From a virus (taxonomy: Duplodnaviria > Caudoviricetes), in the IMG/VR virus record IMGVR_UViG_3300033076_001012, positions 1-64,000 of that record: a stretch of 64,000 nt of DNA; one strand, given 5' to 3'. Positions 1 to 64,000 of this stretch are shown here, piece by piece. Numbering within the stretch: position 1 is the stretch's first letter; every line of letters begins with the position of its first letter. Below the pieces are notes generated by a model that worked only from the letters and a program-made list of their open reading frames with translations, made no database searches and was not told the DNA's origin. Position numbers and translations under genes: made by a program.

Positions 1-382
1 TATCATCTTCTAAAATATCATGGGCAACTATTAGATCAAGTATTAATTGATTAGCATTATTAAAGTCAAACTCCGCTTTTGTTTTTCTAACAAAGTGAAA
101 ACCTAGTATTACAGGTTTTTTAATTTTCTTAATGTCAACTATAATAGGATTAATAGCGGATATAAAAAGATTAGGTTTTGTTCTCCTATCAACATATCCT
201 TTTATTATCTTTTTAGAAGATGAGTACCCCTGAATATTTAAACTTCTAAGGTACTTCATGCAAGTTTTAGACATGAAAATACCCTTAGAAGTTTTTATGT
301 TATTATTTTTAAGAGACGGTACGTGTCCTGGAATAAATATTTCAGGACTATCGTACGTCTCACTTTCTTTAGTTATGTTCAT
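1..382 (-). CDS. rusA: RusA-like Holliday junction resolvase (3' end runs off the window)
   Basis: Not in the ORF track. Manual translation from ATG at 382: MNITKESETYDSPEIFIPGHVPSLKN...GFHFVRKTKAEFDFNNANQLILDLIVAHDILEDD. This resembles the RusA pattern PS.N ... R..D.DN..K...D.L...DD. Confidence 0.6.
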   Translation of the reverse strand, partial: MNITKESETYDSPEIFIPGHVPSLKNNNIKTSKGIFMSKTCMKYLRSLNIQGYSSSKKIIKGYVDRRTKPNLFISAINPIIVDIKKIKKPVILGFHFVRKTKAEFDFNNANQLILDLIVAHDILEDD

Positions 383-574
383 TTAAATTGTTAAATCTAA
401 AGTAAACTTTTTATTATTTAATAAATCTCTTATAGCAAAAGCTATAGATTTATCTTGTTGAAAATTTTTATTTACATAACATATAATATTCTCATGTCCA
501 TAATATTCAACAGTTACCATCCAGTTAAAGGATGGATTATTACTTGGTTCTACACTATACTTAGCATTTCTCAT
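383..574 (-). CDS. hypothetical protein
   Basis: Overlaps the upstream stop and abuts the downstream start, in an operon-like arrangement. Confidence 0.55.
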   Translation of the reverse strand: MRNAKYSVEPSNNPSFNWMVTVEYYGHENIICYVNKNFQQDKSIAFAIRDLLNNKKFTLDLTI

Positions 575-1647
575 ATTTTTCCTTTTAGTGCTGTATACTC
601 CTTAACACCTTCAACAAAATCATCTAATGCCATTTGTAAATCTTCAACTAATGTACTCAATGTAAGAAGGTTTTCATCCAATTCATCTTCTTGTACATTT
701 TGTGTTTCAACATAAGGAGATGTGGAATAACCATAATCATCAATCAAAGATAGTTGTTTACCAAAACTTTTATCTGTCTTATTCCAGCCGACTTTTTCAT
801 ACATTTCATCAAAAGATTTACTATTTATTTTAGTAAATGATTGTATACTATTGTATTTGTTTTCAGGTTTAATATATGTATGTAACCAACGTTTATTAGA
901 ACATTTAGTTATTATATCATACATTAAATTATAACATGATTCAACATCTGAAATAACTACTATTTCATTATCTGTATGTGGTGAATAATAACCACATTCT
1001 ATATTGTTACAACAAATATCCAAACCTTTAAGTTTTAAAGCTCTTACATCTGTTACAGAACCGTTTATTGCTTTATATTGATGAATATCTAAAATATCAC
1101 CTATATGTTCTAAATATTCATTAGAACATAGTTCAATACCAGCAGCATTAGTAACCAAACCTGTATTACCACGTCTATCAGCTTGTAAAACTAAAGTACA
1201 ATCGTTAAAGAATGACATATTAGCATTATTACTACCAACACAACCAACTTCTTCTTTAGTAAAGAACACTGCTTTAACATTGGATAAATCTTTAAGTAAT
1301 TGTAAACAAATATATACTCCTACCAAATCATCACCACCGATACCTACTTGACTCATATTAGATGAACTATAAGCAAATAGTTGATCATCACATTCAAATA
1401 TTTGATAATCTCTATGTATCTGATGAACCTGATCCATATGAGATACTACACAAGGATATAATTTACTACTACCTTTTGTTACATAGATATTATCATTTTC
1501 TTCTGTTAGAATAACATCTAATTTTTCTTTTTTTATAAATTCTTTTATAAAGTTTTTGATTTGACTTTCATCCTTATCATTCCCTTGAAGGGTTAAGACC
1601 TTAGTTAAAAGGTTTTTATCTATTTTATACAATGATTCTTTTTCCAT
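571..1647 (-). CDS. M20/M25/M28/M42-family zinc metallopeptidase
   Basis: Metal-ligand motifs SHMD, GGDD..G, EEVG.VGS, DRRG, GYY.PH. Confidence 0.85.
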   Translation of the reverse strand: MEKESLYKIDKNLLTKVLTLQGNDKDESQIKNFIKEFIKKEKLDVILTEENDNIYVTKGSSKLYPCVVSHMDQVHQIHRDYQIFECDDQLFAYSSSNMSQVGIGGDDLVGVYICLQLLKDLSNVKAVFFTKEEVGCVGSNNANMSFFNDCTLVLQADRRGNTGLVTNAAGIELCSNEYLEHIGDILDIHQYKAINGSVTDVRALKLKGLDICCNNIECGYYSPHTDNEIVVISDVESCYNLMYDIITKCSNKRWLHTYIKPENKYNSIQSFTKINSKSFDEMYEKVGWNKTDKSFGKQLSLIDDYGYSTSPYVETQNVQEDELDENLLTLSTLVEDLQMALDDFVEGVKEYTALKGKI

Positions 1648-1656
1648 TTATTTTAA

Positions 1657-3579
1657 TTAATTAGGAACAACATATATACCTGAAGATGTTTGAATTTTTA
1701 TATCATTATAAACCTCACACAATTTTAATATGTCATCTTTTTTGTAATTTACAATTAAATCATGTTTAGTAATATTAATAGGATTGTTTGTAGAATAACC
1801 ATAATCAAAATTTACAATAAAACCATCATCAATCATTTTAAAAAAGGTGTCTAAATAACCAACTTCTTCAAATTTTTGAATAATTTGTTCATAATTCATA
1901 TGTTCTTTTGAATTTATAATATAATATAAACCGTCTCTCTCAAGAGAACTTTTGGTCATATCTAACCAAGCATATCCATTAGAACTGTGAGCCGTTTTAA
2001 CAAATTTACATTTATATTCAGGTAAAAATTGTTTAAATATATAATTATTTGAATCAGATGTATAAGAATATACTTCTCCTTTAGGACATAAATTAATAAC
2101 TCTTTTTATAAATCTTGAATCTGTCACACATGGAAAACCTGATGTTGAACGATTTGATATATTTTCCTTACCATATTTAACAAAAGGAATATCAATATCT
2201 TCTATTGTTATTTTATCATCTTCTTTTATAGATCTACCTATATAATTACCATCTAAAGATAAATGTGTAAAAGTATCAAGATATGGTGTACCTATTAAAT
2301 TATTAGTTGAATATTTTAAATCTATTAAACCTTCTTTTATTAAGGAATCTTGAATTTCTATCCAATTACATTTAGCAATTATATACTTTCTATCAAACTT
2401 TATATCTGGAAAAACTTCATTTCTTGATTTATAATAATTATCATATTGTACAGTATACCCATTCTCATAACCCCATTTCATTAACATATTTTTCTGAGAA
2501 TCTTTTGTATAATATATTCTGTCCATATATTTTTCACCAGTATCTAAATTCCACAACAAAGCTCTTGCATGAAGTAAACCTTCTTTAACTACAGTTACCA
2601 TTTTAACAGGTAAATATTTATAAAGAAGAAGTTGAGATTTACAATTTGGATGTCTCATACAACTATTCTGTAAAGTACCTCTTCCTTCAGTATAATTTTT
2701 AACATTGTACCATTTTACCAATTCATCTCCTTCTACAACATTAATATTAAAACTATTAAAACTTATAAATTCAGCATTGAAAGCATGAACAAATAGTTCC
2801 AAATATCTATCAGGATATAAATTTAATAGACACTTTTTAACAAGTCTTCCTATTTTAGTATGTTCTATACAATTATTAAAAAGTATATTAGTAGTAATAG
2901 TAAATATTTCACTTGAAACTTCAACAGTTGGATCATATGATCTTTTTTTTACAATAACATCTTGATATAACTTATTATGCTCAAGCATAGCCTTTTTAAA
3001 CTTATCAAAGTTTAAACTTGTTATAGATAATTCCTGAGATTTCTCATCTAAATAATATCCAACAGCTCCTATTTTATCAGTTTGTGCAAAATCTGCAAAT
3101 ATTGTTTTATTATTTATTAAAGATTTTGCTATTAAACCTTCAGGAGAAGTTCTACCATATTTTTTAACAACTTTTTCCAAAACATTTTTTATACCTGATA
3201 CAAAAGATATTTTAGAAAAAGGTTTTTCTTGAAATATATTACAACCAAAGTTTATAACTCTATTTGAGTAGATACATTTAATATCACAAAGTTTATCATT
3301 ATCTTGTAAAGATTGTTTATATTCAACTGCCCGTTTAGGAGTATTCCATACAGATCTTAAATATAAACTATCCGGTATATCATTTTTATAAAAACTCTTA
3401 AAATCCAATACATCCACCATAGATGCACCTCTTCCTTTAGGACATACATATGTACCAAATGCCCAACATCCTTCATTGGATTCTTTCCATGCTATAAGAT
3501 CTCCTCTTTTACAAGAGTCTTTGCTTATAGAAAGATCTTCTAATATATTATAAGTACTTTTAAAATTTTCTAAGTCCAT
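1657..3579 (-). CDS. large hypothetical protein with an SCM...RALLW...MDRIY domain
   Basis: Central motif QNSCMRH...HARALLWN...YMDRIYY, recalled from phage proteins next to M28 peptidases. Function unknown. Confidence 0.6.
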   Translation of the reverse strand: MDLENFKSTYNILEDLSISKDSCKRGDLIAWKESNEGCWAFGTYVCPKGRGASMVDVLDFKSFYKNDIPDSLYLRSVWNTPKRAVEYKQSLQDNDKLCDIKCIYSNRVINFGCNIFQEKPFSKISFVSGIKNVLEKVVKKYGRTSPEGLIAKSLINNKTIFADFAQTDKIGAVGYYLDEKSQELSITSLNFDKFKKAMLEHNKLYQDVIVKKRSYDPTVEVSSEIFTITTNILFNNCIEHTKIGRLVKKCLLNLYPDRYLELFVHAFNAEFISFNSFNINVVEGDELVKWYNVKNYTEGRGTLQNSCMRHPNCKSQLLLYKYLPVKMVTVVKEGLLHARALLWNLDTGEKYMDRIYYTKDSQKNMLMKWGYENGYTVQYDNYYKSRNEVFPDIKFDRKYIIAKCNWIEIQDSLIKEGLIDLKYSTNNLIGTPYLDTFTHLSLDGNYIGRSIKEDDKITIEDIDIPFVKYGKENISNRSTSGFPCVTDSRFIKRVINLCPKGEVYSYTSDSNNYIFKQFLPEYKCKFVKTAHSSNGYAWLDMTKSSLERDGLYYIINSKEHMNYEQIIQKFEEVGYLDTFFKMIDDGFIVNFDYGYSTNNPINITKHDLIVNYKKDDILKLCEVYNDIKIQTSSGIYVVPN

Positions 3580-3601
3580 AATTTGTTGTGTTGTTATAAA
3601 A

Positions 3602-3639
3602 AATAATAAGTCCTGATGTATTTATCAGGACTTATTATT
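3602..3639. terminator. intrinsic terminator-like hairpin
   Basis: 16-bp perfect inverted repeat aataataagtcctgat/atcaggacttattatt between genes. Confidence 0.7.
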
Positions 3640-3653
3640 AAAACTTATGTTTT

Positions 3654-4259
3654 TTAATTATCGTCTGCTATATCTTTAAGATTTGATATATCATTAGATG
3701 ATAATATCATATTGTTATCTTCAACTTGAATAGTTTTAAGATTATTATCTTCTACAAACTCTAATAAATTTATAATTTTATTAACGTCAAATAAAAAGTT
3801 ACCGTTTTCATCTAAAAATTCTCTTGTATCTAAATTAAAGATAATAAGATCACCATTATCTGTTACATATTTTGGATCTTCTACAGTCTCTTTTTCAAAG
3901 TCATCGTCTTCATCTATTGAAACATCTTCATTAGAGGTGGTATTTTCAATAGGTGCTTGTGATAAAGAATAGGAGACAAGTCTATCCATAATAAGTGCCC
4001 AATCAAATGTTAGATCGTATACAGGAACTATACCTCTATCCGCATAATAATCAATTCTTCTTGCCCAATTAATATGAAATTTATCACTTGTTCCTACACT
4101 AATAACATGGCCTAATTGTATATGTTCAATACCTGTTTGAGTTTCACCATCATTACTAATAGTTAATCCCATATCAGAACATTTTTTTAAAAAAGCATCT
4201 TTCAGATAATTATCTGAATTACGAATAATCATCCAATACTTTTCATTAACTTTACTCAT
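3654..4259 (-). CDS. hypothetical protein
   Basis: 201 aa ORF overlapping the primase stop. Confidence 0.7.
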   Translation of the reverse strand: MSKVNEKYWMIIRNSDNYLKDAFLKKCSDMGLTISNDGETQTGIEHIQLGHVISVGTSDKFHINWARRIDYYADRGIVPVYDLTFDWALIMDRLVSYSLSQAPIENTTSNEDVSIDEDDDFEKETVEDPKYVTDNGDLIIFNLDTREFLDENGNFLFDVNKIINLLEFVEDNNLKTIQVEDNNMILSSNDISNLKDIADDN

Positions 4260-5301
4260 ATTTATGTTTATTTTTTAATTTTTGTTCAACTTCACCAATC
4301 AACATTCTAGCTTTTTCTAATCCATTATTTTTAATATAATCTGATAAATCTTTACTTCCATATTTATCTGTAAAATAGAGTATATCATATTTATCATTTA
4401 ATTTTCTATATTTGTTACCTAAAGAAACACCTGTTAAATCATAGTCAAAGTTTAATATTATTCTACTAAATCTTTTCCAAAGATCTTTTAAAATATTATC
4501 AGACAATAACACAGTTTCATTTTGAGGAGCTATAGAATGATAACCTAATACATCAAAAGACATAATATCTTTTAATGATTTAGTTATTATTAAATAATCA
4601 GCTCTTTCAGGAAGTTGTTCATATCCTTGTATTATATTAAATCCTACATTACTTATCCATCTATATTGTTTTGAAAGAGGTGTATAAATTTTCCACTTAT
4701 TTTCTCCAAAAAAATACCCATAGCTTGGACTACTATTTTTACAATAAATAATAGAATTATTTATCCAATAACATCTCAAAGGATAAACTCTGTATTTTTG
4801 GAGTATTTTACAAGTTATACCATATTGTTGCCAATATGTTTTATCCACTCCATTATTCCAATCCCTTATTGATACTTTTATATCAGTATTTTTCTTAAAT
4901 GCCTGAAGCATTAAATTATCAACAGTTTTGATGGGTGAAGAAGCGTTAAAAACTTCACCCATCACTTTACTGTTGATAGATTTCCTTATTCCTAAGGAAA
5001 AATCATTATCTATAATAATTAAAGACTCAGATAAAGAAACATTATATTTCTTCATAATGAAATCAAATATTGATCCTGTTTCACCAGTAGCAAAATCTTT
5101 AAATCTTATCTTACAGTTTGAAGAACCATTTGAAAAATAAAAAGACAGTGATGGATTATTATCTGTTCTTAAAGGATTATTATATACTTTACCAGGCTCT
5201 ACATTCCTACCCATATAATAAGAAAATAAAGATAATTCATCCACAAGAGAAAGGATAGTTTGTATATTTAATTCTTTTATATTAGCTGTTGTATAGAGCA
5301 C
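4252..5301 (-). CDS. dnaG: DNA primase (crAss-type, degenerate CHC2 domain plus TOPRIM)
   Basis: NPLRTDNNPS zinc-finger-like region; TOPRIM motifs IITKSLKDIM, FDYDLTG, KDLSDY. Confidence 0.85.
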   Translation of the reverse strand: MLYTTANIKELNIQTILSLVDELSLFSYYMGRNVEPGKVYNNPLRTDNNPSLSFYFSNGSSNCKIRFKDFATGETGSIFDFIMKKYNVSLSESLIIIDNDFSLGIRKSINSKVMGEVFNASSPIKTVDNLMLQAFKKNTDIKVSIRDWNNGVDKTYWQQYGITCKILQKYRVYPLRCYWINNSIIYCKNSSPSYGYFFGENKWKIYTPLSKQYRWISNVGFNIIQGYEQLPERADYLIITKSLKDIMSFDVLGYHSIAPQNETVLLSDNILKDLWKRFSRIILNFDYDLTGVSLGNKYRKLNDKYDILYFTDKYGSKDLSDYIKNNGLEKARMLIGEVEQKLKNKHKYE

Positions 5302-5318
5302 TATTTATTGTTTTTTTA

Positions 5319-5855
5319 TTAAAAAGGTAAATCTGAAGTAACTGTCGAAGAAGAAACGTTTGTTACAGCAGGAAGAGGTTTCATATCATACTGATTATTT
5401 GGATCAAACTTCAACTTAGTTGGATTAACTGTTAAAGATTCAGCAAATGTTGGTAAACCAATAGTTGCTTTAATCCAATTACCTTTACCTTCTTTACCAG
5501 CAACTGTTTCACCACTAAATTTAATACGTAAAGATTTACCAACTAATAAGTTAGAAAGTTTAGTACTATAGTCAGTTATAGATGTTGCTTGAACATTGTC
5601 AATATCACTTTCTGATACAACCTTTGTAGCAATGTGTTTAATTTTTTCTAAAGAACGTTTACTTGCAGCATCTGATAAATAAAATTTGATAGATGCTGTC
5701 TGATTATTGTTCTTCATTGATACAAAGTTAAACTCTACATAAGGAGTTCCACTTTCATTAGAAGTAATACCAGCAATGGTAACTTCATTAATTCCTGGTG
5801 TAATATATTTACTTTCAAACACCTTTTCTTCAATTCCTTTTGTTGTAAAATTCAT
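5319..5855 (-). CDS. ssb: single-stranded DNA-binding protein (DUF669-like)
   Basis: Beta-rich sequence ending in the acidic-aromatic tip DLPF; lies between the primase and the Sak4-like ATPase. Confidence 0.65.
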   Translation of the reverse strand: MNFTTKGIEEKVFESKYITPGINEVTIAGITSNESGTPYVEFNFVSMKNNNQTASIKFYLSDAASKRSLEKIKHIATKVVSESDIDNVQATSITDYSTKLSNLLVGKSLRIKFSGETVAGKEGKGNWIKATIGLPTFAESLTVNPTKLKFDPNNQYDMKPLPAVTNVSSSTVTSDLPF

Positions 5856-5890
5856 AAATCTAAATTTTTAATTGTTAAATTATTCTATTA

Positions 5891-6154
5891 TTATACTACA
5901 ATATTTGAGTTCTCATCATTTATTAACTCAAATTTAGGTTTAGCTTTTGGCCTTGTAAGTTTAATTCCAGCTGTTTTTAGAGCAAGTTTCATTTGTGCGA
6001 GAGAGAGTCCGTACTTAGAAGCCATTTCATCAACTGTCATTGTTAACTTATCAATTTTTAAACCTTTTACACTAAGTTTTATAGGTTCATTAGTTTTTTT
6101 AATTTGTTTAGTTTCTTCTACTCTTATTTCAGAAGTTCCACTTGTTAAATTCAT
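5891..6154 (-). CDS. small HTH-like DNA-binding protein
   Basis: MTVDEMASKYGLSLAQMKLALKTAG resembles a helix-turn-helix. Confidence 0.5.
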   Translation of the reverse strand: MNLTSGTSEIRVEETKQIKKTNEPIKLSVKGLKIDKLTMTVDEMASKYGLSLAQMKLALKTAGIKLTRPKAKPKFELINDENSNIVV

Positions 6155-6168
6155 AATTATTTGTTTTT

Positions 6169-6930
6169 TTATTTATAAATATTTTCCCAATAAGTTTTTA
6201 TTTCACCATTATCCAATTGTTCAGCTAAAACAATTTCTCTATTACGTAAATGTTCAGGTCTTGCTCCACAAGTAATAGTATCTGAAGTTTTAAAACTAAC
6301 AATAGTTTTATTATTTTCTCTATATAAAAACCCAATAGCATCTGCTTTAGCACAAACTATAGATTTTATTTTACCTGTAAGATCCACTTCAGCAGCATTT
6401 ACTTCTTTACCCTTTACTTCAATAGATTTATCTTTAAGATGACCTAGTAAAATTATATTTTCAGCTAAAGTATCTATATAATCTAATATTTTAAAGAAAG
6501 CTTCTCTTAGATATGAATATCCTGCTCCATTAGGTAACGTTAATACATTAGAGTTCGGATTATAGGTTCCATCAGATTGTAGTCCAAAATTCTTACCTAT
6601 AGGGGTATCTCTATACAACTTTAAAGCTAATGGTGATACCATCTCTTCCAAAGCTGTTACAGTATCTATAGCTACATATTTATAGGGATTGTTAGCCTTT
6701 TTAATGGTTTCACCTATTTTTTTTAAATCTTGTAAATCTTTAACTTTTATCTTTAAAGCACTTACATAATCACTACCGTTTTCTAAATCTAATATTAAAC
6801 AATTATCCAAACCAGCTAAAGCTGTCGTTTTACCTGCTTTGGGTTTACTATAAATAATAAGTCTTTTAGGATTTACTCTTTCAGCACTTATTTTCTTAGT
6901 GGGTAATAAAATTTCTTCAAGTTCACTCAT
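6169..6930 (-). CDS. AAA_24 / Sak4-like ATPase (ssDNA-annealing recombinase)
   Basis: Walker A YSKPKAGKTT, LILDLENG, VAIDTVT, LLGH, ADAIG; adjacent to SSB. Confidence 0.8.
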   Translation of the reverse strand: MSELEEILLPTKKISAERVNPKRLIIYSKPKAGKTTALAGLDNCLILDLENGSDYVSALKIKVKDLQDLKKIGETIKKANNPYKYVAIDTVTALEEMVSPLALKLYRDTPIGKNFGLQSDGTYNPNSNVLTLPNGAGYSYLREAFFKILDYIDTLAENIILLGHLKDKSIEVKGKEVNAAEVDLTGKIKSIVCAKADAIGFLYRENNKTIVSFKTSDTITCGARPEHLRNREIVLAEQLDNGEIKTYWENIYK

Positions 6931-6945
6931 CTTCTTATTTTTTTT

Positions 6946-7128
6946 TTAAAATTTATTATTTCTATAAACATCTCTTACTGCCCTACCCAAATCTGCATCG
7001 TTTGGATAAATGTCTATTAAACTACTTGTTAGATTAAACAAATAATAGTATTTTTCATATTCTTTTACTGGAATTTCTACAACTTGTATATTATTCATAA
7101 CATTTCTTTGAAAATCTCCATCACTCAT
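6946..7128 (-). CDS. hypothetical protein
   Basis: YPNDADLGRAVR motif typical of small phage proteins; overlaps the upstream stop. Confidence 0.55.
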   Translation of the reverse strand: MSDGDFQRNVMNNIQVVEIPVKEYEKYYYLFNLTSSLIDIYPNDADLGRAVRDVYRNNKF

Positions 7129-7483
7129 GGTTTGTTATTTTATAATTTTTGTTTCTATTATCTGTTCCCCTATTAAGTTTAACATTTTCACTTAACATCA
7201 TTAAGGATGCTATAGCATGATCTAAATGAGGATATCCGCTTTCATCTATATCTTCACCTATCATCCAACTATATAGATGTCTTTGGCAAGCATCATAATA
7301 TCTTAAATGATCTGTTCCACCCGAATAGTTGAATTTGCTATATTTATTAGCTCCATAATTAAAAACTTTAGCTACTCCCTCCAAAGCCTTTTGAGGAATG
7401 TCGGAATAACAAACCTTTCCTTTATCATATTTTAAAGTTTCACAAAATTTTTGATCAGTTTTCATCTCTACTGTTGTCACCAT
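7121..7483 (-). CDS. dATP/dGTP diphosphohydrolase-like protein (DUF5664)
   Basis: KYDKGK...YGANKY..NY..G...RYYDACQRHL..W..GED.D.ESG..HL.HA pattern. Confidence 0.8.
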   Translation of the reverse strand: MVTTVEMKTDQKFCETLKYDKGKVCYSDIPQKALEGVAKVFNYGANKYSKFNYSGGTDHLRYYDACQRHLYSWMIGEDIDESGYPHLDHAIASLMMLSENVKLNRGTDNRNKNYKITNHE

Positions 7484-7733
7484 ATACTATCTCATTTTCA
7501 AGATATGTTTCTTCATATCCATTTTCAGGAATACCTTTATTAATATTTTTAATTTTAAACTCTAAAGCTAATATTTTTTGATTTAAAAAATTAACTTTTC
7601 TCATAGTTTCATCATATTTTTCTATATCAAAAGCTGATATATTCTGTTTAAATAACAATTTTTTAACCTCATCTTTATAGTCTTTTATACGTTTTTTATG
7701 ATATTCACTCATATAATACTTAATTTTGTACAT
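7455..7733 (-). CDS. hypothetical coiled-coil protein
   Basis: ORF overlapping both neighbours. Confidence 0.55.
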   Translation of the reverse strand: MYKIKYYMSEYHKKRIKDYKDEVKKLLFKQNISAFDIEKYDETMRKVNFLNQKILALEFKIKNINKGIPENGYEETYLENEIVYGDNSRDEN

Positions 7734-8757
7734 AGTTTTGATAGTTTATTTCATTTACAGAAGGTAATTCTACATAAGAACCTGCTTTATAATTAGCATA
7801 TAGACCTATAGCTACATTATCTTTAGATAATCTATTTTTAATTATTTTAAACATTATAAAATTTTCTTTAAGTTTAGTTATATCATAACCTAAAGATTTA
7901 TCCATATCCATCTTATATGGACACATTAAACCAATAGCTACATCACAATCTGCAAATGGAACTCTTGTATCTTTAAAATCTGTCATTTGAGGTGATAAAT
8001 CTACTCCTTTGTATTTTGCTCTCTCTACTGTAGATAAACCATCATTAAACTGACTAATATTAATAAATGTATAACCACATAAATTCCTAAGTATAACACA
8101 AAATTCAGAATATTTATCTATAACTTGTTTATTATCCATACCTCTTTCTTTATTTAAAAGAGCCATGTGATCCAATACTACAATATTATAAGCTTCTGGA
8201 TTATTGGGTTTATAACCTGAAATTACTTTTTGTTCATTACCATTATCATCTATATAACTTCTGTAAGAAAATTCACCTTTGGAACTAGCATAATCCATTA
8301 GTTTTCTATAAACACCTGTTGGATTTATTTGTCTAAATGTAAAATTTATTTTAGAAAATACTTTCTCAACAATATGAATTTCTTTATCAACAAGAGACAT
8401 CTCATAATCTGTTAATCTATTATTACCAAAACCTTTGATTTTTTCAGGAGATACAATAACTCCATGTTTACTATAAATAATATTAGATAACCAATTACAT
8501 TTTTTAGTAAGCTCATCTATTTCAAAACTAAAATAGTGTACATTACATTCAATACTGTTTAATTCAGAATCCTTAATAGCATTTAATAACATGAAGTCAC
8601 CTAATGTAGTTTTTCCTGTTCCAGACATACCTCCAAGTAAAGTAATCGTTCCTCTTTGAATACCAAAGATATAATCATTTACACGATTAAGACCGTTGCG
8701 TAAACCTTGAAATTTACCTTCTCTTCCAGCATCTATTCTTTCTTTTAAATTCATCAT
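7720..8757 (-). CDS. dnaB: DnaB-like (SF4) replicative helicase
   Basis: Walker A GGMSGTGKTT, FSFE, VVLDH, ISQFN, IIKNR. Confidence 0.85.
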   Translation of the reverse strand: MMNLKERIDAGREGKFQGLRNGLNRVNDYIFGIQRGTITLLGGMSGTGKTTLGDFMLLNAIKDSELNSIECNVHYFSFEIDELTKKCNWLSNIIYSKHGVIVSPEKIKGFGNNRLTDYEMSLVDKEIHIVEKVFSKINFTFRQINPTGVYRKLMDYASSKGEFSYRSYIDDNGNEQKVISGYKPNNPEAYNIVVLDHMALLNKERGMDNKQVIDKYSEFCVILRNLCGYTFINISQFNDGLSTVERAKYKGVDLSPQMTDFKDTRVPFADCDVAIGLMCPYKMDMDKSLGYDITKLKENFIMFKIIKNRLSKDNVAIGLYANYKAGSYVELPSVNEINYQNYVQN

Positions 8758-9296
8758 ATAGCTGTTACACGTTCTTCACTACTGTTATCTTCGTCTAATA
8801 AATATTCATATTTTTCCCAAACTCTTTGATTTAACCAAGTATCTATATTATTCATATATTGTAAACTATTGGTTTTTTTTAACATATCTATTTGAGCATT
8901 TAAAACTTTTAATATATGTTCATGCAAGTCAGGATTTTTATTTATAATATTTATATACTTCTTTCTTGTATCTTTAACAGACATTGCCTCAGAACTTTTT
9001 GGTCTTAAAGGTCTGGAACCTGCGCCATTACCAACTTTCATTGGAAAACTGTTAAAAAATTCTAAAAAAGATTTCTCTAAATCTCTTAAAGTAAAAAGAT
9101 CTAAAGCTGATTGACGTAATATTATAGTATCATCAGGCATTTGTTTAATAAAACCTAATCTTTCAAGATTGTTAATAGTTGTTATATTATATGAATTACA
9201 ACTGTTAATACCTGTAAATAAATTATACAATAACAAATATTCATTTGCATCTATTCCTAATTCACACAATTTGTCTGTATTTATTATTAATTCCAT
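8754..9296 (-). CDS. putative replication initiator / helicase loader
   Basis: N-terminal wHTH-like region and C-terminal FLEFFNSFP...TWLNQRVWE motif; overlaps dnaB. Confidence 0.55.
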   Translation of the reverse strand: MELIINTDKLCELGIDANEYLLLYNLFTGINSCNSYNITTINNLERLGFIKQMPDDTIILRQSALDLFTLRDLEKSFLEFFNSFPMKVGNGAGSRPLRPKSSEAMSVKDTRKKYINIINKNPDLHEHILKVLNAQIDMLKKTNSLQYMNNIDTWLNQRVWEKYEYLLDEDNSSEERVTAI

Positions 9297-9308
9297 TATG
9301 TTAATATA

Positions 9309-9500
9309 TTAATAATATTCTTCAATTTCTATTTTACCTGAACCATTACATTTTTCACAATCAATTAGTTCACAATCTTCTTCTGTTCTACCATTTATCA
9401 TTCCTATTCCATCACATTCATCACATTCTACATTTGTTATAATAATAGTAGGAGAGTAACCAATGTCTCCCCCACTATTATAAATCATGCTATTATCCAT
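9309..9500 (-). CDS. small zinc-finger protein (DnaJ-type CxxCxGxG x2)
   Basis: CDECDGIG and CEKCNGSG. Confidence 0.7.
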   Translation of the reverse strand: MDNSMIYNSGGDIGYSPTIIITNVECDECDGIGMINGRTEEDCELIDCEKCNGSGKIEIEEYY

Positions 9501-9507
9501 AATTTTT

Positions 9508-9711
9508 TTAAATTAAACCTAAATTTTTGAATTGTATTTCTAAATCTTCTTTTTCTTGTTCTTCTATACACAAATATAGATCATTTAATGTATAATTACA
9601 ATCAAACTCTATATTAATATATTCTAACAATTGTTCAGAAGACATGTCTGAACCATATAATTCTTTAACCAAATCTATTTGAAAAGGATATAAAATTTGA
9701 GAATTTTGCAT
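9508..9711 (-). CDS. hypothetical protein
   Basis: Co-oriented ORF within the operon. Confidence 0.55.
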   Translation of the reverse strand: MQNSQILYPFQIDLVKELYGSDMSSEQLLEYINIEFDCNYTLNDLYLCIEEQEKEDLEIQFKNLGLI

Positions 9712-9731
9712 AATTTAAGAATTTATTTTTT

Positions 9732-11051
9732 TTAAATTTTTAGATCATTTATAGATTCAATCCAATGTACATTATCTTTAACATCTTTATCTCTTGATTT
9801 TACCCATTTTTCCTCTTGTGTATTCTTAACATATATATTAATATATAATGCTATCTTACCTTCAACAAGTCTTAAAGAACGTCCTCTACGTTGTATAGAA
9901 GGTCTTAGTTTACCTGTTCCACTATGACATATACCTAAACTACATTCCGGTACATCCATACCTTCATTTAAAGCTTTAACAGCACTTATTATACGTTTAG
10001 AACCTGAAGAAAACTCAGATAAAGAGGTTTTGCGATCATTTTGAGACATTTTAGAATGAAAAACAATACATTCATTACCAACAGCTTGAGCTATTTCATT
10101 AGCTGTTTTTACACTTTCACTAAATACTATACTTCTCCTCTCAGGAAACTTATCTAATATTTGCTTAACTAATGATATTTTATTAAAAGCATTGTAGCAC
10201 AGGTTTTTACGTTCACGCATACATCTCCAAAACTTAGAGGAATATTCAATTTTATCTCTAAATTGGGAAAGTTCCAAATCAGTTAAAGATCTAGTATATT
10301 CAGAACTAATATTTATACCGTTAATTTCACTTCTATAAATAACTCTATTTTCTGGAGTAAAAACACATATATTTTCACCACTTTTTCCTATATTCTTGAA
10401 TCTCAAATATTTAGAAGCATTTGTAAAAGCAACATATTGTCCACCTAACTGTCTTTCATAAAAAGAATAATTACTATTTATTTGATTATAGGACTTTTGT
10501 TCCTCCGATGTAAATTCTACAGGAATATTATAGATTATAAAAGGACTTATTAAACCAAGTTCTAAAGCTCTTTGTGTATTTGTTGTATGAATTATAGGAG
10601 CAACACTTTGCATAAATTGTAAAATAATTTTATCATCTGGAGGAGTAGCTGTTAAACATAATATTCTATCATAAGTATTATTTTTCAAAAAATCACTATA
10701 TTTTGCTCCCTGTATTGACCAATGTGATTCATCAATTACAACAGTATTAAAATGTTTACCAACCCATTTATAAACAGTTTGTATACATTCTATTTGTACT
10801 TTTTCTAATTCTCTAACATATCCCCAAGTAACAAATTGATTTTTCCACTCATTATCTCTAAGATTTTCTGTAGGAACTATTACCAACGAAGTTTCATTAT
10901 TATTTCTTCTGATAAATTCTCCAGCAGCAATAACACCAACTCTTGTTTTACCACAAGAAGTAGCTGCTATCCATGAACCTTTATAATTATTTTCTTTCCA
11001 TTTACTAAGAACAAGATTCTGTTCCTTAGTCTTGTTCTCATGTATTTTCAT
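9732..11051 (-). CDS. superfamily 2 DNA helicase (DExH)
   Basis: ATSCGKT, IDESH, LTAT, EGMDVP, QRRGRSLR. Confidence 0.9.
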   Translation of the reverse strand: MKIHENKTKEQNLVLSKWKENNYKGSWIAATSCGKTRVGVIAAGEFIRRNNNETSLVIVPTENLRDNEWKNQFVTWGYVRELEKVQIECIQTVYKWVGKHFNTVVIDESHWSIQGAKYSDFLKNNTYDRILCLTATPPDDKIILQFMQSVAPIIHTTNTQRALELGLISPFIIYNIPVEFTSEEQKSYNQINSNYSFYERQLGGQYVAFTNASKYLRFKNIGKSGENICVFTPENRVIYRSEINGINISSEYTRSLTDLELSQFRDKIEYSSKFWRCMRERKNLCYNAFNKISLVKQILDKFPERRSIVFSESVKTANEIAQAVGNECIVFHSKMSQNDRKTSLSEFSSGSKRIISAVKALNEGMDVPECSLGICHSGTGKLRPSIQRRGRSLRLVEGKIALYINIYVKNTQEEKWVKSRDKDVKDNVHWIESINDLKI

Positions 11052-11065
11052 AAAAATTAAGTTTA

Positions 11066-11141
11066 AATTAACGATCTACAAATAACCTTAGTAAAACTAC
11101 TTAAATATACACTGTTTTATTAAGGTTATTTGTTGTTAGCA
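11066..11141 (-). repeat. attC-like site A3 (76 bp)
   Basis: Minus strand: TGCTAAC aacaa ATAACCTTAATAAAAC ... GTTTTACTAAGGTTAT ttgtagatc GTTAATT. Confidence 0.75.
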
Positions 11142-11147
11142 ACTGTT

Positions 11148-11645
11148 TTATAATCCTGAATTTTTACTCATTATTCTTGAGTAAAAATCTGCATACATTT
11201 TAAAAAATTTATTTAATTCTGCTTTATTTTCCGTATAAAAATCTATTCTCCAGTCGTCTTCTGTAATTCCTTTTTCATTTACCACGGGTCGTGGTAAATA
11301 GGTTGAACTTGTTTTAATTTTATCAAGCTGATTTACAAGTTTTTGCCATTTATTTCTTGTAAATATGCCAGAAAAACCCGAACTTATTGTTAATAAATCA
11401 ACCTCATCAATAAGTACTTGAAACTTATCAATATTCCACTCTTCTGTCAAAAGATTAGAATTTTTTGTTATTAGCTCTTTGGGAGATACAGTAATAAATT
11501 CTCGAAGTACGGATTTGTTATGTTTGGCAATTGCCCATATCCATTCCAACATTGTCTTTGGTATTGTTAATAGTGCCACTACAATAGATAACACTAATGC
11601 AAAATTATTTGCAAATGTTGTCCATGTAATGCAGATTATTTTCAT
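11148..11645 (-). CDS. cassette membrane protein, paralogue of 14686-15153
   Basis: N-terminal hydrophobic helix; IAKHNKSVLREFITVSPKELITK aligns with INEHNKRLFTDYIKIHPADLLTK. Confidence 0.75.
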   Translation of the reverse strand: MKIICITWTTFANNFALVLSIVVALLTIPKTMLEWIWAIAKHNKSVLREFITVSPKELITKNSNLLTEEWNIDKFQVLIDEVDLLTISSGFSGIFTRNKWQKLVNQLDKIKTSSTYLPRPVVNEKGITEDDWRIDFYTENKAELNKFFKMYADFYSRIMSKNSGL

Positions 11646-11947
11646 AAAACGATTTCTAAAAGAATAAGAATGTATGCAAGATACCTCCTTATTTTTTACG
11701 TTCCTCCTATTAGTTACTCATACATAAATTACTAGTAATTATTCGATTTTCTAAAAATTTCTCTACATTTATTTTAACTATTGTTTTTAGATAATAGCCG
11801 ATTAAAAAGTAGTTAACTTAAATTTTTTAGAGAAATGATTTGGATAATCATGTTTGGATTAATCACTCTTGTTAGAGAACTGACAAATTTGGTTAAAGCT
11901 ATTAAAGAGTAGCTGTGTAGTAGATAAATTTGAGTTTATTTACTTTG

Positions 11948-11976
11948 TCCCCTGTCCACAAGTCAGGGGATTTTTT
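11948..11976 (+). terminator. terminator-like hairpin
   Basis: tcccctg/cagggga stem followed by a T run. Confidence 0.5.
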
Positions 11977-11979
11977 ATT

Positions 11980-11987
11980 TATATTTG
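11980..11987 (+). promoter_or_regulatory. Bacteroidota sigma-A -7 element (TAnnTTTG)
   Basis: TATATTTG upstream of the structured leader and the plus-strand gene at 12216. Confidence 0.6.
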
Positions 11988-12030
11988 TTATAGTATTCAT
12001 ATAGCGTTAGCTATTCTCTTGTGGTTGAAA

Positions 12031-12200
12031 GCTTGGAAATTTTCAAACAGTAAACAAGAAATAGTCCTAATGCTCACGTCAAAGCGTGGGTTTAGGCTTT
12101 TCTATTTACTGTGGGTCTTCCAAGCACCTCAATCTATAGATTAGCATTAAGGCCCACGCTGATTTTTTATAAACTATCTACATAGGGTCTTGGTAGATAC
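12031..12200 (+). ncRNA. candidate structured RNA / 5' leader with possible pseudoknot
   Basis: Nested stems gcttggaa/ttccaagc and acagtaaa/tttactgt, plus crossing pairs taatgct/agcatta and agcgtggg/cccacgct. Confidence 0.4.
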
Positions 12201-12215
12201 AAAAAACCAAACTCT

Positions 12216-12812
12216 ATGAAAAATATTTTCTTTTTATCCTTATTTCTTTATGTTTCATTTATTATTAAATCTCAAGATTTAATAACATTAAAAACAGGTG
12301 AAGAAATTGTTTGTAAAGTAACAGAAATGGGAGTAGATGAAATAAAATATAAAAAACCAGAAAGAGATATAGTATATATAATTAATAAATCAAATGTATT
12401 TATGATTAAATATGAAAACGGAACTAAAGATGTTTTCTCAGATAAAAAAACAGAAACAGTTATTTCATCTACTAACTCAATAGATATGTTTGCTAAAGGT
12501 GAAGCAGATGCTGAAAGATATTACCTTGCGAAAAATACTGGAGCTGTTGGAACATTTATAACTACTATAGCTATGGGTGGATTACCATTTGGTCTTATTC
12601 CTGCAATAGCTTGTTCATCAACCACACCTAAAATGCAGAATTTATATATACCCGATAATACATTATTAAATAATAATCTCTATATGACCGGATATAAAAG
12701 CACCGCACATTCAATAAAAAAACGTAAAATATGGGGTGCTTTTGCTGCTGGAATAGCAGTAAATTTTGCAACTGGTATTATAGCATACAGTATTATAAAA
12801 AATAAAAGATAA
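12216..12812 (+). CDS. Bacteroidota-type exported/membrane protein (moron-like)
   Basis: Signal peptide; SQDLITLKTGEEIVCKV...IKYENG..DVF domain; C-terminal hydrophobic helices; opposite strand to all neighbours. Confidence 0.75.
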   Translation: MKNIFFLSLFLYVSFIIKSQDLITLKTGEEIVCKVTEMGVDEIKYKKPERDIVYIINKSNVFMIKYENGTKDVFSDKKTETVISSTNSIDMFAKGEADAERYYLAKNTGAVGTFITTIAMGGLPFGLIPAIACSSTTPKMQNLYIPDNTLLNNNLYMTGYKSTAHSIKKRKIWGAFAAGIAVNFATGIIAYSIIKNKR

Positions 12813-13072
12813 CTGAATTACTCTATAATCTCTGTTCTATCTACCTTTAATAAATGTTTAATATTTTAATAAAGAAGGGAGATTTTCTTTTAAAATTAGA
12901 TGTGAAGAATTTTTGGATTGAACTTGCAAAAGAAATCCTAAAATTTAGCCACACAAAATCTCAAGTGAAGTTGAAGTAGTAGTCTACTTATTAAACAAAG
13001 TACAAGTATCCTGTGTTATTAAATTAGCACAAGTTTTTTTATTTAATCTCCATATTTTCTACAAGAAGTCAG

Positions 13073-13090
13073 CATAAAATAGTTGCTAAT
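13073..13090 (-). repeat. bare cassette core plus leader (ATTAGCAACTATTTTATG), attC lost
   Basis: 17/18 identical to the leaders at 13578-13595 and 13991-14008. Confidence 0.65.
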
Positions 13091-13094
13091 GATC

Positions 13095-13580
13095 TTATTT
13101 TCTCAACCATATAGACTTGTCCATACTCCAGTGAATAAAATAATACATTATTTTAAATATTTTACTTGTTAATTTTATTCTTTTCTCATTATCATAATAA
13201 AAATCCATAAAAGGATCGTCCATTGGTATTATAATAACATTACCATCACATTGTCTTAATGTTTTATTTAAGTCTAATGAATGAATCCCTTTTAAATTTT
13301 TTATTAAATAATATATTACTATTTGCATAGGTAAACTAACAAGTCCAATAAAAAACCTGTTATTAACTGTCATTTTATATGTCTTTATTAATGCTTGTAT
13401 TAATAGTTGTTTGTCAACATCTAATTCAGAATAAATTTCAGGTCTATAGATACCTATGCAATCTCTATATTTGATTGCATTTATATACATAAGTCTTAAA
13501 AATAATGTTGAGAATAAACCAATAGTCCATTCCCAATGTTTTATAAATAAAAAGTCTATTAATGAAGTTGAACTATTCAT
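13095..13580 (-). CDS. cassette membrane protein, paralogue of 14099-14581
   Basis: Two hydrophobic segments; IKYRDCIGIYRPEIY, FIGLVSLPMQI and YYFIHWS align with 14099-14581. Confidence 0.75.
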   Translation of the reverse strand: MNSSTSLIDFLFIKHWEWTIGLFSTLFLRLMYINAIKYRDCIGIYRPEIYSELDVDKQLLIQALIKTYKMTVNNRFFIGLVSLPMQIVIYYLIKNLKGIHSLDLNKTLRQCDGNVIIIPMDDPFMDFYYDNEKRIKLTSKIFKIMYYFIHWSMDKSIWLRK

Positions 13581-13595
13581 AAAATAGTTGCTAAC
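13578..13595 (-). repeat. bare cassette core plus leader (GTTAGCAACTATTTTATG), attC lost
   Basis: Identical to the 18-nt leader at 13991-14008, with no palindrome upstream. Confidence 0.7.
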
Positions 13596-13630
13596 TAGTT
13601 ATTAATGAATAAAAGCATAAATACATTTAT

Positions 13631-13993
13631 TCAAAATATCTTACTTTTATTTTTTATAAAATTATCAAGTTTAATTTTAACATCTTTAATTTTTAAAATT
13701 TCATCATTAGAATATCTTTCAGGATTTGACCATGCTTGTGCTTTATTTAAAAGCAAATACCCTAATTCATTATCTGGATAATAACTGTATATAATAGATC
13801 CAGCATCTGCCCATAATTTAGCAATGTTTATATTTGAAGTAATTACTTCTCCATTATTAGCCAATACTCTTTCAGTCTCAATAATAGCTTTAAATATGGA
13901 ATCACAAATAACTCTTCTTTTTTCAGAATTCATCATTTTATCTTTAATTAATAATATTATAAGATTAAGTATAGTCTCTCTAAACTCTTTCAT
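13631..13993 (-). CDS. cassette hypothetical protein (start reassigned to MKEFRET)
   Basis: The ORF-track extension to 14071 runs through the attC site; ATG at 13993 follows the cassette leader. Confidence 0.7.
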   Translation of the reverse strand: MKEFRETILNLIILLIKDKMMNSEKRRVICDSIFKAIIETERVLANNGEVITSNINIAKLWADAGSIIYSYYPDNELGYLLLNKAQAWSNPERYSNDEILKIKDVKIKLDNFIKNKSKIF

Positions 13994-14001
13994 AAAATAG
14001 T

Positions 14002-14093
14002 TGCTAACGGTTTGCAGATAAAATAAGTTGCCACACAAGTTAACAATAATGAGTATTGTCCAATGTGGCAATTTATTTTATGTGCTGTTATAG
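14002..14093 (-). repeat. attC-like site A2 (92 bp)
   Basis: Minus strand: CTATAAC agcac ATAAAATAAATTGCCACA ... TGTGGCAACTTATTTTAT ctgcaaacc GTTAGCA. Confidence 0.85.
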
Positions 14094-14098
14094 CCAGT

Positions 14099-14581
14099 TT
14101 ATGTCCTCCGCTTATCAAATATATGATATATAGATCCTTTACTTGTCCAATGTATTAACCTATAAAATAAAGGGAAAAAGAAATTGAATATTTTAAATTC
14201 TTTTTCATATTTATAATAATAGTCCTCACTTGACATTTGAGAGTCTATCAAAGTTTCCCCTATGCTTTTTCTGTAATAAAGTTTGCTTAAACTAAACCAC
14301 ATTATTATACTTATGGGTAAAGTAAATATACCAATAGGAAAAGCTAAGTGTCTACCCATATCAATAAAACCATTTATTACTTTAATATAATTTTCTCTGT
14401 CCCAATTTATTTGTCTACTGTCTGTAAGAGTGTCTATATGGTAAATGTCCTCATACCAAACACCTATGTATTTTTTATACTTTAAGTAATTCCAAAACAT
14501 ATTTGTTGTTAAAATTGTAAATAATGTAGTTATAACCCAAATAGGATATTTGTCATAAAAGTCTATGATAAAGTCTTTCAT
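14099..14581 (-). CDS. cassette membrane protein
   Basis: Bounded by GTTATAGCCA and TGGCTATAAC; two transmembrane-like segments. Confidence 0.8.
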   Translation of the reverse strand: MKDFIIDFYDKYPIWVITTLFTILTTNMFWNYLKYKKYIGVWYEDIYHIDTLTDSRQINWDRENYIKVINGFIDMGRHLAFPIGIFTLPISIIMWFSLSKLYYRKSIGETLIDSQMSSEDYYYKYEKEFKIFNFFFPLFYRLIHWTSKGSIYHIFDKRRT

Positions 14582-14588
14582 AAATTGG

Positions 14589-14680
14589 CTATAACGGTTT
14601 GCCGACTTGCCCAGTGCCGCATAACATAGTGTTAAAATTTATCTGTCAATATGCGGCATTGGGTAAGACCGCTGTTAGCA
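14589..14680 (-). repeat. attC-like site A1 (92 bp)
   Basis: Minus strand: TGCTAAC agcgg TCTTACCCAATGCCGCATA ... TATGCGGCACTGGGCAAGT cggcaaacc GTTATAG. Confidence 0.85.
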
Positions 14681-14685
14681 GTTGT

Positions 14686-15153
14686 TTATGTCCACCACCA
14701 AAATACACCATCTTTCCACTTAACAAAGTCCCACAAAGCATTACTTAATCTGTCTATTTGCTTAATGTCCCCTGTTTCATCTTTAAAACTAGTCTTTGGA
14801 TCTGTTGTCCACCAATTTGAATCTAAATTATCTCTTATTTCCTTGACTTCTTGCCCAATTTTTAGTAATTTACTATAATAGTAATTAGCAAAGTAAATTC
14901 CTCTTGCTTTAATTTCTTGTTGTCTACAATACTCAAGATTGTCAAGAAGCTCAACTACTTTTTCAAAATTATATTTGTCGTCAGAGAAATTTATAAAAAG
15001 TCCACGCTTTGTTAAGAGGTCTGCTGGATGTATTTTTATATAGTCCGTAAAAAGTCTTTTGTTATGTTCATTTATTGTCATTAAAATTTTAATTATAGGA
15101 ACAGTCCCAATAAGTCCTGATATTATTACCCAATGTTTTATGATAAATTGCAT
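14686..15153 (-). CDS. cassette membrane protein
   Basis: Bounded by GTTAGCAGTT and AACTGCTAAC; N-terminal transmembrane helix. Confidence 0.8.
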   Translation of the reverse strand: MQFIIKHWVIISGLIGTVPIIKILMTINEHNKRLFTDYIKIHPADLLTKRGLFINFSDDKYNFEKVVELLDNLEYCRQQEIKARGIYFANYYYSKLLKIGQEVKEIRDNLDSNWWTTDPKTSFKDETGDIKQIDRLSNALWDFVKWKDGVFWWWT

Positions 15154-15171
15154 GATAAATAACTGCTAACT

Positions 15172-15208
15172 AATATATAAGTAAAGTTTTTAATTTTACT
15201 TATATATT
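15172..15208. terminator. 14-bp perfect AT hairpin between the polB stop and the first cassette core
   Basis: aatatataagtaaa/tttacttatatatt with a 9-nt loop. Confidence 0.5.
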
Positions 15209-15209
15209 G

Positions 15210-16004
15210 TTAAAATAAAGACATTTGTCCTACTTTCTCTATATCATTTATCCACTTTCTTGCCTCAGATATATAATAAGAGTAATCTATATCATATTCA
15301 TTAAAATCATTAACATAAAAATACTTATTGAAGTAAGTAACTTTCCAATCTTTTCTATTTTTTTCAGGGGCTTCAACATGGGAAATTGTTCCATCCTCGT
15401 ATATTTTATATAGCCAATATCCTTTATTAGATATGTAATATCTAACTGTCTTAGATAATTTTTCTTTAAACAATTGTCCATTTTTAATAGAATGTAATTC
15501 ATATCTTGATGCACCCTTTACTCCTGACTTTTTAGCTCTAACACCTGCACAAAAATCATAAATATTTTGATGATTTTTAATAGTATCTTCTATATTTTTG
15601 TTGTTAACAAAATATTCATATACTGCCAATGGTATTATAGCATGAGATTTATTTTTATGTAAAGGTATATCCTTAAATTCAAATTTACCTTTAGTTTTTG
15701 TTTTACCATTTGTATATATTGCAATATAGTTATTGCAATCTGCTATTATCATTTTCTGATAATCTACAAACTCCATTTCTATTTTATACAATTTTTCATA
15801 TTTCTTACATATAGAATAATATAATTCTTCATACTTTTTAGGTATAAGAACTTCACCACCATCAGTATTTAACATTATAAGTTTACTATCAGGTATGGAT
15901 TCTAATATATCTTCAAAAACCATTGATAATAATAGCTGACCATTTATACATATAGCAAGTGTAACTTTTCTATCTTTTAAAAAACTATATTTATCATTAC
16001 TTAA
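15210..16004 (-). CDS. polB: family B DNA polymerase, exon 2
   Basis: Resumes LSNDKYSFLKDRKVTLAICINGQLLLSMVFE after the intron; contains motif C LNTDGG and DCNNY; 795 nt in frame. Confidence 0.9.
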   Translation of the reverse strand, partial: LSNDKYSFLKDRKVTLAICINGQLLLSMVFEDILESIPDSKLIMLNTDGGEVLIPKKYEELYYSICKKYEKLYKIEMEFVDYQKMIIADCNNYIAIYTNGKTKTKGKFEFKDIPLHKNKSHAIIPLAVYEYFVNNKNIEDTIKNHQNIYDFCAGVRAKKSGVKGASRYELHSIKNGQLFKEKLSKTVRYYISNKGYWLYKIYEDGTISHVEAPEKNRKDWKVTYFNKYFYVNDFNEYDIDYSYYISEARKWINDIEKVGQMSLF

Positions 16005-17141
16005 CGTTTTGTTATCTATAAGGCTTTTTATCCCTATATTCTTTAAATTTTATTCTCTAAAGTCCAGCATATATTTTCATCCATAAACGGATGGTGGATA
16101 CTCGTGATTGGATTATATTTATTCACCAACTATGCGTTACACTACTTTTAAACCTTTCGCAATTTTAAAAGTTAGCACGGTATTAGCATTTCAGCCTTCA
16201 CCGTTTTTACCCACTAATAATCTTAAACATTACTATTTAAGACGGCTCAAAATATTTAAAAACTAAACCTTTATACGGTTTACTATTTCTACAAGATTGA
16301 AAAATATTAGGAAGTTTTAATTCTTTTCCAGATTTACTTCTAAATAAAGAAGTATTGTTCCATATTTCAGAGTTTTCTGTTTTTGATAATCTAACTATTT
16401 CTTGTGCATCTGAATACACTCCCAAAAGTATGTTGTTATGATATACAGAAATTTTTTTCCTAAGTTCTTTAAAGCGAGATCTTCTTTTCAAAAGACCTGT
16501 TTCTGACATAATTCTATCAGCATTTTTTAATTTTTCAATATGTTCATTACTCAATTTCTTACCTTTATTCCAAGGAACAGATTTCATATAATGATTTACT
16601 ATATTTATATACTTTTTTGGTATATCTTGATATAATATATCATTATTTTTTAATCTATAATAATAAGAAATTGCAGTGTTTATAGTTTCTTTAAATGTTT
16701 TAGATCTTCTGCTAAAAACTTCTTTATTTGTAATAATTGGAGGTCTAAAGGAATATATATTTATATTATAACCTCTTTTGTTAAAAGGTTTATAAATATC
16801 AAAAGCTCTTTGTTCCCATTTTAAAACATTATCACATACTAACATTATTCTAAAATAAAATTTATCTGCTCCATATTTATTATACGCATTTTGTAAATAT
16901 TTATTTTCGTGAGAATTCTTTTTTAAACCATTAATGTGAAACATTAATCTATTTTTAAAAGATTTGTTAGTAGATCCTATATAAACTTTTTTAGTAATGG
17001 TATTTACTATTGCATAAACACCTTTTTTGTTTAGTTTTTCTAAATCTCTAATGTAAATTGTCATATTAAATATATTAAGATTGTACTCAATACATCTAAG
17101 ATAAGTATTTTTGCTTAGAAATCCAAATATTTTTTTAGTTA
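16005..17141 (-). ncRNA. group I self-splicing intron in polB
   Basis: The 5' exon ends in U (TATGGT) and the intron ends in G (aacaaaacG). Core elements AAACGGTGAAGGC...GCTAATACCGTG and P7-like GCATA/TATGC lie downstream of the endonuclease ORF. Removal restores KILLNSSYG-LSND. Confidence 0.85.
16237..17064 (-). CDS. GIY-YIG homing endonuclease (intron-encoded)
   Basis: GVYAIVNTITKKVYIGST, R...H, and a NUMOD-like PWNKGKKLS..HIEKL segment. Confidence 0.9.
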   Translation of the reverse strand: MTIYIRDLEKLNKKGVYAIVNTITKKVYIGSTNKSFKNRLMFHINGLKKNSHENKYLQNAYNKYGADKFYFRIMLVCDNVLKWEQRAFDIYKPFNKRGYNINIYSFRPPIITNKEVFSRRSKTFKETINTAISYYYRLKNNDILYQDIPKKYINIVNHYMKSVPWNKGKKLSNEHIEKLKNADRIMSETGLLKRRSRFKELRKKISVYHNNILLGVYSDAQEIVRLSKTENSEIWNNTSLFRSKSGKELKLPNIFQSCRNSKPYKGLVFKYFEPS

Positions 17142-18239
17142 ACCATAACTACTATTAAGCAAAATTTTTAAAATATAATTTCTTGGATCAGATTTTGGTA
17201 TAGACTTTCTTTCATTAAAGAATCCTTCATATAAATTTAAAAAAACATCCTTTGGTAAATGTTCTGCACAAATATTATTTCTTATAGCAAGATTTGGATA
17301 CCATGATACAAAATCTAAAGATTTTATAATATATTTTTCATCACTTTCAATAATTGCATTATTTGGTGAAGCATGTACACCGCCCAAACCATAAACTATA
17401 TCTATACCTGAATGTTTTATTATAAATTCAGGTTTACTTGTTTCAGTTATTATCAAATCTTCATAAGATTTTTTGAGAAGTTGAAATTTTTGAGTTTTAA
17501 AATTAACATATGGAAATATTATATCTTTTACACTAACAATATCTCTTTTAGTACCCATACTTCTTAGATCAGATTCACTTATACCCATAGCTCTACTAAG
17601 ATATTTACTAAATAATCTTTTCGCTAAATCAGGTTCTGTACAATTCAATAAGTTTATACCTTCTCTATCTGTTAATTTCTTTCTAAGATCTATTTCATGG
17701 TAATACTTTTGATAAAGACTTTTTGTAGCTAAAACATCATTTAAATTGTAAGATAAAACCATTTCTTCCCAATTATCACCTTCTCCCTGAGATGGTATAT
17801 CCTCAATATTTGGAAAATCCGTTTGAAATTCACACCATTTTAATCCAACTCTTTTAGCCTTAGTACTTAAACTCAAAGCTCTAAATAAGTCTAAATGTGG
17901 TATTTTAAGTTTCCATTCAGGAACATCTGATTTTCTATCCTCTGAAGTTATAATTTGAGCGTAATTTCTTATTTCTTCAACCGTACATTTAGGATAACGA
18001 AACATATATTCTAATATTTGAGAATCAAAGTGTAAACAATTATAACCTATTAGTCCAGAAACTTCATTTTCTAAAAATGTAAACATTTCTAATCTTTCAT
18101 CTTTTAATGAACTAATCACAAATATCTTTTTATCATCACTATCTCTATCTACAAAAGTAGCTGTAAAAATATTCAATGTTTCTAAATCATATATCCAAAC
18201 CTTTTTATACATTTTTTTTAATTTAGTTATATTTTTCAT
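17142..18239 (-). CDS. polB: family B DNA polymerase, exon 1 (3'-5' exonuclease plus palm motifs A and B)
   Basis: YDLE, GYNCLHFD, YNLNDV, YGLGGVH, DFVSWYPN, KILLNSSYG. Confidence 0.9.
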
Positions 18240-18286
18240 TAAGTAAACATACGCTTATCACCTGTTATGTACAATAAAATGCGCCA

Positions 18287-18544
18287 TCAGGTTGAGTGCT
18301 TCTTAAATGTAATTTTTCCATTTTGGCAATTCAAATCTGCATTACAATCGGGGCATTTTGCATCAAAATTTGGTGCTATAACAAGTTGAAGCGTTACTGC
18401 TGTAAATGATATTACCATTCCAATTAGCAATAATGCGAAATGCGTGTTGTTGTGCCAAGTATCTGTAATGTTAAACCAAATCAATATTTGTCCTAAAATT
18501 GCCAAAATGTAAAATCGGTATCCCCAAAGTTTTTTCATATTCAT
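18287..18544 (-). CDS. cassette membrane protein with C-terminal CxxC...C
   Basis: Two transmembrane-like segments plus CPDC; flanked by a long inverted repeat GTTATGTA..AAAATGCGCCA. Confidence 0.65.
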   Translation of the reverse strand: MNMKKLWGYRFYILAILGQILIWFNITDTWHNNTHFALLLIGMVISFTAVTLQLVIAPNFDAKCPDCNADLNCQNGKITFKKHST

Positions 18545-18573
18545 TAAGTTTTAGTTTGGCGCATTTTACTGAT

Positions 18574-18659
18574 ACATAACAGCACCCTTGCGCAATTAGG
18601 TTGCTGTTAATATTTTTATGGATGCAACCTAACTATCGCAAGGCCGCAACCCGTTATGC
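18574..18659 (+). repeat. attC-like site B1 (86 bp)
   Basis: ACATAAC agcac CCTTGCG..TTAGGTTGC ... GCAACCTAA..CGCAAGG ccgcaaccc GTTATGC. Confidence 0.85.
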
Positions 18660-18674
18660 GGCATTAAAACGACC

Positions 18675-19000
18675 GCATAACAGCAAATAGGATCAATAAA
18701 TTAATTTTATTCGTAGTTCATTTTGTAATTCAATCAAAGTATCTACTGTAAAATTATGTCCTCCACTTAACCACTTAGTAATAACAGAGGGTTGTTGTTT
18801 CATTTTTAATGCTAATTCTTTTTTACCTATCTTATTTTTTGCCATTCCTTCACTAATCTTCTTAGCAATAGTCATTTTTGCTAAAGTTTTTTCATAAGCA
18901 ACTTTATCTTTTATTTTAAAAAAATCGTCTAATATTTTGCTCTCGTGTTTTTTCATTTGTATAAAATTAATTTACTAAGCCTATTTGCAAACCGTTAGCG
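18675..19000 (+). repeat. attC-like site B2 (326 bp) with a gene in its loop
   Basis: GCATAAC agcaa ATAGG..TAAATTAATTTTA ... TAAAATTAATTTA..CCTAT ttgcaaacc GTTAGCG. Confidence 0.8.
18693..18956 (-). CDS. XRE/HigA-like HTH protein (orphan antitoxin-like) inside the B2 loop
   Basis: KKELALKMKQQPSVITKWLSGGHNFTVDTLIEL is an XRE-type HTH pattern. Confidence 0.8.
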   Translation of the reverse strand: MKKHESKILDDFFKIKDKVAYEKTLAKMTIAKKISEGMAKNKIGKKELALKMKQQPSVITKWLSGGHNFTVDTLIELQNELRIKLIY

Positions 19001-19125
19001 GTCATTGCCTAAAATTTCTGAATATTGTATGTTATTGCCATTATTATCGGATGAAGCCAAATACTGCTTACCTGCTAATTTAAAAGGTTGTCCTAAATAA
19101 ATTTCAGGCAACGCCACTTCGTTAC

Positions 19126-19189
19126 CGCTAACAGCACCTAAAACGCAACTCCGCTACGCTCCGCAGCGTTTAGCTGCAAAACGTTAAAT
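19126..19189 (+). repeat. attC-like site B3 (64 bp)
   Basis: CGCTAAC agcac CTAAAACGC ... GCGTTTAG ctgcaaaac GTTAAAT, with one extra A in the left arm. Confidence 0.85.
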
Positions 19190-19197
19190 GTAATGCC

Positions 19198-19515
19198 TTA
19201 GCCCTCGCACGCTTTTATCATATTTTCAACTTCGTCAAACATTTCATAAGGCAAATGAGTTGGTCTATCGTCTTCTTCTGATATTTTATAGAGTGCGTGT
19301 TGATGAACTTTTTTTAATAACACTAAAAGTTCATTTTTTATTTTACACTCAAATTGGTATTTTTCAAAATAATCAGCTTGAGCTTGTTTCTCATTATAAA
19401 TAACGGTAAATGTTGAGCCATCTTTATCAACAATACATCCTATTTGGTTAATTTCGTGTATCGAATTATTTGTAATCCAGTTTAAAAAATCACGAGTATT
19501 AAATTGTTTTGTCAT
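19198..19515 (-). CDS. cassette hypothetical protein (likely start MTKQF)
   Basis: The ORF-track extension to 19587 runs through the attC B4 arm. Confidence 0.65.
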   Translation of the reverse strand: MTKQFNTRDFLNWITNNSIHEINQIGCIVDKDGSTFTVIYNEKQAQADYFEKYQFECKIKNELLVLLKKVHQHALYKISEEDDRPTHLPYEMFDEVENMIKACEG

Positions 19516-19556
19516 ATTAGTTTTTTTTAGTTTTAAAATGCCACCAAAGGCACTAC

Positions 19557-19634
19557 ATTTAACACGTAATTGGCGCAAGCCTTTCACGTTGGCTACCTGC
19601 TAACGGCCTGCCGCCAATCACGAGGCCGTTATGC
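19557..19634 (+). repeat. attC-like site B4 (78 bp)
   Basis: ATTTAAC acgta ATTGGCG ... CGCCAAT cacgaggcc GTTATGC. Confidence 0.85.
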
Positions 19635-20045
19635 TCCATTGCCTCGCTTAAAATACATTACTAAATCAGTTTGTATTACTTCGAGGTACTTTGCATCCTG
19701 TTCACTATTCCCTTCACTTGTATATGTCATTATGCAATTAAGAATATCTTTCAATTCGCTCGGCAACGAGAGCATAACAGGGGCTTTAATAAATAAACTA
19801 AAATTATCCCATGCCATAAATTGATAGTCATATTCAGTATAATTTATTCCTATTGAACTAATGTATGATAGTATATCAGTTTCAGTTGCATTGGCGAAAA
19901 TATATCTATGCGTTACTTTGCCTCCATCAATATTAAATTTAATGTGCGTAGATGCTTCGTGTTCTGTTGGTTCGCCATGCAACTGACAATGTGTTGTATA
20001 TGCCTTACATTGCTTGTATGCTATTGTTAATCTTCCTTTTTTCAT
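19629..20045 (-). CDS. hypothetical protein starting in the B5 loop and ending in the cassette body
   Basis: Reads through the attC arm as FSLFIKAPVMLSLP and stops at the TAA inside the distal GTTA core. Confidence 0.65.
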   Translation of the reverse strand: MKKGRLTIAYKQCKAYTTHCQLHGEPTEHEASTHIKFNIDGGKVTHRYIFANATETDILSYISSIGINYTEYDYQFMAWDNFSLFIKAPVMLSLPSELKDILNCIMTYTSEGNSEQDAKYLEVIQTDLVMYFKRGNGA

Positions 20046-20090
20046 AATGAATAATTTTAGTTTACTTCTTAAAGCCCCATCCCGTTATAA
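19772..20090 (+). repeat. attC-like site B5 (319 bp) with a gene in its loop
   Basis: GCATAAC aGGGCTTTAA..TAAACTAAAATTAT ... ATAATTTTAGTTTA..TTAAAGCCC catccc GTTATAA. Confidence 0.8.
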
Positions 20091-20118
20091 GTAACCCTAT
20101 CGGGTCGCTATCGCTTAC

Positions 20119-20391
20119 TTATAACAGCAAATAGGCTCAAGTTTTTAAACTATTAAGCCGTTTCTGCTCCTCAATTCTAAACATTTCGTAAAGCTCCTCA
20201 ATAGTCTTATACTCACAAGTAATATTTGACCAATATTTGCCTACGTGTTTCGGGTGCGTTTTAAGTCGCTTTACCCATTCGTTTTTTTGTAGCCACTCCG
20301 CAAAGTTTACCGCTACCATTTTAACTGCTTCTAATATCATTTCCATTTCGTTAAAGTTTAAAAACCTAAGCCTATTTGCGTAACGTTAGCG
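20119..20391 (+). repeat. attC-like site B6 (273 bp) with a gene in its loop
   Basis: TTATAAC agcaa ATAGGCT..GTTTTTAAACT ... AGTTTAAAAAC..AGCCTAT ttgcgtaac GTTAGCG. Confidence 0.8.
20137..20346 (-). CDS. small hypothetical phage protein inside the B6 loop
   Basis: VNFAEWLQKNEW...YKTIEELYEMF motif; lies wholly between the attC arms. Confidence 0.7.
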   Translation of the reverse strand: MEMILEAVKMVAVNFAEWLQKNEWVKRLKTHPKHVGKYWSNITCEYKTIEELYEMFRIEEQKRLNSLKT

Positions 20392-20397
20392 GCAACC

Positions 20398-20643
20398 CTA
20401 AAAAGACTGCCACACAGTTTCAGCATCTGACCAAAAGCCAAAATCAAAATCGGTAATGTCTTGGTCTTTTTGAAAGACAAACATTTTAAACGTTCCATTT
20501 TTTGACTTAATGATTTGCTTTTGAAAGCTGTAAAACTCAACAGTAAGGCACTCTTGAAATGGTGCTGAACTTGCGTCTACAAAAACTCTGTCGCCATTAG
20601 TGCTTACTCTTAATCTCTGTTCGCTTGGAATGTGTATGTTCAT
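20398..20643 (-). CDS. cassette hypothetical protein
   Basis: Bounded by GTTAGCGGC and GCCGCTAAC. Confidence 0.65.
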   Translation of the reverse strand: MNIHIPSEQRLRVSTNGDRVFVDASSAPFQECLTVEFYSFQKQIIKSKNGTFKMFVFQKDQDITDFDFGFWSDAETVWQSF

Positions 20644-20671
20644 TTTATTTTGATTTGTGAAGAAGGGCAGC

Positions 20672-20803
20672 CGCTAACAAGGTATTAGCTATATGGCGGC
20701 TAACGTGCTTCGGTTAAACATTTGTTCTTTTATCAACTGCGGTTCTTCGTATCGGCTGTGTTGCTGTAATTCCGCCACATCGCTAATACCCGAACCGTTA
20801 TAG
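20672..20803 (+). repeat. attC-like site B7 (132 bp)
   Basis: CGCTAAC aaggt ATTAGC.ATATGGCGG ... CCGCCACAT.GCTAAT acccgaacc GTTATAG. Confidence 0.85.
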
Positions 20804-20810
20804 CCAATAG

Positions 20811-21206
20811 CTACCATTCTCGGTCAACACCGACTTGTATGAAGTCAACACTTTCCGAATAACAACCATTTGATTCACCAAACCAACGAATATCTACATA
20901 GCCTTTTATCGTTGCTATTTTATAAAATGTCCACGTACAAGAACCCCAATCATTTGCTTCTTTTGTTCGCTTAATGTCTTCTTCCGAAGTTGGTTCATAG
21001 TTTGAAACTTCTTCTGCTTTTAAGATTGGTGTTCCAATCAAGTCGTTTAAGTCACCGTTAATATCTTCAATCGAAACACTTTCACAGCAATTTTGTCCGT
21101 GATACATTTTGTATTGTGTTCCATCATCAACGATAAAAATTAATTCATCGCCATTGTTTTTGATTTCGGTAAGTGTTTTACCTACTAAGTCTTTAAATTC
21201 TGCCAT
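20811..21206 (-). CDS. conserved phage protein (DUF7448-like) in a cassette
   Basis: MYH.Q.CCESV.IEDI.GDL..LIG.PIL.AEE...[25 protein letters not shown]; family name from recollection. Confidence 0.7.
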
Positions 21207-21253
21207 TGTATTTGTTTTTAAAATTAAGTTTCTACTAATTAATCCGCTACTGG

Positions 21254-21355
21254 CTATAACAGCACCTTAGCGTCAGTTTTTGGCTATTTAGTTTATAGGT
21301 AACTTGAACATTTCGGTAAGCCAAAAACCAAACGCCAAGCTGCAAAACGTTAGCA
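21254..21355 (+). repeat. attC-like site B8 (102 bp)
   Basis: CTATAAC agcac CTTAGCG..GTTTTTGGCT ... AGCCAAAAAC..CGCCAAG ctgcaaaac GTTAGCA. Confidence 0.85.
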
Positions 21356-21359
21356 CCAA

Positions 21360-21653
21360 TTAACCAACGCTCGGTTTAGGCGCTATTTTTAGCTTGTTCT
21401 TTTTCATAACGTGCTGTCTTATTTTGGTAAACAATTTTTGAACGGCTTTTTCTCTTGCCTTATCATTTATCAAGCCAGCAAATTGTAAGTAAGTAATGCT
21501 TTCTCTTAATTTTTCAAAATGCTTTACTTCTTCTGCATCAAATTTAAAACCCTGTTCTTTTAATTGTTTCGCAATCGGTGGCACTAATGCTCCAAAGCCG
21601 ATTCTAAATTGTTTGTTTTCTTCCATTTTTTTATATTTAGTTATTAATTCCAA
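21360..21653 (-). CDS. cassette hypothetical protein
   Basis: Bounded by GTTAGCACCA and TGGTGCTAAC; the true start may be MEENKQF. Confidence 0.7.
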   Translation of the reverse strand: MELITKYKKMEENKQFRIGFGALVPPIAKQLKEQGFKFDAEEVKHFEKLRESITYLQFAGLINDKAREKAVQKLFTKIRQHVMKKNKLKIAPKPSVG

Positions 21654-21667
21654 CGCACTTTAACTGG

Positions 21668-21740
21668 TGCTAACAGCACATACACGCTATTTTTCCACCC
21701 ACTTCCAACGCTCACAGCGTGTATCTACGATACTTTTGAA
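21668..21740 (+). repeat. terminal attC-like site B9 (distal core degenerate)
   Basis: TGCTAAC agcac ATACACGCT ... AGCGTGTAT ctacgatac followed by TTTTGAA instead of GTT. Confidence 0.7.
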
Positions 21741-21827
21741 AAATCTAACCATTGGTTTAATAATTTATCTATCTGCATATTTTAAAGTTTTTTTCAAATT
21801 CCAAAACAGATGATTTGTCATCTTTTT

Positions 21828-22046
21828 TCATTTATTGTCTAAAGTTAAATAATAATTAATACTTGCATTAACGGCAATATTAAACAAATGTACCCTTATA
21901 TCATTATCTGGCTTATTTATACCAACAATATCTATTTCTCTCATATCATAAATATATCTAACTATCAAAGAACTTGCTTGCTCAAATGTCAAAGTTTGTT
22001 TTTGAGATAATTTAGATATATCAATAGCATCTTCTCTAGTTATCAT
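21828..22046 (-). CDS. hypothetical protein
   Basis: Co-oriented small early gene. Confidence 0.6.
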   Translation of the reverse strand: MITREDAIDISKLSQKQTLTFEQASSLIVRYIYDMREIDIVGINKPDNDIRVHLFNIAVNASINYYLTLDNK

Positions 22047-22059
22047 TTTAAGATTCTTT

Positions 22060-22359
22060 TTATTTATTCTGAGATTTAGATAATTTGATAAAGTTATTCA
22101 TTTCACCAAATATTTTTTTTACATAAGATCCTATTTTAATCTTTTTATCTGTATATTTAATATTACCATTTTCATCTTTCATAACTTGACCATTAACAAT
22201 CTCAGGTAATTGTACAAGTTCTTTAGGAGAATAAACCAAATCTCCTTTTTTCTTTATTTTTAATAATTTACCAATTATCTTTCTTCTTTCTTTATATTCA
22301 TCAAATGACTCATTTTCAAGTCTATGAGATGAAAAATCTACTACTTTTGTTATACTCAT
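22060..22359 (-). CDS. hypothetical protein
   Basis: RLENESFDEYKERRK motif; co-oriented. Confidence 0.65.
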   Translation of the reverse strand: MSITKVVDFSSHRLENESFDEYKERRKIIGKLLKIKKKGDLVYSPKELVQLPEIVNGQVMKDENGNIKYTDKKIKIGSYVKKIFGEMNNFIKLSKSQNK

Positions 22360-22367
22360 AATTTTAT

Positions 22368-22613
22368 TTATTTTTTTAGATCTTTTAAAAATAATTCATA
22401 TAATTCTTCTGCTGTTACTCTTTTCTTTACTTCTTTAGAATACTCTTTTCTTTCAATTATAGACCATTCTCTTCCTATATTAGGAGCTAAGGGTTGTGCG
22501 TTATTAGCTATCCATAGAGCAAATAATTTAGCTCTCCTATGTCCTAATATAATAGTTAACCTATAAACTAAGAACCATAATATAGTAGATATTATTAATA
22601 CAAAGATTGTCAT
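22368..22613 (-). CDS. hypothetical protein with N-terminal TM helix
   Basis: Hydrophobic N-terminus; VTAEELYELFL C-terminus. Confidence 0.6.
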   Translation of the reverse strand: MTIFVLIISTILWFLVYRLTIILGHRRAKLFALWIANNAQPLAPNIGREWSIIERKEYSKEVKKRVTAEELYELFLKDLKK

Positions 22614-22630
22614 GTTGTTTTAGTTTTAAG

Positions 22631-22873
22631 TTAATATCCTAATATCATTTCAGCTATCTCACATAGCCATTTTTCTAATTGCTTATATTCTACAGAAGAT
22701 TCATTATAATTACACTGCAATCCTCCAAAATATTTATACTGATCTTTAAATTCCTCTTTAACTAAACTGTTAGCAACAGTATAACTAAAGTCAAAATCTT
22801 TACTTTTAATAAATACAGTAACATCATCTAGCTTAGTTATTGTATATCCTTTGAGTATTTCTGCTTTTCTCAT
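22631..22873 (-). CDS. hypothetical protein
   Basis: Co-oriented small early gene. Confidence 0.6.
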   Translation of the reverse strand: MRKAEILKGYTITKLDDVTVFIKSKDFDFSYTVANSLVKEEFKDQYKYFGGLQCNYNESSVEYKQLEKWLCEIAEMILGY

Positions 22874-23348
22874 TTAGTTTTAAGTTTAATTTCTTCTTGA
22901 GCATATTTATAACCAGCTATAAAAGCATCTATAACGCTTGATGTAACTTTATTATCCAACTTATCTAATTCATATTGTAAAGCAGCTTTAATATGCTTTG
23001 GTATTCTTTTAGCTCTTTCTTTTATTGAGTTCTTTTTTATTTTTTTCATTTTATCAAAGTTTTTAACAGTTAGTAGTGCCTTATTTATGCTCGGACTTAT
23101 TTTGGCTCACTCATTAAAGAAGCAGAGTACCTACTAACTGCCTATCAAAACACTCGTAATGACCATCAACGGTTTCCCTCCAGTCCACTAAGTTCAATAG
23201 GCTTAGTGTTTACAAGTTTCCTGCTTTTAGACAGGTTGATAAGGTTTTTAATGATATGGTATTACATTATTTATAATACACCAAGTGTAATACTCAATTA
23301 ATTGTTCTTTTGATTTTTCCATAGTTTTTAGTTTTAGAATTATTAGTA

Positions 23349-23750
23349 TTAAATCAGTTTAGTTAATGTGTATTCAATTGCTGCTTCATAGGCTTCTGTT
23401 GGAGAACCATATTTAGGTTTGTTATTACCATCATAATTTCTTTCATCGGCTAAATCTTTTATAAATGTTACACTAAAATGGAATTTAGAAATACCATTAG
23501 CAATTGTGTTACAAGTTACACTAATCCAAATCCCATGTTTCTCATACAACCACATTACTACTTCCGCAATGGTTGGTGCAGGATAATGTGAAGTATTTTG
23601 AAAACCACTTTCTTCATCCATTTCCCACATTCTATGATGTGTTAATTTGAATGTATCTTTAAATACTTGAACATAATATTTATTACTCTGTTTACCAAAT
23701 CCTTTTTCTTTTAGCGACTTTGCTACTTCAAATTTTACTGGCGTATTCAT
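23349..23750 (-). CDS. conserved hypothetical Bacteroidota-phage protein
   Basis: FEVAKSLKEKGF...APTIAEVVMWL.EKHGIWI...PTEAYEAAI pattern. Confidence 0.7.
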   Translation of the reverse strand: MNTPVKFEVAKSLKEKGFGKQSNKYYVQVFKDTFKLTHHRMWEMDEESGFQNTSHYPAPTIAEVVMWLYEKHGIWISVTCNTIANGISKFHFSVTFIKDLADERNYDGNNKPKYGSPTEAYEAAIEYTLTKLI

Positions 23751-23751
23751 A

Positions 23752-24006
23752 TTATTTAATATTAGTTAATGGATAACAATTTTTCAACGCGTCAACTACA
23801 TCTTCATAAGATACAGTATCAGTAGAAGAACCAGAAGGCGCAGATTCTATACATTCTTTAATTGCTGCTTTAACATGAAGTTTAGCAAATTCAATCATAT
23901 CTTTAATTACATTATCGGTAAGCAAACCATCATATAATTGTCCATCATCAGACATATTGTAATCCTTATTCTTTAAAAATTCTTCTGCTGTTGGTATTTT
24001 ATTCAT
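23752..24006 (-). CDS. hypothetical protein
   Basis: IPTAEEFL...MIEFAKLHV pattern. Confidence 0.65.
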   Translation of the reverse strand: MNKIPTAEEFLKNKDYNMSDDGQLYDGLLTDNVIKDMIEFAKLHVKAAIKECIESAPSGSSTDTVSYEDVVDALKNCYPLTNIK

Positions 24007-24041
24007 GTTATTAGTTTTAGAATTAGTTAATAATTAATTTG

Positions 24042-24133
24042 TGGTCAGGGTAGGACTTGAACCTACAATGCTGGTTTATACACCATTTCTGGTACAGCCT
24101 CACGTTTCAGCGTCTACATTCCGCCACCTGACC
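24042..24133 (-). tRNA. tRNA-like element, anticodon undeterminable
   Basis: Acceptor stem GGTCAGG/CCTGACC, D arm GCG-GAATGTAGA-CGC and T arm GTAGG-TTCAAGT-CCTAC are present; no canonical anticodon stem-loop. Confidence 0.6.
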
Positions 24134-24136
24134 TTG

Positions 24137-25240
24137 TGGTTTAGTAAGGTTACAACCCTTAGCCTATTATTAAATTCTAATTAAGCTTACAATTAGAGTT
24201 AATACTAGATTTTTTACACCTGTAAATTGGACTAAACCAAATAATATAAACAACTGTTGTCCTCTAAGTGGAGTATTCTTCACATTCCTTCCGTATACGT
24301 ACTCATGTCCTTCAAATACCTCAACCTAAATCAAACACATCTTAGACTGTGTTGTAACAGGACAGCTTTGCACTGCTTCCTACAAACCTTGTTACTATTT
24401 AGTGTTAAGCAACAGTTGTTTAATAAGTTATGGTAATTATTATACATTCTAGCTTGTGTGGTTGATTAACACCTAAGCCTTATTATTACAGAAATTAGAG
24501 CTTTGAACTGCTATATGTAAATCATAAGGATGTTACCTCATTTAATGTTAAGTTGTGTTTCAAACTTATTTATTAAATTACTTCATCTTCTGTAGGATTT
24601 GGGCTACACTTATTCAACCAAGTGTATCTATTAAGAATAGCAACTCTGTATAATAATTACCAATAAGTATAACCAAGCGTGTTCAACCTTAATAACTTTG
24701 TTAATAGAAGCTATGAGTGGTTTCATGTGATAGCCAGAACTCACCTAACTATCCCTCGTTAATATTTCTATCAAATACTGGTTTACATGGATCAGAACCT
24801 TTTACGCTTTTAACAACATAAGTCCCTTCTTTAATACATTAGCAACTTGGTTAATAAAATATTGGTAGCTTATACTTTTTATTGTCTTCAGACATAGCAC
24901 TAGTAGGCTCGTTATTTTCTAATCCAACTCTATTGTTGGACTTAATCTACATTAGCAACAGCAGTAATTTATCAATATTGTCTAGTAAGATTGCTCTCCT
25001 AATAACGCAGATATAACTTGTATAATACTTCTGTAATTTTACTACCAAATAGTATTGCCAGTTTTATTTACTCTTATAAGTATTCAGTTATAGAATATTA
25101 TTCTTATCAAGAAGTAAAATATTAGGAAGTATGTTTAGGTGAACCCTTAGTCATCAAAGGTTGCTTACTCTCTCCAAGAAATTACGGAGGAGATTACGAG
25201 TTTAATCTCAGTCCTTTCATTATACCCATACACCAATAAT
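24137..25240 (-). ncRNA. candidate large multi-domain structured ncRNA
   Basis: About 1.1 kb with no tracked ORF; five consecutive domains, each closed by a 7-15 bp perfect stem. Confidence 0.55.
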
Positions 25241-25334
25241 TATTCAACTAGCAATGTTTTAAATGTTTTTTAAGTAAAGATTCTAATTCTTTAATAGATT
25301 TACTTTTTATGAAAAATCAAATTGAGTTTAAGTA

Positions 25335-25766
25335 TTAACCTAATATTTCATTATAATCATTTATAAATCTATTTGCAATTATTTCAGCTGAATTTTCTTT
25401 TTTAAAGCAAAAACCCACCGAACAGAAAGAACCGTAAGTCTGATCATCCACATAGCCGAAAGCCCAAACTGAGCCTTTTTTTTCAAACCAAGGATAATAT
25501 TTAAAACTATTAGTATTAAAATATGGAATCCATTCTTTATAATCGTTATCAATAAAATTTACAGCTTTTATGATAGTAATAATTTCTAATAGTTTATCAT
25601 TATAAAATCCTTTAGGATTTGGATTAACATTATAATCTTCTAATAATTTTTTAGCTGATTCATAGTTTATATTATTAACAGTTAATTTATTAGATGTTTG
25701 TCTTGAAATTTCATTCAATTGTTGTTGTGTTAGAGTTATCGAAACTCCATTAATGTCTATTTTCAT
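25335..25766 (-). CDS. conserved hypothetical Bacteroidota-phage protein
   Basis: W.P.FN....KYYPWF...GFCFK....A...A..F...Y pattern. Confidence 0.7.
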   Translation of the reverse strand: MKIDINGVSITLTQQQLNEISRQTSNKLTVNNINYESAKKLLEDYNVNPNPKGFYNDKLLEIITIIKAVNFIDNDYKEWIPYFNTNSFKYYPWFEKKGSVWAFGYVDDQTYGSFCSVGFCFKKENSAEIIANRFINDYNEILG

Positions 25767-25772
25767 AATTGC

Positions 25773-26021
25773 TTATTTTAATTTATTTTTATATTTTGTT
25801 TTATAATACTCTAAGGTTTCTTCTTTTCTCCTTTTAATATCTTCAAAATATTTCATTGTTTCATTCTTCTTTTTTTGAATCTCTTTATAATAATCTCTGG
25901 TTTTTTGTTTTTTAATTGTATCATTAAGAATTGATATTTTAGATATTAAATTATCAACAGTTTTTATTCTTCTATTAATAAATGTAGATTCTAAATTTTG
26001 ATATTTATTATATGTTTTCAT
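25773..26021 (-). CDS. basic coiled-coil hypothetical protein
   Basis: Lys-rich ORF, co-oriented. Confidence 0.5.
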   Translation of the reverse strand: MKTYNKYQNLESTFINRRIKTVDNLISKISILNDTIKKQKTRDYYKEIQKKKNETMKYFEDIKRRKEETLEYYKTKYKNKLK

Positions 26022-26136
26022 TATTACTTGTGGTTTTGAGATTTATTAAATTGTTATAAAAAATAGTAATAATATGTACTAAAAGATATACTATTTGTGA
26101 AGATGTTAGCTATATCTAATAATACACATTAATAAT

Positions 26137-26658
26137 TTATTGTTTTTGATATATATTTTTTATATTAAACTGTCCTCCAGCACCTGATATATAGTTTATT
26201 GTAAGTATATCGTTTACAAGTTTTCCGCTACATGTTATTTTAGTTGTTCCTCCATAATTAGGGTCTATCTGTTGAGTATATAGATCGTATCCTGATAGAG
26301 TGGTTTGTAAATTTATTATATTTGAACAATCTAAATAAACTAAAGTGGCTTGGTTGTTTATAATACTTATTTGTAATATAGAATTTAATGGACAAGAACT
26401 GTTAGTTTGTATCAGTTTATATTTACCAAGCAGTGGACTTGGAGGATTGGTGTTGCCATTACTGCTATATACTGTTGGTGCAGGAGGTTGTTCTTTAGTA
26501 CAACCTGTTAAACAAAATGTTAATAATATTAATGATAAAAGAGCAAACCATATAAGTTCTTTTAATCTTTCTTTAAAGTTTTTATCTTTCATAGTTTTGA
26601 TATATTTATAATTAATTACTTGAATATATTTTATGATTCCACGAATCAATTTTTTCAT
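26137..26658 (-). CDS. putative lipoprotein
   Basis: Hydrophobic stretch ending in the lipobox LTGC. Confidence 0.65.
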   Translation of the reverse strand: MKKLIRGIIKYIQVINYKYIKTMKDKNFKERLKELIWFALLSLILLTFCLTGCTKEQPPAPTVYSSNGNTNPPSPLLGKYKLIQTNSSCPLNSILQISIINNQATLVYLDCSNIINLQTTLSGYDLYTQQIDPNYGGTTKITCSGKLVNDILTINYISGAGGQFNIKNIYQKQ

Positions 26659-26905
26659 TTACTTGTATATCTGTATCTGATAAACATATATCTTTTCTAT
26701 ATAATTGGTATAATAAATCAGAATGTATCCATATACTACAATTAGTTTTATAGTAGAATGGTGTAAATACAAATATTACAGGTATTGAATTAATCGCATC
26801 ATAAGGTGTTCCTTTATTTGATTCTTCCGAATCTTTTTTAGCTCTAATAGATAAATATCTTTGAACTACTGGAGCAAATAACATATTGTGATTGTGGTTA
26901 TTCAT
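26612..26905 (-). CDS. hypothetical protein
   Basis: Co-oriented ORF. Confidence 0.5.
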   Translation of the reverse strand: MNNHNHNMLFAPVVQRYLSIRAKKDSEESNKGTPYDAINSIPVIFVFTPFYYKTNCSIWIHSDLLYQLYRKDICLSDTDIQVNEKIDSWNHKIYSSN

Positions 26906-26909
26906 AACA

Positions 26910-27107
26910 TTATTTGTTAGTTAGTATTTTAGGGCCATATAATAATCCATTATAACTTCTTATTTGTAGTAACCCTGTTTTGTAATTTGGTTGTTTCTGT
27001 AATTCATGTTTTTTCCATGCACATAATGAGGCTGAACCTCTTATGATTGTTTCTTGTATAATACCATTTTGTATATATACAAGACAGTATTCTTTAATTT
27101 TATCCAT
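26910..27107 (-). CDS. hypothetical protein
   Basis: Co-oriented ORF. Confidence 0.55.
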   Translation of the reverse strand: MDKIKEYCLVYIQNGIIQETIIRGSASLCAWKKHELQKQPNYKTGLLQIRSYNGLLYGPKILTNK

Positions 27108-27483
27108 AAGTCTTTAGTTTTAAAGATTAATGTTAGTATTAGTTGGATAAATATATCAAGTACACATGATAGTGTACCTGATATAGAATAGATTAATTTA
27201 TTCATTTTATTTTTTATTATATGTTGAATACTATTATTGCATATGTTAATATAAATAATGTTGCGTAGATTGTTGTTTTTGTGTTAATTTCTAAGTTTTT
27301 CATAGTTTTGTAGTTTTATTTTTTATTTAATGGTTATTTTATCCTTCTGTACTCATTTATAATAATTAATTGTAGGTTGTTTAATTATTATAAATGTCTC
27401 ACCTTAGGAATGAGTTTATGGTACATTAATAAATCCTCTAACTTATTAGGTTAGAGGATTATAGCCATATATTATTGTTGTTT

Positions 27484-27930
27484 TTATACTAAAAGAGCAC
27501 TTTCAGTTGATACAGATACTGTTGTTTGTGCATTAATTGGTGTTTTACCATTTGCACGAACAATAGCTTCTGCATTTTCACCTTCAAAGCATACAATTGT
27601 TACATTGTCTGCAAATACAAGTGAGCCATCTTTACGTTTTTGTTGTGTACCATCAGCAAGAAGTACAGGATATTTTTCAACTTTCATGTTGATGATAGAT
27701 CCTGGAATTTCTTTTCCGATAGCAGCACTAACTGTTGATGGATTAGCACCTTTCCATGTAGTACTTCCATCAGCGTTATGTGCCTGGAAGAATGTTCTTT
27801 TTACACTTGGTGCAAAAGGATTAGAAGGATTGCCAAATTCAGCAACATAGTATTGACGACTTTTTTTACCATCAGTTCTTTGTTTTTCAGTTTTTACGTC
27901 TGTTATAGACATTAATTTTACAGTTTTCAT
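27484..27930 (-). CDS. early hypothetical protein (OB-fold-like)
   Basis: Beta-rich 148 aa ORF with an AT-rich leader. Confidence 0.7.
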   Translation of the reverse strand: MKTVKLMSITDVKTEKQRTDGKKSRQYYVAEFGNPSNPFAPSVKRTFFQAHNADGSTTWKGANPSTVSAAIGKEIPGSIINMKVEKYPVLLADGTQQKRKDGSLVFADNVTIVCFEGENAEAIVRANGKTPINAQTTVSVSTESALLV

Positions 27931-28500
27931 AGTGATTTGTTTTTTAATTAATTGTTTAGTTGATTTTTAATTGTGTTTATATAATATATGGCTTATTTCA
28001 CTCTGCATATAACTCATAAAGTTATTAGAGGCTTGTGACTCTTGTAGTGTTAGTACAGCTGCATTAAAAACCCATCAGCTTTTAAACTAATGGGTTAACC
28101 ACAAAATAAATTCAGTATAAAGCCCTGAATTATCGGCTGTTTGTTTAATAATATATTGTGTATAATGTTCCGTTATTTGTGAATGTATAAGATTCCATAG
28201 TTTTGTAGTGTTAGATTGTTACTAATTTGGTTAAAAAGATAACAGCTTTAACCACTGTTGTGAGAACATAACATTCAAGTTAAGTACAGGTTTTTATATA
28301 TTGGTTTGCGGTTTTATTTGTTAAAACTGCTATATAAAAGGTGATGATTTGTAATATTTAATGTTAGGGAAAAGTGTGATTTGTTAGGTGTAGTGGTAAT
28401 ACCACACTCTAACATCTTCTTTATCAACAAGTTATATCATCATTTTTCAATCATTAGTTTATTCAAAAAGTATAAAAAATGGGGATTTCTCCCCACTTAA

Positions 28501-28734
28501 CTAAAATATCCAGCGCATTACAGGACTTCCGTCACTATGTATTAAAGGATTACCTTCTGCATCAACACATCCTTCTCTACCAATTGGTGAAAAGTCTTTT
28601 ACTTCATCACCAACTTTCAAGTTATCTGGATTAGCACACCATGCAAATGTATAACCAATTGCATATTTGTTAGATTTGTGTCCAACAAGAATTGTCTTTC
28701 CAGATTCAGATAATTTACATACTGTAGTTTTCAT
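28501..28734 (-). CDS. first early hypothetical protein
   Basis: First minus-strand ORF left of the strand switch, followed by a terminator-like hairpin near 28480-28500. Confidence 0.7.
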   Translation of the reverse strand: MKTTVCKLSESGKTILVGHKSNKYAIGYTFAWCANPDNLKVGDEVKDFSPIGREGCVDAEGNPLIHSDGSPVMRWIF

Positions 28735-28838
28735 AAGTTAAGTTTTTTGTGGTTAATACTTTAGCCTGGGTATCTTCCCCTGCCCAAAGCTATGTGGGGG
28801 TGATGATATGGGGTGGATCACCTCACCACTCATATACC

Positions 28839-28887
28839 ATTTTTTTTAAATTTTTAAAAAATTTTTTAAATTTTAAAATTTAATAAT
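28839..28887. other. 49-nt pure A/T tract at the early/late strand switch
   Basis: Alternating T and A runs next to a G-rich segment at 28794-28815. Confidence 0.6.
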
Positions 28888-29022
28888 GCTATTTTAAAGG
28901 GGTCTAAAAACTATACAATCTACCTAAAAATATCATATTCCCTAAACATTGCTCAATTCACCAACCAACACTCTCCACAAAAACTAAATAACATTTTTCT
29001 TGCTTTTTACATTTTATTTACT

Positions 29023-29030
29023 TATATTTG
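29023..29030 (+). promoter_or_regulatory. Bacteroidota sigma-A -7 element
   Basis: TATATTTG with ttg upstream, at the start of the plus-strand region. Confidence 0.65.
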
Positions 29031-29169
29031 TACTTATCATTATGCAGAATATACTTTATAGCATATCAGAGGTAAGACATCTAACTATAGATGAGTCCCC
29101 TTTTAGAAGTTGGGTTGTATGAGTAACCACTAAAGTAAAAATATAAATACAAATACTTTAATGTTGGCG

Positions 29170-29390
29170 AAAAGAGTTAAACCAGATAGCCCCAATAGTG
29201 ATAAAAACTGGTTAGATTGAAAGATTGTAGGGTGGATACAGGAATAAGTAACCCTCTTGAATTAACAAGGAGTAAGTATCCACGCAGGTGAAGTTCAGAC
29301 CCAGAAAAGCTAATGAACAGACGAACGGCTACAATCAATTAAACTAACTAAAACTGGCATAAGGGAATACCCCCCTAAGGGGTATAGTGT
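29170..29390 (+). ncRNA. candidate structured RNA
   Basis: Nested stems gattgtag/ctacaatc, gtggatac/gtatccac and gttca/tgaac, plus hairpin atacccc/ggggtat. Confidence 0.4.
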
Positions 29391-29425
29391 ATCTAATAGT
29401 TAAAAATTACATAACATAACAAAAC

Positions 29426-29704
29426 ATGAAAGAATTTTTAAAATTTCTTCTTAAAAAAGAACAAAGAGGTGAACTAAGATTTGGAATACTTAGTCATATA
29501 GTACAGATATTGTGTATTATAGCATCTTTTGGATCTACTCCTGACATTATTGATGCAATAAAAGAATGTTCAGTATTTGAAGCTATATTTGTTCTTTTGG
29601 GTATATCATGTTGTATAGCAGCTCCTTTTATGTTTTGGATATCAAGATTCCTAAACTTTAGGAGACTACAGAATCTGTCTGCAACTAACCCTAATCTCAA
29701 CTAA
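29426..29704 (+). CDS. small membrane protein
   Basis: Two transmembrane-like segments. Confidence 0.55.
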   Translation: MKEFLKFLLKKEQRGELRFGILSHIVQILCIIASFGSTPDIIDAIKECSVFEAIFVLLGISCCIAAPFMFWISRFLNFRRLQNLSATNPNLN

Positions 29705-29705
29705 C

Positions 29706-30155
29706 ATGATAGTTGATATTATATACAACTTATTACCCCTACTACTTGTAGTAGTTGCAGCTGCATGTAACGCAGTTATGGACACTCTAACACATCATTA
29801 CGATAGCTCTGTATTTAAACTAAAAGATAGACAGTTTTGGGACCCCTCTATATCTTGGGAAAATAAATACAATATACTTACAGACTACAATACTGGTAAA
29901 AAAACATATATACATAAAAAAATAGGTGATACTAACATAAATACTATAGATGCACTTTCAGATGCCTGGCACATATTTAAATCCCTATCAATAATATCCA
30001 TACTATTAGCTCTATCCTTAACATCCATTATCCCATTAACCATACCCACAATCCATCCATTAATCCTACTACCATCCCTTCTAATACTTTATGGATTAGT
30101 GTGGAATAAAACATTTAATCTGTTCTATAACAAACTCTTACTTATCAAAAAATAA
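29706..30155 (+). CDS. conserved membrane protein
   Basis: AACNAVMDTL...FWDPSISW.NKY...DAWH.FK with hydrophobic helices. Confidence 0.75.
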   Translation: MIVDIIYNLLPLLLVVVAAACNAVMDTLTHHYDSSVFKLKDRQFWDPSISWENKYNILTDYNTGKKTYIHKKIGDTNINTIDALSDAWHIFKSLSIISILLALSLTSIIPLTIPTIHPLILLPSLLILYGLVWNKTFNLFYNKLLLIKK

Positions 30156-30209
30156 TAAATAAAAGTAATAAAAAGTAACATTTTACTTGACTTTTAAGAA
30201 TCAAACTAC

Positions 30210-30217
30210 TATATTTG
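30210..30217 (+). promoter_or_regulatory. Bacteroidota sigma-A -7 element
   Basis: TATATTTG with cttgac about 20 nt upstream. Confidence 0.65.
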
Positions 30218-30229
30218 TAATAGTTCTTT

Positions 30230-30490
30230 GATATAACCAGTTTAGGTTACTCGAACAAGTAGCTGACACTATAAGTTTGCTCTCTGAGCTTTAAAGTCAG
30301 TAATCCAACTATTATCATCTAATGTTGGTGGTTGATGTGGGGAAAACAACCTGTAAGATACTATCGAGTATAGATCTTACATAAACCCCAAACATTCATA
30401 TAAAATGTTATCCTACTTCCCCGTACATACAACCCCCTGAAGTATTGAGATAACATAAACATCCCCAACCCCCTAAAGTTGGGGTTTTGT
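30230..30490 (+). ncRNA. candidate structured RNA ending in a terminator
   Basis: Stems tgtaagat/atcttaca inside tgggg/cccca, ctgac/gtcag and ccaac/gttgg; terminator ccccaac/gttgggg followed by TTTT. Confidence 0.4.
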
Positions 30491-30573
30491 TTTTATAAAT
30501 ATTTCATAGTTTTTTATTCAAACCTAATAAATTATATTAGATAAAAATATAATAAAAATAGTTAATTAATAAT

Positions 30574-30978
30574 TTGGAAATAACATACATTGTTATTATC
30601 TTTGTCTTATACATAAATTCCATGACAATAGAACATAAAGGAGATATTAAAACACTTCTAAATTATAAACTAACTATTCTTACTCCATATCTTAAAACAA
30701 CTAATAAAGAGAATATGGTAATTATCTATCTTTTAGATAAGTATCTTCAAATAAAACATGAAGTAGAATTTCAAAAGAAATTAAATTCTCCTGAAACATT
30801 TGCTAACATGGCTAGGGATCTGGGTATATCAATAGATTATCTTAATAACATAAAACGTGCTTTAAGAGTTAAAAAACTATTAACAGAAAACAACTCATTA
30901 TCCAATATACTCTACACCCTCATTCCTTCAAAGGATGAATCTAAAAATACTATAAGCTTTAAGTTCTCATTACAATGA
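30574..30978 (+). CDS. hypothetical protein (likely start MTIEHKG)
   Basis: HTH-like segment FANMARDLGISIDYLNNIKRAL. Confidence 0.65.
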   Translation: MEITYIVIIFVLYINSMTIEHKGDIKTLLNYKLTILTPYLKTTNKENMVIIYLLDKYLQIKHEVEFQKKLNSPETFANMARDLGISIDYLNNIKRALRVKKLLTENNSLSNILYTLIPSKDESKNTISFKFSLQ

Positions 30979-31280
30979 ATATAATACCTATACCAAAACA
31001 GTTCCACATCTTTGGAGAACTTCATAAAGTTAAACAGTTAAAAATTGTAAAGGATGGAGAAGAGTTTGTATTAGGATTGTATAATCCTGATACAAACATT
31101 ATAAAAATACAAAAAGCATCTGAGACAAGAAATCAAGACCAAGTTGAACAAACATTTTTCCATGAACTTGTTCATGCATCACTTGGACATTTATCATATG
31201 ATAAACTTTACGAAGATGAAGTATTTGTAGATAACATGGCAAAAGCATTACATCAAGCATTTAAAACAGCTAAATATTAA
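30975..31280 (+). CDS. HExxH zinc metalloprotease-like protein
   Basis: LGLY...I.I...TFFHELVHA...EVFV. Confidence 0.75.
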   Translation: MNIIPIPKQFHIFGELHKVKQLKIVKDGEEFVLGLYNPDTNIIKIQKASETRNQDQVEQTFFHELVHASLGHLSYDKLYEDEVFVDNMAKALHQAFKTAKY

Positions 31281-31379
31281 AACATATGAACAATACACCT
31301 AATTTTGAAGTAGTATCAACTAATACATTTAAATATAGACTAATTAGATTATTAACAAACCCCTTTAAATATCTTTTCT

Positions 31380-31658
31380 TTGGAAAATATGAACTATAGT
31401 GTGAAATTTAATAACGGTTATAGATATTATAAATACGAGTACTCTAATTTAGAGGATGCTGTAAATGCGATACAACTTTTTTCAAAATATAAAAATCTTT
31501 TTACTAAAAATCATCCAACTGTTGATATACGTATAATAGTCTCTAACTTAATGAATACACCTATAGTTATAGAAATTGAAACATGGCACAAAGACTTAGG
31601 AAAAGACCCCTTGAACACGAATACATCAGAAAACTCATCAAATCAGTTGCTGATATAA
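31380..31658 (+). CDS. hypothetical protein
   Basis: Co-oriented ORF. Confidence 0.55.
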   Translation: MENMNYSVKFNNGYRYYKYEYSNLEDAVNAIQLFSKYKNLFTKNHPTVDIRIIVSNLMNTPIVIEIETWHKDLGKDPLNTNTSENSSNQLLI

Positions 31659-31933
31659 ACAATACAACAACTGAGAAAGTTGAACATATATTATGGACAC
31701 AATTTAAACTTGTAAAATCTGTAATAGAAGAAGGAGAAATGAGATCTATACTTTTACCAAACTTCGGTAAATTCTGGGCAAATATAAAACTAAAAAATTA
31801 CATAGATGAAAAATATATAAAAAAACACGGTTTTAAAAAAGAATTACTTAAAAAACCAATACCTGAATTAGCTAAAAGAAGAAGAGGAAGACCTGTTAAA
31901 AATACCAATACAGATGTTAAATCAAAAACTTAA
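31583..31933 (+). CDS. HU/IHF-like DNA-binding protein
   Basis: IKSVADINN...KVEHIL...I.LPNFGKF pattern. Confidence 0.65.
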   Translation: MAQRLRKRPLEHEYIRKLIKSVADINNTTTEKVEHILWTQFKLVKSVIEEGEMRSILLPNFGKFWANIKLKNYIDEKYIKKHGFKKELLKKPIPELAKRRRGRPVKNTNTDVKSKT

Positions 31934-32165
31934 AAATATATACGATGGTTGGAAAGGTTTAGTCTGGAAAGATGAGAGAATGAAAACCTTTGCAGAAACA
32001 AGAGCTACCATATGTGCTCCATGCGGATATAATGCTGCTAATATATGTAAAGCTTGTGGATGTTTTATTCCTGCTAAAATCAAAGCTAAAGGAGCATCTT
32101 GTCCAAAAAAATTATGGAATAATGTAACAGATGAAGAATTGAATAACATAAATATTACTAAATAA
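31914..32165 (+). CDS. Cys-rich zinc-binding protein
   Basis: RATICAPC...CKACGCFI.AK....SCP..LW. Confidence 0.7.
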   Translation: MLNQKLKNIYDGWKGLVWKDERMKTFAETRATICAPCGYNAANICKACGCFIPAKIKAKGASCPKKLWNNVTDEELNNINITK

Positions 32166-32443
32166 TGATAGTAGAGTTAAATATATTATCAGATCTTTAT
32201 TCGCCACCTGTTAAAAATAACAGACAAAAATTAATAAAAGAAGGTATTGTAACAAAGATGTTAGTTAATACTTCAGATATTAAATATATAGAAGAAACAT
32301 TCGATAAGAACGGTAAAATACAAAAGAATGTTTGCGCTATTAAAATTGATCAGGAAATAATGAGAGTAAAAAATAGTTATAATACTATTAAAAAACTTAT
32401 TCTTCCTGATAAAATACATACAGGATTTAAAGAACATAAATGA
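32165..32443 (+). CDS. hypothetical protein
   Basis: Overlapping stop and start. Confidence 0.65.
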   Translation: MIVELNILSDLYSPPVKNNRQKLIKEGIVTKMLVNTSDIKYIEETFDKNGKIQKNVCAIKIDQEIMRVKNSYNTIKKLILPDKIHTGFKEHK

Positions 32444-32745
32444 TTAATAAAGATATCTTTCCTGAAGATAAACATATATCAAACTATCTACCCTTAGATA
32501 AGGGGTTAAACTTTAATTTAAAAGAAGTTAAAAGAATTTCTATAGATATAGAAAAAAATATAAAAGAAGATGAAAACGAAAAAATATTGACTCTCCTCCT
32601 TAAGAGGAGAAATGAGAGAGTATGGATAACAATAAGAGACTATAATAAACTACATGATTTGAATATAAATATAGAAAATATTCTAAGTTTAGAATATGAA
32701 AACTCCAAAAGTAACAAATATAAAATGATAATTAATTATATATAA
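32440..32745 (+). CDS. hypothetical protein
   Basis: Overlapping stop and start. Confidence 0.55.
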   Translation: MINKDIFPEDKHISNYLPLDKGLNFNLKEVKRISIDIEKNIKEDENEKILTLLLKRRNERVWITIRDYNKLHDLNINIENILSLEYENSKSNKYKMIINYI

Positions 32746-32817
32746 GGTTTCTAAGCATATGTGGAGATGCTCCTGATTTGTACTCAGGATAACAGGGTTC
32801 GACTCCTTGAGAAACCT
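32746..32817 (+). tRNA. tRNA-Thr(UGU)
   Basis: GGTTTCT/AGAAACC acceptor stem, CCTGA-TTTGTAC-TCAGG anticodon arm, CAGGG-TTCGACT-CCTTG T arm; no encoded CCA. Confidence 0.9.
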
Positions 32818-32841
32818 CTAAACAAATAAAACAAATAAACA

Positions 32842-33156
32842 ATGACGGAAGAGAAAAATGTAGAGTATTCTTACTCAGCGATTGGTGATAACATTGTAGT
32901 TGATCCAAAGATTAAAGATGAAACAGATAGTGGTATTAAACTTTTAGATAAAACAGCAGAAGATAATAAAGAAATGTATCCTGAAGTAATTTCTGTTGGC
33001 GAAAAAGTTACAGGTATAAAACCAGGTGATAAAGTAGCTTTGCATCATATGGCACATCCTACTATGATACCTTTAGGTAAACGTAAACTATTTAACTTTA
33101 AACAGTATGATATTATAGGAGTAGTATCTGAAAAACCTAATCTAATGAAAATTTAA
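32842..33156 (+). CDS. groES: GroES-like co-chaperonin
   Basis: AIGDNIVV.P...TDSGI.L...VISVGEKV..IKPGDKV...DIIGV. Confidence 0.85.
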   Translation: MTEEKNVEYSYSAIGDNIVVDPKIKDETDSGIKLLDKTAEDNKEMYPEVISVGEKVTGIKPGDKVALHHMAHPTMIPLGKRKLFNFKQYDIIGVVSEKPNLMKI

Positions 33157-33320
33157 TATAATTAAATGGAAAATTTAGAAATAAGACTTTTAAAACTTGA
33201 AACAGAACTTAATGAATTACGTTCAAGGATGTTATTTCTTCAATCTGAAATTGTTAGTATTAGATTATCAATGAATGATTCATACAATAGTACAATTCCT
33301 AAAATAACTACTTCCTAAGT

Positions 33321-33836
33321 ATGGAACCTCTTGAACTAAAAGATAATCTTGTAGTTTTTAAACCTGAGTTTTTGACTATATCAGCTTTCAAAAAAGTATG
33401 GGAAACTGATAAGTCAAAGACTAAGGATAAAGCCTTTAAAGATTTAATGTATGTATATCACATGGCTTCAAAGAAGTCGATATATAGTGATTGGCCGGAA
33501 GATAAAAAAGAAGAAGCTATACTTCAAGATGTTCTTTTAGATAAAAACTATAAACCTTCAAAAGAAGTAAAAGAAGCAATTCTTAAATTCGAAGAATTTA
33601 GTACACCAAAGCAAAGATTATTAGAAGCAGCTAAAGCTAAAATAGATGATATTGCAGTATTTTTAAAAAATACACCTCTTACAGTAGAAACATCTGATTC
33701 AATTCTTGCTATGTTTAAATCTATATCTACAACAGTTAAAAACTTTGATGATATAGAAGCAGCTGTTAAAAAAGAAACAGATACACATAATGTTAAAAGA
33801 CGTGGTGATAAAGCCACAGGATTATTTGAAGAATGA
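33321..33836 (+). CDS. conserved crAss-type protein upstream of TerL (possible small terminase)
   Basis: Position overlapping terL; DKSKTKDKAFKDLMYVY motif. Confidence 0.6.
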   Translation: MEPLELKDNLVVFKPEFLTISAFKKVWETDKSKTKDKAFKDLMYVYHMASKKSIYSDWPEDKKEEAILQDVLLDKNYKPSKEVKEAILKFEEFSTPKQRLLEAAKAKIDDIAVFLKNTPLTVETSDSILAMFKSISTTVKNFDDIEAAVKKETDTHNVKRRGDKATGLFEE

Positions 33837-35809
33837 AACTTGTAGGTACAGATAAATTCAGAGAAGAAGCATTAAAGTTTCAGAAAGATGGTATATACTG
33901 TAAATATACCACAGGTACTCATGCACATCGTGAGTATTGGATGGAGCAACATAAAAGATGTTTGGAAGGTTACCATAATGGAGAATTTTGGATACCTGGA
34001 ACATATTATTTTTATTTAAACTTCTCACCAATTCTTGCAAAGAATGAAAAAACTGGACGTAAGCAACAAGAGTTTGCAAGATTTACTGATGTAGATTTAG
34101 AATACTTTAATATAGTTGAAAGAGCACGTAAAGAAAAAAAAGGTATAATTCTTCTTAAACCAAGACGTACAGGTTTTTCATTTAAAAATTCAAGACTTGC
34201 TGTACATGAATATAATTTTTACAGAGATGCTAAATGTATAATAGCAGCATCTAACTCCGAACTATCTAAATATACCATGAACATGGCTTTAGACGGTTTA
34301 AACTTTTTAGATAAACATACTGAATGGCGTAAACAAAGAGATCCTGATACAAAAGATTTTGTAAAAGCAAGATATAAAGAAACAAAAGATGGAGTAACTA
34401 CATGGAAAGGTAACCATTCAGAAATTTTCACACTCACTTTTAAAGACAACCCATTTGCTGCAATTGGTAAATCAGCTAATTTATTCTTTTGGGAAGAAGC
34501 TGGAAAGTTTTCAAATCTTATAAGTTCTTATAATATATCTGAACCTTGTTGGAAAGATGGTGATGATATGATAGGTATTCCACTTGTTTACGGAACAGGA
34601 GGAGATATGTCTGTAGGTACAAAAGATTTTGCTGAAATGTTTTATCATCCTGAAAAATATAATCTTCTAGCTTTTGATAATATATGGGAAGAAGAAAAGG
34701 TAGGAACTAAATGCGGATGGTTTATACCGGCAACCAGAATGAGATTTGGTGAATATAAAGGTGAATCAATGGTTGATAAGGACGGAAACTCTAATCAAGA
34801 GTTAGCCTTAAAATCCATTCTTGATTTTAGAGAATTAAAGAAAAGAGGAGGTTCTAAACAAGATTATCAAGATGCACTAACTCAATATCCAATCCATCCT
34901 GGAGAAGCCTTTCTTCAAAAGACAGGAAACATGTTTCCAACTGCTGATCTATCAGCAAGGTTGGCCAAATTACAAACAGACACCTCAATAACAGGTGCTG
35001 ATTATATAGGAGATTTAGTTCTTACAGAAGATGGTAAAGTAGAATGGAAACTGAACACTAAACTAAAACCTATAAACAACTATCCAACTGATAAAGAAGA
35101 TAGTTCAGAAGGATGTGTAGTAATCTTTGAACATCCTTATATTGATGAAGTTGGACAAACACCTTATGGTAGATATTTAGTTGGAGTTGACCCGTATGCT
35201 CAAGATAAATCTGAAAACTCTTCTTCTCTAGGTTCAACTTTAGTTTATGACAAAGTAACTAATAGACTTGTAGCTGAATATACAGCTAGACCAGCTACAA
35301 TGAATGATTATTATGAAAATGTAAGAAGACTTATAAAATATTATAACGGTATATGCTTATATGAAAATCAGATACCTGGATTATTTCAATATCTTCATAA
35401 TAAAAACGAATCTTATCTTTTAATGGACCAACCTGAATATATAAAAGATATTATACAAGATTCTAAAGTTAATAGACAAAAGGGTATACACATGACAGCA
35501 GGTATTAAAGCTCACGGAGAAGATTTGATAAATGCTTGGTTACGTTCACCTTATGAATCAGATAATGACATATTAACACTTCATAAAATACGTTCTATAC
35601 CTCTTCTTCAAGAACTAATATCCTATCATCCTGATGGAAACTTCGATAGAATAATTGCTCTAATAATGTTAATGTATGCTATACAACAACTTAAAAAACA
35701 TAGAATAGAAGAAGCTTCTGAAAAGAATGATGATATTTTTTCACAAAAATTTTTCCAAAAACCTATAATAAGAAAACATAATAATGCTATAAGATCAAAT
35801 CCATTTTAA
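33833..35809 (+). CDS. terL: terminase large subunit
   Basis: LLKPRRTGFSF, Walker B FFWEEAG, GTGG, nuclease GVDPY, NFDRI. Confidence 0.92.
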   Translation: MKLVGTDKFREEALKFQKDGIYCKYTTGTHAHREYWMEQHKRCLEGYHNGEFWIPGTYYFYLNFSPILAKNEKTGRKQQEFARFTDVDLEYFNIVERARKEKKGIILLKPRRTGFSFKNSRLAVHEYNFYRDAKCIIAASNSELSKYTMNMALDGLNFLDKHTEWRKQRDPDTKDFVKARYKETKDGVTTWKGNHSEIFTLTFKDNPFAAIGKSANLFFWEEAGKFSNLISSYNISEPCWKDGDDMIGIPLVYGTGGDMSVGTKDFAEMFYHPEKYNLLAFDNIWEEEKVGTKCGWFIPATRMRFGEYKGESMVDKDGNSNQELALKSILDFRELKKRGGSKQDYQDALTQYPIHPGEAFLQKTGNMFPTADLSARLAKLQTDTSITGADYIGDLVLTEDGKVEWKLNTKLKPINNYPTDKEDSSEGCVVIFEHPYIDEVGQTPYGRYLVGVDPYAQDKSENSSSLGSTLVYDKVTNRLVAEYTARPATMNDYYENVRRLIKYYNGICLYENQIPGLFQYLHNKNESYLLMDQPEYIKDIIQDSKVNRQKGIHMTAGIKAHGEDLINAWLRSPYESDNDILTLHKIRSIPLLQELISYHPDGNFDRIIALIMLMYAIQQLKKHRIEEASEKNDDIFSQKFFQKPIIRKHNNAIRSNPF

Positions 35810-35897
35810 TACAAAAGAATATAATCTACCTTTTCTTTTAAGAAAAAAATTAGTATACTTGTAAATTGGTCTTTTTCTATCCAAAAACTTCTATCCA

Positions 35898-38414
35898 ATG
35901 AGTGATTCAACATATTCATCCACTTTCACAGCTGCTCAATTACCTCGTCAAAAACTACCAATATCTAAAAAAACAGATAGTTGGAGAAGACAGTGTATAG
36001 ATGCTGCTTTGCACATTGTAGGTATCTATGATAGTAATAGACGTTCTACAAGAGCAAGAAAACAAAAAAATTATGATTTGTTGAATGGAAAGTTCAATAG
36101 ACAAGATTTGGAATATGCTGCTAATCCTTTAGGAATTGAAGTAAACAATCTTAATTGGCCTGCAACTATGCAACCATATGATTGTTGGAATCCTATTTTT
36201 CAAACACTTTTTGGAGAAGAAGCCAAACGTCAAATGAGTTTTATAGTACGTGCAATTAATGATGATGCTATATCTGAAAAAGAAGAAGAGCAAAAAGAAC
36301 AAATATTACAAATATTACAACAAACTTTACAAAAATATATAGAAAATCCTGAAGAAAATCCTGAAGTTGATGAACAATTACAAAAATATTCATCAATGAA
36401 TTATCAGGATATGAGAGAGTCTATAGCTACAAAAATACTAACATATCTCAAGAAATCTTTAAATCTTGATATGATGTTTCAAAAAGGTTGGGAAGATGCT
36501 CTTGTAGCAGGAGAAGAAATATATGCTGTTGAAACATATGGTGGAGAACCAAGTGTACGTAGAGTTAATCCCTTAGAATTATATTTTCAACTGCCTCATA
36601 ATTCAGATATGATAGATGATGCAGAGGTTATAGTTGAACATACATATATGAGCATATCTCAAATCATAGATGTATTTTATGATAAACTAACACCTTCTGA
36701 GGTAGAGCAGTTGGAAGGAATGTTATCACAAGGAGATAATAATTTTCTACAAACAGCAGATGTTATTATCTTAAAAGAAGATATATCTATGGATAGTTAT
36801 GCTCACCGTTCAATAATGAGTGATCATAAAGGTAATCTTAGAGTATTTAAAGTTACATGGAAATCTAAAAAGAAAGTTGGTAAATTATCATATATAGATC
36901 CGACTACAGGCGAACAATTGGAAACAATTGTATCAGAGGATTTTAAAGTAGATAAAGAAAATCCAAATGAACACGTAGAATGGATGTGGATAAATGAATA
37001 TTGGGAAGGTTATAAAATAGGTAACGATATGTACCTTGAAATAAAACCTAAGCGTTTACAGTATCGTAGAATAGATAATATATCAGCTTGTAAAAGTGGA
37101 TATGCCGGTACAGTTTATAACTGTAACAACTCACAATCAGTATCCTTAATGGATAGACTTACTCCATTCATATACCTATATATAATTATGTGGTATAGAC
37201 TTGAGTTAGCAATTTCTAAAAATAAAGGAAAGATAGCTCTTATTGATGTGGCTCTTATTCCTGATGGTTGGGAAATGGATAAATGGTTATACTATGCTGA
37301 AACAATGGGTATAACATTTACCAACTCCTTTAACGAAGGTAAAAAAGGACAAGCTACTGGTAAACTTGCCGGAAACATGTCCCACTCAGGAAACCAATCT
37401 TTAGATTTAGAAACAGGTAATTTCATACAACATATAGTAACAACTCTTCAATTCATTGAACAAAAACTTCAAAAACTTTCAGGAGTATCTGATCAAAGAA
37501 TGGGAGATATTACACCTTCAGAACTTGTAGGTAATACAGAAAGAGCTGTTATACAATCATCCAATATTACAGAACGCTGGTTTCAAATACACAACTATAC
37601 TAAACAAAGAACTTTAGAACTACTTATAGAAGCTGCTAAACATGTCTGGTCACAAAAATCCAAAAAAATACAGTATGTCACAGATGACATGGCTACAGTA
37701 TTCTTTTCAGTTGATGGACCCCAGTTTAACAATGCAGAGTATGGTGTATTTGTATCTAACTCTATTAAAGATCAAGAGGCTCTTAATATTATTAAACAAC
37801 TTATGCAAGTTGCAATACAGAATGATAAAGTTGAACTTTCATCAGTAATAGATGTTTTATCAAGTGAATCGACAGCTGATATTAAAAATAAACTTCTTAA
37901 TGCTGAAGCTAAAAGAGCTGAGCAAATACAAGCTTCTCAACAACAACAATTAGAGCATGAGCAAATGCTTAAACAAATGGAGTTAGAAGAAAAACAAAAA
38001 GATAGAGATTTAGATCAGTATATAGCTGATGAGAATAACCGTACAAAAATAGAGGTTCAAGAAATAGCTAATTACTTTAAAGCTGCTGATACAGATTCTA
38101 ACAATAACGGTATTCCTGATCCAATTGAATTGGCAAATCATGCTCTTGAAAGACAACGTCTTGAATCAGATATGTTAACAGAAAGAATGAAAAATGACAG
38201 AGAAGCTCAAAAACATATTTCAGATCTTCAAGTTAAGCAAAGAGAACTTCTCCTCAAAGAAAAAGAACTTTTGGCAAAACAAAAAGATACTGAAAAGAAA
38301 GCTAAAACTGAAAAAGATAAAATTGAAGCTCAAAAAAAGATAGAGAAGTTAAAAGCTGATACTGCAATTAAGGTAGCAAAAATGAAACCTAAACCTGCAA
38401 ATAAAAAGAAATAA
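35898..38414 (+). CDS. portal protein
   Basis: LPRQKLPISKKT..W start typical of crAss portals; follows TerL; long C-terminal coiled coil. Confidence 0.9.
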   Translation: MSDSTYSSTFTAAQLPRQKLPISKKTDSWRRQCIDAALHIVGIYDSNRRSTRARKQKNYDLLNGKFNRQDLEYAANPLGIEVNNLNWPATMQPYDCWNPIFQTLFGEEAKRQMSFIVRAINDDAISEKEEEQKEQILQILQQTLQKYIENPEENPEVDEQLQKYSSMNYQDMRESIATKILTYLKKSLNLDMMFQKGWEDALVAGEEIYAVETYGGEPSVRRVNPLELYFQLPHNSDMIDDAEVIVEHTYMSISQIIDVFYDKLTPSEVEQLEGMLSQGDNNFLQTADVIILKEDISMDSYAHRSIMSDHKGNLRVFKVTWKSKKKVGKLSYIDPTTGEQLETIVSEDFKVDKENPNEHVEWMWINEYWEGYKIGNDMYLEIKPKRLQYRRIDNISACKSGYAGTVYNCNNSQSVSLMDRLTPFIYLYIIMWYRLELAISKNKGKIALIDVALIPDGWEMDKWLYYAETMGITFTNSFNEGKKGQATGKLAGNMSHSGNQSLDLETGNFIQHIVTTLQFIEQKLQKLSGVSDQRMGDITPSELVGNTERAVIQSSNITERWFQIHNYTKQRTLELLIEAAKHVWSQKSKKIQYVTDDMATVFFSVDGPQFNNAEYGVFVSNSIKDQEALNIIKQLMQVAIQNDKVELSSVIDVLSSESTADIKNKLLNAEAKRAEQIQASQQQQLEHEQMLKQMELEEKQKDRDLDQYIADENNRTKIEVQEIANYFKAADTDSNNNGIPDPIELANHALERQRLESDMLTERMKNDREAQKHISDLQVKQRELLLKEKELLAKQKDTEKKAKTEKDKIEAQKKIEKLKADTAIKVAKMKPKPANKKK

Positions 38415-38419
38415 GGAGA

Positions 38420-39175
38420 ATGTTTAGATCGTTGCCTGCAAAAGATAGAGTTGAATTAATGATGGCTTATAAGAAAACTAATCCATCATTATCATACTAT
38501 GATATGATAAAACAATTTAACTCAGAAGTAGAGGAGTATACTAAAGGTGGTAAGGTTAAACCTGCTCCCATAGATCCAAACCTCACTATTCTGCAACAAG
38601 AAATTGCTCCTCCCATACAAGATAATACTTTTGTACAACCTCCTATCATACAACAACCTCTTACTAAACAATCCTTAATAACTAAACAACAACCTCACAA
38701 ATTTAACAGACAAGAGTATACAGATAAGTTAAAAATATATACCAATAGAGAAAGTTTTAGTAAAAGTCCTTTAAAAGGAAGAGAACATCTTATAACAAAA
38801 GCTGTAGAAGATTCTTATAATCTAACAGGTGTAGAGATACCTCCTGAATTTATGTTAACTCAGGGACAACAAGAAACACAACTTGGTACTAAACTTAAAT
38901 CCAGAAATAATATATGGAATGTTGGTAACTATGATGATGGTAGAGTAAAACATTATAAAAATGTATATGATGCTGCTTTAGATTATTCTAATTTAATTGC
39001 TAAAGACTATCTTAGAAATGGTAAAAAGACAATAGACGATTTATTATCTCCAGGAGGATATGTAAATTTTGACAATAAAAGATATGCTTCAGATCCAAAT
39101 TATGAAAATAAAATATCTAAAATGATGGACTATACTAAAAGATATATAAAAAATAGATATAAAAAATCTCAATAA
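38420..39175 (+). CDS. lysozyme-like (GH73/FlgJ-type) peptidoglycan hydrolase
   Basis: QGQQETQLG, NNIWNVG, YASDPNY. Confidence 0.7.
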   Translation: MFRSLPAKDRVELMMAYKKTNPSLSYYDMIKQFNSEVEEYTKGGKVKPAPIDPNLTILQQEIAPPIQDNTFVQPPIIQQPLTKQSLITKQQPHKFNRQEYTDKLKIYTNRESFSKSPLKGREHLITKAVEDSYNLTGVEIPPEFMLTQGQQETQLGTKLKSRNNIWNVGNYDDGRVKHYKNVYDAALDYSNLIAKDYLRNGKKTIDDLLSPGGYVNFDNKRYASDPNYENKISKMMDYTKRYIKNRYKKSQ

Positions 39176-39234
39176 TGCTATAAAAACAATCTGTTATATA
39201 TTAACAGCATATTGTAATCTGATTATCAATCAAT

Positions 39235-39242
39235 TATATTTG
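39235..39242 (+). promoter_or_regulatory. Bacteroidota sigma-A -7 element
   Basis: TATATTTG 22 nt upstream of the scaffold gene. Confidence 0.65.
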
Positions 39243-39263
39243 TAATTTAAACATAAATTAACT

Positions 39264-40589
39264 ATGCCAACAAATGATGGAGGAGGTTTTAACCTCAGTG
39301 TGCTGGAGAACGCGGCAAAATTCAATGAATCTTTAGACTTTAATCCAAATATTGAAAGTATTGAAGAACTTGGTAATATGGATAGCTCAACTAATAAAAC
39401 AGTTGACACCACAGAGTCTAAAACCCAAAATAAAGAAAAGGGTAAAGAAACCAAGAACCAAACTGGAGATGATGATACTTTTAGCGAGTATCAGGAACAA
39501 GAGATTGATAGTATAGAGGATCTTGATAAGATTGATAGTGAAAATAAAAAAACTGTTAAGGAAGTAGAAGAAGATAAAGATAATGCTAAATCTACTACTA
39601 AAACAGATAATAAAGAAATAAAAGCTGATAAAGATTCTGCTAAAGAATCATCAACACCTAAAACTTTAAATGCTTTAAAGGTGTTTGGTGAAAACTTGGC
39701 AGAAAGTGGAGTTATAGACTTTAGTTCTGAAGAATTTGAAAAATCATCTGATAAAGATGAATACTTTACTACTAAAGTAGCTGAACGTATAGCCAAAGGA
39801 GCTGAAGAGTTATTTAATGAACGCATAGGAGAACTTCCTGCTGAAATTGAAGAACTTGTAAAATTACATAAAGAAGGTGTTCCTCTTCATTCAATACTTG
39901 AAGCTGATAAACGTATAGATGCTTATGAGAAAATATCCTCAGAAACTTTAAAAGAGGATGAAATTCTACAAAAGCAGCTTGTACAAGATTTATTAGAAGC
40001 TCAAGGTATTCCTAAGGAAAAAATACCAGCAAAACTTAAACGTTTTGAAGATTTAGGTATCTTAGAAGATGAAGCAAATGATGCTTTAGAAACCTTGAAA
40101 ACTTATGAAAAGGAATCTAAAGAAGAAATGATTAGACAGGAGAAAACAAAAGCCAAACAACAAAAGGATGCTTTTGAAGCAAGAATTAAAAGTATTGAAG
40201 ATACTATAAATTCCAAGTCTGAAATATTAGGAATACAATTAAATAAAGATACTAAAAAGAAATTAATAGATGGTATCTTAAAACCAGTGGGTAAAACAGC
40301 TGATGGAAAAGCATATAATGCTATTCAGAAAGCAAGAATGGATGACCCAGAGTATGATTTAAAAGTAGCAGCTTTTACTATTTTATTAGGAACAAATCTT
40401 GATAAGATTGAAAAGAAAGCTGAGACAAAAGCAGTTCGTAAACTATCATCTGTAATTGATGAAGAACCTAAAATATCTAAATCTGGTTATTCAACAAGAG
40501 GTGAAGTTGATGATGAAAATAGAGTTGATGTAAACACTATAAAAGGTGCTCTCGACTTCTTAAAAAGAAAAAACAGTATTTATAAATAA
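39264..40589 (+). CDS. putative capsid scaffolding protein
   Basis: Highly acidic, coiled-coil; directly upstream of the major capsid gene. Confidence 0.7.
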   Translation: MPTNDGGGFNLSVLENAAKFNESLDFNPNIESIEELGNMDSSTNKTVDTTESKTQNKEKGKETKNQTGDDDTFSEYQEQEIDSIEDLDKIDSENKKTVKEVEEDKDNAKSTTKTDNKEIKADKDSAKESSTPKTLNALKVFGENLAESGVIDFSSEEFEKSSDKDEYFTTKVAERIAKGAEELFNERIGELPAEIEELVKLHKEGVPLHSILEADKRIDAYEKISSETLKEDEILQKQLVQDLLEAQGIPKEKIPAKLKRFEDLGILEDEANDALETLKTYEKESKEEMIRQEKTKAKQQKDAFEARIKSIEDTINSKSEILGIQLNKDTKKKLIDGILKPVGKTADGKAYNAIQKARMDDPEYDLKVAAFTILLGTNLDKIEKKAETKAVRKLSSVIDEEPKISKSGYSTRGEVDDENRVDVNTIKGALDFLKRKNSIYK

Positions 40590-40623
40590 TTAACAATAAA
40601 CAATTAACCAAAACAATTAACTA

Positions 40624-42072
40624 ATGGCACAAACAATCAGTCCACTACAGGTCTATTTTCCAAAATCTTGGAGCGGCCTTACAACTGATAATCATTTGGC
40701 TGCAATTTTTGCAAGTCAGCCACAACTTGTATCTGATGTAATTTCAAGAGTATTTGGAATGAACCAATACAAAGGGCTTGATTATCTGCTTACTAACATC
40801 GGTACTAAAGAATTAGATACTGATGCAGATTATGAATGGATGCTTAAAGGAGATGACAGGAAAGCAGTAAACATTGTTTCCTATACAGCTCTTGACACCA
40901 CTCGTGCTGGTATCAACCAGTCTCTTTTCACTATTGAATTAGATGAAAAATATTTCCAATTATCAGATACTCTTATCTTTGATGATCGTGAATATCAAGT
41001 ACGTGTAATGACTGAACCGGAAGCTAATGGTGTAAACTGGTTATATACCGTACAGTTAGTAACTAACGATAACACTAAATTTGTTCCTGCTGCTCAATTA
41101 GCTGCTGGTAAACGTGTATCTAAACTTTACTCTATTCAGGAGCGTACACTTAACCGTACTTACGGATCAACTAGTTTCAGTTCTCCTTTCAAAATGCGTA
41201 ACATCTTCTCCACTCTTGGAAAAGAATTTACTGTTCCTGGAAACATGCATGATCGTCCAATGGTATTCTCTATGTTAGATCCTAAATCTAACAAGCGTAC
41301 TAATATGTGGACTAAATATGCTGAATGGGAAATGCTTTGTCAGTGGGTACGTGAGAAAGAAAACAACTTGATTTACTCCCGTTTTAATCAAAATTCTAAC
41401 GGAAGTTTCTCAATGAAAGGTTCAAGCGGATTCCCAATCATGTCTGGTGCAGGTCTTCGTGAACAAATCTCTCCATCTTATAAATTCTACTACTCTACTT
41501 TCACTATTGATTATTTGACAGAAGTTCTTTTGAACCTTTCTATCAATATTCTTCCAGAAGACAAACGTGAGTTTGTACTTTTAACTGGTGAGCGTGGAAT
41601 GGTACAATTCCATAAAGCAATGGAGAATAAAGTTGCTTTATTCCAACCTCTAGGTAACCCAAGCCGTTTATTTGGTTCAGGTCAAAACTTAGGATTTGGT
41701 GGTCAATATGTATCTTATAAAGGTCCTCAAGGTATTGTAGTATCTGTAGTATCTATTCCTCAATACAATGATACTATTGATAATCGTACATCACATCCTG
41801 ATGGAGGCTTCACTGAAAACTATCGTTATACCATCTTAAACTTTGGTACAACTGAAGGTGAACCTAACATTACTAAAGTATACCCTAAAGGACGTAAAGA
41901 CCTTATGTGGCATATTGCTGGTTCAACTACTCCTTTTGGTCCTAACACTAGCTTCAACACTGGTGCTGCATCAAAAGTTGATGGTTATGAATTAATGATG
42001 TTTACTACTCAGGGTATTATGATTAAAAACCCAATGAGTTGTGCTGAATTAATTTACAATAGCTCAAACTAA
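40624..42072 (+). CDS. major capsid protein (crAss-type)
   Basis: WSGLTTDNHL, YEWML, SGAGLREQI, VDGYE...GIMIKNP; followed by a strong terminator. Confidence 0.92.
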   Translation: MAQTISPLQVYFPKSWSGLTTDNHLAAIFASQPQLVSDVISRVFGMNQYKGLDYLLTNIGTKELDTDADYEWMLKGDDRKAVNIVSYTALDTTRAGINQSLFTIELDEKYFQLSDTLIFDDREYQVRVMTEPEANGVNWLYTVQLVTNDNTKFVPAAQLAAGKRVSKLYSIQERTLNRTYGSTSFSSPFKMRNIFSTLGKEFTVPGNMHDRPMVFSMLDPKSNKRTNMWTKYAEWEMLCQWVREKENNLIYSRFNQNSNGSFSMKGSSGFPIMSGAGLREQISPSYKFYYSTFTIDYLTEVLLNLSINILPEDKREFVLLTGERGMVQFHKAMENKVALFQPLGNPSRLFGSGQNLGFGGQYVSYKGPQGIVVSVVSIPQYNDTIDNRTSHPDGGFTENYRYTILNFGTTEGEPNITKVYPKGRKDLMWHIAGSTTPFGPNTSFNTGAASKVDGYELMMFTTQGIMIKNPMSCAELIYNSSN

Positions 42073-42081
42073 TAAATAACT

Positions 42082-42115
42082 AATAACTACAGGGTAAACA
42101 ATCCCTGTAGTTATT
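42082..42115 (+). terminator. intrinsic terminator after the capsid gene
   Basis: aataactacaggg/ccctgtagttatt followed by a T run. Confidence 0.8.
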
Positions 42116-42163
42116 TTTATAATTTTAAATTAAAAAGATTAAACAAATTAAATAAATAAAGTT

Positions 42164-43009
42164 ATGTCAAGTGAAGTAAAGGAAAGTGTAGTTGGAATAA
42201 AGACAGTAACTGTTAAACCTATTAAACGTAGAGGTTGGTTACCGGAAGGTCACGATGGTGAGTATAGATTCACAGGAACAAGAATATTTTTTCAACCTGA
42301 AACAGATTCTAAAACTCGCCAATTAAAAACAGGTCTTACAGAAGAAGATGAACGTAGACTTGAAAAATTGATGCATATGACCCCAGGAACATTAAATAAA
42401 TATAATAAAGACTTTTGGGGTAATAATTTAATGAGTATTCCAAAAGAAGGTAAAACTTATTATTTAGATAATCCAAAAGATGAACTTGAATATAAAGTTT
42501 TAATTAATTGGTCAAAAGTAGCTCCTTCACAAGCAGCTGTGATTGATTGTCCTGAAGCAATATTCTTCTTATCAAATGTAGAAGAGGATGCTAAAAAGGA
42601 AGTTGTAAAGGCTAATATTGAAATGAAAGCAATGAAGACATTTGGAAAATTATCAACAGATGATATGAAAAATGTTCTTAAAATATATACCCAATTAGAA
42701 GGTAAATCTACTGGTAAAATAACAAAAGACATGTCAGTAGACTTCATATCTTCAACCTTATATAAAAAGGTTAAAGAAAATCCTGAAGAGTTCCTTCGCA
42801 TTGTAGAAGATCCATCATTTGAAACTCGTGTTTTAATTGATGATTTAGTGTCTAATAGAATACTTACTAAGTCAGGAAGTAAATATATTATAACTGGTGG
42901 AGACGTATTAGCACCAACACTTGAAGCAACTGTGGACTATTTAAAAGATCCACATAATCAAGATGTTTTGTTAACATTGATTCAAAAGTTAAAATCTATT
43001 AACCAATAG
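42164..43009 (+). CDS. conserved crAss-type protein downstream of the capsid gene
   Basis: KTGLTEEDERRLEK...FWG...LDNPKDEL.YK pattern and conserved position. Confidence 0.7.
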   Translation: MSSEVKESVVGIKTVTVKPIKRRGWLPEGHDGEYRFTGTRIFFQPETDSKTRQLKTGLTEEDERRLEKLMHMTPGTLNKYNKDFWGNNLMSIPKEGKTYYLDNPKDELEYKVLINWSKVAPSQAAVIDCPEAIFFLSNVEEDAKKEVVKANIEMKAMKTFGKLSTDDMKNVLKIYTQLEGKSTGKITKDMSVDFISSTLYKKVKENPEEFLRIVEDPSFETRVLIDDLVSNRILTKSGSKYIITGGDVLAPTLEATVDYLKDPHNQDVLLTLIQKLKSINQ

Positions 43010-43016
43010 ATAGACA

Positions 43017-43721
43017 ATGACCGTATCAGAAATGCATACAAACTTTAAGATTATCTATGATAAAACAGATAGTCTTAACTACCCAAACTTCCTACCGGAA
43101 GAAGTAGATGTGTTTCTGAACAATGCTCAGGATAAATTTATTGAACAAAGAGCATATGGTAACAATGCAAGGAGAGAAGGACTGGAAGAAACCCAAAAGA
43201 GAGCTGATGATATCAGGGAGGTTATAAAAAACTATACCACCAGTCCTTCTACCTCCTCATCTGCTAATAAACCTAATGGAAGATTTGTAACACTTCCAAC
43301 AGATTATAGACATGCAATTCAGGAAGAAGTTCTGATAAGTTATACAGACTGTAATGATGTTACACAAAGTAAAACTGTAGAAGTAATACCTCTTACACAT
43401 GATAGATATAATAGAGCCATTAATGATCCTTTTAACAAACCTAATACAGATAAAGTATTAAGACTTGTATATGAAGGTGGACAATTTGAATTATTATTTG
43501 CTCAAGGAACATCTATAACAACTTATAGATTGAGATATATAAAAACACCTCAACGTATAAGATATGGAACAGTGTATAGTACACCAACAACTAATCAAGA
43601 TTGTGAATTGGCAGATCATACACATATTGAAATTGTAAACTTAGCTGCTCAGATGGCATTAGAAAATATTAATGCTCCAAGAACACAAAGTTTTACAGGA
43701 CTTGTAAATACTCAAGAATAA
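43017..43721 (+). CDS. tail ring / head-tail adaptor protein
   Basis: MH..F....DK.DS...P.F.PEE.D.FLN.AQ...Y.RYIK.P...CEL..HTH.EIV..A. Confidence 0.75.
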   Translation: MTVSEMHTNFKIIYDKTDSLNYPNFLPEEVDVFLNNAQDKFIEQRAYGNNARREGLEETQKRADDIREVIKNYTTSPSTSSSANKPNGRFVTLPTDYRHAIQEEVLISYTDCNDVTQSKTVEVIPLTHDRYNRAINDPFNKPNTDKVLRLVYEGGQFELLFAQGTSITTYRLRYIKTPQRIRYGTVYSTPTTNQDCELADHTHIEIVNLAAQMALENINAPRTQSFTGLVNTQE

Positions 43722-43749
43722 ACTAACAATAACCAAATATTTTAAAAAA

Positions 43750-44256
43750 ATGGCAAATGTACCAACAATAGCAAGCACAAACAGGGCGACTGTTCCTGGA
43801 ATTGGAGCTTTAGCTAATCAACCTGTAAAAGCAGGTGACTTTAATCCACTTGTAGATCGTGTAAATTCTATTGCTTCAGATGCTAATACAATTTCAGCAA
43901 CTACAGGTACAATAACAACTCTTGCTACAACTACACCAACAGTAACTAAAGGAACTGTAACACAAGCTACAAGTATTACCACCGGTGTAACTGTTAATGC
44001 AAGCGCTGGTGTAATTACAACAGTGGCTCTAACTACAGCTGCTGGTGCTCAAGAATCACCTTTTGTAGTAACTAACTCAGCTGTAGCTACCACTTCTGTA
44101 GTTATTTTAACTACAGAATATGCTAATGGTAAAACAGGAACTCCTATAGCTATAGCAGAAGCTGTATCAGCAGGTTCTTTTAGTGTACGTATTCTTAACG
44201 GTAAAGCATCTGGAGCACTTAACGATGTAGTTAAAGTACACTTTTTAATAGTTTAA
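43750..44256 (+). CDS. virion structural protein (fibre/decoration)
   Basis: T/A/V-rich; shares the VTQATSITTGVT.N...GVITT domain with 47034-48668. Confidence 0.6.
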   Translation: MANVPTIASTNRATVPGIGALANQPVKAGDFNPLVDRVNSIASDANTISATTGTITTLATTTPTVTKGTVTQATSITTGVTVNASAGVITTVALTTAAGAQESPFVVTNSAVATTSVVILTTEYANGKTGTPIAIAEAVSAGSFSVRILNGKASGALNDVVKVHFLIV

Positions 44257-44280
44257 TTTGGATATAATAAACATTTGTTG

Positions 44281-44288
44281 TATATTTG
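44281..44288 (+). promoter_or_regulatory. Bacteroidota sigma-A -7 element
   Basis: TATATTTG with tttg upstream. Confidence 0.6.
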
Positions 44289-44353
44289 CAACACTTTATA
44301 AATAAAAATAACTAACCCTTAGTGGTAATTAAAAACAAAAAAAACAAAACAAA

Positions 44354-45595
44354 ATGTTATCTAACGGATTATTTAACACATTAATCGGTAAGTCAATTAG
44401 CCGTACAGCAAGTGTACAAGCTTATGACCCAACAGCATCAGGCTTTTTGGCTGATGGAGAAGTAGTTGTTCTTGATAAAACAGGAGCTGCTCTAACACCT
44501 GGAAACACTGTATCAGACAGTGATTTTATTACTATTGTACAACGCTCTGGAGCAACTGCTTCTACAAGTACTGTAAAACGTTCTGTACGTATTCAAGGAG
44601 CCAATGTAACTTCTTTTAAAGGAAAATCTTACACTGCTGCTGCTGAACAAGTATCTTATGTGGGCTATAATGGAACTTCAGGTTCTATTGAAGCTTTAAA
44701 TAGCAATACTTACCAACTACGCATTAACTTTAAACATGATAAAGAAATGTGGAGTGAGCAAAACAATATTAACTATAACGAATATACATCTGATTCTTCA
44801 GCTACACAAGCTGAGATTGCGGCTGCCTTTGCTAAAAAATTCACTGCTCCATATCCTTCATCTAATGCTGATATTAAAGTAGAGCGTGTATGTGATGGAA
44901 CTGCTACAGCTTTAGGTTCTTCTCGTACACTTACTGTTACTAATGGTTCTACCACTGTAACAGCATCAGGTTCTGGACATAACTTAGTTGCTGGTGATGT
45001 AGTAAAAATTGGTGGTAACGCTACTACAGATCCTGCATATCTTGTAGCATCTGTATCAGGTAGTACAACTATTGTACTTGATAGCGCTTTCCAAGGATCG
45101 AGTGCAAGTGGTGTTTCAGCTTATGAAATGTCTTCTATCACTTCTTGGGGATTGAAAATTACAGGTAAAGCTCTTACCTTCTCTATCCCAATGTTCAGCA
45201 CTTACATGAAAGTTGCATTTGATGTTACTCTTGGTAACTTTGGTACAACTACTGTAACTGATTCAACTGCTCCTTCTAAAGGAAATGGTACATATGAACA
45301 TGCTGCTGTGAGTGAATATTTCTCATTGGGATATGATGGATTCTTATCTACACGTAATGCGGTTCCTGCACAACCTGTACCTTTCTCAGATGCAACAAGT
45401 GGAACAAACTACGATGTTATCTCAATTGAAGGATACCTTGTAGAAGATGTTAGTGTTATTTCTGGAGCAAAACCTGCAAAATTTCAAGTACACATCTTTA
45501 TGGTAGATGGAGCTTCTCAAACAACTAATTTGTTGGCTCAATTAAATCCTTGGATGGCTTCTTGCCCTAAAACTTTTGCTAATATTACAGTTTAA
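44354..45595 (+). CDS. putative auxiliary capsid protein
   Basis: Ser/Thr-rich beta protein with GEVVV and EQVSYVG motifs; own promoter and terminator. Confidence 0.55.
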   Translation: MLSNGLFNTLIGKSISRTASVQAYDPTASGFLADGEVVVLDKTGAALTPGNTVSDSDFITIVQRSGATASTSTVKRSVRIQGANVTSFKGKSYTAAAEQVSYVGYNGTSGSIEALNSNTYQLRINFKHDKEMWSEQNNINYNEYTSDSSATQAEIAAAFAKKFTAPYPSSNADIKVERVCDGTATALGSSRTLTVTNGSTTVTASGSGHNLVAGDVVKIGGNATTDPAYLVASVSGSTTIVLDSAFQGSSASGVSAYEMSSITSWGLKITGKALTFSIPMFSTYMKVAFDVTLGNFGTTTVTDSTAPSKGNGTYEHAAVSEYFSLGYDGFLSTRNAVPAQPVPFSDATSGTNYDVISIEGYLVEDVSVISGAKPAKFQVHIFMVDGASQTTNLLAQLNPWMASCPKTFANITV

Positions 45596-45605
45596 TAGTT
45601 AAATT

Positions 45606-45638
45606 ATAACCTCACTACTTAATGAGTAGTGAGGTTAT
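45606..45638 (+). terminator. intrinsic terminator
   Basis: ataacctcactact/agtagtgaggttat followed by a T run. Confidence 0.8.
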
Positions 45639-45701
45639 TTTAACATTTTAGACATGATCAACTAAACAATTTACTAATCTTATTTAAAATATAAATAAAA
45701 A

Positions 45702-46115
45702 ATGGCTAACGAAAAAACAAGAAAAAGAGTAGCGAAAGCAACTTATGATTTTTCTGTAGATGGTGGAGCAGTATCAACAATAACTCCAGCTATTACTGAA
45801 ATTATTCCAACAGGTGCAATTGTTACCGATGTAATTATTGATATGACTACAGCACTAACCTCTGGTGGATCTGCTACAGTAGCAGTTACAGCAGGAGGTG
45901 TTACAATTCAAGGAGCAGTTGACTATAACCAATTACCGTATAGTGGTACAGGTTTAGGACACGTATTACGTGCAGGAGCTTCAGGAGCTACTGGTGTAAC
46001 TACTGCACTATATCTTCCAATTAAAACTACTTCTGATGCAGCAATTAAAGTTGCAATTGCAACAGCTGCTTTAACAGCTGGAAAATTTAATGTATTCGTA
46101 GAATACACTCTTTAA
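45702..46115 (+). CDS. virion structural/decoration protein
   Basis: YDFSVDGGA...IPTGAIVTDV...GKFNVFVEY. Confidence 0.6.
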   Translation: MANEKTRKRVAKATYDFSVDGGAVSTITPAITEIIPTGAIVTDVIIDMTTALTSGGSATVAVTAGGVTIQGAVDYNQLPYSGTGLGHVLRAGASGATGVTTALYLPIKTTSDAAIKVAIATAALTAGKFNVFVEYTL

Positions 46116-46136
46116 TTATTCTAATTGTATAGTATA

Positions 46137-46162
46137 ATAAGGAGAGAACATACTCTCCTTAT
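46137..46162 (+). terminator. intrinsic terminator
   Basis: ataaggagag/ctctccttat. Confidence 0.65.
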
Positions 46163-46209
46163 TTACTTTATACTCTAACTAAAACATTAACGTATTAATA
46201 ATCAATCTA

Positions 46210-47004
46210 ATGGCTACAATTGCAAGAATATCAGTAACAAGTGCAAATAATGGTAAGTCATTCGATGTAACAGATGCTACTGGAGCATATAATGCTACTA
46301 CTAACACAGGTGGATATGGATCTCCTAATTTTACCACAGGAGATGTTACGGCTGCTACAGTACAAGTAACAGCTTTTGGTAGCACATCTACATATTCTGT
46401 AAACGTATATTCAACTCTTCCATCTTCTGCTTCTGCATCATTTACAATAAATAATGATGATATAGGTTTTGAAGATGATGAGGTAATAGCTGATGGTATT
46501 TATCTTATAAGATATAATCTTACAGGTAAATTCAACATAACTGCCGTATCAACAGGAGCTGGAGGAAGTTTTACGGTTTCAGGTAATAAATCAAGTGTAT
46601 TCTCAACAGGAGATACATTTACAATTACAGGCTCAACAAACAATAACGCTACTTGGACAATATCTGCTATAACTTATAACAGTGGTCCAAATACAACAAC
46701 TTTTACGGTTACTGGTACAGTTGGTGCAACAGCTGATGGTCAAATAAACTTTTCAACATATACTTCAGTATATCAAATGTTTTATACAGAAGTGCAATCG
46801 TGTCTTCTTGAAAAATTAAGTGAGCTTGAAGTAAACGATTGTGCTGAATGTATGGAAGATAAACTTAAACGTATTTCTAAAATAGATGCTTTTTTATCAG
46901 CAGCAAGATATGCTGCTTTATGTGGTAAAGTAAATAAAGCAGATGCTTTACTTACCTATGTCACATCTCTTTGTGATTTGGAAGATTGTGATACTTGCAA
47001 TTAA
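46210..47004 (+). CDS. crAss-type tail structural protein
   Basis: TDATGAYNATTNTGGYG motif; Cys-rich helical C-terminus. Confidence 0.6.
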   Translation: MATIARISVTSANNGKSFDVTDATGAYNATTNTGGYGSPNFTTGDVTAATVQVTAFGSTSTYSVNVYSTLPSSASASFTINNDDIGFEDDEVIADGIYLIRYNLTGKFNITAVSTGAGGSFTVSGNKSSVFSTGDTFTITGSTNNNATWTISAITYNSGPNTTTFTVTGTVGATADGQINFSTYTSVYQMFYTEVQSCLLEKLSELEVNDCAECMEDKLKRISKIDAFLSAARYAALCGKVNKADALLTYVTSLCDLEDCDTCN

Positions 47005-47033
47005 TAATATATTAACAATATAAACACACTAAA

Positions 47034-48668
47034 ATGGCTTGTGTAGATTGTCAAAATTCTTTAACATTACCTGTAGGTGCAATTGGCCCAACAGGAGCAA
47101 CAGGAGCAACAGGCGCTACTGGAGCCACTGGTGCTACAGGAGCAACAGGAACAGATGCTCCTCCTGTAGCAGTATCATCTGTTACCTCCAATGCTATAAC
47201 AGTAGCTCAAAAAACATTCACTACTAATGTAACTCCAGCCTTTGCTCCAGGACAAACACTTAGAGCAATAGCTGCATCTGCTCCTTCTAATTATTTAGAA
47301 GGAACTCTGAATTCTGCATCATCAGGTACAACAGTCATTATTGATACAACAAGAATTGTTGGTTCAGGAACATATTCTGATTGGGATATAGTAGTATCAG
47401 GAGATGTTGGTGCTACAGGTGCTACAGGTGCGGCTGGAGCCGCAGGAGCCAACGGTGCTGGATATTATGCAACATCTTCTTCAAGTGTTGCTATAGGTAC
47501 AGGTGCTAAATCCTTTACTACACAGTCAGGTTTAGCATACTCCACTAATGCTAGAGTTAGAATGGCGAACTCCTCTACAAATTATATGGAAGGTGTTGTT
47601 TCAAGTTATTCAGGAACAACTCTTGATGTTACAGTAGATAGAATTGTTGGAAGCGGTACATATAGTTCATGGACTATAAATATAGCAGGTGATGTAACAA
47701 CACTTACTGACACAGGATGGACAAACCTTAGTGGATTTGATCATTTACCATCTGCATCAAGACCTCAGTATAGAATTTTAAATAAAATGGTAGCCTTTAG
47801 AGGAACAGCTGTTATTCCTTTATCAACAGATACAGGAGGTACAACAACTGGTTTAACTCTTGTAGCATACACAACAGAAAATGATTATGCTGCATCTACA
47901 GGTAAAGTAGTACCTTATCAAGGTTCAGGAGGAGTGGATTTAAATAGTGCAGGAGATTTAAAATTTAATAAATCTGCTAACGCTATAGGTGGTTATACAC
48001 CTGATAACACTTATTTTAAAGAAGTGATTGGTATGCGTAGAGTAGATTCCTCCTCAGGAAGTGAAGAAGTACTTTACACCGGACATTTTAGAGCATATAT
48101 AACATCAGCAGGATTATTAGGTGTGCAAACACTTAAAGACCATGAATTGTTTAATGGAACTTTAACAGGACATTCTCAATTAAGAAATTTAACAGCTAAT
48201 GTTACAAGTGGAGATTATGTTACATTAAAAAATACAAGCGATAGTGTTGGTGCAGTTTCCCAAGCTACAAGTATTACTACTGGTGTTACTCTTAATAGAC
48301 GTAAAGGTGTAATAACAACACAAAGTGCATCAGCTGCTGCTGGAGCATCGCATACATTTACTGTAACTAATAGTACAGGTGATTCTAATGCAACACTTTT
48401 AGTATCTATAATAAACTACTCAGGAACATTCTCTACAAACGGTATACCTATTATAAATGTAGATAATAGAGGTTCAGGAACTTTTGATATAGTTATATCT
48501 AATGGACACTCAGCAAACGCTTTGAGCGGTACTCTTGTACTATCTTATGAATTAGTTAATACTCAAAACTCTATAACTCATCAGGTTACACTTGATGCTG
48601 CTGAACCTTTCCAAATAGGTGGATTTAACATTAACTTAGATGGATTAACTGCATACTTAGCTCCGTAA
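47034..48668 (+). CDS. tail fibre with collagen-like repeats
   Basis: (GAT)n Gly-X-Y repeats, twice; N-terminal CxxC. Confidence 0.75.
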   Translation: MACVDCQNSLTLPVGAIGPTGATGATGATGATGATGATGTDAPPVAVSSVTSNAITVAQKTFTTNVTPAFAPGQTLRAIAASAPSNYLEGTLNSASSGTTVIIDTTRIVGSGTYSDWDIVVSGDVGATGATGAAGAAGANGAGYYATSSSSVAIGTGAKSFTTQSGLAYSTNARVRMANSSTNYMEGVVSSYSGTTLDVTVDRIVGSGTYSSWTINIAGDVTTLTDTGWTNLSGFDHLPSASRPQYRILNKMVAFRGTAVIPLSTDTGGTTTGLTLVAYTTENDYAASTGKVVPYQGSGGVDLNSAGDLKFNKSANAIGGYTPDNTYFKEVIGMRRVDSSSGSEEVLYTGHFRAYITSAGLLGVQTLKDHELFNGTLTGHSQLRNLTANVTSGDYVTLKNTSDSVGAVSQATSITTGVTLNRRKGVITTQSASAAAGASHTFTVTNSTGDSNATLLVSIINYSGTFSTNGIPIINVDNRGSGTFDIVISNGHSANALSGTLVLSYELVNTQNSITHQVTLDAAEPFQIGGFNINLDGLTAYLAP

Positions 48669-48710
48669 ACATGACTTACTCTTTATCAATGCTGTATAGC
48701 TGATAAGGCA

Positions 48711-48992
48711 GTGAAATATATTCATAAAGAAACATCTGGTCAATACAACCTTGATTGTGAGCTAAATAAAATAATTGCTGCTGTAAGATTACTTGAAGGA
48801 TTAAAATGTCCAGATACTATTATAGAACTTGAACAATTAACTCAGACAGAACTTGAAGCTACTCTTGAACAATTAACTGACTATTGTAACTGTATACAAT
48901 GTATGGATGATGAAGATATTATAGATGATACATTACCTACAGGTTTAAATGAGTTACTTCACGATGATGATGACTCTATATTACTTTCTTAA
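48711..48992 (+). CDS. hypothetical structural protein
   Basis: Acidic, Cys-containing; co-oriented. Confidence 0.55.
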   Translation: MKYIHKETSGQYNLDCELNKIIAAVRLLEGLKCPDTIIELEQLTQTELEATLEQLTDYCNCIQCMDDEDIIDDTLPTGLNELLHDDDDSILLS

Positions 48993-49009
48993 TACCAAAC
49001 AACACAACA

Positions 49010-50773
49010 ATGGCTGGTAAAAAAATACATCAATTAGCAGAAACTACTTCATTGGATAGCAATGACAGAATACCTCTTGATAGATTTGGTACTGATAGTG
49101 AGTGGGGAAACTATTATATAAAAGCTTCTAATTTAGTTGGTACAATCAGTGGAAGTGGTACAGCTAATAAGCTAGTTAAATGGAACACTTCTTCAACACT
49201 TACAAATAGTGGTTTTTTAGCTGAAAGCGTTAATGGTATATCATTAACAACAGGTTACTTAGCTGTTGGAGATACAGTATCTGCAACTAACAGTTTATTG
49301 ATAAAAGCTGTTGTAGCAAATACAAACATTGCTGACTTTAAAAAAACAGATGGTACATCTATAACAACAATATCTAACTCTGGATTTGTTGGTATAAATA
49401 AATCAACTCCATCTGCAACATTACATATTAAATCTACAGGTACAACAATTCTACAAGTAGAAGAAAGTACTTCATCTATTTTAATGATGAAAATACATAA
49501 TACAGGAGCTATTTCTTTAGGTAGAGGAGGAGCAGCTACAGGAGATGAAAGTATAGCTTTAGGCTATGGTACAACTGCTACTAATAGTAGTACTGTACTA
49601 GGATCATCTTCTTCAGGAACAGGAACGTATGCAGTAGTTATAGGAGCAGGTTGTAATACAGCTGTTAGAGCAACAGTTGTAGGTAGTTCTTCATCTGCAT
49701 CAGGAGGATACGCTGTTGCTTTAGGTCAGGAAAATACAGCGAGTGGCGTAGGAGCATATGCTATGGGTTATTTAGCTACATCAAGTGCTGACTATGCATA
49801 TGCTTTAGGTACTCAAACAACTTCTTCTCATGCACATTCCTATGCTATTGGAAGAGGAGCTACGACAGGAGCAACTAATCAAATAATATTAGGAAGCAGT
49901 GCTTCTTATGTTTATAAAGTAGGCATAAATACAAATACTACAGATGCAAATCTACATATAAAAACTACAGATAATAGTTCATCTTCAAAAGCTATATTGA
50001 TTAAGAATTTAGCAGGTAATACATTATTTGTACAAAACAATGATGGAAGTTTTGCCATAGGTAAGTCAGCTTCTAATTACAATAGTAGATCTGTAACAAT
50101 AGGTGAAAGTGCGACAACTACACATCAGGAAAGCGTTGCGCTCGGTGCGCTATCTTCAGCAGGTTTATATACAGTTGCTTTAGGTGATCAAGCAGTTGGA
50201 CTATCAAACTGTGTAGTTATTGGTAAAAACGCAACTACATCATCAAATGATGCAATTTCTATTGGAGGAGGTAGTACAGTAAATGGTTTAAGTTCTTATG
50301 TATTTGGAGTTAATAATACAATTAACGGTTCATACATAACTTGTTTAGGTTATAGCAATACATATACAGGAGGAGGCTCTGGAGAACCAACGTTTCTTTA
50401 TGGTGAAAGTAGTAGATTTTTTATTGAAAATGTAAGAAATGGAATAGATAGAGAATTTAAATTACGATCTGTTACTTCAGATGGTACAACAACTTTAAAA
50501 AATTCTGCTATATTATTACTTTCTTCATATTATAGTGGAAGTGCGAATGACTATGAATGTAATATAAAACATGAATTATTAACAACTTCACCAACAAGTA
50601 TGTTAAATATATCATTTGGTGGAACATCAAGATTTAAGTTTTATAGTAGTGGAAAAGCAAACTTCTCTAACTTACAAATTGGCAATGCAGGATTATCAAC
50701 AGGTGACTTATATCAAGATACGGCAGCTAATATTTTAGCAGCTGGAGATAAAATAGTTGCGATTAAAGTTTAA
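49010..50773 (+). CDS. tail fibre / adhesin with YadA-head (Hep/Hag)-like repeats
   Basis: Repeats such as SIALGYGTTA, AVALGQENTASG, AYAIGRGA. Confidence 0.75.
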   Translation: MAGKKIHQLAETTSLDSNDRIPLDRFGTDSEWGNYYIKASNLVGTISGSGTANKLVKWNTSSTLTNSGFLAESVNGISLTTGYLAVGDTVSATNSLLIKAVVANTNIADFKKTDGTSITTISNSGFVGINKSTPSATLHIKSTGTTILQVEESTSSILMMKIHNTGAISLGRGGAATGDESIALGYGTTATNSSTVLGSSSSGTGTYAVVIGAGCNTAVRATVVGSSSSASGGYAVALGQENTASGVGAYAMGYLATSSADYAYALGTQTTSSHAHSYAIGRGATTGATNQIILGSSASYVYKVGINTNTTDANLHIKTTDNSSSSKAILIKNLAGNTLFVQNNDGSFAIGKSASNYNSRSVTIGESATTTHQESVALGALSSAGLYTVALGDQAVGLSNCVVIGKNATTSSNDAISIGGGSTVNGLSSYVFGVNNTINGSYITCLGYSNTYTGGGSGEPTFLYGESSRFFIENVRNGIDREFKLRSVTSDGTTTLKNSAILLLSSYYSGSANDYECNIKHELLTTSPTSMLNISFGGTSRFKFYSSGKANFSNLQIGNAGLSTGDLYQDTAANILAAGDKIVAIKV

Positions 50774-50799
50774 TATATATTAATATATAATACAGACAT

Positions 50800-51156
50800 A
50801 TGGGAAATTTACTTTCACAATCACAGTTTTTACAACAAATATCTACAAGTTTAGGAAACTATCCTCAAGCTTTAGGTTATGAATCAATTACTGTTGATAA
50901 TACAGTTAAAAAATTTACAATACCTTCAAATGCTAATAGAGCACTTGTTGTAGTTGCAAGTTCAGTAGCTGCACCTGCTTTCTCTATAAGATATAGAGAA
51001 GATGGTGGAGCACCTACTGCAAGCGCAGGAGGAGGTATGCCAAAAGGTAACACTGATGCTTTTGAAATAACAGGAGCTGAAAACTTAGCACGTTTTGCTG
51101 TAATACAGGAAACTGCTGGTACACATTATCTTAACATTACTTACTACAGTAGATAA
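50800..51156 (+). CDS. virion structural protein
   Basis: ALGYESIT...IRYREDGGAPTAS.GM pattern. Confidence 0.6.
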   Translation: MGNLLSQSQFLQQISTSLGNYPQALGYESITVDNTVKKFTIPSNANRALVVVASSVAAPAFSIRYREDGGAPTASAGGGMPKGNTDAFEITGAENLARFAVIQETAGTHYLNITYYSR

Positions 51157-51191
51157 GTAATATAAGTTAGCACAATTTAACTTTTAGCTAC

Positions 51192-52736
51192 ATGGCAAGC
51201 ACAGTAGTAAGAAAAATATTTACAACAGCATCAGGTGGTAGCGGTTCCTCTATAACATTAGTTGCAGGAACTAACATTACTATTGATAATACTGATCCTA
51301 CACAACCAATTATATCAACTACTGCTGATGATATTACTATAGTTGCTAACTATTCTGCTCTACCTGCTGCAAACACTGTATCAGGAAAATTTTATTGGTG
51401 TTCAGCATCACAAGGTACAAGTTGGTTACCTGGTTCTCTTGGAGGCACTTATTATTCAGCAGGTTTATACTATTCTAATGGTACAACTTGGGAATTTATA
51501 GATGTACCTTATCAAGCAACTCAAGCAACCGTTGATACAGGAACAAATACTAACCAGTTTGTAACACCGAGTACATTTACTAATGCAAGTAAGTGGGCTA
51601 ACTATGGATTATTAGCTAATCCATTATCTCAATTTGCAGCTACAACATCTGCTCAGTTAGCAAGTGTTATTAGTGATGAAACAGGAAGTGGAGCATTAGT
51701 ATTTGGTACAACTCCTACTTTTACAACAAATATAACAACTCCTAAGATAATTGGAGGAACAGGTATAGGAAGCAGTTTAGATATACAATCTACAAGTGGA
51801 GTAGGTTCGTCAGACTATATAAGGTTTTTGGTAGGTAATAATGGAGCAACAGAAGCTGCTAGATTTTTAACAGGTGGTGCGCTTCTTATAAATAGAACAA
51901 CTGCTACATCAGCTGCCGGTAAAGTAGAATTGTCAACAGGTAACAATGCGTATGGATATACCCACACTAACGGTACAATAATACTCACAACATATGTGGA
52001 TGTAAGTACAGCATCATATTTAGGAACTGCTACAAATCATGCTTTAGATTTATTTGTTAATAATGGTGCAACAAGATTAAGAGTACAAGCTGGAGGAAAT
52101 ATCGGTATAGGTAGTAAGTTATATATAAGTAATGTAGCAAGTACTCCAACTGCTCTACTTCATTTAGGCGCAGGTTCTTCATCTGCTAACAGTGCTCCTG
52201 TAAAATTAACTACAGGTACACCGAATACTACTGCCGAAGCAGGGGCTTTAGAATATAATACACCACAACTTCTTTTTACAAATGGTGGTGGACAAAGACA
52301 AGAAATACCATTAATACAACAAACGAGAGTAAGTACTCAATTAGATGTCACATCTTCAACATCTGTTGTCCAAGTAACTGGACTTACATCAACTCTTGTG
52401 GCTGGAAAAATATATAAATTTGAAGTAAAATTATTCGTTGATGCATCAGGTGGAGGTACAAGAGTTTCTTTTGGTGGTACAGCAACAGCTACAACATTTA
52501 TCAATCAGTATAATATATTAGATAATGCAACAAGTGGTGTTTTACCATCACGAACAACAGCATTAACTACAGAAGTAACTAACAATCCGCTAACGAGCGG
52601 ATTTATAACAATGGAAGGAACAATTGTTGTTAATGGAGCAGGCACTTTTTATCCCACATTTGCACAGAAAACATCTAACGGTACGGCATCAAGCGTACTT
52701 GTTGGTTCATCTTTTATAGTAATGGAAACAGCATAA
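51192..52736 (+). CDS. tail fibre protein
   Basis: G/T/S-rich; GNIGIG and PTALLHL fibre motifs. Confidence 0.7.
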   Translation: MASTVVRKIFTTASGGSGSSITLVAGTNITIDNTDPTQPIISTTADDITIVANYSALPAANTVSGKFYWCSASQGTSWLPGSLGGTYYSAGLYYSNGTTWEFIDVPYQATQATVDTGTNTNQFVTPSTFTNASKWANYGLLANPLSQFAATTSAQLASVISDETGSGALVFGTTPTFTTNITTPKIIGGTGIGSSLDIQSTSGVGSSDYIRFLVGNNGATEAARFLTGGALLINRTTATSAAGKVELSTGNNAYGYTHTNGTIILTTYVDVSTASYLGTATNHALDLFVNNGATRLRVQAGGNIGIGSKLYISNVASTPTALLHLGAGSSSANSAPVKLTTGTPNTTAEAGALEYNTPQLLFTNGGGQRQEIPLIQQTRVSTQLDVTSSTSVVQVTGLTSTLVAGKIYKFEVKLFVDASGGGTRVSFGGTATATTFINQYNILDNATSGVLPSRTTALTTEVTNNPLTSGFITMEGTIVVNGAGTFYPTFAQKTSNGTASSVLVGSSFIVMETA

Positions 52737-52762
52737 TAATATAAACATAAATAAATAATAAT

Positions 52763-53131
52763 ATGGGAGCATTAGTAAAAAAAGTAATAGGTCAAGATGT
52801 AAAAACAGGTTTAAATATTGAGTGCCAAATTTGGCAAATAGTTATTGATAGTAAAGCAGAAATGATAAATGTAGTTTATGATTTAGTTTTACTTGCTCCA
52901 AACGGAGAGATAGCTACTGTATTAAAAACAGATCATTTTGTAAGATTAAATCAACCTGCTATTTTAGATAAAGATGGTAATACTATTAAATTAGCAAATT
53001 TGAGATTTAATGATTTGAGAGTTTCTCCAATAGGACAAGCTATTATTGGAATGTTAACAACAGATATAAACTTAGTACAAACTGTAACATCTATTGTTAC
53101 AGATTTAGAACAAAAACAACAAACTCCTTAA
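52763..53131 (+). CDS. hypothetical (fibre assembly-like) protein
   Basis: Follows the fibre genes. Confidence 0.55.
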   Translation: MGALVKKVIGQDVKTGLNIECQIWQIVIDSKAEMINVVYDLVLLAPNGEIATVLKTDHFVRLNQPAILDKDGNTIKLANLRFNDLRVSPIGQAIIGMLTTDINLVQTVTSIVTDLEQKQQTP

Positions 53132-53493
53132 TGTCATATCTTAAAAGTTTTATATTATTTATAATAGCTGTAAGCTTATTTATACCAATTGGTATAGTAG
53201 GGTTCATTATTCAAATAATTTGGAATCTTGCAGAATTTGATGTATATTTAGCAAATGTTGCTATCCAGTTTGATAGAACTGGAAATGTAGTTTGTCCTGA
53301 ACTACTTGATTTACTGTTTATTAAGAAGGCTACTGGTCATAGATTTGGTAATAATGAAACAGTAAGTTGTGTTATAGGGTTAAACAAAGCAACAAATACA
53401 TTAACGTGGCTTGGTATACTGCTTTACAAGACACTTAATAAAATAGACGAAAATCATTGTGAAAAAGCAGTAAAAAAAGAATATAAAAAATAA
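53131..53493 (+). CDS. membrane protein
   Basis: N-terminal TM; FG...ETVS.VIG.N...TLT..G..L...L..ID.NHC pattern. Confidence 0.65.
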   Translation: MSYLKSFILFIIAVSLFIPIGIVGFIIQIIWNLAEFDVYLANVAIQFDRTGNVVCPELLDLLFIKKATGHRFGNNETVSCVIGLNKATNTLTWLGILLYKTLNKIDENHCEKAVKKEYKK

Positions 53494-53686
53494 AAGTATG
53501 AAAGAGAAGTTGGAAAAAAGACTTGATGAATTAAACAAAGCAAAAGAACAGTTTATTGCTAATGCTAATGCTTGTGAAGGAGGTATTTTAGAAATTACAC
53601 AATTGCTAAAAGAATTGAAAGAATCCACACCTGTTCTTAAAAAGGAAGAATCTAATAAAAAATAATTTAGTAATTTTTTATCTATT

Positions 53687-53944
53687 ATGGCTCCAAGTAA
53701 TCGTGATCCACTACAAGAAATGATTTACAACACTCTTGTTGGAATAAAAGAAGATATTGGTAAATTAACCGCTAATAGTGAATATCAAAGTAAAGCCATT
53801 GAAATAGTTAGTGATTCTCACTATAAATTAAAAAATGATTTTACTGTACATAAGACTAAAGTAGTTACTATAAGTGGAGTAATAGGTACTTTTTTTGGAG
53901 GATTATTTGGAGCTATAGTTGCATGGTTTACTAAACATATTTAA
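53687..53944 (+). CDS. XhlA/holin-like membrane protein
   Basis: Coiled coil plus C-terminal TM, directly upstream of the endolysin. Confidence 0.55.
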   Translation: MAPSNRDPLQEMIYNTLVGIKEDIGKLTANSEYQSKAIEIVSDSHYKLKNDFTVHKTKVVTISGVIGTFFGGLFGAIVAWFTKHI

Positions 53945-53952
53945 TATCTAGA

Positions 53953-54435
53953 ATGGATAATATTTCTATAAAAAGAATTGCTACCTTACATCCTAAATTA
54001 AGGTCTGAAGCTGGAAACATTTTATTAGAATGTGAAAAGGCCAACGTTAGTATTAGAATAACATCTGCATTTAGAACTCCTGAAGAACAAGATTCTTTAT
54101 TTGAACAAGGAAGAACTAAACCTGGAGTGATTGTAACAAACGCTAAAAGATGGCAGTCATACCATAACTACGGTTTAGCAGTTGATATATGTTTATATAG
54201 AAAAGATGGTAGCATAAGTTACTCTGCAAAAGAAGATTTGGATAATGATGGAATAGCTGATTGGTTTGAAGTAGTAGCCATATTTAAAAAATATGGTTGG
54301 GAATGGGCAGGTGATTGGAAAACATTTAAAGAGTTTCCACATTTACAAAAAACATTTGGATATAAAGAAATTACACTTCAAGATATTGTTTTAAACAAAA
54401 AACAACTTATAGATAACAAATATCCAATTATATGA
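53953..54435 (+). CDS. endolysin, M15C L-alanyl-D-glutamate peptidase
   Basis: RTPEEQ..LF.QGRT, SYHNYGLAVD, W.GDW..F.E.PH.Q. Confidence 0.9.
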   Translation: MDNISIKRIATLHPKLRSEAGNILLECEKANVSIRITSAFRTPEEQDSLFEQGRTKPGVIVTNAKRWQSYHNYGLAVDICLYRKDGSISYSAKEDLDNDGIADWFEVVAIFKKYGWEWAGDWKTFKEFPHLQKTFGYKEITLQDIVLNKKQLIDNKYPII

Positions 54436-54677
54436 TAAAACTTAAAAAATATTCTAGTGAAGGTAGAAAGACTAAACTATGGTCTGATTTACTAATGACA
54501 TTTTCTGTAGCTGCTATGACAATTACTGTAGGTTTACCATTATCAGACCATGATATTAAATGGGTAAATTTTGGAATAGGTGTAGTTGGATTAATGGGTA
54601 AATTATTAACCAATGTTGCAGAATTTAAAATAAAAGAAGAAGAAACTGTAGAAGAAGAACCTAATGAAACTAAATAA
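54432..54677 (+). CDS. putative holin
   Basis: Two TM segments and a charged C-terminus; overlaps the endolysin stop. Confidence 0.6.
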   Translation: MIKLKKYSSEGRKTKLWSDLLMTFSVAAMTITVGLPLSDHDIKWVNFGIGVVGLMGKLLTNVAEFKIKEEETVEEEPNETK

Positions 54678-55242
54678 ATCACATTTATTATTTGCTGGTG
54701 CACTTGTTATACTTACAATTCTATTATTAAAGTTTAATAAATGTAATAATTCTCCAACAACAAATGTAACAACAACAGATACCATTGTTGCTGTACAAAT
54801 TATACATGATACTATTATTAAAACAAATACTGTAAATATCTATAAACCCGTAACAAAATTTGTATATTTAGTAGATTCTTCAAATAGAAAAAACTGTGAC
54901 TCAACAAGAGTTTATACATCGTCTTTAAAAGACTCAATAATAAACATATCTGTTATAGATAGTGTTAACGGTAAATTATTAGGTGCTAAAATTAGCTATG
55001 TAGCTAAAGTACCAAAAGACTGTGTAATTGTTACAAAAATTATAACAAAATATGAACAGATATCTGTACCATATAAGTATCAACTTCTTAGTGGTATAGA
55101 AGTTGGTGGCAATCTCACATCTTTTAATAATATATCTCCTACTCTACTGTTTCAGTATAATAACAAAATATACAGTTACAAATATAATATACTTTTAAAT
55201 ACTCACAATATAGGAATATGTATTAAACTTTTTGGAAAATGA
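54664..55242 (+). CDS. membrane-anchored protein (spanin-like)
   Basis: N-terminal TM anchor; lies in the lysis cluster. Confidence 0.5.
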   Translation: MKLNKSHLLFAGALVILTILLLKFNKCNNSPTTNVTTTDTIVAVQIIHDTIIKTNTVNIYKPVTKFVYLVDSSNRKNCDSTRVYTSSLKDSIINISVIDSVNGKLLGAKISYVAKVPKDCVIVTKIITKYEQISVPYKYQLLSGIEVGGNLTSFNNISPTLLFQYNNKIYSYKYNILLNTHNIGICIKLFGK

Positions 55243-55649
55243 AAAATGATTTAATGAATAAGGCTGTTGAGATAAGCAAAACATCCTCTACACAAACAGG
55301 TTCTATAGGAGAATTTTTTGGAAAACTCTTTCAATTAAGAGATGTTGCTCATTTAAATCATCTTAAAAGTCAATCTTACGCACAACATGTTGCTTTAGGA
55401 GACTTCTATGATGGATTGTTAACATTAACAGATGATTTGATTGAATGTTATCAAGGCATTAAAGGTATAGTAGACATATCTATACCTGCTTCAAAAGCAT
55501 CTGATCCTACATTATCTTTGCAGGAATTTTATACTTACTTTCAAAATAACCGTAGTAAATTCTTTACTGAATCACAACTTTTAAATATATCTGATGAGAT
55601 ATTATCTCTCATTAATAAAACAATTTATAAGTTAAAAAACCTTAAATAA
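55239..55649 (+). CDS. ferritin/Dps-like protein (DUF5856-like)
   Basis: AHLNHL...YAQHVALGDFYD.L..L.D.LIE.YQG. Confidence 0.75.
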   Translation: MKNDLMNKAVEISKTSSTQTGSIGEFFGKLFQLRDVAHLNHLKSQSYAQHVALGDFYDGLLTLTDDLIECYQGIKGIVDISIPASKASDPTLSLQEFYTYFQNNRSKFFTESQLLNISDEILSLINKTIYKLKNLK

Positions 55650-56362
55650 TGGAATTGACTAAGAAACATCTTATATATGAACTCTTAAATATAATAAGAG
55701 CAGGTAAAGGTGGAGATTCAGATGATGAGACTATAAGTCACGAATTATTAAGTTATTGGATAGACTCTGCAAGAAATGTTCTTATAAGACAAGATCTTGA
55801 AAAAAACAGAACTATATCCAACAATATACGTCAATCTTTAGGTTGTGTACCTGTTTCATTAGTAGATGCTTCAGTATGTTGTAATTTAGTTACAGAATGT
55901 AAAGTATACAGAACTTCTGTAAAGATACCTAAAACCATAGAATTATATCAAAGAGACTTAATAACGAGAGTTGGACCAGCTTCTATAACTCAACCTGCAT
56001 TTCAACTAATACCTTATGAAAGAGCTGCTTGGGTAAAATATGGTCCTCTTCCTGGAATAAACAGAATACCTAAAGCTTTTTTATTTGATAGTTATATTTA
56101 CATATTAGTTCCTAATTTAGATATAGTTCTCACATCAATTAATATACAAGGAGTATTTGCTTCACCTCAAGAAGTATCTACTTTCAATACATGTGAGGGA
56201 ACAATTTGTTACTCAGATGATAGTCCTTATCCAATATCTGAACACATGTTAGATCCTCTTAAAAAGATAGTATTAGAATATTTAAGAATATCGGCCAATC
56301 AACCCACTGACAACATAGGAGATGGTAGATTTAAAGTAGAATCAAATGTAGAAAAAACATAA
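55649..56362 (+). CDS. tail ring protein
   Basis: C-terminal GVF..P......C......YPI pattern of crAss ring proteins. Confidence 0.7.
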   Translation: MELTKKHLIYELLNIIRAGKGGDSDDETISHELLSYWIDSARNVLIRQDLEKNRTISNNIRQSLGCVPVSLVDASVCCNLVTECKVYRTSVKIPKTIELYQRDLITRVGPASITQPAFQLIPYERAAWVKYGPLPGINRIPKAFLFDSYIYILVPNLDIVLTSINIQGVFASPQEVSTFNTCEGTICYSDDSPYPISEHMLDPLKKIVLEYLRISANQPTDNIGDGRFKVESNVEKT

Positions 56363-56375
56363 ATATATATAAATT

Positions 56376-56834
56376 ATGAAGTTGGGAAAGAGGGGAAAGG
56401 GAAAGATATTACCTGATTATAAAGCTAAACATATATATCTCTATTATAAGAGAACAACTGATGAAAAACTCCAACATACCAACGGAGAGTTTTATAAAAT
56501 TTTAACAGATTTAAACAATGGTTTAAAAGATCACATTTTATCAGGAGATGCTTTTTTCGTACCCTGTGGATTAGGTTTTATAAGAATAAAAAAAGCTAAA
56601 AGAAGACTTGAAAAAGAACATTTAGCTATAGATTGGGGAACTTCAAGAAAAGTTAATAAAATAGTATATTTTCTAGGGGGACTTGGAAATAAGAGATCTA
56701 TTTACAAAATAAAGTGGTTCAAACCTAAAAAGGTAAGAAATATTTCTCCATATGTTCTAACTATGGAAAGAAGATTTAAAAGAAGATTGGCTGCACACTT
56801 AAAAAATAATCCTGATATAGATTATATGAATTAA
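56376..56834 (+). CDS. HU/IHF-like protein
   Basis: F.VPCGLG.I.I.K...IDWG.S pattern. Confidence 0.65.
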   Translation: MKLGKRGKGKILPDYKAKHIYLYYKRTTDEKLQHTNGEFYKILTDLNNGLKDHILSGDAFFVPCGLGFIRIKKAKRRLEKEHLAIDWGTSRKVNKIVYFLGGLGNKRSIYKIKWFKPKKVRNISPYVLTMERRFKRRLAAHLKNNPDIDYMN

Positions 56835-56850
56835 CATATAAATTACCAAC

Positions 56851-57663
56851 ATGATAGTTAACAAATTTATTAGTTCTAAAGACATTATAAATCAGGTATA
56901 TAGAGATACCGGAAGTTCTGAGGATTTACCGATAGCAGATATGCTATCATGGATATATGAAGGATTGGAGATAATGAATCAACCTATTCAATATATTAAA
57001 AAAGTTACAGGACATGAAGCTAATCCTAACTTAAATATAACAAATTATAAAGCTCCTCTTCCATGTGATTTTCACAAACTTGTACAGATTGCTGTAAATG
57101 GTATGCCAGCAAGATACTCCAATAGTACATTTCATCATTTATTAGATGGAACATGTTGTGGATTACAAAACAGTGTGGATACAGCTGATACATTTATTGA
57201 TAATTTTGGTAACTCTTTTTCACCACAAGCTTCTACATTATTTTCTACATCAAATATTTATGATGTAGTAACCTTTGATATAAATAATGATTATTTAACC
57301 CTCTCCATAAGAGAGGGAGAAGTTTGTATTGCTTATTTAGCTTATCCTACAGATGATGAAGGATGGCCGATGTTACCCGATGATATGAGTTATAGAGTAG
57401 CTATAACTAAATATTTAATGATGAAACTTGCTTATATTAATTGGATAAAAGATGCTACCAATAATGGTAAGAGAGCCATCTTTGAACACTCTGAAAGAGA
57501 ATGGGCTTGGTATGTTGCGCAATCTACAAGTAAATCTAAGATACCATCTTTAGAAGAAATGGAATCTTTAAAAAACCAACATTTAAGATTAATTGATAAA
57601 ATTAATCAGCACGATACCTTCTTTAAAACTTTAGGGGGTAAAGAGAATAGGAAAAAGCACTAA
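56851..57663 (+). CDS. tail ring protein
   Basis: L.C....LV...G.V..AY.A.PTD.EG.P..PD pattern. Confidence 0.7.
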   Translation: MIVNKFISSKDIINQVYRDTGSSEDLPIADMLSWIYEGLEIMNQPIQYIKKVTGHEANPNLNITNYKAPLPCDFHKLVQIAVNGMPARYSNSTFHHLLDGTCCGLQNSVDTADTFIDNFGNSFSPQASTLFSTSNIYDVVTFDINNDYLTLSIREGEVCIAYLAYPTDDEGWPMLPDDMSYRVAITKYLMMKLAYINWIKDATNNGKRAIFEHSEREWAWYVAQSTSKSKIPSLEEMESLKNQHLRLIDKINQHDTFFKTLGGKENRKKH

Positions 57664-57672
57664 TAGATATTC

Positions 57673-60600
57673 ATGGAACAAGCTATCAATACTTTTGAAG
57701 GAGGTATCAATAAAGATTTTCATAAACTTACAATACCTGCAACACAAGCTACTCACATTGAGAATATGCGTATTACTACAGATACTGGTAGTACTACCAA
57801 ATCTCTTATTAATGTAGAAGGTACATCCCATATGATAGATTTTCCAGATTTATCAGATGTATATAAAGTTACATCAACGAGTCAATCTATTATTACTGTT
57901 CAATATTCGTTTAATATAAACGGTACATTAATAATATTCAACTCTACTTCAGATACTGAAGATTTAGCATTAGATTTTAATGCAGCAGCAACATCCAATC
58001 CTACACTAAACAGTTTAGGTATTACAGGAATCTCTGATAAAGATGGTAACTCAATGTTAATCTATTCAAATAATGGTCAAACATTTACTTGCATAATGGT
58101 TACTTCTCCAGCTTTATCAACCATTAACATCTCTCAAATATTATTATATAGAACCAAAGCTAATATAACTATTATAGGAAGTTTTCCTATAAGAGATTAT
58201 ATATATCTTATAACAACTACAGATAGTTCCTCAACTGGAGGGTCTGGCCAAATATGGAGATATTCTTATGATACTACTGGCCCAACTACCACATCTACTT
58301 TAACACTTCTTTATGATAATAACATAAATTTAACAACTCAACATCCTATATTTCCTCCTGCAATAACAGGAGTATATGAGAATGTTGAAACTATTAGATT
58401 ATACTGGACAGATAATTTTAACAAACTTCGTTCATTTAATGTAGCAGATTCTACAAATGGATTTGCTTTAGATCCTTCTTTACTTGATATAGAACCTCCT
58501 GTTGATAATGATCAAGCTGTGCTTCAAAAAATAACATCTGATGGTAACAATGCTTTATATGTTGGTACATATGAAGCAACTTATCGTTTAAAAAACTCTT
58601 CAGGTGTTACTAAGTTTGGACCATTATCAAATATAGTATCTATAGTTCCATTAGATGAAGCTTCTTTTACAGGTTCAAATTATACAAGTTATGTTGGTGG
58701 AGGAGTAGGTACTAAAACTAATAAAAATATTCATTGGAAAATATCAGGTTTAGATACAGATTTTGAAAGAATTGAAATACTTATAATATATAGAAGTGCT
58801 TTAAATGGAACACCTATTATATATAAAACCCATGATGAAGAACTTCCTGCAAACGGTGTATATGAATTTACATATAGTGGACAAGAATTTATAGAAGAAC
58901 TTACCATTAATGATTTTTTAGAAGATAGATTTGCATTTACTCACTGTAAAACAATAGCCGCTAAAGATATGCATTTGGTTGTTGGAAATGTGAGAAATGA
59001 AAAAACAGATTTTACATATGATGCAAGAGCCTATATACATATGAAAGTAGGCCCCGTATGGGATTTTATAATAAGAGATTCTCAAGGAAATTCTACATCA
59101 TGGTTAGCAAATTATGGTGCGGATTATAACAATATATCTGAAGACCATGATGCAATAGCTCCTTTTAATGATTCATTAACAAACGGTATATCATCTTCTA
59201 CGGGTTATTATGCTTATAATCCTGATACAGGATTTTTGGGAGGTAAAGGAGCAAATATAACATATGAGTTTGGAACAGAATATGTTAGAGCAGATATAAC
59301 TAACAACATAGGTTCTCAACAAACAGCTCCTTTCAGACACACTAATCCGAACTTTTATACATATACTTATAATAACGGTGCAGGTAAAGAATACAACTTT
59401 AACATGGCTCCTGATGGAGTAAAATCAGCTTATCATTCATCCGTACTTAAAGGTTATCAAAGAAATGAAATATATAGATTTGCTATTGTCTTCTATGATA
59501 AACAGGGTAGATCGTTGTTTGCTAAATGGATAGGTGATATTAAAATGCCCGATTACTGTGATGTATTAGACCCTAATAACAAAGGTATTTGTGATGATGG
59601 TTCTAATCCACCAAACGACTTTAGATTATCTTTTTCTTCAGGAGACTATGGTGGATATTCTGATGGATCATATCTTTCTATATTATATATAAAGTTTAAT
59701 ATATCCATACCTCAAAATATATTACAATATATTTCAGGTTTTCAAATAGTTAGATGTGAAAGAACAGATGCTGATAAAACAATTATTGGAAGCGGATTAA
59801 TGATTGCTACTGCTGCCGATAGTGGAACATACTATACACATGATACATCCACTTGGATAACAGGAGCTTTAAATAACAATACTCCAGAAAAAATACAAAC
59901 CATACAATCTCCTGAATTTCAATTTGGACTATTTCCAGGATTTGCAAGTGGAGATAAGATTTTAACTAAACAAAGAATTACTCATAGTAATACACAATTA
60001 TATACAGATTTGGCTGGAACAGCCACAGATTATTATTATATGTGGAAGTTTTCCAAATCCGAACCTTTAACGAATGTAGGAGGAACGGCTCAGGAACAAT
60101 TAATTGTAACTGAAGCAGGTGTTGTAGGATTTGGTGGAGCACACACGTTTAACCAATCACCTAATACAGGTATAAATTTCAGAAATCACTCTGAACCAAA
60201 TGGTAGTAGTGAATATGAAGGAATAGGTGCTTCAACATTATTAATCGGATTAAATGCTACATTTGATTATACCTTTAACGGTGTTACACAAGCAAACAAT
60301 AGAAAATATTATGTTAACTATTATAGACAAAGAGCCTCCCAATATGGAGGAAATAGTTACTCGCAAAGATCCAATTCAGTTTATATAGCTTGTGGGGACT
60401 TTCAACCTGTATTGTCAAATATAACAACAACTACTTCTTATACTCATAAAGTATTTGGTGGAGATATATTTACAGTATATTATGACAATGAAAAGATTGT
60501 AAAGAATTGGGGAACACAAGTTCCAGGATTACCAGCCGCTCCATCAGGAAGTCAGTCTGCTACATTCTATTTTCCGTGTGAAACAACCTTTAATACAGAG

Positions 60601-61974
60601 CTTAGACAACAATCTCATACTAATAGAGATTTAACAACTGAAGGTACAGGTGCTTCTGCAAGAGAAGATTATGAATATAATAAAGTGTATTCAAATGAAA
60701 GAAATGTAGTTAAGTTTTTTCCAAAACCTGTAGACTTTAGATCAGTAGATGAATATGATTCAAGATTTTGGATTTCTCAGAAAAAAATAGCAGGAGAAAG
60801 TAAAGATAGTTGGGCTATATTTCTAACAAATGATTGGCAAGATGGTCAATCTGAATATGGACCGGTTAATTCATTATTAATGTTTAACAATGAATTATGG
60901 TTTTGGCAAGATAAAGCTTATGGTATTCTTCCTATAAATAGGAAAACAATATTAGACGATAATTCAACTACAGGTAGTGCCCCTGTACTATTAGGTACAG
61001 GACAATTAATTGATATACCAAGATATCTATCTACAAGAGTTGGTTGTAAACAACAAGGTGCTATAGTAGCATCACCAAATTCCATAGCCTTTTTTGATAT
61101 TTTAAGCAGAACAATGTATAAAGTTGGTTCTAATGGAGAACAACCTATATCTGATATTAAAGGTTTACAATCATATTTTCCAGTGAACTTAACAGGTAAA
61201 ATACAAATTAAAGATAATCCTATATATTTTGATTCTACATTAAACAATTCAAGATGTGGTATAACTTGTGTGTATGATTATAGATATAATGAATTTATAT
61301 TCACATTTATAGATGCTAAGTATAATTCAACTACAACACAATATGCTGAAAATAAGTTTACTGTAGCATTTAATGAACAAACAGATCAGTTTGGAAGCTT
61401 TTATACTTATTATCCTTCTTTATATATATCTGATACAAAAAACTTTTTTGCTGCTGATCCAAATGTAAGTTATAAATTATATATTCATAATTCAAGAAGT
61501 AATTTCTGTAAATGGTATGGTGCAACAATAGCAGATCCCTCTAAACTATCAATAGTTATAAATAAAAATCCTGACTATGCTAAAATATTTGAGAATTTAG
61601 AATGGTTTATGGAAACCAGAGATATTACTTTAAACCTTTACTCCATAAATGAAACATGGTCATCAATAAGATGTTATACAGATGTTCAGAATAGTAATTT
61701 TATTACTTTATCTTTATCTTCTAATTTACGAAGGAAAGAAAGAAAATGGCAAATAGCTGTACCAAGAAATGCTGTTAACTCTCAAGCTCTTGTAACTACA
61801 GGATTAGATATATTTGACGCAACCAATTTAACAACTGGTGCAACACGTCTATTTAGAGATAAGATGAGAAATAATTATATGACAGTAGATTTTGTGTACA
61901 ATAACACTTTTCCAACAAGAAATCAAATATCTATACCGTATATTAAAACATATTATCAAATATCTCCAAGATAA
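57673..61974 (+). CDS. tail muzzle / tail stabilization protein (P22 gp10-like)
   Basis: 1433 aa; NTF.GG.NKD start, YWTD..N.LR, GYQRNE.YRF.IV...KWIGDI.MP, FGGDIF, GCKQ. Confidence 0.8.
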   Translation: MEQAINTFEGGINKDFHKLTIPATQATHIENMRITTDTGSTTKSLINVEGTSHMIDFPDLSDVYKVTSTSQSIITVQYSFNINGTLIIFNSTSDTEDLALDFNAAATSNPTLNSLGITGISDKDGNSMLIYSNNGQTFTCIMVTSPALSTINISQILLYRTKANITIIGSFPIRDYIYLITTTDSSSTGGSGQIWRYSYDTTGPTTTSTLTLLYDNNINLTTQHPIFPPAITGVYENVETIRLYWTDNFNKLRSFNVADSTNGFALDPSLLDIEPPVDNDQAVLQKITSDGNNALYVGTYEATYRLKNSSGVTKFGPLSNIVSIVPLDEASFTGSNYTSYVGGGVGTKTNKNIHWKISGLDTDFERIEILIIYRSALNGTPIIYKTHDEELPANGVYEFTYSGQEFIEELTINDFLEDRFAFTHCKTIAAKDMHLVVGNVRNEKTDFTYDARAYIHMKVGPVWDFIIRDSQGNSTSWLANYGADYNNISEDHDAIAPFNDSLTNGISSSTGYYAYNPDTGFLGGKGANITYEFGTEYVRADITNNIGSQQTAPFRHTNPNFYTYTYNNGAGKEYNFNMAPDGVKSAYHSSVLKGYQRNEIYRFAIVFYDKQGRSLFAKWIGDIKMPDYCDVLDPNNKGICDDGSNPPNDFRLSFSSGDYGGYSDGSYLSILYIKFNISIPQNILQYISGFQIVRCERTDADKTIIGSGLMIATAADSGTYYTHDTSTWITGALNNNTPEKIQTIQSPEFQFGLFPGFASGDKILTKQRITHSNTQLYTDLAGTATDYYYMWKFSKSEPLTNVGGTAQEQLIVTEAGVVGFGGAHTFNQSPNTGINFRNHSEPNGSSEYEGIGASTLLIGLNATFDYTFNGVTQANNRKYYVNYYRQRASQYGGNSYSQRSNSVYIACGDFQPVLSNITTTTSYTHKVFGGDIFTVYYDNEKIVKNWGTQVPGLPAAPSGSQSATFYFPCETTFNTELRQQSHTNRDLTTEGTGASAREDYEYNKVYSNERNVVKFFPKPVDFRSVDEYDSRFWISQKKIAGESKDSWAIFLTNDWQDGQSEYGPVNSLLMFNNELWFWQDKAYGILPINRKTILDDNSTTGSAPVLLGTGQLIDIPRYLSTRVGCKQQGAIVASPNSIAFFDILSRTMYKVGSNGEQPISDIKGLQSYFPVNLTGKIQIKDNPIYFDSTLNNSRCGITCVYDYRYNEFIFTFIDAKYNSTTTQYAENKFTVAFNEQTDQFGSFYTYYPSLYISDTKNFFAADPNVSYKLYIHNSRSNFCKWYGATIADPSKLSIVINKNPDYAKIFENLEWFMETRDITLNLYSINETWSSIRCYTDVQNSNFITLSLSSNLRRKERKWQIAVPRNAVNSQALVTTGLDIFDATNLTTGATRLFRDKMRNNYMTVDFVYNNTFPTRNQISIPYIKTYYQISPR

Positions 61975-62012
61975 AACCTAACAATCAATGTTAGATGTAA
62001 AATATATATAAC

Positions 62013-62038
62013 AAAAAGCTTGCTTTTGCAAGCTTTTT
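62013..62038 (+). terminator. intrinsic terminator
   Basis: aaaaagcttgc/gcaagcttttt. Confidence 0.75.
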
Positions 62039-62104
62039 TTATTATATTTATCTGTTTTACACAACACTAACTTTACAAATAACTAACAACAAAACTTATT
62101 ATAC

Positions 62105-63643
62105 ATGTCAAAACATTCAAAAATTATTAGAAAACCTAAATTAAAGGGTAAGTCTTCAAAAGAAGTCCCTGAATATGGTTGGGGTGGAGGAATACAAGGA
62201 GGAGTTTCAGGAGCTGCTCAAGGAGCACAGTTAGGTTTTTCAGTAGGAGGACCTTGGGGTGCTGCTATAGGAGCAGGAGCAGGTTTGATATATGGTGCTT
62301 ATCAAGGTTCAAAAGCAGAAGATGAACAAAAGAAAATTGAAAATAATAGCGCATATTCAGCTTATTTAAAAGGTTTGGAAGCAAGTGGAGCAACTAGATT
62401 TAAACAAGGTGGTCAAATTAATAAACAATTAATTGAAGTTGAAGGTGATGAATTAGAAGTAGATACTAAAGGACATATTATAAAAGATTATAAAGGTAAA
62501 AACTCTCATATAGATGGAGGATTTAAAACTCTTTCTAAATCTGGAAATATTATTATTCCTCATAAGTTTAGACAGAAATTTTTAGATGGTGATGATGTGT
62601 CTAAACAAACTATCATACAACAACTTAAAAGAGATCAGGTAAAAAGAGATAATCTTGAATTAGATACTTTTAGATCTATGGAAGATGTAGAATATGGTAA
62701 AGGTGGACAGATACATATTAAACCTGAAAATAAAGGTAAATTTACAGAAGCTGCAAAAAGAGCAGGAATGGGTGTACAAGAATACGCTAAACATGTATTA
62801 GCTCATAAAGATCAACATTCTTCTACATTAATTAAACGTGCTAATTTTGCTAGAAATGCTTCTAAGTTTAAACATGAAGAAGGTGGAACTATTAAAAAAT
62901 ATGGTGGAGATTTAGATAATAATGAGTTTTCGTTAATAACATCACCTGATGAAACAAATGATGTTATGGAAAACATTATACAACCTGCTTTCGATAAAGA
63001 ATTTAAAAGACTTCCTTCTGAAAGAAACAGACAAATGAGTGCTGGAGTTAATAATGCATTAACCTATGCACCTATTGCTTATGATATGATAAAAGGTTTA
63101 GAAAAACCTACATATCTTAATCAAGAAGATTATCAGAACCCTTATGAAACACAAGCTCTTTCTTTAATGCGTAATAGGAAAGTGGATATGACACCTATTA
63201 GACAAAGAATGTTAGCTAATAGACAGTCTGCTCTTAGAAACGCTAAAGAATCTCAATCTTTGAGTGGTGGTGCTTATTTATCCAATGCTAATCAGATAGA
63301 AGCAAATACACAAAATGCTATGGCTAATGCTCAAATGCAAGAGCAGGATATAAATAATAGATATAGAGGTGAAGAAGCATCTACATTAGCAAATCTTGGT
63401 GCAGATAGAGCAAGAACTAAACTTGGTATTAAAGATATTAATCTAAGAAATATTGCTGCTACTAATGCACATACTGCTAAAGCTACAGAAGGTGTATCTA
63501 AAGCTGCTTTAATGAAACAAAGATATAGTAATGCAGGAAGTAGAGATGCTGCTTTAGCATCTGTTTTACAAGAAATGTTTCCTGATAGTTACAATAGTCC
63601 AGAATTCTTAGAATATTTTGAAAAATTAAAAAACTTTAGATAA
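62105..63643 (+). CDS. virion cargo (ejected) protein
   Basis: Glycine-zipper N-terminus, EVEGDE...SH..GG and IHIKPENKGKFT modules, Q/A-rich helical C-terminus; follows the muzzle gene. Confidence 0.65.
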   Translation: MSKHSKIIRKPKLKGKSSKEVPEYGWGGGIQGGVSGAAQGAQLGFSVGGPWGAAIGAGAGLIYGAYQGSKAEDEQKKIENNSAYSAYLKGLEASGATRFKQGGQINKQLIEVEGDELEVDTKGHIIKDYKGKNSHIDGGFKTLSKSGNIIIPHKFRQKFLDGDDVSKQTIIQQLKRDQVKRDNLELDTFRSMEDVEYGKGGQIHIKPENKGKFTEAAKRAGMGVQEYAKHVLAHKDQHSSTLIKRANFARNASKFKHEEGGTIKKYGGDLDNNEFSLITSPDETNDVMENIIQPAFDKEFKRLPSERNRQMSAGVNNALTYAPIAYDMIKGLEKPTYLNQEDYQNPYETQALSLMRNRKVDMTPIRQRMLANRQSALRNAKESQSLSGGAYLSNANQIEANTQNAMANAQMQEQDINNRYRGEEASTLANLGADRARTKLGIKDINLRNIAATNAHTAKATEGVSKAALMKQRYSNAGSRDAALASVLQEMFPDSYNSPEFLEYFEKLKNFR

Positions 63644-63644
63644 A

Positions 63645-64000
63645 GTGGCAAACCTCTACGAAATTCCTGCGGAATATGTACCGATAGATACATATGCTCC
63701 ACTACCTTTTGATGATTTGCTTAGAGCAGGTCAATTAAGAAAGAAAAATGAGGATGATCTAATATCCGGTATTAAAGTTTTAGATAGAGATATAAAATAT
63801 GCTCCTTGGAGAGAACAGAGAGCAATAAATCTTCAAACTGACATACATAATAAAGTTGATGATTTAGCTAATCAAACCTTTCAAAAAAAGAATTTTTCTG
63901 ATGCAAGAAAACAAGCTCAAACTCTAGGGAGAAAATTGCATGAAGATTTCCAATTTGGAGAACCTGCTAAATTGCAAACAGAACATGATAGATGGGTTAA
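63645..64000 (+). CDS. virion cargo protein (partial, runs off the window)
   Basis: Manual translation from GTG: MANLYEIPAEYVPIDTYAPLPFDDLLRAG..., open to the window end. Confidence 0.6.
   Translation, partial: MANLYEIPAEYVPIDTYAPLPFDDLLRAGQLRKKNEDDLISGIKVLDRDIKYAPWREQRAINLQTDIHNKVDDLANQTFQKKNFSDARKQAQTLGRKLHEDFQFGEPAKLQTEHDRWV

Follow-up and report, generated by a model that had tools for sequence, protein, structure and literature searches.

An open reading frame running through a hairpin recombination site in an integron-like cassette array of a Bacteroidota-type phage

Results

Layout of the array

The window, i.e., the whole 64,000-nt stretch analyzed here (positions 1-64,000 of the virus record IMGVR_UViG_3300033076_001012, with a whole genome of 89 kb), includes part of an integron-like cassette array of a Bacteroidota-type phage. 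Using our own pattern finder, we located nine cores and 8 full attC-type sites on the minus strand, each full site consisting of TAAC, 5 nt, stem, loop, stem, 1 nt and GTTA, with the features of attC hairpins (RYYYAAC, L'' arm, loop, L' arm, GTTRRRY, and unpaired R-box and L-box bases). The same site geometry recurs, among the matches listed, in 62 locus-strands of related phage contigs, and the comparison set comprises about 120 related phage arrays, likewise among the matches listed. Neither a PF00589 match nor a recombinase was found in the 89-kb genome. Clusters of attC sites without integrase (CALINs) are defined by at least two attC sites in succession and no nearby integron integrase, and the array is a candidate CALIN. 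The elements of the array, from its upstream part to its end, are:

21674, 21260, 20678, 20125, 19778, 19563, 19132, 18681, 18580, minus strand: GTTA cores (position of the G)
21349, 20797, 20385, 20084, 19628, 19183, 18994, 18653, 18264, minus strand: TAAC cores (position of the C)
20797-21260, minus strand: ordinary body with its own DUF7448 gene (20811-21206) and an 18-codon leader open in the GTT frame
20385-20678, minus strand: ordinary body with gene 20398-20643 out of the GTT frame; the GTT-frame TGA overlaps the ATG
20122-20388, minus strand: hairpin site with a complete 69-aa gene (20137-20346) in the loop; 25-nt arms; gene stop within the L' arm
20084-20125, minus strand: tiny body behind the preceding gene-in-loop site; 42 nt, encoding VISKR and a stop
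20087-19775, minus strand: hairpin site of the 138-aa gene, with the start codon of the gene inside the loop
19629-20045, minus strand: 138-aa gene; codons 1-89 in the loop and L' arm, codon 90 the core GTT, codons 91-138 in the body
19628-19778, minus strand: body A; 151 nt, coding for the C-terminal 49 aa of the 138-aa gene
19183-19563, minus strand: ordinary body with its own gene (ATG 19515, end 19198) and a 16-codon leader open in the GTT frame
19129-19186, minus strand: short hairpin site 5' of body B; 47 nt between cores, no start codon
18994-19132, minus strand: body B; 139 nt, 45 codons open in the GTT frame, no ATG
18678-18997, minus strand: hairpin site with an 87-aa helix-turn-helix gene (18693-18956) in the loop; 28-nt arms
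18653-18681, minus strand: tiny body; 29 nt, encoding VMRSF and a stop
18245-18267, minus strand: array end; last TAAC at 18267-18264, then AGGTGATAAGCGTATG, then the polB start

The 87-aa loop gene matches HTH_3 (E 2.8e-4) and, like the 69-aa loop gene and those of loci L047, L077, L097, L114 and L120, stops within the L' arm; the gene-in-loop sites of L047, L097, L114 and L120 are likewise trailed by tiny bodies of 29-43 nt. No hairpin was seen beyond the last TAAC, and the array end at 18245-18267 resembles those of about 35 related arrays (among the matches listed), in which a body and its TAAC are followed by a conserved attI-like motif.

Open frames and chance

An earlier note on this DNA proposed that the bodies are in-frame C-terminal modules, built to be read by a ribosome arriving through the arm. 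Its coordinates and translations are reproduced by our analysis: ORF 19629-20045 on the minus strand starts in a loop, reads through the arm and stops at a TAA; body 18995-19132 is fully open over 45 codons in the GTT frame and has no ATG; the tiny bodies yield the two pentapeptides listed above; the bodies starting at 19563 and 21260 run stop-free into their genes; and the GTT frame of the body at 20678, which ends in VSGCPSSQIKIK and a stop, has its TGA overlapping the next ATG. Arrival through the arm is predicted for body A, but no incoming ORF exists at 8 of the 9 cores, where the GTT frame is stopped 2-12 codons 5' of the core with no intervening ATG, so that no ribosome could come through those arms in this frame; the stop lies 2 codons ahead of the core for body 20797-21260, 7 for site 19129-19186 and 12 for body 19183-19563. 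Translational coupling through the TGA/ATG overlap at 20643 was dropped as a candidate because a stop interrupts the GTT frame 2 codons 5' of the respective core.

How much of this openness reflects no more than composition effects in short AT-rich stretches can be gauged from shuffled sequences. The 16- and 18-codon leaders are open in shuffles with P of 0.26 and 0.17, which is not significant, and, together with the TGA/ATG overlap, lie within expectation; only the 49-codon body A (P(open) 0.017) and the 45-codon body B (P(open) 0.033) exceed chance. Given that both long bodies also have homologues, and that the combination of an ATG within the site and a long frame after the core is found in 71 sites against about 28 expected, chance is refuted for these two bodies and stands for the short leaders only; as an account of the whole pattern it is extremely improbable. 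The window itself could suggest a frame preference, with 4 of its 5 body genes in the GTT frame (P about 0.045); across the wider family, however, body-starting genes show frames of 11:23:18 (among the matches listed), with no GTT bias.

A gene that crosses its own hairpin

The 138-aa gene is the only core-crossing ORF in the window. Its site, on the minus strand, consists of TAAC (20087-20084), a 5-nt spacer, the L'' arm (20078-20051), a 243-nt loop, the L' arm (19807-19780), 1 nt, and GTTA (19778-19775); the two 28-nt arms are 93% complementary, and loci L001 and L003 carry the same site. The ORF begins 6 nt within the loop, reads ..FIKAP-V-MLSLP.. across the arm and the GTT at 19778 (spanning peptide ..FIKAPVMLSLPSELK..), and has the TAA of the TAAC as its stop; the two arms and the two cores that lie around and inside it are intact. 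Body A, which it enters, is bounded by GTTATGCTC and GAGCATAAC, and a second short stem (TTGCC/GGCAA) lies inward of each end.

A large protein collection yielded only three protein homologues of the 138-aa protein; P0001 (93% identity) and P0002 (74%) are full length. No relatives were found in the viral and metagenome contig scans, and neither this protein nor the 45-aa product of body B matched Pfam or PHROGs. In the window, in L001 and in L003, the site and body of the gene occur as one unit, each time flanked on either side by other neighbours. Relative to L003, the N-terminal part has accumulated 7 synonymous and 3 non-synonymous codon changes and is under purifying selection. An AlphaFold model built from a 4-row alignment shows an N-terminal domain of moderate confidence, with block means mostly of 71-87, lower at residues 11-30, followed by a helical tail of low confidence (pLDDT 42-55), which is suggestive of a two-module protein.

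The tail might, conceivably, be an accident: the loop gene would have lost the stop in its L' arm and run into a decaying relic, leaving both the 49-aa tail and body B functionless. The position of the stops in the other loop genes and the low model confidence of the tail are compatible with such read-through, as are the 2 synonymous versus 6 non-synonymous codon changes in body A relative to L003, the 1-nt deletion that frameshifts the ORF in the L002 copy, and the lack of an ATG in body B. Given these substitutions and the low AlphaFold confidence, body A is to be regarded as a putative functional protein tail. Nevertheless, the fusion has been retained in three contexts, and the strongly diverged interior of the L001 body, despite being 15 nt longer, is still open over 54 codons; furthermore, P0004, an independent small protein, carries the module at 74% identity behind an ATG of its own, body B has a homologue as well, and the shuffles speak against fortuitous openness of either body. 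We consider accidental read-through quite unlikely. The sequence evidence supports the prediction that ribosomes initiating in the loop continue through the arm and core and translate body 19778-19628, and ORF 19629-20045 is probably one gene within one cassette.

Body B is bounded by GTTAGCGGT and ACCGCTAAC. Its sole possible start is a GTG at 19117, and its stop is the TAA of TAAC. Body B is homologous, at 63% identity, to residues 50-84 of P0007. This protein of 87 aa is encoded across a GTT core that lies in frame, and its C-terminal 38 aa correspond to body B. The ends of the body in the respective locus, L123 (GTTACTCCG and CGGAGTAAC), differ from those of body B at five paired positions that are altered together. 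No hairpin arms were seen 5' of the GTT core in L123, and its N-terminal part may lie outside a site of the array type. Body B is probably a copy of a C-terminal module that either lacks a start or begins at GTG 19117, and it was most likely separated from its N-terminal half. The 1569-aa PPC/dockerin protein P0006, considered as another relative of body B, matches through a short repeat only and is uninformative.

Coding through sites across the family

Starts and core-crossing frames were counted in 201 non-redundant sites; like the gene counts below, these come from among the matches listed. In 71 of the 201 sites, an ATG is open to the core and is followed by at least 50 open codons, whereas independence predicts about 28; core-crossing ORFs start in 64 of the 96 sites longer than 90 nt versus 5 of the 105 short sites. 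The genes are oriented with the site strand (86 sense, 4 antisense), and 34 of 86 cross GTTA, whereas none of the 86 reads past TAAC and 26 of the 86 stop at its TAA. The loop ATG is preceded by AT-rich leaders, and the next in-frame ATG is often distant or missing. The suggestion that the GTT frame is preferentially open across arrays did not survive this comparison: core-crossing frames are GTT in 30 cases, G|TTA in 35 and GT|TAY in 6, and one and the same arm serves in two reading frames, depending on the cassette.

Unit boundaries and re-pairing

Two clean insertions in otherwise 99.8-100% identical DNA reveal what has moved. L067 and L068, whose flanks are 100% identical, are distinguished by one 756-nt unit with GGTAACGT at both bounds; the gene of this unit begins within the loop, continues across GTTA and has the TAA of TAAC as its stop. 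Two whole units bounded by TAAC distinguish L080 from L067, with flanking HSPs 99.8-99.9% identical. More generally, the right ends of shared segments lie at TAAC, and the left ends mostly at TAAC and less often at TGTTA; near-identical bodies (7 pairs) share the upstream site in 3 cases and the downstream site in none. Thus, the mobile unit probably comprises a hairpin site and its downstream body, with a boundary near TAAC at either end. The classical arrangement, a gene plus downstream attC with crossover at G|TT, was not recovered; only a minority of breakpoints fall at TGTTA. The 5-nt spacer varies between copies of the same unit, so the crossover would lie somewhere within TAAC or the spacer.

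The earlier note further suggested that recombination at the core swaps C-termini. A stronger version would have the bodies serve as C-terminal modules for starts in the preceding hairpins, with core recombination selected as a device for producing chimeras. There is, indeed, evidence of exchange at this position. Among near-identical start-bearing sites, 23 of 25 pairs precede unrelated bodies, with the switch at GTTA, and near-identical bodies stand behind different sites in 4 of 7 pairs. The body A module sits behind an unrelated loop-encoded N-terminus in P0003/L002, in addition to the self-started P0004, and body B is the tail of P0007, with its compensating end-box changes; in L004, L087 and L100, an unrelated 45-52 aa loop half is joined in the GTT frame to a 33-35 aa body. 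As these architectures, in particular P0003 and P0007, indicate, sites and bodies do become re-paired at or just after GTTA during evolution. However, recent events carry site and body together, and both homologues of the N-terminal part of the 138-aa protein retain the same tail, so that the homologue switch anticipated in the earlier note is seen for the bodies but not for this N-terminal part. The join in L002 lies 9-12 nt within the body rather than at G|TT, in a frameshifted ORF, and the missing incoming ORFs at 8 of 9 window cores and the mixed frames (30:35:6) are likewise unfavourable to a dedicated device. Moreover, near-identical sites ahead of unrelated genes are equally the picture given by the uniform attC sites of sedentary integrons, with no exchange at that point. 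The short bodies of L004, L087 and L100 and the P0004 tail were considered as a single zinc-ribbon family, but tblastn returned no mutual matches and their shared start, V[SI][SK]SVC.C, is encoded by the conserved DNA arm, so their homology as proteins is unproven. On balance, selected mix-and-match is unlikely: no common frame or dedicated mechanism of re-pairing is visible. The swapping of C-termini thus stands as something that occurs, whereas the usual crossover is at TAAC, outside the gene, so that whole genes move.

Candidate recombinases

No IntI with the extra domain, the enzyme that recombines the folded single strand in classical integrons, was found beside the array. At 6 related loci, the gene for a Xer-like tyrosine recombinase follows the array end, 55-75 nt downstream in the three for which the spacing was worked out. 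The two copies scanned (L001 and L013) score best against XerA/XerD/XerC, below the cut-offs, and align with the integron-integrase model TIGR02249 in two stretches (best reported, model positions 7-177 and 239-314), skipping the middle of the model. Bacterial loci with relatives of this recombinase hold two or more such sites in 3 of 80 cases. A host-supplied enzyme may act on the window array, a suggestion to which the sequence data lend weak support.

Discussion

Here, we describe a phage cassette array in which an open reading frame starts within, and passes through, a hairpin site of the attC type. The observation that motivated the analysis is confirmed, and the interpretation attached to it is partly supported. 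We consider it likely that such passage reflects how genes are ordinarily laid out in an unusual phage cassette family, not a dedicated tail-swapping device. Each unit would run, in order, from the C of the core through the 5-nt spacer, L'' arm, loop, L' arm, 1 nt, GTTA and body to TAA, with crossover within TAAC or its spacer, which would place the site at the 5' end of its own gene. Three layouts would follow this plan: coding sequences wholly in the body; coding sequences wholly in the loop, leaving a body of 29-43 nt; and genes with their start codon in the loop that extend by way of the L' arm and GTTA into the body, where the TAA of the next TAAC often provides the stop. ORF 19629-20045 would be an extreme case of the third layout, its loop portion comprising 89 codons and its body portion 49, whereas the 16- and 18-codon leaders, the two pentapeptides and the TGA/ATG overlap would represent untranslated leader or filler. 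Occasional re-pairing at or after GTTA would give rise to chimeric small proteins. The anatomy, unit boundaries, frame counts and homologue architectures are direct observations; the identity of the acting enzyme, the choice of strand for cleavage and the translation of the ORFs are inferred. The sites are asymmetric, the 5' arm being the longer one when read on the gene strand, as in classical attC top strands; by analogy, this would predict crossover at G|TT, not at TAAC.

CALINs have been reported in virulent phages, e.g., Polaribacter phage P12002L (Qi et al. 2023, PMC9892861), and in the classical integron a cassette is a gene plus downstream attC, with crossover at G|TTRRRY (PMC9892861). 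The arrays described here share with integrons and CALINs the rows of mostly co-oriented small genes between imperfect hairpins with ..TAAC and GTTA.. cores, the complementarity of the two ends of each body, and the stops often placed in the TAAC box; some related arrays also have an attI-like end beside a tyrosine recombinase, and the window phage has no integrase of its own. Unlike classical integrons, the unit is a site plus the downstream gene, with bounds at TAAC, and many sites are coding, contributing either a start codon with 15-25 N-terminal residues or an entire gene. The recombinase of the related arrays is also unlike that of classical integrons in being Xer-like and, in the two copies scanned, in leaving the central part of the integron-integrase model unmatched, and the stem is interrupted by a 5-nt spacer facing a 1-nt spacer.

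In class 1 integrons, fused cassettes such as blaGES-1/aacA4 and ant(3'')-Ii/aac(6')-IId are rare and arise when the attC that separated two genes is lost in part or completely; bifunctional fusion proteins are known (PMC4670013; reviewed in PMC8876359). The likeness is that an ORF or ribosome passes between cassette parts; here, by contrast, the hairpin persists in full, arms and cores included, and forms part of the coding sequence, and the layout is frequent. Between the coding regions of ORF 19629-20045, the attC is neither lost nor truncated. Reverse integrons of the Treponema type have been mentioned (bioRxiv 10.1101/2020.05.09.085589; PMC4909258). Like these, and unlike classical integrons, the related arrays have recombinase and cassette genes in the same orientation, but this recombinase lies downstream, past the TAAC end. 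In reverse integrons, the integrase is a true IntI located upstream of the cassettes. The Promoter-stem-loop (PeSL) regulatory cassettes of T4-type phages, reportedly described by Arbiol et al. in 2010, also are repeated structured elements on either side of small accessory genes, in the hyperplastic regions of phage genomes, and mark sites of past gene exchange between related phages. PeSLs carry promoters and terminators and are thought to act via homologous recombination; to our knowledge, they have no conserved TAAC/GTTA cores, no complementarity of body ends and no dedicated recombinase.

Integron tools and textbooks treat attC as non-coding and the cassette as a gene with a 3' site. In this phage family, the site precedes the gene and often lies within the coding sequence, so gene callers will clip N-termini and cassette annotators will split genes; the layout therefore bears on claims of "ORF-less" cassettes or fusion proteins. 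The combination of a hairpin site, a TAAC end motif and a small Xer-like recombinase is a testable system, in which one can ask how single-strand hairpin recombination could run without the IntI-specific domain and how far recombination sites double as coding sequence. It is doubtful that exchange at GTTA amounts to a recurrent, selected re-pairing of loop-encoded fronts and body-encoded backs of very small proteins. If it did, the array would act as a library both of genes and of protein halves, and the process would have yielded the 138-aa protein, P0003 and P0007, together with the two-half proteins of L004, L087 and L100. Should re-pairing at the core prove frequent, it would provide a natural domain-shuffling route for phage accessory proteins.

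Two cassette arrays, and recombinases beside related arrays

The source record is an 89-kb IMG/VR virus with a completeness of about 94%, of which the window covers the first 64 kb; GC content per 2-kb window is 25-36%, and about 26% around the array. At the DNA level, the window weakly resembles the DNA polymerase gene of Cellulophaga phage phi14:2. On the minus strand (21674-18264), nine GTTA and nine TAAC cores delimit nine bodies (GTTA...TAAC, with complementary ends), which alternate with eight complete hairpin sites laid out as TAAC, 5 nt, stem, loop, stem, 1 nt and GTTA. One hairpin loop holds a whole gene, assigned by PHROGs to the transcriptional regulators. A second array occupies 11069-15209.

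Features of the window
11069-11135, plus strand: site of the second array
14005-14087, plus strand: site of the second array
14592-14674, plus strand: site of the second array
18693-18956, minus strand: 87-aa gene in a hairpin loop, weak helix-turn-helix match (HTH_3, XRE-like)

The plus-strand array terminates at TAAC 15167, followed by TAATATATAAGTAAA, and its genes run antisense to their own sites, an orientation seldom met in the family (4/90). The attI-like ends of both arrays (15167, plus; 18264, minus) face the polB region (15210-18239). There, ORFs 15210-15923 and 17139-18239 are separated by a 275-aa ORF (16237-17064, minus). Its sequence, inspected by eye, makes it a possible GIY-YIG-type homing endonuclease; the polymerase gene would in that case have been split or invaded.

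No tyrosine recombinase was found in the 89-kb genome. Integrase-less attC clusters with the classical G|TTRRRY junction have been published from virulent phages, including a Polaribacter phage (PMC9892861). In six related loci, a tyrosine recombinase gene (about 270 aa) follows the TAAC end, on the same strand as the cassette genes and, in L013, L016 and L046, at a distance of 55-75 nt.

Recombinase genes in related loci, and bacterial contigs with sites near a recombinase relative
L001, 2733-3560: recombinase gene
L047, 4615-5439: recombinase gene
L087, 4633-5457: recombinase gene
L013, 6318-7130: recombinase gene
L046, 7881-8657: recombinase gene
L016, 2-754: recombinase gene
L153, 1525-6512: bacterial contig
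L145, 8139-9791: bacterial contig
L170, 9964-11029: bacterial contig

R, K, H-x-x-R, H and Y are conserved in all 5 aligned copies, and we take these positions to be the catalytic set. The two recombinases scanned against NCBIfam (L001 and L013) are Xer-like by score; when matched to the integron-integrase model, neither covers the middle of it. Near a recombinase relative, contigs of Myroides odoratimimus, Algoriphagus sp. and Belliella kenyensis carry two or three hairpin sites that share this geometry; of the 80 bacterial loci checked, only these 3 have two or more.

Genes that start inside the hairpin

The factual statements of the earlier note all proved correct. The 138-aa ORF (19629-20045, minus) has its start in a loop of 243 nt between arms of 28 nt; its frame continues across the L' arm and the GTT at 19778 as far as the TAA of the following TAAC. 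Body 19132-18995, which has no ATG, stays open in that GTT frame over 45 codons. Shuffling puts the probability of an open frame at 0.017 for the body of the 138-aa ORF and at 0.033 for body 19132-18995; for the leaders of 16 and 18 codons it is 0.26 and 0.17. In front of eight of the nine cores, the GTT frame closes within 2-12 codons with no intervening ATG, so that a ribosome arriving through the arm can reach only one body in the window. Reading of bodies from the arm, as the earlier note proposed, is borne out for one body in the window and for a large cassette class elsewhere.

That class emerged from a family search with a pattern derived from the sites, which matched at least 119 viral contigs; our own site finder yielded 62 locus-strands with strand-consistent arrays and 115 bodies with complementary ends. 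Relative to the site strand, 86 genes are sense and 4 antisense. Among the 86 longest ATG ORFs, 34 begin within the upstream site and traverse GTTA, 26 stop exactly at the TAA of TAAC and none reads beyond it. At 71 of 201 non-redundant sites, an ATG is open to the core and 50 or more open codons come after it, compared with about 28 sites expected under independence, and ORF starts crossing the core are found at 64 of 96 sites longer than 90 nt vs 5 of 105 shorter ones. Ahead of the loop ATGs lie AT-rich leaders; a further ATG in frame often comes only at a distance or is missing. The partition of coding sequence varies: in L004, L087 and L100, 45-52 codons lie in a loop of ~185 nt and 33-35 in a body of ~110 nt, and in L047, L097, L114 and L120, gene-in-loop sites with 17-28-nt arms precede bodies of 29-43 nt. 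Cassette fusion and translational coupling over truncated attC sites are known (PMC8876359); our literature search found no paper on start codons or whole genes within intact attC-type hairpins.

The unit that moves

Between loci L068 and L067, whose flanks are 100% identical, the only difference is a single 756-nt unit, with GGTAACGT at both boundaries and the order C, spacer, L'' arm, loop (leader and ATG), L' arm, GTTA, body, TAA; L080 differs from L067 by two units of this kind. Shared segments end on the right at TAAC and on the left mostly at TAAC, sometimes at TGTTA. Seven near-identical body pairs share the upstream site in 3 cases, the downstream site in none and neither in 4. About 35 arrays end in body-TAAC followed by a conserved motif resembling half a site; the end of the window array at 18264 is similar. 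Together, these insertions, segment ends, body pairs and array ends indicate that the usual unit is a site plus its downstream gene.

The 138-aa ORF has only three homologues in a search of 5.8 billion proteins. The earlier note had proposed to test whether homologues of its N-terminal part switch tails at the core; P0001 (L003) and P0002 (L001) are full-length homologues. Their DNA has the same 28-nt arms and GTTATGCTC core and ends in ..GAGCATAAC or ..GATCATAAC, with unlike neighbours on either side in all three loci, so that site and body recur as a single unit bounded near TAAC. Compared with L003, the N-terminal part has 7 synonymous and 3 non-synonymous codon changes, mostly at third positions, and is under purifying selection; body A (19778-19628, minus) has 2 and 6. 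The L001 body matches the window in its first 22 and last 20 nt; between them lies a diverged interior with 15 extra nt and a frame that remains open. These unit copies are about 95% identical apart from the 5-nt spacer after TAAC, a possible overlap region for the crossover. The spacer reads gggat in the window (20083-20079), gtttt in L001 (1646-1650) and ggttg in L003 (464-468).

In P0003 (L002), body A is fused to an unrelated 45-aa loop-encoded N-terminus. Homology begins 9-12 nt past the G of GTTA, the match between the two end boxes is lost, and the ORF is cut short by a 1-nt deletion. P0004 has the interior of the module after its own ATG, and a different tail. For body B (19132-18994, minus), preceded in the window by a short site without a start codon, a homologue, P0007 (87 aa), was retrieved from 1.8 billion representative proteins, with 63% identity over its residues 50-84. 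In locus L123, the ORF has a 47-aa N-terminal part and continues in frame through GTT until the TAA of TAAC ends it; the module ends are GTTACTCCG and CGGAGTAAC, vs GTTAGCGGT and ACCGCTAAC in the window, a joint change at five paired positions.

Site-body linkage is not absolute. Of 25 near-identical pairs of start-bearing sites, 23 precede unrelated bodies, with the switch at GTTA, and similar bodies mostly lie behind dissimilar sites. Alike sites before unrelated bodies can mean exchange at the core or, by analogy with sedentary integrons, homogeneous site families. Occasional re-pairing does take place at the core over evolutionary time. The start codon is a third kind of breakpoint: in L035/L046, L032/L045 and L058/L062, the site, body start and 5' leader to the ATG are 88-95% identical and then give way to unrelated genes.

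Discussion

Frame-locked swapping of C-termini at the core, proposed earlier, is unsupported as the normal mode: at the 71 sites above, ORFs cross the core in all three frames (GTT 30, G|TTA 35, GT|TAY 6), and whole site-plus-body units move. From one cassette to another, identical L' arm DNA can be translated in either of two frames (..ERQFCQTD|V vs ..NGNFAKPM|L; L005, L009, L007, L078), depending on the position of the loop ATG. Thus, the arm-encoded residues are a by-product, with the loop ATG tuned to each body, and, given a unit made of a site and its downstream gene, the loop-started gene lies inside one cassette.
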